A stretch of 31,693 nucleotides of DNA from Candidatus Zixiibacteriota bacterium (GTDB taxonomy: Bacteria; Zixibacteria; MSB-5A5; CAIYYT01): contig JBECKX010000189.1 in the NCBI GenBank assembly GCA_040235515.1, positions 1-31,693 on the forward strand. The letters run 5' to 3'. The notes under the pieces were generated by a model. That model was not told the origin of the DNA. It ran no database searches and was given only the letters and a program-made list of their open reading frames with translations. Positions within the stretch are counted from its first letter, which is position 1; the number at the start of each line of letters is the position of its first letter. Of the stretch, positions 1-31,693 are shown one piece after another. A program made the position numbers and the translations under genes.

Positions 1-1433
1 GGGACGTCTACAACTATGAGAAGTTCGAGGAGTCGTACGGTGAGATTTACTCCGCCTACCAGGAGCGCGGTTACCTGCATATCCGGGTCTACGACAACGT
101 TCAGACCGTCGACTCGCTGCTGAATGTTGAGTTTGAGATCTCTGAGGGTGTTCCCGCGCACATCAACAAGATCTATGTCGAGGGTAATACCAAGACCAAA
201 GAGAAAGTGATTCGCCGCGAACTCCATTCGACTCCGGGCCAGATTTTCTCCCGGACGCTGTTGATGCGCTCGCTGCGAAATGTCATGGTGCTGAATTACT
301 TCAGCAACGTCGAGCCGGATATCAAAGACCTCCCGAACGGCGATGTCGACCTCGTGGTGAAGGTTGAGGAAAAACCTACCGGACAGATTCAGGCCGGCGC
401 CGGCTATTCGGGACAGGACAAGCTGGTTGGCACGCTCGGGCTGGGGATTCCCAATTTCCGGGGCAACGGCCAGAATGTAAGCCTCGACTGGACATTTGGC
501 GCAGAACGCAATTCGATCGCGCTCTCATTTACCGAACCATGGATGTTCGGGACACCGACGCTATTCGGAGTTGATCTCTACAATGTCAATCGCAACCTCG
601 ACTTCGGTGACGAGGAGTTCACGGAACAGAGCCGCGGACTCGGAGTCAAGCTGGGCAGGCGGCTTCGCTGGCCCGATGACTACTTCCAGGTTGTGGGTCG
701 CTACACGCTCGAACAGCTCCGCTACTACGACTTTAACGACGTTTACCGCGATCGCTACAAAGACGAGCCGAACAGCCTGTTGCGTTTTGAGAATGATTAC
801 CTGACTACATCCGCGCTCGGACTGACCATCTCGAGAGATTCCCGAAACCTGCCCCAGTTTGCCACTGCAGGCTCGGTGGTTTCGCTTAATAACGAGGTGT
901 CAGGATGGGCGCTCGGTGGAGACTGGAAGTATTACAAGTCGGTTCTTGATGTCGCCAAGTATACGCGCATCCTCTGGAAGATCGCTCTTGTGACGAAGAT
1001 GCGCGTTGGAGTGATCGATAGCCCCGACGGTGATGCGGGAATTCCGTATGCGGAGCGTTTCGCGCCGGGTGGAACCTACGCCGACGGCATGATCAGAGGG
1101 TATGATGACGGAACGGTTGGACCGGTGAACTCAGAGGGTGGTCTCCTGCGCGGCCGCTCGGTGCTGGTCTATAACGCCGAGTTGCAGATTCCGGTGGTGG
1201 ATCAGCAGATTTATGGACTGCTGTTTGCCGACGCGGGCAACGCCTGGCTGAGTGGAAAGCGGATTAAACCGTTCGATCTTGATCGTGTGGATGGGTTGAA
1301 AAAATCGGTCGGAGCAGGTTTCCGCGTGGTCGTTCCGGGATTGGGCACGATCGGGTTCGACTTCGGCTACGGGTACAACAATCCCGAGGGTCCGGGCTGG
1401 AAACCGCATTTCCAGATTGGCAGAAGCTTCTAA
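1..1433 (+). CDS. bamA: Outer membrane protein assembly factor BamA (5'-truncated by window edge)
   Basis: Frame is open from base 3 (DVYNYEKFEES...INKIYVEGNTKTKEKVIRRE, POTRA-type). It has the VEEKPTGQIQAGAGYS barrel start, the IRGY loop-6 motif and a C-terminal Phe, and is followed by skp and lpxD. Confidence 0.97.
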   Translation, partial: DVYNYEKFEESYGEIYSAYQERGYLHIRVYDNVQTVDSLLNVEFEISEGVPAHINKIYVEGNTKTKEKVIRRELHSTPGQIFSRTLLMRSLRNVMVLNYFSNVEPDIKDLPNGDVDLVVKVEEKPTGQIQAGAGYSGQDKLVGTLGLGIPNFRGNGQNVSLDWTFGAERNSIALSFTEPWMFGTPTLFGVDLYNVNRNLDFGDEEFTEQSRGLGVKLGRRLRWPDDYFQVVGRYTLEQLRYYDFNDVYRDRYKDEPNSLLRFENDYLTTSALGLTISRDSRNLPQFATAGSVVSLNNEVSGWALGGDWKYYKSVLDVAKYTRILWKIALVTKMRVGVIDSPDGDAGIPYAERFAPGGTYADGMIRGYDDGTVGPVNSEGGLLRGRSVLVYNAELQIPVVDQQIYGLLFADAGNAWLSGKRIKPFDLDRVDGLKKSVGAGFRVVVPGLGTIGFDFGYGYNNPEGPGWKPHFQIGRSF

Positions 1434-1518
1434 ATTCTGCATCCTTACTCAAGTTTGATCAGGTTACTGATTCTGGATTAGCATTTAATTCGCCTTAAGA
1501 GGTCTCGGAGGAAAACGA

Positions 1519-2049
1519 ATGAAAGGAACTCTCAAATCAGCGTTGGTTCTCGCACTACTTGTCGCAGTAATCGCTCCTGTCGCCGCTAAAGCGCAGGCGC
1601 GTATCGCATATATTGATTCGTATCGCATTCGACTCGAATACCAGGAATTCAAAGACGCGCAGACCCAGTTCAACAAGGAAGTTGAAGAGTGGAACCAGGA
1701 AGTGGAGCAGGGTCAAAAAGAGATCGAGCAGATGGAAGATGAGCTGAGCAAGCAGGCTTTGATTCTCTCGGAAGCCAAGCGCAAGGAGCGCGAGCAGGCT
1801 ATCGAGCAGAAGAAGGCCGAGTGGCAGCGCCTGGCCAACGAGATTTTTGGCCCCGAGGGTCGTGCCGAAAAACGCAATGCTGAGTTGACCAAGCCGCTGC
1901 TGGAAAAGATCAACGCTGCTCTGGAGAAGGTAGCACTGGCTGAGGGTTACGACCTGATCCTCGATACGGTCAATGGCAACGTCGCCTATGGCCGGAAGGA
2001 GCTGGAGATCACCGATCGCGTGCTTGAAGAACTGGAAAACATGCAATAG
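1519..2049 (+). CDS. skp: OmpH/Skp periplasmic chaperone with signal peptide
   Basis: GGAGG RBS; signal peptide ending ...VAAKA; IAYIDS N-terminal strand, coiled-coil body, GYDLILD and ITDRVL motifs; bamA-skp-lpxD synteny. Confidence 0.95.
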   Translation: MKGTLKSALVLALLVAVIAPVAAKAQARIAYIDSYRIRLEYQEFKDAQTQFNKEVEEWNQEVEQGQKEIEQMEDELSKQALILSEAKRKEREQAIEQKKAEWQRLANEIFGPEGRAEKRNAELTKPLLEKINAALEKVALAEGYDLILDTVNGNVAYGRKELEITDRVLEELENMQ

Positions 2050-2065
2050 TTCCAATCCTGTGTCC

Positions 2066-2533
2066 ATGTTCTCCAAGCGGCGGGCAATCGCGTTCATCGA
2101 TTCTATTCGACTTCGGCGGGAATACAAACCGTTTCAGGACGCTCAGGAGCAGTTCAACAAAGAGGTTGAAGCCTGGAACGTCGAGGTGCAGGAAGCGGAA
2201 CGTGAGATCGTTGGACTTGAACAACGGTTCAACGAACAGTCCTTCCTTTTCTCCGATAGCGAGAAACAACAGCGCGTGCGCGAGATTCAGCAACAACGAC
2301 AGGACTACCAGCGTTTCTCCCAGGAGATTTTCGGTCCTGATGGGAAGGCCGAAAAGCGCAACCGCGAGTTGACGAAGCCGCTGCTTGAGAAGATAAATGA
2401 TGCGTTGAGCAAGGTCGCTGCCGCCGAAGGCTGCGATGTCATCCTTGATACCGCGAACGGTTCTGTGGCGTTCGGGAGCAAAGACCTTGACCTGACGGAC
2501 CGAGTCCTCCACCAGTTAAGGAGTGAAGGATAG
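2066..2533 (+). CDS. Second OmpH/Skp paralogue, no signal peptide
   Basis: Gap-free alignment to mature Skp1 (about 82/149 identical by manual count). Start placed at ATG 2066; GTG 2060 is possible, and the track start at 1973 overlaps skp1 and looks non-coding. Confidence 0.88.
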   Translation: MFSKRRAIAFIDSIRLRREYKPFQDAQEQFNKEVEAWNVEVQEAEREIVGLEQRFNEQSFLFSDSEKQQRVREIQQQRQDYQRFSQEIFGPDGKAEKRNRELTKPLLEKINDALSKVAAAEGCDVILDTANGSVAFGSKDLDLTDRVLHQLRSEG

Positions 2534-2536
2534 CTA

Positions 2537-3586
2537 ATGAAGCTCTCAGAGATCGCACAACACCTCGGCGCGGAACTGATCGGCAATGCCGACCTGGAGA
2601 TAACCGGTGTTGCATCGATCGAGACTGCGACGCCGGATAAGGTCACATTCCTGGCAAATGAAAAATACGCCCGCTTTCTGGCGGACTCCAAAGCAGGCGC
2701 GGTGATCGCCAAACAACGGCACGATGCGTCTGAGCGCAGCTTTTTGATTCATCCCGATCCCTACTACTCTTTCGCCCGTTGTCTGAGGCTCTTCTATGAA
2801 CTCCCGCAGGCGTCGCTCCCGGCCGGTAAAGCCGCCAGCGCTGCTGTCGCGGCGGACGCCAACATCGCCGCCTCGGCGCATGTCGGTGAATTCGTACAGG
2901 TCGGTTCCGGTACCACAGTCGGCGATGAATCGCGGATCATGACTAATAGCGTCGTGGGAAGAAACTGTAAGCTGGGGAAGAACTGCCTGATCTATCCCAA
3001 TGTCACCATCTACGACGACACCATCATCGGCGACAATGTCACGATACACGCCGGCGCGGTCGTTGGTTCGGATGGCTATGGTTACGCGCAGCATCAAGGT
3101 GTTCACTACAAAGTGCTTCAGGTTGGGCGCGTCCGGATCGAGGATGATGTCGAAATCGGAGCCAATGTCACGATTGACCGAGCGGCGTTGGGGGAGACTG
3201 TAGTCGGAGCGGGCACCAAGATCGACAATCTGGTGCAGATCGCGCATAACGTGCAAATTGGCAAAGGCTCGCTGCTGGTGTCGCAGTCAGGAGTCTCGGG
3301 CTCCACCAGGCTGGGCGACTATGTCGTCCTTGCGGGTCAGGCCGGGTTGGTCGGGCATATCAATATCGGAGACCGAGTCATCGTCGCCGCGCAGTCAGGT
3401 GTGACCAACGATGTCGAACCGGACAAAGTCGTCGGCGGCTCGCCGGCTCGCGACATACGTGACTGGAAAAAGCTCGAGGCGCATCTTAGCCGCCTTCCCG
3501 ATCGGATGAAGGAGTTGAAGTCGCTGAGACATCAGATCGAAGACCTCACCGAACGTATTGCCAGACTCGAACAGGACAACAACTAG
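2537..3586 (+). CDS. lpxD: UDP-3-O-acylglucosamine N-acyltransferase
   Basis: Hexapeptide repeats; [20 protein letters not shown] and [14 protein letters not shown] motifs. Confidence 0.97.
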
Positions 3587-3653
3587 TTTCGCTGCTCCCA
3601 TTTCCTTCAACAGGCTAAAGGCCTGATTCAATCCGATTTCAGCCAGAAAGAAT

Positions 3654-3682
3654 TTGTTCGCGCTATCTCAATCAGGTAGTAT
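3654..3682 (+). promoter_or_regulatory. Putative sigma70 promoter for the mscS-CCC pair
   Basis: TTGTTC-N17-TAGTAT upstream of the GGAGGA RBS. Confidence 0.45.
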
Positions 3683-3733
3683 CGCTCCAGTTGGGCAAGC
3701 AGTTACAATTCACTCGTGGGAGGACAAATCACA

Positions 3734-4630
3734 ATGCCGGAAACCATGTCAGATTTGTTCGGTGCGATTGATTCTGCCTTTCACTACGAACTATTCAAGC
3801 TGAACAATACCTCCATCACGATTGCATCGCTGGCGATGTTCGTGCTGGTGTTTCTCTTCTTCTTCCTCCTCTCCCGGTTCGTCAATCGCTTCGTACTCAG
3901 GAATCTCCTTGGTCGGTTCCAGATCGCCCAGGGGACGCAGTTCATGCTGCGTCGCATCAGCCACTATCTCATCATGATCTTAGGCACACTGATGGCGTTT
4001 CAGTTTATCGGCATCGACCTGAGCGGACTGGCGGTAATCTTCGGCCTGCTCTCCGTCGGAATCGGATTCGGTCTGCAAAACCTGACTTCGAATTTCATCT
4101 CGGGTGTCATCCTCCTGTTCGAGCGGCCGATCAATGTCGGCGATCGCATCACGGTCAACGACACCGAGGGTGATGTGATGTCGATCAACATGCGGTCCAC
4201 GACTATCTCGTCATTGCAGAATATCACGATTATCGTGCCGAACTCTCAGTTTATCTCCTCGCAGGTGATCAACTGGTCGCATGGCGACACGAAGATCAGG
4301 CTGGATATCGATGTGGGTGTCTCCTACAACTCTGATCTGGATAGAGTGATCAAAGCGCTAACAGAAGTCGCGGAGGAGCACCCCGGAGTGCTCAACAATC
4401 CACGCTGTAACGTGTTGTTTCGCAGCTTCGGGGATTCGGCGTGGAATCTGACGCTGTGTGCGTGGATATCTGACCCGAAAGGACATCATCAGATCCGATC
4501 GGAGTTAAACGGTGCGATCGTGCGCAAGTTCCGCGAGTACGAGATCGAGATTCCATTCCCGCAGCGTGATTTGCACGTGCGCTCACCGCTGCCTGTACCA
4601 CTTGCTTCCGAGCAGCGCGACAGCGCGTAA
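3734..4630 (+). CDS. Small-conductance mechanosensitive channel (MscS family)
   Basis: GIGFGLQNLTSNFISGVILLFERPINVGD, IIVPNS, VINWS and IEIPFPQRDLH motifs. Start at ATG 3734 after GGAGGA. Confidence 0.95.
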   Translation: MPETMSDLFGAIDSAFHYELFKLNNTSITIASLAMFVLVFLFFFLLSRFVNRFVLRNLLGRFQIAQGTQFMLRRISHYLIMILGTLMAFQFIGIDLSGLAVIFGLLSVGIGFGLQNLTSNFISGVILLFERPINVGDRITVNDTEGDVMSINMRSTTISSLQNITIIVPNSQFISSQVINWSHGDTKIRLDIDVGVSYNSDLDRVIKALTEVAEEHPGVLNNPRCNVLFRSFGDSAWNLTLCAWISDPKGHHQIRSELNGAIVRKFREYEIEIPFPQRDLHVRSPLPVPLASEQRDSA

Positions 4631-4657
4631 ATTGAACGCCCTAACAAGAAGAGATAT

Positions 4658-6886
4658 ATGACAACTAACATTCAGCACGCTAAAGCCAACTTCGGAACCG
4701 CTCCGGTTTTCTTAACCGCCATCGCGACGATCCTCGGCGCGATCATGTTCCTCCGATTCGGCTACTCAGTCGGCAATATCGGATTGCTGGGAACATTGGC
4801 GGTGGTTTTAGTCGGGCACCTGGTGACAATCCCGACCGCGCTGGCAATCGCGGAGATAGCCACCAATCAGAAGGTCGAGGGTGGAGGGGAATACTTCATC
4901 ATCTCCCGCTCTTTCGGCCTGAACATAGGTGGTTCGGTCGGAATCGCCCTCTTTCTCTCACAGGCGATCAGTGTGGCGTTCTATATCGTTGCATTCGCTC
5001 AGGCGTTTGATCCGGTAATCTCCCACGCTGCCACCAGTTGGGGCATTGACATCAGCGACAAGCGGATCTTCAGCATCCCGACACTCATCCTGCTGGCGGT
5101 GCTGATGCTGACCAAGGGAGCTGATATCGGGGTTAAGGCGCTCTATGTGGTGGTTGCCACACTGGCGGTTTCGTTGTTCATGTTCTTCCTCGGCTCCGGC
5201 AGCTATGACGCCCCGACCGGTGTGGATATATTGACCAACAGGGTCGAGCAGCCGGACCCCTTCTTCCTCGTGTTCGCGATCTGCTTTCCTGCTTTCACCG
5301 GAATGACGGCTGGAGTAGGGTTGTCGGGGGATCTGAAAGACCCGAAGAAATCAATCCCGCTCGGGACATTGCTGGCGACGGTGATCGGGATGGTGACCTA
5401 CGTCGCCATCGCCTACAAACTGGCAATCTCGGCGTCGCCGGCTGACCTGGACGCCGACCAGCTCGTGATGAGCAAGATAGCGGTTTGGGGGCCGATCATT
5501 CCAATCGGACTGGCAGCGGCAACGATCTCCTCCGCACTCGGTTCGATCATGGTTGCGCCGCGAACGCTGCAGGCGCTTGCTTCCGACAACCTCTTTCCCG
5601 CGAAACCGATTAACGGATGGCTGGCGCGCGGCAAAGGAGCACTGGCGGAGCCGGTGAATGCTTCAATCGTGGTTGTGCTGATAGCGTTTTGTTTCCTCCT
5701 GATCGGCGACGTTGATTTTGTCGCGCAGATCATTTCGATGTTCTTCATGGTAACGTACGGCTCGATTTGCCTGATCTCGTTTTTGCAGCACTGGGCGGCT
5801 GATCCCTCGTATCGACCGACCTTCAAGTCTCGCTGGTATATCTCATTGCTCGGGTTCCTGATGTGTGTCTGGCTGATGTTCAGTATGTCGCCCGGCTACG
5901 CGGTTGCATCGGTGGCTGTGATGATCATCCTTTACATGAGCATCACCGCCTACACCAAAGAGAAACGGGGAATGGCGATCATCTTCCAGGGGGCGATTTT
6001 CCAACTCAGTCGCAAGCTACAGGTGTTCTTACAGAAGACGGAGAAAGAGGAGCGCACCGCTTGGCGTCCATCGATTGTCTGTTTCGGTCACGAATCGTTC
6101 CGGCGGTTGGGGGTATTCGAACTCCTGCGCTGGCTCAGTGCGCGTTACGGCTTCGGCACCTATATCCATTTTATCAAGGGTTATCTCTCGAAGGACTCGC
6201 ACCACTCCGCGCGTGAAGCGCTCGACCGCTTGATCAAGATGGCGCATCTCTCCGAATCGAATTTCTACATCGATACTCTGGTCAGTCCATCAACGACCTC
6301 AGCCATCGCGCAGATCATCCAGCTCCCCGGCATCTCCGGCAAAGAGAACAACATGATTCTCTTCGAGTATGATCGTGACAGGGCTGAGAATCTCGCGGAT
6401 ATCATCGATAACTACCAGTTGGTGCGGTCGGCTGACTTCGATGTGTGCATCCTGGGCAGCTCCGATCGCGGTTTTGGCTACAGAAATGAGATTCATGTCT
6501 GGCTGACTTCAAGAGATTTCGATAACGCCAACCTGATGATCCTGCTGGCCTTCATCGTTCTCGGACACGAGGATTGGAAGCGGGGGCTGATCAAGCTCTA
6601 CGCCGTCTTCCCCGAATCGGAACTGGAGGATCAGTATGAGAGTCTGCTGGAGCTGGTTCAGGCGGGCAGGCTCCCGATCACGCGTAACAATATCGTGGTG
6701 CTTCCGCAACCGGAGGGCAAAGAAGTGAAACAGATCATCCAGGAAAATTCATCGGACGCAGACCTGACCATTATTGGGTTCCGGGGCGAATCGTTGAAAG
6801 CACGGGGGAGCAGCGTATTTGAAGGTTACGACAAGGTCGGGAATATCTTGTTCGTGAACTCGACTCACGAGAAGGAGATCAGCTGA
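4658..6886 (+). CDS. SLC12/cation-chloride cotransporter-like APC-superfamily permease
   Basis: IATNQKVEGGGEYFIISRSFG and FPAFTGMTAGVGLSGDLKDPKKSIPLGT are CCC-type motifs. About 12 TM segments are followed by a roughly 290-aa cytoplasmic domain starting near WRPSI. Confidence 0.88.
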   Translation: MTTNIQHAKANFGTAPVFLTAIATILGAIMFLRFGYSVGNIGLLGTLAVVLVGHLVTIPTALAIAEIATNQKVEGGGEYFIISRSFGLNIGGSVGIALFLSQAISVAFYIVAFAQAFDPVISHAATSWGIDISDKRIFSIPTLILLAVLMLTKGADIGVKALYVVVATLAVSLFMFFLGSGSYDAPTGVDILTNRVEQPDPFFLVFAICFPAFTGMTAGVGLSGDLKDPKKSIPLGTLLATVIGMVTYVAIAYKLAISASPADLDADQLVMSKIAVWGPIIPIGLAAATISSALGSIMVAPRTLQALASDNLFPAKPINGWLARGKGALAEPVNASIVVVLIAFCFLLIGDVDFVAQIISMFFMVTYGSICLISFLQHWAADPSYRPTFKSRWYISLLGFLMCVWLMFSMSPGYAVASVAVMIILYMSITAYTKEKRGMAIIFQGAIFQLSRKLQVFLQKTEKEERTAWRPSIVCFGHESFRRLGVFELLRWLSARYGFGTYIHFIKGYLSKDSHHSAREALDRLIKMAHLSESNFYIDTLVSPSTTSAIAQIIQLPGISGKENNMILFEYDRDRAENLADIIDNYQLVRSADFDVCILGSSDRGFGYRNEIHVWLTSRDFDNANLMILLAFIVLGHEDWKRGLIKLYAVFPESELEDQYESLLELVQAGRLPITRNNIVVLPQPEGKEVKQIIQENSSDADLTIIGFRGESLKARGSSVFEGYDKVGNILFVNSTHEKEIS

Positions 6887-7211
6887 GTTCCTCGGCGAGC
6901 TTCTGCGGTACCGGCTGATGCTCACGACTGAAGCGATTCACGGCGTCGACCAGCATCTCAATCGACTCCGCGTAGTGCCCCTTCTTGAAGACCAGGCGGG
7001 CGACGTTGTTGCGCTGAATCCCTTTCAGTGAAAATAGGTCTTCGACCTGCAGCCGCCAGAAGGGACGCGCCAGGTTGTGGTAGTAACGCAGCCTGCCGAG
7101 CGAACCGAGCGAGACAATGAACTCCAGGTCGGTCGGCTGGTCGAAGACAACATCGCGCGACACGGTGTTGTCGAAACAATCCTCGACTTCCCGAACGGCC
7201 ACGATCTTCAC
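6879..7211 (-). CDS. Hypothetical protein (110 aa) coupled to the desulfurase
   Basis: GTG start overlaps the upstream TGA (GTGA overlap). Globular-looking sequence with EDCFD, YYHNLARPFW and LKG motifs. Confidence 0.75.
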   Translation of the reverse strand: MKIVAVREVEDCFDNTVSRDVVFDQPTDLEFIVSLGSLGRLRYYHNLARPFWRLQVEDLFSLKGIQRNNVARLVFKKGHYAESIEMLVDAVNRFSREHQPVPQKLAEELS

Positions 7212-8404
7212 ATCTCTACCCTCGCGCCACACATCTGCCTGATTGCCGAGAGGAATTCCTCGATCTCATCGAAGCTGGTGAAGAACGATGGACTCACACG
7301 GACGCTGCCATACGGGTGCGAACCGATATGCTTGTGAATCAGCGGCGCACAATGGATACCGCTGCGAACGGTAATGCCAAACGAATTCTGCAGCACGTAA
7401 CCGACATCATCGGGGTCGAGGTCGTCAAGATGGAAATTCAGGATCGGCAAATGCTCGCAGTCGCGATCGTATCCCAGCAGGGTGACTCCCTCAATGTCTT
7501 CGAGCCCCTCCGCCAGCGCTTTGAGTAGTTGATCCTCCCGCTTTCGGATGGTGGCGATTCCCGTATTCTGCACGAAACGAATCCCCGCCTCCATCGCCGC
7601 GAATCCCGGCAGGTTTGCCGTGCCGGCCTCGTAGCGGAATGGTCGCCGTCGCGGTTGGGTGAGAGATTGGCCCATCGCACCGGTACCGCCGTGCAGCAGC
7701 GGCTCGAGTTCCAGTCCCTTGCGCAGGTAGAGCGCACCGGCTCCGGGAATGCCATAGAGCGACTTGTGCCCCGTCAACGCCAGCATATCCACATCGAGCT
7801 GTTGGACATCGATTTCGATCAACCCCGCAGCCTGAGCGGCATCGACCAACACGCTGCAATCAGCCTCGTGCGCGATCCGGCAGATTTCGGCGATTTCCTG
7901 AACTCGGGCGGTGACGTTGCTCGAATAGGTAATGACAATCAGCCGGGTATCCCCGGTCATTGCAGCCTTGATATCATCTGGATCGACCCATCCGGTAGAA
8001 TCACAGCCTACCGTAGAGAGCCGGATTTTTTTCGAGTTGAGCAGGTGATGGAGCGGCCGCACGACCGAATTGTGTTCTACGGCCGTGGTAATCACGTGTG
8101 AATCAAGGATATTCGCGCCGAGGAGTGCCAGGTTGAGTGACGCGGTTGCACCGCTGGTTAGCACTATCTCATTGGCGTTCTTGGCGTTAACGAGATTCGC
8201 TACAGCCTGTCTGCAGGTTGAACGAATCCCGATGCCGATCGAATCCTCCCCGACACGCTCCTGCTCAGCCAATGGCTGTTCGAGGGCTTGCTGAACCGCT
8301 TCCAGAACTTCCGGCGGCTTCGGAAAGGAGGTCGCCGCGTTATTGAGGTAAATCCCCACCGGCGCCGCAGGCGCGCGAGATGTCATATCTGCCATATTAC
8401 TCAT
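7208..8404 (-). CDS. Class-V PLP aminotransferase; cysteine desulfurase/selenocysteine lyase-like
   Basis: YLNNAATSFPKP, EHNSV, VDAAQ, TGHKSL (PLP Lys), EAGT and RSGIHCAP (catalytic Cys) motifs. Start is one of ATG 8404, 8395 or 8386; the track extension to 8566 runs across the divergent promoter. Confidence 0.93.
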   Translation of the reverse strand: MSNMADMTSRAPAAPVGIYLNNAATSFPKPPEVLEAVQQALEQPLAEQERVGEDSIGIGIRSTCRQAVANLVNAKNANEIVLTSGATASLNLALLGANILDSHVITTAVEHNSVVRPLHHLLNSKKIRLSTVGCDSTGWVDPDDIKAAMTGDTRLIVITYSSNVTARVQEIAEICRIAHEADCSVLVDAAQAAGLIEIDVQQLDVDMLALTGHKSLYGIPGAGALYLRKGLELEPLLHGGTGAMGQSLTQPRRRPFRYEAGTANLPGFAAMEAGIRFVQNTGIATIRKREDQLLKALAEGLEDIEGVTLLGYDRDCEHLPILNFHLDDLDPDDVGYVLQNSFGITVRSGIHCAPLIHKHIGSHPYGSVRVSPSFFTSFDEIEEFLSAIRQMCGARVEM

Positions 8405-8486
8405 TTCGGATTCTCTTGACAGGACTTGACAGTTCGAACCGCGAGCCGCTCGCCGAATTCGTACCGCTTTTGGAGAAGTTGTATTC

Positions 8487-8514
8487 TTGACAAGGGAACC
8501 GAAGTGCGTATAAT
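8487..8514 (+). promoter_or_regulatory. Consensus sigma70 promoter
   Basis: TTGACA (8487-8492)-N16-TATAAT (8509-8514), both hexamers perfect. Confidence 0.85.
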
Positions 8515-8551
8515 TAGGGTCGACCGAAAACAAGAGAGGAGAACAGAATAA

Positions 8552-8743
8552 ATGGCAAAGAGACAATCGTTTGCGGATAAGGCAAACAAGAAGTCACACG
8601 CCAAAGTCTGTCCGGTTTGCAATGCGACGATTGAAGCGATTCGCATCGTCGATCCCACCTACCGCAGCGACAAGAAGTCGTGGAAGTTCGGTGACCGGAT
8701 GGTCGAAGTGTGCAAGTGTAACGAAAAAGAAATTTTCGCTTAA
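8552..8743 (+). CDS. Small basic Cys4 (CxxC...CxC) protein, candidate DUF4295/bL38-like ribosomal protein
   Basis: Perfect promoter and GAGAGGAG RBS; MAKRQSFADK start; Lys-rich; CPVC and CKC motifs. Coding status is well supported, the function is inferred. Confidence 0.8.
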   Translation: MAKRQSFADKANKKSHAKVCPVCNATIEAIRIVDPTYRSDKKSWKFGDRMVEVCKCNEKEIFA

Positions 8744-8926
8744 GCGCCTCCAATTGCTGCAGTGCACCGCATCGACGGCCAGCACGCATGAGAATGAGCA
8801 CAAGCACGAAATTGAACTACGGATTGGCGGCTTGATATCATAGATTTCGATATCGATTAACTTAAGTCAGCACGTACTTTCGGTGCGGGTTCAAACCCCG
8901 TGGCCCACGAAAAGATCTGAGCAAGG

Positions 8927-11341
8927 ATGACTCTGAAAAAAATTCTTGAAGAGGAATTCTTTCCGTTTGTAATTCGCCCGGCGCGTTACAGGGGAAACGA
9001 ATGGGGGAGTCAGGATTATTCTACAGCCTACTTGAAGCCACCTGACAAACGGGTGGCTTTAGTTGTTCCCGATAAGTATGATCGCGGTATCTGCTTGCCG
9101 GAGCTGCACCTCTGCTACAATTTCTTCCGCAGCCAGAACTCTATCCAGTGCGAGCGCGTTTTCGCACCCGACTACGACGCCGAAGCGATATTGCGGAGCA
9201 AGAATCTTCCGTTGTTCTCGCTGGAATCGCTCCTGCCGTTAACGGAATTCGACGAGTTGATTTTTCTCATTCCGAGCGAACTCAATCTGACCGCAGTACT
9301 CAATATCCTTGAGTTGGGGAAGTTGCCGCTTGCGGCAGCGGAGCGACACAACTCCAGAACTCGCGTCTATGCCCTCCCGGTTGGTCTGGTGAATCTCTCC
9401 GCCGTGGCAACGCTCTTTGATCAGATCGTAACCGGCGACATCGTGTCGTGGCTGGAACAACGAATTGCGCAGCCTGCCTTGCAGCCGGAGGGGATTACGC
9501 CGGTGGCCAACGGCTGGGAGAAGTTGAAGCAAGATTTCCAGTTCGTGCATTCACCGATCATTCCGTACGAAGAGGTCCTCCACGACCGGCTGACGGTTCT
9601 GCTTCCGCACAGTTTTAAACCCGAAACCTTCGCACGACAAATCAGCGATCAGCTTGCTGCCAGCGGCTTTGAGGAGTTCGCAATCGAGGGTGATGTATTG
9701 AAGTTCGGCGAGGACTTCGTCGCACTCGTGCGCGCTCTTGGCCAGCGCCTGCAGAACGCCGGTGTGCGCTGCCTCCTCCCACCGTTGCCACCGAATCTGC
9801 TCTCGCTCGATCACTTTGATAAGCTGGCTTTCGGTCGGAGACGTTCACTGAGGTTTTACCTCGGTGCAGGCAGCGAGTACCTGCGCGAAGCGCTTGGCCT
9901 CTTCTTTGACATCGACACCTTCTTTGAACTGCTTGCCAACGCCTTTGCCCGAAACTGGCGATCGCTCCGCCTGTATTTCGAAGTCGGACTTCCGGAGGAA
10001 TCTGACTCCGACCTGGAGGAGATTGCGGAAATAGTCTCCACCGCCGAAGAGCTTGGCTTCGAATATGGTGAGAAACATTCGATTCAGGTGACCTTGACCC
10101 CCTTCATCCCGCGACCATTTACCAAGTGGCAGTGGGACGCGATTCTTCCGGCGGCGGAATTGAACCGGAGAGTCGATTTCGTCAAGGCTCGGGTGAAGAA
10201 ACGCAATGTACAATTCCGCAGCCCGTCGATTGATATGGCCGTTCTCGAGGGTTTGCTGGCTCGCGGCGGTGACGCCATGCTCCCGGTGATCAGATCAGCC
10301 CACAGTTCAGGAGCGCGTTTTGATTCCTGGCAGGAACATTTCGATAACGAAACCTGGCAAGCGGCAATCGCGGCGAGTGAAATCGATTTGACGCAGATTG
10401 CGACGGCGCAGGGAATCGAGCGTGAACTATTCGAGCCGGGCGAGGGGTTCGGCATCTCGACCAGACAGCTTCGCCAGCAGCGGGAGAGTGCATTTCCGGC
10501 TGAGCGCAAGAAACCACGCGGCGGCTTCACGCTCGGTGATATTGTGCTTGCCAAACCGGAAGTTGCTGAACAGATTTTGGCACCCCGGTCGGAGGAGAAA
10601 CGCAGTTTTGGCCGCAAGCCGAAACGCGTGACACAGACTTCGACTGCAATGGCCGTACCGCGCAGTCGCGTCAGGCTTCAGTGGCGCAAGGGGGAAGAGG
10701 TGCGCCACGTCGGCCATCTGGCCTGCATGAAGATGTTTGAACGCGCCATCCGCCGTGCGCGTATACCGGTAGAGTACACACAGGGTCAGCAGCCGCGTCA
10801 GAAGGTCTCGCTGGGCCCGCCGCTGGCGTTGGGGTATACTTCCGATGCGGAGTATTTCGATCTGCATCTGGAACAACCCTACCAGGAGGAGTTTCTCCAC
10901 CGCCTGAATCAGGAACTTCCTGCCGGATTTGCCGTAGTTCAGGCGAGGCCGGTGTTTGGAAAAGTCTCGTCGGTCGCTTCGCAAATCAACATGGCATGTT
11001 ACGACGTTGATCTCAACGAGAGCGCCGACATCTCACCAGACCGCGCAGAAGAGATTTTGAATAAGGAGTCGATAGTTATCGTACGTAAGCGGGGCGAGGA
11101 TACGAAGGAGGTCGACGTCAGACCCGCCATTCTTGATCTGCATCTGGATGAATCTGACTCCGGCTCTAAGCGCCTGGAGATGGCGCTGGGGCTGGGGAAT
11201 CTCGGATTTGTCCGGCCTGATGAGGTGCTCTCTCAGTGCCTCTATTTCGACGAAGATAAAGTTTTGACTTTGAAAATCCATCGCAGAGCGTTATTCGTAG
11301 TTCAAGGCGAGCGCAGACTGTCCCCCTTCGAGGTAAGTTGA
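8927..11341 (+). CDS. Degenerate TIGR03960-type B12-binding/radical-SAM domain fused to a TIGR03936 (DUF2344) domain
   Basis: Retains family motifs RPARYxGxE, CERVFAP, PLFSLES, HDR, LYFxVGLP, PFIPRPFTKWQW and GARFDSWQEHF, plus C-terminal HLxxxxxFERAIRRA...YTQG..P. No CxxxCxxC motif. Confidence 0.85.
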   Translation: MTLKKILEEEFFPFVIRPARYRGNEWGSQDYSTAYLKPPDKRVALVVPDKYDRGICLPELHLCYNFFRSQNSIQCERVFAPDYDAEAILRSKNLPLFSLESLLPLTEFDELIFLIPSELNLTAVLNILELGKLPLAAAERHNSRTRVYALPVGLVNLSAVATLFDQIVTGDIVSWLEQRIAQPALQPEGITPVANGWEKLKQDFQFVHSPIIPYEEVLHDRLTVLLPHSFKPETFARQISDQLAASGFEEFAIEGDVLKFGEDFVALVRALGQRLQNAGVRCLLPPLPPNLLSLDHFDKLAFGRRRSLRFYLGAGSEYLREALGLFFDIDTFFELLANAFARNWRSLRLYFEVGLPEESDSDLEEIAEIVSTAEELGFEYGEKHSIQVTLTPFIPRPFTKWQWDAILPAAELNRRVDFVKARVKKRNVQFRSPSIDMAVLEGLLARGGDAMLPVIRSAHSSGARFDSWQEHFDNETWQAAIAASEIDLTQIATAQGIERELFEPGEGFGISTRQLRQQRESAFPAERKKPRGGFTLGDIVLAKPEVAEQILAPRSEEKRSFGRKPKRVTQTSTAMAVPRSRVRLQWRKGEEVRHVGHLACMKMFERAIRRARIPVEYTQGQQPRQKVSLGPPLALGYTSDAEYFDLHLEQPYQEEFLHRLNQELPAGFAVVQARPVFGKVSSVASQINMACYDVDLNESADISPDRAEEILNKESIVIVRKRGEDTKEVDVRPAILDLHLDESDSGSKRLEMALGLGNLGFVRPDEVLSQCLYFDEDKVLTLKIHRRALFVVQGERRLSPFEVS

Positions 11342-12675
11342 TGAACGATGCACGATTAAACCCCCGCGACGAAGCATACAGGGTGTTGATGGCTGCTCGC
11401 CGGAATCCCGAATCGCTCCAGTCGGAACTGGTCCAGCTCAAGCAGAAGCGATTCAGGGGGCGCTACGACCTGAACCTCGCAGTCTATCTGGTAACCGGCA
11501 CGATCAAGATGCAAAAGCGTCTTGACCTGATCCTCTCCCAATATCTGCGCAAAAAATTATCCTCTCACTCCGATTCACTCATCACGGTTCTGCGTCTTGG
11601 TTGCTACCAATTGCTTCCCGAGTGCAACATCCCGCATTACGCCGCGGTTAACGAGACCGTGAACTTGGCCAAACGCTACACGCCCGGCGCAGATTCGATG
11701 GTGAATGCCGTCCTGAAAAATATCGCGCAGAATATCGAGAAACTGACCTTCGACGAACTGCGTGGCGACATGCTCAATTTCCTCACGCAGTACTACTCCT
11801 ATCCGATCTGGTTCGTGCGCGAACTGTTGTCATACTTTCCTGACGGCGTGGTTGAGAAGTTCCTGCGCGTCGGCAACGAGCCGCATCCGCTGCAGATTCG
11901 GCTCGACCAGGATCCGGAGAACCTGAAGAAGTATCTGGCCAAACTGCAGAAGAACAACATCAGGTTCAAGCAGGGTAAGTTCCTGAAAAACTACGTCCAC
12001 ATCATCTCCGACGTCAACCCCACTCAGTTGCCTCACTTCGATGAGGGCGAGTTCATCATACAGAATGAAGCTTCCGGTCTGGTGGTGGAGCTTCTGGATG
12101 TCCACCCGGGCCAGACGGCGCTCGATCTCTGCGCCGCTCCCGGCGGGAAAACAACCGATATCGCCAACCGCGTCGGTTCCAGTGGAAGCGTCACCGCCGT
12201 GGATGTCTCGGAGGCGCGGCTGAGTATGCTGAGGGAGAATCTCTCACGCCTCAAGATCGGCAACGTCTTTACGGTGCAATCGGATGGCAGCAAGTTCAAG
12301 TCCGGCACTTACGATCGCATTTTGCTCGACGCTCCCTGCTCCGGTACCGGCGTGTTCCGCAAGTTTCCTGAGGGACGCTGGATCACCACACCGAAGGATG
12401 TCGAACGCTTCGCGGCGTTGCAGCTCGCACTCTTGGAGAACGCGGCTACCCTGCTCAATCCCGGTGGCATCATCGTCTACTCGACCTGTTCGATCATGCG
12501 GATGGAAAACGAGCAAGTCATCGGACAGATGCTTGCCAATCACACCGATCTGGAACTCCACGTGCCGGAGTCTTTCAAGCATGAGGACCTCATCGGCGAA
12601 GACAAATTCCTGCGCACTTATCCCGGTTTGAAATACTTCGATAATCTCTTCGCTGCCGCCCTGCGGCGGAAGTAG
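11341..12675 (+). CDS. rsmB: 16S rRNA m5C967 methyltransferase RsmB (NusB-like N-terminal domain)
   Basis: IPHYAAVNETV, DLCAAPGGKT, LLDAPCSGTG and YSTCS motifs. ATG overlaps the upstream stop (TGATG). Confidence 0.93.
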   Translation: MNDARLNPRDEAYRVLMAARRNPESLQSELVQLKQKRFRGRYDLNLAVYLVTGTIKMQKRLDLILSQYLRKKLSSHSDSLITVLRLGCYQLLPECNIPHYAAVNETVNLAKRYTPGADSMVNAVLKNIAQNIEKLTFDELRGDMLNFLTQYYSYPIWFVRELLSYFPDGVVEKFLRVGNEPHPLQIRLDQDPENLKKYLAKLQKNNIRFKQGKFLKNYVHIISDVNPTQLPHFDEGEFIIQNEASGLVVELLDVHPGQTALDLCAAPGGKTTDIANRVGSSGSVTAVDVSEARLSMLRENLSRLKIGNVFTVQSDGSKFKSGTYDRILLDAPCSGTGVFRKFPEGRWITTPKDVERFAALQLALLENAATLLNPGGIIVYSTCSIMRMENEQVIGQMLANHTDLELHVPESFKHEDLIGEDKFLRTYPGLKYFDNLFAAALRRK

Positions 12676-12687
12676 GGCGGTTCGACG

Positions 12688-13431
12688 ATGGAGTCGATGA
12701 ATCGTGTCTGGCGCGGACTGTTCTTTTACCTCGCAGTCCCGATCGTGGCCCTGCTGATCCTCTTCTTTATCGCCGATGATATCGTCTTACCCTTCTTTAC
12801 CCGGCATGGCGATGAATTCCCCTTGCCCGAACTGGTCGGAAAGACTGAATACGAAGTGCAGGAGATCGTCGATGACTATGGGCTTGAACTGGAAATTGCG
12901 GGCAGGGAGTTCTCATCCGAGAAACCGGAGGGTGTGATCCTCACGCAGATTCCACTCGCCGGCACCAAAGTCAAATCTGGCCGGAGCATCAAAGTCGTGG
13001 TCTCGGATGGTCTGCGAACAGCCGAAGTTCCTGAAGTTGTGGGGTTGCCGCTGGCGCAGGCGAATGTCGCTTTGCAGAAGGCGGGGTTCACCGTCGGCGA
13101 TATCTATTGGGTGCGCGTGGATACGCTTCCGGAAGAGATCGCGATCGAGACGATTCCCTCCGCAGGCACGATCCTGCCGCTGGGGAGCAATGTCTCGCTG
13201 GCGGTTAATCAGGGGACACGCAGAAATGTCGTTTCGATGCCGCAACTGATCGGTATCCCGCTCGAACGGGCCAGACAACGCCTGGAGAGCCTCGGCCTCG
13301 CAGTGCGAGAAGTATACCAGGTGGTGGACACACTTTATCTGCCCAATACCGTGCTCGACCAGGAACCGCGCCGCGGGACCTCCCTCGTGAAGGGAGACTC
13401 GGTGAGCCTGGTGGTGTCCAGAACCGACTAG
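12688..13431 (+). CDS. Membrane-anchored protein with three PASTA domains
   Basis: N-terminal TM helix; three repeats starting LPELVG, VPEVVG and MPQLIG, each ending in a Q/T-x-P-x-x-G...V-x-L-x-V-S-like segment. Confidence 0.92.
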   Translation: MESMNRVWRGLFFYLAVPIVALLILFFIADDIVLPFFTRHGDEFPLPELVGKTEYEVQEIVDDYGLELEIAGREFSSEKPEGVILTQIPLAGTKVKSGRSIKVVVSDGLRTAEVPEVVGLPLAQANVALQKAGFTVGDIYWVRVDTLPEEIAIETIPSAGTILPLGSNVSLAVNQGTRRNVVSMPQLIGIPLERARQRLESLGLAVREVYQVVDTLYLPNTVLDQEPRRGTSLVKGDSVSLVVSRTD

Positions 13432-13462
13432 CAAGAACAGAGTAACCCTGAATGCTGAATCG

Positions 13463-14107
13463 ATGACAAAGATCGCTCCCTCATTGCTCGCCGCCGACTT
13501 TACGCAACTGGCCGACCAGATCAAGCTGGTGGAGGAGGCCGGCGTGGACCTGCTTCATGTGGATGTCATGGATGGCCACTTCGTTCCCAATCTCAGTTTT
13601 GGTCCCTTCATCATCAAACAGGTTAATGCCATCACCGAGCTGCCACTTGATGTTCACCTGATGATCTCCAATCCGGAATCGTACGTCGATGCCTATATCG
13701 ATGCCGGTGCCGATTACCTCACCGTGCATGGTGAAGTGATCAAGGAGGACCACTCGTTGCTCGAACAGATCAGGGCCAAAGGAGCAAAGCCGGGGGTGGC
13801 GCTTAATCCCGACGCGCCGGTAGAGGATTACAAGCACCTGTTTCCACACCTCGAGTTGTTTCTCGTGATGTCTGTCTACGCCGGATTCGGCGGTCAGAAG
13901 TTTATCCCCGATGTCCTGCAGAAAGTCAGGACCGCAAAGCAGTGGCGTGGGGAAAATGGTTGGGACTACTTGATCTCGATCGATGGCGGGATCAATGAGG
14001 AGACTGCAATTCAGGCACGTGCCGCGGGAGTTGATATTCTTGTCTCCGGCAGCTCGTTTTTCAGAGCAAAGGACATGACACATTTCACTCAATCGCTCAG
14101 GGGCTAA
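13463..14107 (+). CDS. rpe: Ribulose-phosphate 3-epimerase
   Basis: IAPSLLAADF, HVDVMDGHFVPN, DVHLM, GFGGQKF and IDGGIN motifs. Confidence 0.97.
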   Translation: MTKIAPSLLAADFTQLADQIKLVEEAGVDLLHVDVMDGHFVPNLSFGPFIIKQVNAITELPLDVHLMISNPESYVDAYIDAGADYLTVHGEVIKEDHSLLEQIRAKGAKPGVALNPDAPVEDYKHLFPHLELFLVMSVYAGFGGQKFIPDVLQKVRTAKQWRGENGWDYLISIDGGINEETAIQARAAGVDILVSGSSFFRAKDMTHFTQSLRG

Positions 14108-14142
14108 AGCTGGAGTGATTGCCCTCAAACTGAAGTGGCAGT

Positions 14143-14622
14143 ATGAATCGACGCTTATCAGGTTTGGCGCCAATCGCCGACAAGTCAACGCGAGTCATGG
14201 TTCTCGGCACGTTTCCCTCTGAAAAGTCGCTGGAACTGGAGCAATATTACGGTAATCCGAGGAACCACTTCTGGCGCATTATCTCCGAGATTACCGGCTT
14301 CGAACTCGTGAGGCTCACGTATAGAGAGCGGACCGAGGCGCTGCTCAAAGTTGGCATCGGATTGTGGGACGTCATCAGTTCGTGCGAGCGGGCAGGCAGT
14401 CTTGACTCGGCAATCGTCAAACCGATTTTCAATGTCATCGACGCCGGAAGGTTTGCGTCGCTTGCGCTGGTCTGTTTCAATGGGAAGAAGGCGGCAAGCT
14501 GGGGCCGGAAGCTGGTAACGTCCGTACGCACCTTACACTTACCATCGACCAGTCCAGCCAATGCGCGGATTTCATATCGGCAGAAACTGGACGAATGGTC
14601 GCAAATCAAAGCATACATCTAG
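14143..14622 (+). CDS. Uracil-DNA glycosylase superfamily, family 6 (hypoxanthine/deoxyinosine DNA glycosylase)
   Basis: LGTFPSEKSL, YYGNPRNHFW, GLWDVI, GSLDSAI, FNGKKA and LPSTSPANA motifs. Confidence 0.9.
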   Translation: MNRRLSGLAPIADKSTRVMVLGTFPSEKSLELEQYYGNPRNHFWRIISEITGFELVRLTYRERTEALLKVGIGLWDVISSCERAGSLDSAIVKPIFNVIDAGRFASLALVCFNGKKAASWGRKLVTSVRTLHLPSTSPANARISYRQKLDEWSQIKAYI

Positions 14623-14639
14623 CCTTGGGGAGTTAATCA

Positions 14640-14981
14640 ATGTCCCAAATCACATATGACGATTTTCTTAAAGTTGATATGCGGGTGGGCGAGATTGTTG
14701 AAGTGCAGGAGTTCGAACGTGCCCGCAATCCCTCCTACAAGGTCCGTATCAATTTCGGCGGCGAAATCGGAGAGAAGTGGTCCTCCGCTCAGGCCAAACT
14801 GGCGTACACGAAGGAAGAACTGCTCGGGATGCAGATCGTCGCCGTCGTGAATTTTCCTCCCAAGAATATCGCCGGTTTCATGTCGGAAGTACTTGTCCTG
14901 GGCGTTGAAAAGGAGGATGGTTCACTCTCCCTGTTGCAGCCGTCGCGCCGTCCGGCAGAATTGGGCAGCAGGGTCTACTAG
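14640..14981 (+). CDS. csaA: CsaA/Trbp111-type tRNA-binding OB-fold chaperone
   Basis: ITYDDFLKVDMRVG, SSAQ and AVVNFPPKNIAGFMSEVLVLG motifs. Confidence 0.9.
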   Translation: MSQITYDDFLKVDMRVGEIVEVQEFERARNPSYKVRINFGGEIGEKWSSAQAKLAYTKEELLGMQIVAVVNFPPKNIAGFMSEVLVLGVEKEDGSLSLLQPSRRPAELGSRVY

Positions 14982-15032
14982 GCGGCTTGCCTCAGAGCTT
15001 GCCTTCCACCGCGACAACCCCCACCATTTCCC

Positions 15033-15061
15033 TTGCTTCCGTAGCCGTCTCTTCGTATACT
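15033..15061 (+). promoter_or_regulatory. Putative sigma70 promoter of ffh
   Basis: TTGCTT-N17-TATACT, followed by a GGAGA RBS. Confidence 0.7.
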
Positions 15062-15083
15062 TACCGTTCTATATTGGAGAGTT

Positions 15084-16400
15084 ATGTTTGATTCACTTTC
15101 GGAAAGATTAGAAGGCGTATTTAAGCAGATTCGCGGTCACGGTAAGCTGACCGAGGCGAATATCCGCGATTCTGTCAAAGAGATTCGGCGCGCACTGCTG
15201 GAGGCCGATGTTAACTTCAAGGTAGTCAAGCAGTTCATTGCCGGCGTCGAAGCCAAGGCCTATGGCCAGGAAACGCTGCGTTCGATCTCTCCCGGACAAC
15301 AAATCGTCAAGGTCGTTCATGACGAACTGGTCAACGTCCTTGGCGGGGAAAACGAACCGATCCAGTTCGGATCGACACCGGGCAAGTTGCTGGTCTGTGG
15401 ACTGCAGGGTTCCGGCAAGACCACCCTCTGCGGCAAACTCGCCCTCCATTATAAGAAGCAGAATATGCGACCGTTGCTGGTCGCCGCTGATATCTATCGT
15501 CCGGCTGCCGTCAAGCAGTTACAGACGCTCGGCAAATCGGTTGAGGTTCCAGTCTTTCATGTCGACAAGAAGCCACCGCAGATCTGTGAAGAAGCGGCTG
15601 AGTACGCTCGCGCCAACAACCTGAGCCCGATTATCTTCGACACCGCCGGTCGCCTCCATATCGACTCTGAGTTGATGGAGGAACTCAAGCAGATCAGAGC
15701 CAGGGTCAACCCGCACGAGGTCCTGCTGGTAGCCGATTCGATGACCGGTCAGGACGCTGTCAATGTGGCGGCGCAGTTCAACGAACAGATGGAGATAACC
15801 GGCGTCGCGTTGACCAAACTCGACGGCGACGCACGCGGTGGTGCCGCACTGTCGATCCGTAGTGTCACCGAGAAGCCGATCAAGATCGTCTCGACCGGTG
15901 AGAAACTGACCGACCTGGAGGTCTTCTATCCCGACCGTCTGGCATCACGAATCCTCGGCATGGGCGATGTCGTCTCCCTGGTGGAGAAAGCACAGGAGAC
16001 GATCGACATCAAAGAGGCTGAGAAACTCGAGAAGAAAATCCGCAAGGCTACATTCGATTTCGAGGATTTCTATAAACAGCTTCAACAGATCAAGAAGATG
16101 GGCTCCCTCGACTCGATTATGCGGATGATCCCGGGGATGTCAAATGCCCTGCGAAATACAGAAATCGATGAGAGCCAGATGAAGCGGGTGGAGGCGATCA
16201 TTCTCTCGATGACACTCGAAGAGAGGCGCAACCCCAAGTTACTCAATGGCTCAAGGCGCGCTCGGATTGCCGCCGGTTCCGGCAATTCGGTTCAGGAAGT
16301 TAATCGCCTCGTCAAGCAATTCAGCCAGATGCAGAAGATGCTTAAGAAAATGCGTGGCGGTAAAATGAAGAAGATGATACCGGATCAGTTCTTCAATTGA
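15084..16400 (+). CDS. ffh: Signal recognition particle protein Ffh
   Basis: ALLEADVN, GLQGSGKTT, DTAGR, TKLDGDARGG and RILGMGD motifs; Met-rich M domain. Confidence 0.98.
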   Translation: MFDSLSERLEGVFKQIRGHGKLTEANIRDSVKEIRRALLEADVNFKVVKQFIAGVEAKAYGQETLRSISPGQQIVKVVHDELVNVLGGENEPIQFGSTPGKLLVCGLQGSGKTTLCGKLALHYKKQNMRPLLVAADIYRPAAVKQLQTLGKSVEVPVFHVDKKPPQICEEAAEYARANNLSPIIFDTAGRLHIDSELMEELKQIRARVNPHEVLLVADSMTGQDAVNVAAQFNEQMEITGVALTKLDGDARGGAALSIRSVTEKPIKIVSTGEKLTDLEVFYPDRLASRILGMGDVVSLVEKAQETIDIKEAEKLEKKIRKATFDFEDFYKQLQQIKKMGSLDSIMRMIPGMSNALRNTEIDESQMKRVEAIILSMTLEERRNPKLLNGSRRARIAAGSGNSVQEVNRLVKQFSQMQKMLKKMRGGKMKKMIPDQFFN

Positions 16401-16520
16401 TCGAGCGCAGCGAGTAGCTGGATGTGTGATTCCGGAAGAGATGATAAATAGGCGACATCGCGTCGCCGTGCTGTTGTATATTAGTAACTGAGTATAGTTT
16501 GACCAAACTGGAGGTAACGA

Positions 16521-17003
16521 TTGTCAGTCAAGCTTAGACTTCGGCGCATGGGATCGAAGAAACGCCCGATCTATCGCCTGGTGGCGATTGATTCGCGCCG
16601 CGCACGTAATGGTAGATTTGTGGAACAATTGGGTCATTACAATCCGATCGAGCGGCCTGCTACATTCACCGTGAATGAAGAGAGGGTGTTCGAGTGGCTC
16701 AAACAGGGTGCGACGCCATCCGATACCGTCAAGACTCTCTTCGGGCATATCGGGCTCAACGAGAAATGGGAAGCGATTCGCGCCGGCAAGAGCGCTTCCG
16801 AGATGGAACTGAAGACCACGATCACTGAGCGTAAGAAGCGTACGCGCAGGGTGAAGGCTGCGGCCGCCAAGGCTGCCGAGGAAGCCGAGAACGCCAAGAA
16901 GGCAGCTGCAGAAGCGGCCGCCAAGGCAAAAGAGGAGAAGCCGGCAGAGAGTAGTTCAGAGGAAACGGCCGCCCCAGCTGCGGAAGAGGAGAGCAAAGAG
17001 TAA
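16521..17003 (+). CDS. rpsP: 30S ribosomal protein S16 with Ala/Lys/Glu-rich C-terminal extension
   Basis: VKLRLRRMGSKKRPIYR, GHYNP and WLKQGATPSDTV motifs. TTG start after GGAGGT. Confidence 0.97.
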   Translation: MSVKLRLRRMGSKKRPIYRLVAIDSRRARNGRFVEQLGHYNPIERPATFTVNEERVFEWLKQGATPSDTVKTLFGHIGLNEKWEAIRAGKSASEMELKTTITERKKRTRRVKAAAAKAAEEAENAKKAAAEAAAKAKEEKPAESSSEETAAPAAEEESKE

Positions 17004-17226
17004 GACCCGGATCCGAAACAGAATGAAGTTAGGCGTTTCAGGTACTCCTTGGAGCCTGGCCAACAAGTTATTCAACCGGTTAAGTCAGCAGGCCCAGAAT
17101 ACCGAATCTTCAGTGACGCGTAGCTATAGATGCACCGAGAGCACATTGAAGCGCACTCCCACGCTGTGACCAGTGCCTGGAGGGAACCAGGCACAAACTG
17201 AGAATTCCTTACTATGGAGAATTGAT

Positions 17227-17457
17227 GTGAAGGAGTTTGTGGAGACGATTGTGAAGGCTCTGGTGGACAATCCTGACGAGATTCAGGTGCGCGAAGTCGA
17301 AGGAGAACGCACGACTGTCTACGAGCTCAGGGTCGCCAAGAGTGACCTTGGAAAGGTGATTGGCAAGGGTGGTGCTACCGCCAAAGCCATCAGAACGATC
17401 ATGCTGGCCGTCTCGGCAAAACGCGGGAAGCGGTCGGTACTAGAAATCCTGGAATAG
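17227..17457 (+). CDS. khpA: KH-domain RNA-binding protein KhpA (YlqC)
   Basis: LVDNPD and [18 protein letters not shown] motifs. GTG 17227 follows GGAGA; rpsP-khpA-rimM synteny. Confidence 0.93.
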
Positions 17458-18084
17458 GTGGCCACGTCGAGAGAGGCTGAATTGCCCGAAGGCTCCCCTG
17501 ACAAAGCGAAAAGCGAGAGGAAGAGGGAAAACACCGCCGGAGAAGAACTGGTAGCCGTTGGCAAAATCGTGCGGGCGCGAGGCATTCGAGGCGAAGTTGT
17601 GGTTATTCCGCTAACCGACTTCCCGGAGCGCTTCGAAGCCAGGGCGAGTATTCTGATCGAACTCCCCGCCTCCGAAACGGCAACTGAATACGAGATCGCC
17701 GCGGTGCGCGCCAACAAGTCGCAACTCTTGCTGCAATTCAAGGGAGTCGAGACTCGCGACGAAGCTGAGAAGCTGGTTGGAGCTTATCTCTGCGTCAGGC
17801 AGGATGAGGTCGTCGAGCTACCCGCGGACAACTACTACCAGTTCGAACTCGTCGGGATGACTGTCGTCACCGAGGATGGCGTCACCCTGGGGGAACTGGT
17901 CGAAGTCATGCCGTTTCCGGCAAACGATGTCTGGCGAGTTGAGGGCAAAAACGAGATCCTGATTCCCGCGATCAAGGAAGTCGTTCGGAATGTTGACCGC
18001 GAGGCAGGGAAGATCACGATTTTCCCGATGCCCGGGCTGATACCGGAGAAACCTGCCGAAGCTAGCCGTAGCCGCAAAAAGTAG
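17458..18084 (+). CDS. rimM: Ribosome maturation factor RimM
   Basis: VGKIVRARGIRGEV, YYQFELVG, ANDVW and ILIP motifs; synteny. Confidence 0.95.
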   Translation: MATSREAELPEGSPDKAKSERKRENTAGEELVAVGKIVRARGIRGEVVVIPLTDFPERFEARASILIELPASETATEYEIAAVRANKSQLLLQFKGVETRDEAEKLVGAYLCVRQDEVVELPADNYYQFELVGMTVVTEDGVTLGELVEVMPFPANDVWRVEGKNEILIPAIKEVVRNVDREAGKITIFPMPGLIPEKPAEASRSRKK

Positions 18085-18175
18085 ACGAATTGGCCACAGG
18101 TCTGACGCCGCAGTTGCCGTCGGCCGTGACTTCGCCGAAGAATCCAGAGAAAAACCATCGAGCAGATAGAGCCGA

Positions 18176-18925
18176 ATGAAGATATCGATCCTCACCATAT
18201 TTCCGGAGTTTTTCCGTTCGCCACTGGAGCAGTCTCTGCTCGCTAAAGCGATAGCGGCCGGCACCTTAGAGGTTGAACTGGTCGATATCCGTAAGTTCAG
18301 CAAGGACAAGCATAACAGCGTCGACGATGAACCGTACGGCGGGGGTGGCGGAATGGTGATGAAAATCGAGCCACTCTACGACGCCCTCTCTTACGTGCTA
18401 TACAGCAGCGAGACAAAAAAACGACGCATCCTCTTGACATCTGCCGCCGGAAAGCCGTATAATCATCCTCTTGCGGTGAAATATTCGCTGCTGGAACATC
18501 TCATCATAGTCTGTGGTCGATACAAGGGCGTTGATGAACGCCTCAATCGCCTCTTCGATCTGGAGGAAGTCTCGATCGGCGACTATGTGATCAATGGTGG
18601 TGAGACCGCCGCGCTCGTCATACTCGAGTCGGTGTTTCGACTGCTGCCGGGTTCGATCGGTAAGATCGAATGTGCGATCAGTGACTCGTTTGCTGATGAG
18701 TTACTCGGTCCCCCGGTCTGGACGCGCCCGGCGGAGTTCATGGGCTACAGCGTGCCGCAGGTGATGCTCGATGGCAATCACTCTCAGATCGAGGGTTTTC
18801 GGCGCTTCCAGTCGCTTGCGCGCACCTGGCAGAACCGACCCGACCTCCTGAGGCGGGCTAACCTCGCTGACGTTGATCGGGCGATGCTTGAGCGGATCAC
18901 ATCGGGTGAAGATTTTGACGGTTGA
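18176..18925 (+). CDS. trmD: tRNA (guanine37-N1)-methyltransferase
   Basis: ILTIFPE, VDDEPYGGGGGMVM, CGRYKGVDER and SIGDYVINGGE motifs. Confidence 0.96.
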   Translation: MKISILTIFPEFFRSPLEQSLLAKAIAAGTLEVELVDIRKFSKDKHNSVDDEPYGGGGGMVMKIEPLYDALSYVLYSSETKKRRILLTSAAGKPYNHPLAVKYSLLEHLIIVCGRYKGVDERLNRLFDLEEVSIGDYVINGGETAALVILESVFRLLPGSIGKIECAISDSFADELLGPPVWTRPAEFMGYSVPQVMLDGNHSQIEGFRRFQSLARTWQNRPDLLRRANLADVDRAMLERITSGEDFDG

Positions 18926-19006
18926 TCGGAGTAAGAAAGTACCGATCACCCATACTTGAGTTTGAGATAATATTGATTTCTTGAAATAGCGGAGGATTAG
19001 CTAACA

Positions 19007-19360
19007 ATGGACATCTTACGTGAGATAGAACAGCAATATCTCAAAGAGCAGACGGTTGACTTCCGTCCCGGCGATACGGTTGCTGTGCATCAGAAAATTA
19101 TGGAAGGCGACAAGGAACGCATCCAGGTATTCCAGGGCGTTGTCATTGGTCGTCGTGGCGGCGGCACCGGTGAGACATTCACCGTTCGCAAAGTATCAGG
19201 TGGCATCGCGGTGGAGAAAATCTATCCATTGCATTCGCCGAATATTGCGAAGATCGCCAAAGTGCGCGAGGGGCGTGTCCGTCGCGCGAAGTTGAACTAT
19301 CTCCGTGGGCGTTCCGGTAAAGCTGCTCGTATCACGGAGAAGAAGAAGGATTCGAACTAA
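19007..19360 (+). CDS. rplS: 50S ribosomal protein L19
   Basis: [23 protein letters not shown] and [12 protein letters not shown] motifs. Confidence 0.98.
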
Positions 19361-19405
19361 GAGTACGGTTTGAGTTCCTTCCATAAGAATTCGCAGTAAC
19401 TGCGT

Positions 19406-19441
19406 AAGCGGGTGACTCCCTGAGCCACCCGCTTTCTTTTT
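19406..19441 (+). terminator. Rho-independent terminator after rplS
   Basis: AAGCGGGTG/CACCCGCTT stem followed by TCTTTTT. Confidence 0.85.
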
Positions 19442-19503
19442 GTCCACCATCAGAGGCACTGTTTCGCTTGTGGGATCGAGTCAAATTCGTCACCATACCT
19501 GCT

Positions 19504-20154
19504 ATGGTGGTCTGGAAGAACTGGCGTGAGGGCATTACCCCTGAGAACGCAGTCATTTGCGGTGTCGATGAAGCGGGCCGGGGGCCGCTGGCGGGTCCCG
19601 TTGTCGCAGCGGCTGTAATCCTCCCCGACAACTTCGATCCGTTAGAGATAAACGATTCGAAGTTGCTTACCCACGAAACGCGAGAACGTTTATTCAAGCA
19701 CATTACCGAAACTGCAGTATCGTGGGCGGTCGCGGAATCGCCACCGCAACTGATCGATGAAATCAATATTCTTCAGGCTACCTTTGCCGCCATGCGCAAG
19801 GCAGTAAGCAAGCTGGTTCCCAGACCCGAATTTGTTTTTGTCGACGGCAATATCACGATTCCAAAATTGACGCTCCAACAGCGGGCAATAGTCAAGGGGG
19901 ACTCGATCATCTTGCCGATCGCGTGTGCGTCGATTCTTGCAAAGGTCACACGGGACAGAATAATGTTGCGGCTCCACAAGCGGTTTCCCCACTACGGGTT
20001 TGACCGTCACAAGGGATATCCCACCCCGGAACATCGGCGGATGATTGCCCTTCACGGTCCCGTTGAAATACACAGGCGCAGCTTCACTCTACTTGAACCA
20101 CAGATGAGCATGGAATTAGGGGATGAACAGGCGGAAACTCGGCACGAGGTATGA
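19504..20154 (+). CDS. rnhB: Ribonuclease HII
   Basis: GVDEAGRGPLAGPV, NDSK, VDG, KGD...ASILAKVTRD and HKGYPT motifs. ATG 19504 preferred over TTG 19468. Confidence 0.96.
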   Translation: MVVWKNWREGITPENAVICGVDEAGRGPLAGPVVAAAVILPDNFDPLEINDSKLLTHETRERLFKHITETAVSWAVAESPPQLIDEINILQATFAAMRKAVSKLVPRPEFVFVDGNITIPKLTLQQRAIVKGDSIILPIACASILAKVTRDRIMLRLHKRFPHYGFDRHKGYPTPEHRRMIALHGPVEIHRRSFTLLEPQMSMELGDEQAETRHEV

Positions 20155-20479
20155 GCACGCGGCTGCCCGGTATCTTGAAGCCAACGGTTTTGAAGTCGTA
20201 GCTCGCAACTATCGCTATTCCCGCAACGAAATCGATCTCATTTGCTGCAAAGGAAGTGAGCTGATTTTCGTGGAAGTGAAGGGGCAACGCTCCGAATCAT
20301 TTGGTCCTGCGCACTACCGCGTCGATGAGCGCAAACAACAGGCGATAATTGAGGCCGCGCAGGGGTATCTCGCCGGCGCACACGCAACCTATGAATCATA
20401 CCGTTTTGATGTTGTCATCGTTACCGAGCGCGGCAACGACCTTGATGTGGAACATATCGAGGGCGCGTTTACCCTGTAG
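20123..20479 (+). CDS. yraN: YraN family (UPF0102) PD-(D/E)xK nuclease-like protein
   Basis: RNYR, EIDLI, FVEVK and RFDVV motifs; follows rnhB. Confidence 0.93.
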   Translation: MNRRKLGTRYEHAAARYLEANGFEVVARNYRYSRNEIDLICCKGSELIFVEVKGQRSESFGPAHYRVDERKQQAIIEAAQGYLAGAHATYESYRFDVVIVTERGNDLDVEHIEGAFTL

Positions 20480-20903
20480 AATCCTGAAGCACTGCAGCGC
20501 TGCTGTCGCGCCCGCGGAGATGTTTGAACCTGGCCGGCTTACTCTTTGAGATCAGGGTGTCGCTGTGAGCCGAGAGGTCGAGGGGGCTATACTCATCCTT
20601 GAGGTCGCGCAACCTGATTTCTATCTGATCCCAGATCTGAGCGAGCAACAGCGGATCACTGTTCAATTCCGCTTTCAGAGCAATCAACGAGCTGTCGGTG
20701 AAGCCATGCAGCGCCAGCACGGAATCACGCTGCAATTGGAATCTTGCCTGCGCCGTGTCACCCGACTGCTGGAGCATCGCCAGATCAACGTAGACATCCA
20801 CGAACTCATCCGCGCGAGGATGACTCAACTGTTGCGGTCGAAACAAATAGAGTATGGCCGCGACCACCAGCCCGACTATTATGAGTAGATACAACTTTCT
20901 CAT
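20469..20903 (-). CDS. Membrane-anchored/exported hypothetical protein, DUF4296-like
   Basis: N-terminal hydrophobic helix; FVDVYVDL...RDSVLALHG...W pattern resembles DUF4296; starts 11 nt after rqcH. Confidence 0.65.
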   Translation of the reverse strand: MRKLYLLIIVGLVVAAILYLFRPQQLSHPRADEFVDVYVDLAMLQQSGDTAQARFQLQRDSVLALHGFTDSSLIALKAELNSDPLLLAQIWDQIEIRLRDLKDEYSPLDLSAHSDTLISKSKPARFKHLRGRDSSAAVLQDSTG

Positions 20904-20914
20904 CTGTGTTCGCT

Positions 20915-22432
20915 TCAGCTCGCTTCACTTACCCCCGGTGGAATGCCCGGTTCCACGAGCAATGATTTCACATTCTGCGGTATCACCTGTCCGGGCGCTC
21001 CCTTGCGCACCTTTCGGACGTAACGCCGCTCCGTATAGATAACAGACACGGCCTGCGACTTCTTCTGTGTCGAGTAGGCCGCAGCCAGCTGCGCCGCTTC
21101 GTGAATGGCCTTCGGCAGCGGATCGCGATTCTTATCCTGCCGAACCAGGATCACATGCGATCCCGGAGATTGCTGCGCGTGAAACCAGAGGTCGAAACCG
21201 CGCGCCACCTTGAAGGTCAGATGCGCGTTCCCCTCGGCCGATTTGCCGACGAGGATTCTGTCGCCCGTGGAGGCGATGAACTCGCGGTAATATGGTGAAG
21301 TTGCTTCCCTTTGACCAGCGGAACTGCCACCGCTGCCGCTCAAGTCGATCTGAAACTCCGCCACCACGGTCTGCAGCGCGCCCGTGTCAGGGGCGTCGGC
21401 CACCGCTGAGCGCTGCCGCTCGAGTTCCGCCGTTGCGCTCCGCAACTCGGCGAGCGTCTTCTCGAGGGGACCTTTCGATCGTTGCAGTTTCTTGGCCTTG
21501 CGATAGAAGTGTGAAGCTGTCTCGATGACTCCCTTGCCGGGCTGCAACGGAATCTCAATCTCCTCGTCCGAGTAGAAATCGTGCAATGTAACGACTCCTG
21601 CGGTTGCCTTGGCATCGGGAGCAGCCATCAAGATATCCCCCCAGCGTTTCAGCCGCTCCGCGTCTTCGGCAGCCTGCAGCTTGGCCAATGTCTTCTCGAT
21701 TGTCTTCTGGTTCTTCTTGATTTCGCGGTTCAGCACCCCGATCACTCGTGCTTTGTGCTGGGCAAATCCGGCCGTCTCCTCACTGTGGCGCTGCAGGTAG
21801 GCGTGCAGGGAGGTAAGAGGAAAACTGAGGTCGAGCGCTTCTGCAGCGGGGGAAGGCAGCACGCGAAACCCGCGCTCGTTGTAGTCGAGAGAGTAGGTCA
21901 CATTTGAATCGCTCCCTATCGTCACCATACCGGCCTCCAGCACTGAGGGAATCGGCGTGGGCGCGACATAGAACCGTTTCGGCCGCAGTGAGCGCTCATC
22001 GCTCGTAACCCGGGTTGCCTGCAAAATCAACCCGTTCTCGTCCACCAGGAGCGCGGTCGACTGCGCCCCCAACAGTTCGAAGACGATGCGTTTGGTCTCA
22101 AGCGCACCGCGGTCATCCGCTCGCTCGAGTTGAATTTCAATGATTCGGTCATTCTTCGGACCGCTCACGGCAACAACACTATGGTCATTTGCCTCGAGCC
22201 AGATCGCGATCGAGTCGGTCGGCGGCGTGATTTTTTCGGGCCAGCCTGACAGCAAGACGAATTTTGGCGGCGCGAAAGAGTAGCAGATATGGTGCTGATC
22301 CCGGCCGCGGAACAGGAAACGGAAATCTTTGTTGCGCCGATGGTACTCCGATTTCACCAGGAGCGAGCCACGCAGGATTTGTTCGTATTCCTTTGCAAGA
22401 AAACTACTTATGATTGCGGAGCGGGGGAACAT
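20915..22432 (-). CDS. rqcH: NFACT-family ribosome quality control protein RqcH (FbpA/Rqc2)
   Basis: NDRII and FELLG (NFACT-N), coiled coil with FYRKAKK, and NFACT-R motifs ILVGKS..N, DLWFHA..PGSHV and AAQLAAAYS. Confidence 0.88.
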   Translation of the reverse strand: MFPRSAIISSFLAKEYEQILRGSLLVKSEYHRRNKDFRFLFRGRDQHHICYSFAPPKFVLLSGWPEKITPPTDSIAIWLEANDHSVVAVSGPKNDRIIEIQLERADDRGALETKRIVFELLGAQSTALLVDENGLILQATRVTSDERSLRPKRFYVAPTPIPSVLEAGMVTIGSDSNVTYSLDYNERGFRVLPSPAAEALDLSFPLTSLHAYLQRHSEETAGFAQHKARVIGVLNREIKKNQKTIEKTLAKLQAAEDAERLKRWGDILMAAPDAKATAGVVTLHDFYSDEEIEIPLQPGKGVIETASHFYRKAKKLQRSKGPLEKTLAELRSATAELERQRSAVADAPDTGALQTVVAEFQIDLSGSGGSSAGQREATSPYYREFIASTGDRILVGKSAEGNAHLTFKVARGFDLWFHAQQSPGSHVILVRQDKNRDPLPKAIHEAAQLAAAYSTQKKSQAVSVIYTERRYVRKVRKGAPGQVIPQNVKSLLVEPGIPPGVSEAS

Positions 22433-22495
22433 ATCGTACTTTCTACTCTTTCAATCTGATCGAAAACGCTCAACTTTAACGATTCATTTGCGCGC

Positions 22496-22524
22496 AAGCT
22501 ATCAGATTGTTACGTAACTGTCAA
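22496..22524 (-). promoter_or_regulatory. Putative promoter of rqcH
   Basis: Minus strand TTGACA-N17-TAGCTT with a TGn extension; the spacer contains the palindrome GTTACGTAAC. Confidence 0.6.
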
Positions 22525-22569
22525 CGACGGCATCGTTGTCGGACAGGCGGAGATCTGAGGACTTTTTCG

Positions 22570-22599
22570 TTGACAATCACCCATACTCCCTGTTTTAAT
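22570..22599 (+). promoter_or_regulatory. Putative promoter of yicC-gmk-rpoZ
   Basis: TTGACA-N18-TTTAAT with a TGn extension. Confidence 0.65.
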
Positions 22600-22631
22600 G
22601 GGAAGCTTTAGCTGAAGGGTTAAGCCATTTC

Positions 22632-23528
22632 ATGATTCGAAGTATGACCGGATACGGCAAGGCGGTAGCCTCCGTTGGTCGCAAGAAAGTCACAATCGAG
22701 ATTACATCTCTCAATAACCGCTTTCTGGAAATCTCTCTGCGCCTGCCGAAAAATTTCGCGGAGTACGAAGGATTGATACGGGAAGCGATTACCGACATGG
22801 TCTCGCGGGGGAAGCTCAATGTATTCCTCACTTATGATGACAAGGATGTCAACGCCGAGACAATCGTGCTGAATGAGGATGTAGCGAAACTCTACTTCAA
22901 GATGTTCAATGACTTGAAGAGCCGTTTCAAGCTCGCCGGACAAATCTCAGTGGCAGATTTTGTCGGTCTGCCCGACCTCTTTTCGGTCACAACGGCTGAC
23001 CCGCTGAATGACAACGATGTCAAGAAACTGATAGCCGCTGTTCGGCGCGCCGTGCGCTCATTGAATCGCACTCGTCAGACGGAGGGCAAGGCCCTCAGCG
23101 CTGACATGCTTAAGCGTGTAAACAAGATTACGCAGTCGGTGGCGCGGATCAAGAAACTCCGGGGTCGCTCGTTGAAGCGGTATCGGGATCGTCTCAATGA
23201 CGTGGTCGGACGGCTGCGCGAGTCGGGAGCGGCGATCGGCGATAATGACGAAACCCGCCTGCGCTTGAATATGGAACTGGGAATCCTCGCGGAGAAGGCG
23301 GATATCACCGAGGAGTGTGTCCGACTTGTCAGCCATTGCGAGGCGTTCAAGGCAGCGGTTCGCGCCAAGGGTGATTCGGGCAAGCGGTTGAATTTTACGC
23401 TGCAGGAGATGAACCGAGAGGCGAATACGATCGGCTCGAAGTCTGCGATCTATGAGATTTCGGCCGAGGTCATAAAGATCAGGGAAGAAATTGAGAAGCT
23501 CCGCGAGCAGGTACAGAATATCGAATGA
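22632..23528 (+). CDS. yicC: YicC/YloC family endoribonuclease
   Basis: MIRSMTGYG, SLNNRFLE, DITEECVRL, GKRLNFTLQEMNREANTIGSK and REQVQNIE motifs. Confidence 0.96.
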   Translation: MIRSMTGYGKAVASVGRKKVTIEITSLNNRFLEISLRLPKNFAEYEGLIREAITDMVSRGKLNVFLTYDDKDVNAETIVLNEDVAKLYFKMFNDLKSRFKLAGQISVADFVGLPDLFSVTTADPLNDNDVKKLIAAVRRAVRSLNRTRQTEGKALSADMLKRVNKITQSVARIKKLRGRSLKRYRDRLNDVVGRLRESGAAIGDNDETRLRLNMELGILAEKADITEECVRLVSHCEAFKAAVRAKGDSGKRLNFTLQEMNREANTIGSKSAIYEISAEVIKIREEIEKLREQVQNIE

Positions 23529-24193
23529 GCCCGCGCGTGCGTGATTCACAGAGTAGGCGAGTCGATGCAAAGAACCTGCGGGTCCTAAACAAATCAAAGC
23601 CGCTCATCGTAGTGTTATCTGGACCCTCCGGCACCGGCAAGTCTACGATTGTCGACCGGTTGCTGGCCGGAAATCGCAGATTCGTCGAATCGATCTCCGC
23701 CACGACCCGCCCGAAACGGCGCGGCGAGCGTGATAAGCGCGACTATTACTTTCTGTCGCACGAGCAATTCCGGAACAAAAGCAAGCGTGGCGAGTTCATT
23801 GAAACGGTTCGCCTCTTTGGGGAGTATTATGGTACGCCGAAGGATTCGGTGGAAGCAGCGCTGAAAAAAGAGAAGACGGTGCTGTTCGATATCGACATCA
23901 ACGGCGGGAGGGCGATCAAACGTTGGCGGAAGGATGCGGTTTTGATTTTTATCATGCCGCCGAGCCTGAAAGCCCTTGAGCAGAGACTCAGAGGGCGCAA
24001 GAGCGAGTCGGCTGCCTCTTTGAAGCAGCGGCTGGCGCGTTCGTTAAAGGAAATGAAGAATTGGACGAAATATGATTACGTTGTCTGCAATGATGACCTG
24101 GAGCAAACTGTGGCTTTGATCGACGCGATCATCAAAGCCGAATCGCAAAAGGTTGCTCGTTGCGGCACAATCTCTTTTCCGAGTGAGGAATAA
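23525..24193 (+). CDS. gmk: Guanylate kinase
   Basis: SGPSGTGKST, SISATTRPKR, DYYF, YYGTP and FIMPPS motifs; ATGA overlap with yicC. Confidence 0.97.
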   Translation: MSPRVRDSQSRRVDAKNLRVLNKSKPLIVVLSGPSGTGKSTIVDRLLAGNRRFVESISATTRPKRRGERDKRDYYFLSHEQFRNKSKRGEFIETVRLFGEYYGTPKDSVEAALKKEKTVLFDIDINGGRAIKRWRKDAVLIFIMPPSLKALEQRLRGRKSESAASLKQRLARSLKEMKNWTKYDYVVCNDDLEQTVALIDAIIKAESQKVARCGTISFPSEE

Positions 24194-24196
24194 ACG

Positions 24197-24451
24197 ATGC
24201 GAGGACAGGAACACAAAGTCTTATTGATGGACAAACTTGATGATATCACTCTGAATCACTACGAGGCTGTCATTGCAGCCGCCAAACGCGCACGCATGGT
24301 CAACATGAAGCGTCTGGCGCAGCTGGAGTTGATGACCGAAGATGCCGAAGTTGATATCGACTATCGAAAAGTTACGAGCATCGCGCTCGAGGAACTTCTC
24401 AACAATCGCATCAAGTACAAGTACGAGAATCGTCCCGGCGACGAGGAATAG
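24197..24451 (+). CDS. rpoZ: RNA polymerase omega subunit
   Basis: NHYEAVIAAAKRAR and KVTSIALEEL motifs; follows gmk. Confidence 0.9.
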   Translation: MRGQEHKVLLMDKLDDITLNHYEAVIAAAKRARMVNMKRLAQLELMTEDAEVDIDYRKVTSIALEELLNNRIKYKYENRPGDEE

Positions 24452-24555
24452 CTCCGTAGTTGATAGGTTGCTGTACAGCCGCAAGCGGCCGCGGTAGCTG
24501 ATCGATTGCAGGGCACCGAGCAAAATCTGAAATTCCACCCTGGAGTGAGCTGTCT

Positions 24556-27327
24556 GTGAAGCTTGTTGTAGTAGAATCCCCCGCTAAAGCCAAGACTATT
24601 TCCCGTTTTCTGGGACCTGACTACAAGGTTGCGGCAAGCTACGGGCATATTCGCGACTTGCCAGGCTCGGCATCCGAGATTCCAAAGGCAGTAAAAGCAG
24701 AGAAGTGGGCGCGCATGGCGGTTGATGTCGATAACGGCTTCAAACCGATCTATGTCGTGCCGAACGACAGCAAGAAGCATATCAAAGAGTTGAAAGACCT
24801 CCTCAAGGATGCCGATGAGTTGCTACTGGCAACGGACGAGGACCGCGAGGGTGAGTCGATCAGCTGGCACCTGCTGGAAGTGCTCAAGCCGAAGGTCCCC
24901 GTACGCCGAATTGCATTCCATGAAATCACCAAGACTGCGATAGAGCAGGCGCTTTCGAATCCGCGCAGCGTCGACGAACAACTGGTGAAGGCGCAGGAGA
25001 GTCGTCGCATACTCGATCGGCTCTTCGGCTATTCGCTCTCGCCGGTACTATGGAAAAAAGTACGCACCAAGCTGAGTGCCGGGCGCGTTCAGAGCGTTGC
25101 GCTGAGGCTGATCGTCGAACGCGAGGAAGAACGCCAGCGCTTCAAATCAGCTACCTACTGGGATGTCGAGGCCAGGATAGCTGGTGATGGCAACGAGTTT
25201 ACAGCCAAGTTGGTCTCGGTCGGCGAGCGAAGGCTCCCCAATGGTAAAGATTTCGATCCCGAAACGGGTGAGTTACTTGCGCCGGAGAAGGTGATCCAAA
25301 TCGACCAGGCGGGCGCCGAAAAGATTGTCACCGACGCGCAGAAGCTGATACCCTGGGTGGTCAGCAAAGTAGAAAAGAAACAGACAAAGCAGCGACCGTC
25401 GCCGCCGTTCACGACCTCTACCCTTCAGCAGGCCGCAGGAAACGCTTTTGGATTCTCGCCCCGCCAAACGATGCGTGTCGCACAGGAACTCTATGAAGGC
25501 ATCGATATCGGCAATGGCGACCGTGAAGGTCTCATTACCTATATGCGTACCGACTCCTTCACGCTCTCAGAAAAAGCGCTGCAAGAAGCCGGTGCCTTTA
25601 TCAAGAATGAATTCGGGGATCAGTATTACGACGGTAAGCGGGTTTACAAGACCAAGTCAAAATCTGCCCAGGAGGCGCATGAGGCGATCCGCCCGACCGA
25701 TTTTCGCCGCACCCCGGCGCAGATGAAACGCTTTCTCGATGAACGGGAATTCAAGCTCTACAGCCTGATCTGGAACCGCGCGCTGGCATCACAGATGGCG
25801 GACGCAATTCTGGACAAGACGGCAGCTGAGATCACGGTGGAAATCGACGGAGTACCACATACCTTCCGCGCGAACGGCTCCATGATCAAGTTCCCGGGTT
25901 ACTTGACGGTCTATGGTGGTCAGACCGCCGACACCGTACTTCCTGACTTGTCGGAAGGGGATAAGGTTGGTGCTGCTGACAGTGGCGAGCGACTCAAACT
26001 CGCAGAGCTGATGCCGCTGGGGCATGAGACCACGCCGCCGGCGCGCTATACGGAGTCGTCGCTGGTAAAACGACTGGAGGAAGAGGGGATCGGTCGTCCA
26101 TCCACTTACGCTCCGACTATCTCAACAATTCAGGCACGCGAGTATGTTGTCAAGCGCGGCAGCGCGTTGATACCTACCTACGTCGGCATGGCGGTGGTGC
26201 ACCTGTTGCGTAGCCATTTCGACCATTACATCGATCTCAAGTTCACCGCACGGATGGAGGACGCACTCGACGAGATCGCCGAGGGTGAAACCGACTGGGT
26301 GGAATTCCTCTCCAAATTCTACCACGGTAATGGTGACAGCGGTGAGGGGCTGGCAAGAAAGATCGAAGAAGAACTGCCCTCTATAGAGTATCCCGAGATT
26401 TACCTCGGTAATGATCCTGAAACTGGTGACAAGATTCATGTGCGCATCGGTCGCCGCTCGGCATACGTGCAGCGCGGTGATGGTGGTGAGGGCAATACCG
26501 CCTCGATTCCAATGGATGTCTTTATCGATGAGTTAACCGCCGAGAAAGCGCATGAATTTATCAAGGTCCAGAGTAAGAGCAAAGAACCGCTCGGCAAGCA
26601 CCCCGTCTCCGGGAAAAATGTCTACGCACTCCTGGGACCCTTTGGACCCTATGTGCAGGAGGGTGAGTCTGACTCCGAGGAAAAACCGAAACGAACCGGT
26701 TTGCCGCAGGGGGTGACTCTCGCCGATGTCGATTTTGAATTCGCTCTGAAGCTGCTCTCGCTTCCACGTTCTCTCGGAATCGACCCTGAGACCGGCAAAG
26801 AGGTAGCCGCCGGGTTGGGCCGCTACGGTCCCTATGTCGTGCGGGGCGGATTGTATCGTCGCGTCGAGTCGTTCGAAAAGCTCTTCACCATTACGCTGGA
26901 AGAGGCGATAGAGAAGCTCAAGACCGCCAAGGGGCGCACCAAAGAAATCCTTAAGGAACTGGGCGAACATCCGGAAACGAAGAAAGAGATTCAGGTAGCC
27001 ACCGGCCGCTATGGTCCTTACGTGACGGATGGCAAAGTCAACGCCAAGTTGGCCAAAGACAAGGATCCGATGCAGGTGACGATGGAAGAAGCGCTGGCGC
27101 TGCTGGCTGAGGCTGCAGAAAAGAAGGGAACGCGCAAGCGGACCACTCGCAAGACTGCCGCGAAATCGTCGAGCAAGGCAAAAACCACAAAGACCACCAA
27201 AGCCAAACCGAAAGCCGGCTCCAAAGCAAAGACAGCTTCGAAAACTTCAAAGTCGTCGACGAAAAGCTCGAAGAGTTCATCCACAAAGGCGACCAGCCGT
27301 AAGTCGGCCAAATCGAAAGTGGGTTAG
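24556..27327 (+). CDS. topA: DNA topoisomerase I with zinc-free C-terminal repeats and a Lys-rich tail
   Basis: VESPAKAKTI, ATDEDREGE, SAGRVQS, GLITYMRTDS (catalytic Tyr), AQEAHEAIRPT and GIGRPSTY motifs; GRYGPYV-type repeats. Confidence 0.98.
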   Translation: MKLVVVESPAKAKTISRFLGPDYKVAASYGHIRDLPGSASEIPKAVKAEKWARMAVDVDNGFKPIYVVPNDSKKHIKELKDLLKDADELLLATDEDREGESISWHLLEVLKPKVPVRRIAFHEITKTAIEQALSNPRSVDEQLVKAQESRRILDRLFGYSLSPVLWKKVRTKLSAGRVQSVALRLIVEREEERQRFKSATYWDVEARIAGDGNEFTAKLVSVGERRLPNGKDFDPETGELLAPEKVIQIDQAGAEKIVTDAQKLIPWVVSKVEKKQTKQRPSPPFTTSTLQQAAGNAFGFSPRQTMRVAQELYEGIDIGNGDREGLITYMRTDSFTLSEKALQEAGAFIKNEFGDQYYDGKRVYKTKSKSAQEAHEAIRPTDFRRTPAQMKRFLDEREFKLYSLIWNRALASQMADAILDKTAAEITVEIDGVPHTFRANGSMIKFPGYLTVYGGQTADTVLPDLSEGDKVGAADSGERLKLAELMPLGHETTPPARYTESSLVKRLEEEGIGRPSTYAPTISTIQAREYVVKRGSALIPTYVGMAVVHLLRSHFDHYIDLKFTARMEDALDEIAEGETDWVEFLSKFYHGNGDSGEGLARKIEEELPSIEYPEIYLGNDPETGDKIHVRIGRRSAYVQRGDGGEGNTASIPMDVFIDELTAEKAHEFIKVQSKSKEPLGKHPVSGKNVYALLGPFGPYVQEGESDSEEKPKRTGLPQGVTLADVDFEFALKLLSLPRSLGIDPETGKEVAAGLGRYGPYVVRGGLYRRVESFEKLFTITLEEAIEKLKTAKGRTKEILKELGEHPETKKEIQVATGRYGPYVTDGKVNAKLAKDKDPMQVTMEEALALLAEAAEKKGTRKRTTRKTAAKSSSKAKTTKTTKAKPKAGSKAKTASKTSKSSTKSSKSSSTKATSRKSAKSKVG

Positions 27328-27369
27328 TCGGCTCTAACCTGACTGCCGCGTCCGCCGCCCGCTTTTGCA

Positions 27370-27398
27370 TTGCCCTTCAGCTTGAATCCCCCTAAACT
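27370..27398 (+). promoter_or_regulatory. Putative promoter giving a leaderless xerC mRNA
   Basis: TTGCCC-N17-TAAACT, then 6 nt, then ATG; no Shine-Dalgarno sequence. Confidence 0.5.
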
Positions 27399-27404
27399 GC
27401 GCAC

Positions 27405-28316
27405 ATGTCGAGCAGTTTCGTAAAGTACCTGGATGCCTTCATTGACTACCTGAAAAACGTGCGTGGCTACTCCGAACACACGCTGCGGGCATACTCCGTC
27501 GACCTCGGCGACTTCACCACGTTTTGGAATGAGCAGGGGATCGAGGATGCTCAGCTCAAGCAGCGATTTCATCCCGCCATCAGAACCTATCTCTACGGTC
27601 TTAAGAACAAGTCGCTTTCCAATCGCAGTATCGTCAGGCGGCTCTCCGCGTTGCGCACCTACATCAAGTTTCTCCAATCTCAGGGGTATCTTGACAGCGA
27701 ACTTGACCTCGGCTGGCAGCGATTCAAGCTGGATCGTAAGCTGCCCGACTTCCTGTCGGAAGCGCAGGCGGCTCAACTGATGGAGCTACCGACGGGGGAT
27801 GATTTCCTCAGTTTACGCGATCGAGCGATCCTTGAGATCTTCTACCAGTGCGGGCTGCGCCTCTCCGAGCTGTCAGAGCTTTCTGAGACTGCGATTGACT
27901 GGAACGCCAATTTGCTCCGTATCAGGGGCAAGGGCAAGAAAGTGCGGATGGTGCCCTTTGGTTCGATTGCGGTACAGCGGCTGAAAGCTTATCTTACCCG
28001 CCGCGCCGAGAAATTCGGATTGGGACACGACCGAGTTTTCCTGAGTCGATCGGGCAATCCGCTCACCTCCCGATCGATCGCCAGGATAGTCGTGAAGTAT
28101 TCGGGCAAGCTGCGTGAAGGGAAGAGCATCTCTCCGCACAAGCTGCGGCACTCGTTCGCGACCCACATGCTCGACAATGGTGCCGATTTGATGGCGGTGG
28201 CTGAACTGCTCGGTCATGAATCGGTCAAGACCACCCAGGTGTATACTCACCTGACGACATCACGACTGAAGAAAGAGTATGAACGCGCTCATCCACGGGC
28301 GCACAGGAGAGATTGA
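27405..28316 (+). CDS. xerC: Tyrosine recombinase XerC
   Basis: [31 protein letters not shown] and LLGH...TTQVYTH motifs; topA-xerC-hslVU synteny. Confidence 0.92.
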
Positions 28317-28846
28317 TGTTTCATGCCACTACGATACTTGGGCTCCGCCACAACGGCAAAGTCGCGCTTGGTGGAGACGGCCAGGTGACATTTGATGATA
28401 CGATTATGAAGGCAACTGCCACCAAAATCCGCTCACTCAGTGAGGGGAAAATCCTCGCCGGATTCGCAGGTTCTTCGGCAGATGCCTTTACCCTGTTCGA
28501 GCGCTTCGAAACCAAGCTCGAGGAGTACTCCGACAATCTGCCGCGGGCGGCTGTGGAACTGGCGAAAGACTGGCGGCGGGACAAATACCTGCGTCAGCTG
28601 GAAGCCCTGCTTGCCGTCGTAGACGCCGACCATGCTCTGGTGATTTCAGGGCTGGGGGATGTCGTGGAGCCTGATGATGGCGTGGTCGCTATCGGTTCGG
28701 GTGGTCCCTATGCCCTGGCGGCCTGTCGGGCGCTGATGACGAACAGCAAACTGGGGGCGGAACAGATCGTTCGCAAGTCGCTCGAAATCGCCGCGGATAT
28801 CTGTATTTACACCAATCGCCACATCACAATCGAAACGTTGAAGTAG
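28316..28846 (+). CDS. hslV: ATP-dependent protease subunit HslV
   Basis: MFHA-TTI (short propeptide before the catalytic Thr), GDGQVT, GFAG, IGSGG and ICIYTN motifs; TGATG overlap with xerC. Confidence 0.97.
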
Positions 28847-28885
28847 ACTTGGGCGACGCTCCCCTGAACCAACGCCAATTTGGAA

Positions 28886-28914
28886 TTGATTTACCCCGGC
28901 AGTAGCATTATACT
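28886..28914 (+). promoter_or_regulatory. Putative internal promoter for hslU
   Basis: TTGATT-N17-TATACT in the 112-nt hslV-hslU gap. Confidence 0.6.
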
Positions 28915-28958
28915 TGCCAGTCTCAGGCAGTCGTTTGAGGCGCTGAGATGGAGGAACT

Positions 28959-30317
28959 TTGGAGAACCAACTCACCCCGAAGCAGATAGTAGCAGAATTA
29001 GATAAATATATCATCGGGCAGGATAACGCCAAGAAGATGGTCGCCATCGCTTTGCGCAATCGCTGGCGGCGCCAGGCCGTTGTGGATGATATCCGCCACG
29101 AGATTACACCGAATAATATCATCCTGATCGGTCCGACAGGAGTGGGCAAGACCGAAATCGCACGGCGACTCGCCAATTTGGCCGGTGCGCCGTTCGTTAA
29201 GGTCGAGGCTTCCAAGTTCACCGAAGTGGGATATGTCGGCCGCGATGTCGAGTCTATGATCCGCGACCTGGTGGAACTGTCGGTCCAGATGGTGCGGAAA
29301 GAGAAAGCTGAAACGGTCAAGGAGAAGGCGGCACAACTCGCTGAGGATCGCGTGCTCGAAATTCTTCTCCCCCGTCCACGACCAGCCAGAAACCGCGAGG
29401 CTCAGGTCGCGGAGGATGAAGCGGAAGAGAAGTACCAGCGTACGCTGGCGAAGTTCCGCGAGCAACTGCGCAACGGCAATCTGAACACCCGCACGATCGA
29501 ACTTGAAGTCCCCTCGAATCGCTTCCCGGTCGTGGAGGTCTTTTCGCCTCAGGGCATGGAAGAACTCGGAGTCAATTTCCAGGACCTCTTTTCCGGGATG
29601 ATGCCCAAGAAAAAGAAGGTTCGTAAGGTGACCGTCGAAGAGGCGCTGAAGATCCTCGAGCAGGAGGAGGCCGCCAAGCTGATCGATATGGATGAGGTGA
29701 TCGCAGAGGCGCTTGAGCGAGTCGAGAATTCGGGCATAGTCTTTATCGATGAGATCGACAAGATCGCCGATGCCGACGGAGGGGGTTCCGGTCCCGACGT
29801 ATCGCGTGAGGGCGTGCAGCGTGATATCCTGCCGATCGTGGAAGGCTCAAACGTCAACACCAAGTATGGAATGGTCAAGACTGACCATGTGCTGTTCATC
29901 GCGGCAGGGGCGTTCCACGCAACCAAGCCCTCCGATCTGATTCCGGAATTGCAGGGCCGCTTCCCGATCCGCGTTGAACTCGATTCATTGAGTGCGGATG
30001 ATTTCGTCAGAATCCTGCTCGAACCGCAAAACGCTCTGACCAAGCAGTATGCGGCGCTCCTGGCAACGGAGGGGGTTACTGTCACATTCGATGATGCCGC
30101 GATCAAAGAGGTCGCCCGAATGGCCGCGCAGATAAACGAAACCGCTGAGAATATCGGCGCACGCAGGCTTCAGACCTTGATGACCAGCCTGCTCGAAGAG
30201 GTAATGTTCAACCTGCCCGACGGCAAGACCAAGAAGATTCGAGTTACGAAGACGAAGGTTCAGAGCACGTTGAAGGGAATCATCGAGGATGAGGATTTGC
30301 GGAAGTATATCCTTTGA
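28959..30317 (+). CDS. hslU: ATP-dependent protease ATPase subunit HslU
   Basis: [35 protein letters not shown] and NIGARRL motifs, C-terminal YIL. TTG start after GGAGG. Confidence 0.98.
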
Positions 30318-30359
30318 TTCGACTGAAGAATCGTTCGTGGTGTAAGCTGAGATGAGAGC

Positions 30360-31693
30360 ATGATGAATAGAACACGATCCAATCGTAGTAGCCTGGTAGA
30401 GAAAGTCAAAGCCGGAAAATGGTTTGCCACGTTCAGGGGACAGGCAGTGCTGCTGTTGACTCTGCTCGTGTGGAACACGCCTGCGTCGGCGCAGGAACTG
30501 CCGATCTCTGCGGATTTGCAGGAGAGCCGGGAGCAGGTGAAATCGCTGGAAGCGCAGCTCAACAATACCGGCGCTCTGCTCGACAGGGCGGTTGATCCCA
30601 ATGTCTACGTTATCGGACCGGGCGACAGACTCCTGGTTTCGTTTTATGAAATGTCACTCCCCCCGTTGACACTTGAGGTCTTGCCGGAAGGCGTTGTCTC
30701 GATCGCCGGGGTGGGTGAGGTGAAGTTGGGTCCGATCACGCTGGCGAAAGCCAAGGAGAAGATCCTCGCTGCGCTTCGTCCGCGCTATCGTGATCAGTCA
30801 GCATCCGTGACGCTCGCAGCCGTACGCAATTTCAAAGTCGCCGTGACGGGTGCGGTTGGCATGCCGGGCGCCGTTGTGGTGAGCGCCGCCGATCGTGTTT
30901 CGGAGGCGGTGACGCGAGCGGGTGGGCTGCTTGCCAAGGGGTCGCGGCGCAGTATCAAGCTCATCAGCGACAGCGATACCGTGGTCGCCGACCTCGCCTA
31001 CTTCGAAGCAACCGGACAGAGCCACATGAACCCGTATCTTCACGAGGGTTACGAGATCTATGTCCCGGCCATTTCAGACTCGTTCGCCACTATCGAGTCA
31101 TTCGGCGCGGTTACGATGCCGGGCAAGTTCGAGTATCGTGAGGGAGACCGGGTCTCCACACTCCTCGACCTCTCTTTCGGCCCCTCGCTTGACGCCGACC
31201 TCGGACAGGCAGAGTTGATTCGGTTTGCCGATGACGATTCGACAACGATGGCGATGAATGTCAACCTGCGCGATGTCCTGGCGGATCGTTCGTCGTCTGC
31301 CAACATTGCCCTCAAGCCGGACGACCGACTCTTTGTCAGGGCGATTGCGAATTTCCGACCCAAGGAGCAGGTGCAGATTGTTGGTGAGGTCAAGTACCCG
31401 GGCACTTATCCGATCAAACCGGGCTGCGAGACGCTGGCGGAACTGATCGAGTACGCCGGTGGGTTGCTGGAGACAGCATCGCTTGACGAAGCGGAGATGT
31501 ATCGAAGTTCACGGTTTGCGGAAAACAACGAGAACAGCTTCGAGCAGTTGCTGCAACTCTCGACCGAAAAACTCACCGACTTTGAGGTTCAGTATCTCAA
31601 GGAGCTTTCGGCCCAGAAGCCGGGCCGCGTCGCCGTTGACTTCAATCTGCTGTTGGTCGGCAAGTACTCGCAGGTTGATGTACCGTTGCTGGC
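30360..31693 (+). CDS. SLBB-domain polysaccharide export protein (Wza/KpsD-like), 3'-truncated
   Basis: Manual translation: signal peptide (...LLLTLLVWNTPASA), VDPNVYVIGPGD, VLPEG, VAVTGAVGMPG, AGGL, LKPDD and VQIVGEVKYPGTY. The frame is open to the window end, which is why it is absent from the ORF track. Confidence 0.88.
   Translation, partial: MMNRTRSNRSSLVEKVKAGKWFATFRGQAVLLLTLLVWNTPASAQELPISADLQESREQVKSLEAQLNNTGALLDRAVDPNVYVIGPGDRLLVSFYEMSLPPLTLEVLPEGVVSIAGVGEVKLGPITLAKAKEKILAALRPRYRDQSASVTLAAVRNFKVAVTGAVGMPGAVVVSAADRVSEAVTRAGGLLAKGSRRSIKLISDSDTVVADLAYFEATGQSHMNPYLHEGYEIYVPAISDSFATIESFGAVTMPGKFEYREGDRVSTLLDLSFGPSLDADLGQAELIRFADDDSTTMAMNVNLRDVLADRSSSANIALKPDDRLFVRAIANFRPKEQVQIVGEVKYPGTYPIKPGCETLAELIEYAGGLLETASLDEAEMYRSSRFAENNENSFEQLLQLSTEKLTDFEVQYLKELSAQKPGRVAVDFNLLLVGKYSQVDVPLL

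Follow-up and report, generated by a model that had tools for sequence, protein, structure and literature searches.

The fusion gene and its locus

The window, that is, the whole stretch of 31,693 nucleotides that was analysed, belongs to genome G000 and carries at 8927..11341 a TIGR03960-TIGR03936 fusion gene with a deleted radical-SAM motif, identified by profile matches and alignment; this and all further features described here lie on the forward strand. In agreement with a preliminary description of this DNA, the reading frame of 804 codons runs without an internal stop, and its TGA (11339-11341) overlaps the ATG of rsmB at 11341. The product of rsmB (11341..12675) exceeds the NF011494 and TIGR00563 cut-offs, contains the PCSG and STCS motifs and begins with a NusB-like domain. 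Upstream of the fusion gene, a conserved basic protein of 63 aa with CxxC and CKC is encoded at 8552..8743; it also occurs in many zixibacterial loci and gave no significant family or structure match. A perfect sigma-70-type consensus (TTGACA-16-TATAAT, 8487..8514) represents, by sequence match only, the putative promoter of this small gene, and Rfam gave no match within the window. In most of the zixibacterial loci that were read, the fusion gene is followed by rsmB, the gene of a PASTA protein and rpe.

The 804-aa protein, hereafter P0001, consists of a Radical_SAM_N2 domain (PF19864; residues 61-173, 9107..9445; 84.2 bits against a cut-off of 29), a predicted dead radical-SAM barrel (9623..10414), a linker and a TIGR03936/DUF2344 domain of TruA-like character (10667..11293). 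The last passes both TIGR03936 (161.7 bits, cut-off 71.9) and PF10105 (144.7 bits, cut-off 23.8). The barrel scores 15.5 bits with PF04055, under the 29.5 cut-off, and nonetheless aligns to TIGR03960 positions 284-552. Against the whole TIGR03960 model P0001 reaches 229.9 bits, about half of the cut-off of 462.3. By score, P0001 is thus assigned to TIGR03936, whereas its orthologous position and its placement in the tree among intact members indicate descent from TIGR03960, yet below the curated score.

The lost cofactor site

The preliminary description reported that no CxxxCxxC follows the HDR motif, and the alignment to intact orthologues bears this out: H219-D-R at 9581 is followed directly by LTVLLPHSFKPETF (together 9581..9631), and 19 residues including RGCxxxCxxC are missing. 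CX3CX(phi)C is described as the usual [4Fe-4S] cluster-binding motif of the radical-SAM superfamily (PMC13331322). With this motif deleted and no substitute Cys triad, P0001 does not qualify by motif as a radical-SAM protein. Its seven cysteines (56, 63, 75, 282, 600, 691 and 771) include no CxxC pair; across 20 deletion-type proteins the sole invariant one is C75, which many intact copies have as well.

The other cofactor-site words are replaced as well, largely as had been proposed. Within the PF19864 domain, the alignment to intact members places LPVG (9374-9385) at GGP and GDIV (9434-9445) at GD(G/A)E, the consensus being mostly GDGE or GDAE and not the GEGE of the preliminary description; inside the barrel, YLGAG (9857-9871) stands for APEAG, and the LSLS of intact members reads IEGD. 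The cysteine cluster said to precede the TIGR03936 domain is present in non-zixibacterial members, but its loss is no part of the disarming, since intact native zixibacterial orthologues are also devoid of it.

Searched against the PDB, the family profile matched 9ccb, RimO and MiaB, and its GGP..G(D/E)GE region has a weak alignment to these words in 9ccb. For P0001, with neither GGP nor GD(G/A)E preserved, the cobalamin link of the N-terminal domain derives from the family name only. G000 retains 13 other radical-SAM matches, with best families including MiaB, MtaB, RimO, RlmN and LipA, together with three B12-binding domains. Because these proteins persist, the loss is specific to the fusion gene, and G000 has not shed its Fe-S or B12 enzymes at large.

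A deletion shared across the family

In a first survey, 40 of 41 genomes were matched and 37 long reading frames were aligned, with fragments, duplicates and a split copy in G019 left out; this split is probably an assembly error and not a real state, as the adjoining genes are split too. The deletion is common to 13 full-length proteins of the window's family (f1), namely those of G000 and G001, which make up genus g1 here, and of 11 genomes of genus g3. In the sister genus g2, four genomes read GAGHNCRxCP, with only the first Cys lost, and the motif is intact in G004 of the earlier-branching genus g4 and in the G005 fragment. The tree of the 37 rows, a quick search, nests these states in the order intact (g4), CxxC only (g2) and deletion (g1 and g3) with SH-aLRT values of 99-100. 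Genus g1 has undergone an additional deletion near residues 180-200. One public contig, possibly from the window's own study, covers 9552-9728 without gap or mismatch; together with the 13 full-length proteins sharing the deletion, this rules out an assembly artefact.

Recurrence of motif loss in Zixibacteria

Across the phylum, the family profile matched 249 of 251 genomes, including all 198 good ones. The intact motif, searched as a DNA pattern, turned up in 198 of the 251, a count that misses contig breaks and CKFC variants (G046, G114, G120 and G202 are intact on reading). Seventy-five copies were read, picked to include weak scorers and intact neighbours and therefore giving no frequency; 34 of them have no CxxxCxxC, their lesions differ, and DUF2344 is kept in all. 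G051 has lost the first Cys independently of g2, with CxxC kept; the loops of G050 and G072 are scrambled, and those of G026 and of f10, f13, f14, f9 and f17 are deleted or replaced. In genus g27, three genomes (96-98% complete) yielded a DUF2344-only match, and in the two loci read there DUF2344 stands directly before rsmB, the old N-terminus being a trace at most.

On the RsmB tree (55 rows, 20 of the 75 being left out for having no usable adjacent rsmB), the motif state changes 9 times, at least 6 of them forced by starred branches; the DUF2344 tree, which covers all 75 rows, has 11 such changes, of which at least 3 are forced. The two trees come from quick LG+G4 searches and contain long branches. 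The 37-row tree had grouped five motif-less non-f1 rows on long branches, which the RsmB and DUF2344 trees do not. Since the regaining of several motifs is unlikely, we read these changes as losses, probably several independent ones within Zixibacteria.

As a side observation, two related proteins, one of them named Eisenbacteria, have kept the three cysteines and lost other motifs. A COX1-family match was found in 32 of the 34 motif-less genomes and in 170 of 251 overall, kin not being independent in this count; the COX1-less families f18, f11 and f2 retain the motif, as do many COX1-bearing genomes, so that a link of motif loss to oxygen respiration is a hint only.

Constraint on the barrel and on DUF2344

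We estimated dN/dS by Nei-Gojobori with bootstrap bounds, on hand-picked pairs that are not fully independent. For the barrel, four close deletion-type pairs of g3 gave 0.075-0.139, with no upper bootstrap bound above 0.24, three g2 pairs (first Cys lost) 0.13-0.18 and one close intact pair 0.23; in close pairs, the barrel values are similar to those of DUF2344. Between G000 and G001 the barrel dS is saturated, leaving no dN/dS for the window's own barrel, and the values are 0.21 for the N-domain and 0.10 for DUF2344. The low dN/dS and the frames kept open across genera speak against a neutrally decaying gene. Lost motifs, shared deletion and purifying selection together argue for a selectively maintained, predicted non-catalytic form, as the preliminary description had surmised, and judged on these sequence features P0001 would class as a pseudoenzyme, i.e., an enzyme homologue without catalytic residues under purifying selection.

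In every one of 13 motif-less pairs DUF2344 is better conserved than the barrel, and none of 17 intact pairs shows this order (hand-picked, with G059 used twice). When divergence is expressed relative to the RsmB catalytic domain, the barrel has a median of 2.51 in nine motif-less pairs versus 1.03 in 12 intact pairs, and DUF2344 one of 1.78 versus 1.29. The barrel has thus relaxed about 2.5-fold relative to intact orthologues, and the reversal is attributable to this relaxation and not to a tightening of DUF2344; the idea that DUF2344 gained constraint after motif loss does not hold once RsmB-normalised, the earlier group averages having been confounded by depth. The barrel has also turned acidic, its net charge being -13 in P0001, with a median of -7 among motif-less copies as opposed to +5 among intact ones, which argues against it as an RNA binder. 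The RNA-binding scaffold put forward in the preliminary description is plausible for DUF2344 with the basic linker and doubtful for the barrel, which is relaxed, acidic and absent in g27.

Taken together, we consider it somewhat probable (roughly 55%) that P0001 acts without catalysis in rRNA or ribosome maturation, that selection retains it chiefly on account of DUF2344 and the linker, and that its dead barrel is largely an appendage. According to this explanation, a native single-copy fusion lost its cluster loop and is predicted to have lost its radical chemistry with it. What preserves the gene would then chiefly be the TruA-like DUF2344 together with the basic linker, both acting non-catalytically; DUF2344 may bind RNA or a ribosome-assembly protein, and the barrel may be mostly a folded appendage. 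It is the relaxation of the barrel, along with the repeated motif loss with DUF2344 kept, that suggests this division of roles. Against it, DUF2344 of G000 has a net charge of -2, which is atypical of an RNA binder, did not tighten after the loss, and is only moderately like TruA.

Also contrary to this explanation, the barrel is kept in all motif-less lineages but one, with a dN/dS like that of DUF2344, which fits a role of its own. The dead barrel may accordingly have gained a binding function, for instance as a protein scaffold, possibly with RsmB. In favour of such a role are, besides the dN/dS of 0.075-0.18 in close motif-less pairs, the approximately 500 residues retained in most motif-less lineages and the conserved words peculiar to the deletion group (e.g., sGSErLREa and FyQ.lANA). 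Nevertheless, we hold it to be unlikely in view of the relaxation, the complete loss in g27, the variation of the lesions by lineage and the identity of only 24-25% within some motif-less pairs; furthermore, folding constraint alone can yield low dN/dS.

DUF2344 and its lost acidic residue

The likeness of DUF2344 to TruA is seen at the profile level. With the N-terminal half of TruA, hhalign gave probabilities of 80% and 59%, while the reversed control reached 0.07% and none of three unrelated profiles more than 1.3%; the global hhalign comparison of the two gave nothing, a PDB sequence search with DUF2344 no match, and the ESM Atlas no usable DUF2344 match beyond its own family, the whole protein leading to TIGR03960/DUF2344 clusters. 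Pfam pairs DUF2344 with PseudoU_synth_1 (PMC7955657). We therefore regard the TruA likeness, a profile similarity, as moderate. The catalytic Asp of TruA (TIGR00071; RTDxGVHA) falls on Ala634 in the PLALGYTS of P0001, in a column whose three most frequent residues do not include Asp in any group, and G000 has a separate truA above the TIGR00071 cut-off.

Could DUF2344 itself catalyse a reaction that does not depend on the radical step, and could this activity be what keeps the gene? Of 134 DUF2344 copies, at least 88% retain each of H597, G620, P623, S639, E642, D645, Y692 and R786, so that His, Ser, Glu, Asp, Tyr and Arg would be on offer; none of the 24 motif-less copies outside f1 has lost SHL(D/E); and the domain is often a separate gene in outside loci. 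However, all 123 non-f1 copies have D or E at the acidic position of SHL(D/E), and all 11 f1 copies have Ala; P0001 itself reads GHLA there (H597-A599, 10715-10723, with Ala599 at the acidic position in the DUF2344 alignment). Along with the missing counterpart of the TruA catalytic Asp, this makes independent catalysis improbable. Because the intact G004 already has Ala, the acidic residue was lost before the cluster loop.

Another thought is that the gene is a relic on its way out, held by folding and operon constraints such as translational coupling to rsmB. The staged erosion, the additional g1 deletion and the overlap with the rsmB start would suit such a relic, but the frames have stayed open across genera while synonymous sites are near or at saturation, DUF2344 has a dN/dS of about 0.1, the family profile matches every one of the 198 good genomes, and DUF2344 persists even where the remainder of the protein is gone. 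A relic is hence more improbable still. We likewise give very little weight to an atypical binding of a cofactor (through other cysteines, SAM or cobalamin) by a sensor or unusual enzyme: CxxC was kept independently in g2 and G051 after the loss of the first Cys, and the other radical-SAM and B12-binding proteins of G000 mean that such cofactors are in use, but P0001 has no CxxC, the single invariant Cys of the deletion group is shared with many intact copies, and the remaining cofactor-site motifs are replaced too.

Finally, the partner or regulator of an active paralogue envisaged by the preliminary description is scarcely credible here, for although f9 and f17 combine a motif-less native copy (recognised by the same small upstream gene) with an intact second copy elsewhere in the genome, G000, whose completeness is 100%, has no second copy by tblastn and HMM, the intact-motif DNA pattern occurs in only 2 of 20 family relatives, both from genera with an intact copy of their own, and in none of f10 (0/3), f13 (0/4) and f14 (0/3), and the YgiQ family TIGR03904 has no match in G000.

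RsmB as candidate partner

Returning to the favoured reading of a non-catalytic protein kept for DUF2344 and its linker, the leading candidate for a partner of the f1 fusion protein is RsmB. In four f1 pairs, the NusB-like domain of RsmB is 91-99% identical and the catalytic domains 83-86%; between species with 38-67% of synonymous sites changed, the NusB-like domain is 95-99% identical. The relative divergence of the NusB-like domain is 0.05-0.48 in the four f1 pairs versus 0.49-1.67 in 17 other pairs. Since G000 and G001 are different at 40 of 60 fourfold-degenerate sites, the constraint acts on the protein. A replacement of NusB by the RsmB N-domain is ruled out, a separate nusB being present in five of five genomes. 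The linker motif GFTLGDIVLAKPEVAEQIL (residues 533-551, 10523..10579), followed by the basic FGRKPKR, is common to family f1 and new there. The loss of the acidic residue, the linker motif and the conservation of the RsmB N-domain fall on the same branch; as this amounts to one event, it does not prove contact. Tentatively, one may imagine that an ancient RNA-modifying fusion was disarmed twice in f1, first at the DUF2344 acidic residue and then at the Fe-S loop, and became a dedicated non-catalytic RsmB subunit, with the linker motif or DUF2344 docking on the NusB-like domain; we consider this full scenario doubtful.

Relation to known systems and meaning

With the intact TIGR03960-DUF2344 fusions P0001 shares the order of PF19864, barrel and DUF2344, the position before rsmB and a nested place in the tree; it differs in the deleted CxxxCxxC, the replaced GGP, GD(G/A)E, LSLS and APEAG, the halved score, the relaxed and acidic barrel and GHLA. 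Among 80 outside loci, mostly of Bacillota and selected by intact motifs, the genes counted were DUF2344 (59), RNase E/G (43), rplU (22), rpmA (19), prp (18) and obg (15). From such neighbours and the TruA-like domain we infer that the intact family may modify RNA. An example of B12 radical-SAM modification of rRNA is offered by RlmX, which we take to be YgiQ. This active enzyme of another family, a cobalamin-dependent radical-SAM methyltransferase, acts on 23S rRNA and yields more product when growth is anaerobic (PMC13602947). Compared by name only, TIGR04347 of NCBIfam, the 'pseudo-SAM/SPASM protein', is radical-SAM-like with an atypical motif and presumably lacks the usual cysteines; it belongs to a different subgroup (SPASM), whereas in Zixibacteria a single-copy orthologous family shows the loss repeatedly, with intermediates still present. 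Our literature search, which included few subscription journals, found no paper on TIGR03960, none giving a function for TIGR03960/DUF2344 and no radical-SAM pseudoenzymes.

The TIGR03960/TIGR03936 family is widespread, which gives the present case a general relevance. The Zixibacteria offer a natural dissection of one single-copy gene into intact, one-cysteine-lost, loop-deleted and DUF2344-only forms that arose repeatedly, and this suggests that selection keeps DUF2344 rather than the radical chemistry. For the motif-less copies, the annotation 'radical SAM protein' would be wrong. The favoured reading predicts an RNA modification that is found in intact lineages and missing in disarmed ones, and its discovery would name the substrate of the family. 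Under the doubtful scenario of a dedicated RsmB subunit, the repeated losses would reveal an ancestral non-catalytic role of TIGR03960/TIGR03936 in ribosome assembly, separable from radical chemistry.

Genes flanking the fusion gene

Upstream of the fusion gene, and conserved there in many zixibacterial loci, lies a gene for a small basic protein of 63 aa (window 8552-8743, + strand), ahead of which a promoter-like site matching the exact sigma-70 consensus was found at window 8487-8514. The protein follows the pattern MAKxQSFADK...CPxC...CKCN, the copy in the compared zixibacterial genome G001 being 97% identical, and the cysteines are absent from one copy (locus L042). Searches with it against Pfam and PDB returned nothing significant. 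This could be a ribosomal protein that annotation has missed, with a possible likeness to bL38.

Between lpxD and this small gene, the window carries MscS-like, amino-acid-permease-like and cysteine-desulfurase-family (TIGR01977) genes (3716-8401), none of which was found at the corresponding place in the zixibacterial genomes G006 and G003. In G001, the MscS-like and desulfurase genes are present, and the permease-like gene has no match. Further upstream, two tandem genes named by eye as Skp/OmpH-like (window 1519-2049 and 1973-2533, + strand) are flanked by bamA-like and lpxD-like genes; their matches number two in G001 and one each in G014, G006 and G003. Also named by eye, on the + strand, were a topoisomerase-I-like gene (window 24556-27327), whose product ends in a long tail rich in Lys, Ser and Thr, and, at the end of the window, a polysaccharide-export-like gene (30360-31691).

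RsmB and relatives of the fusion protein

In family f1, to which this genome belongs, the N-terminal and middle domains of RsmB (residues 1-245, window 11341-12075) are far more conserved than the catalytic domain, a pattern unlike that of other Zixibacteria. The fusion relatives P0065 and P0252 (the latter with the source name Candidatus Eisenbacteria) retain CxxxCxxC while LSLS, APEAG and other motifs are gone, possibly another stage of decay. In the single database proteins P0157 and P0237, the change is limited to the third cluster cysteine and may reflect sequencing errors.

Families f9 and f17 have an additional TIGR03960-TIGR03936 copy that is intact and has a linker rich in Cys (L041:3761-6538 and L043:3818-6595); in both loci checked, a MiaB/MtaB-like gene comes after it. 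This copy was possibly gained by transfer. Finally, stand-alone DUF2344 genes of genus g27 stand directly before rsmB (L084:5208-5981 and L085:5318-6061), and these offer the smallest natural construct for domain testing.
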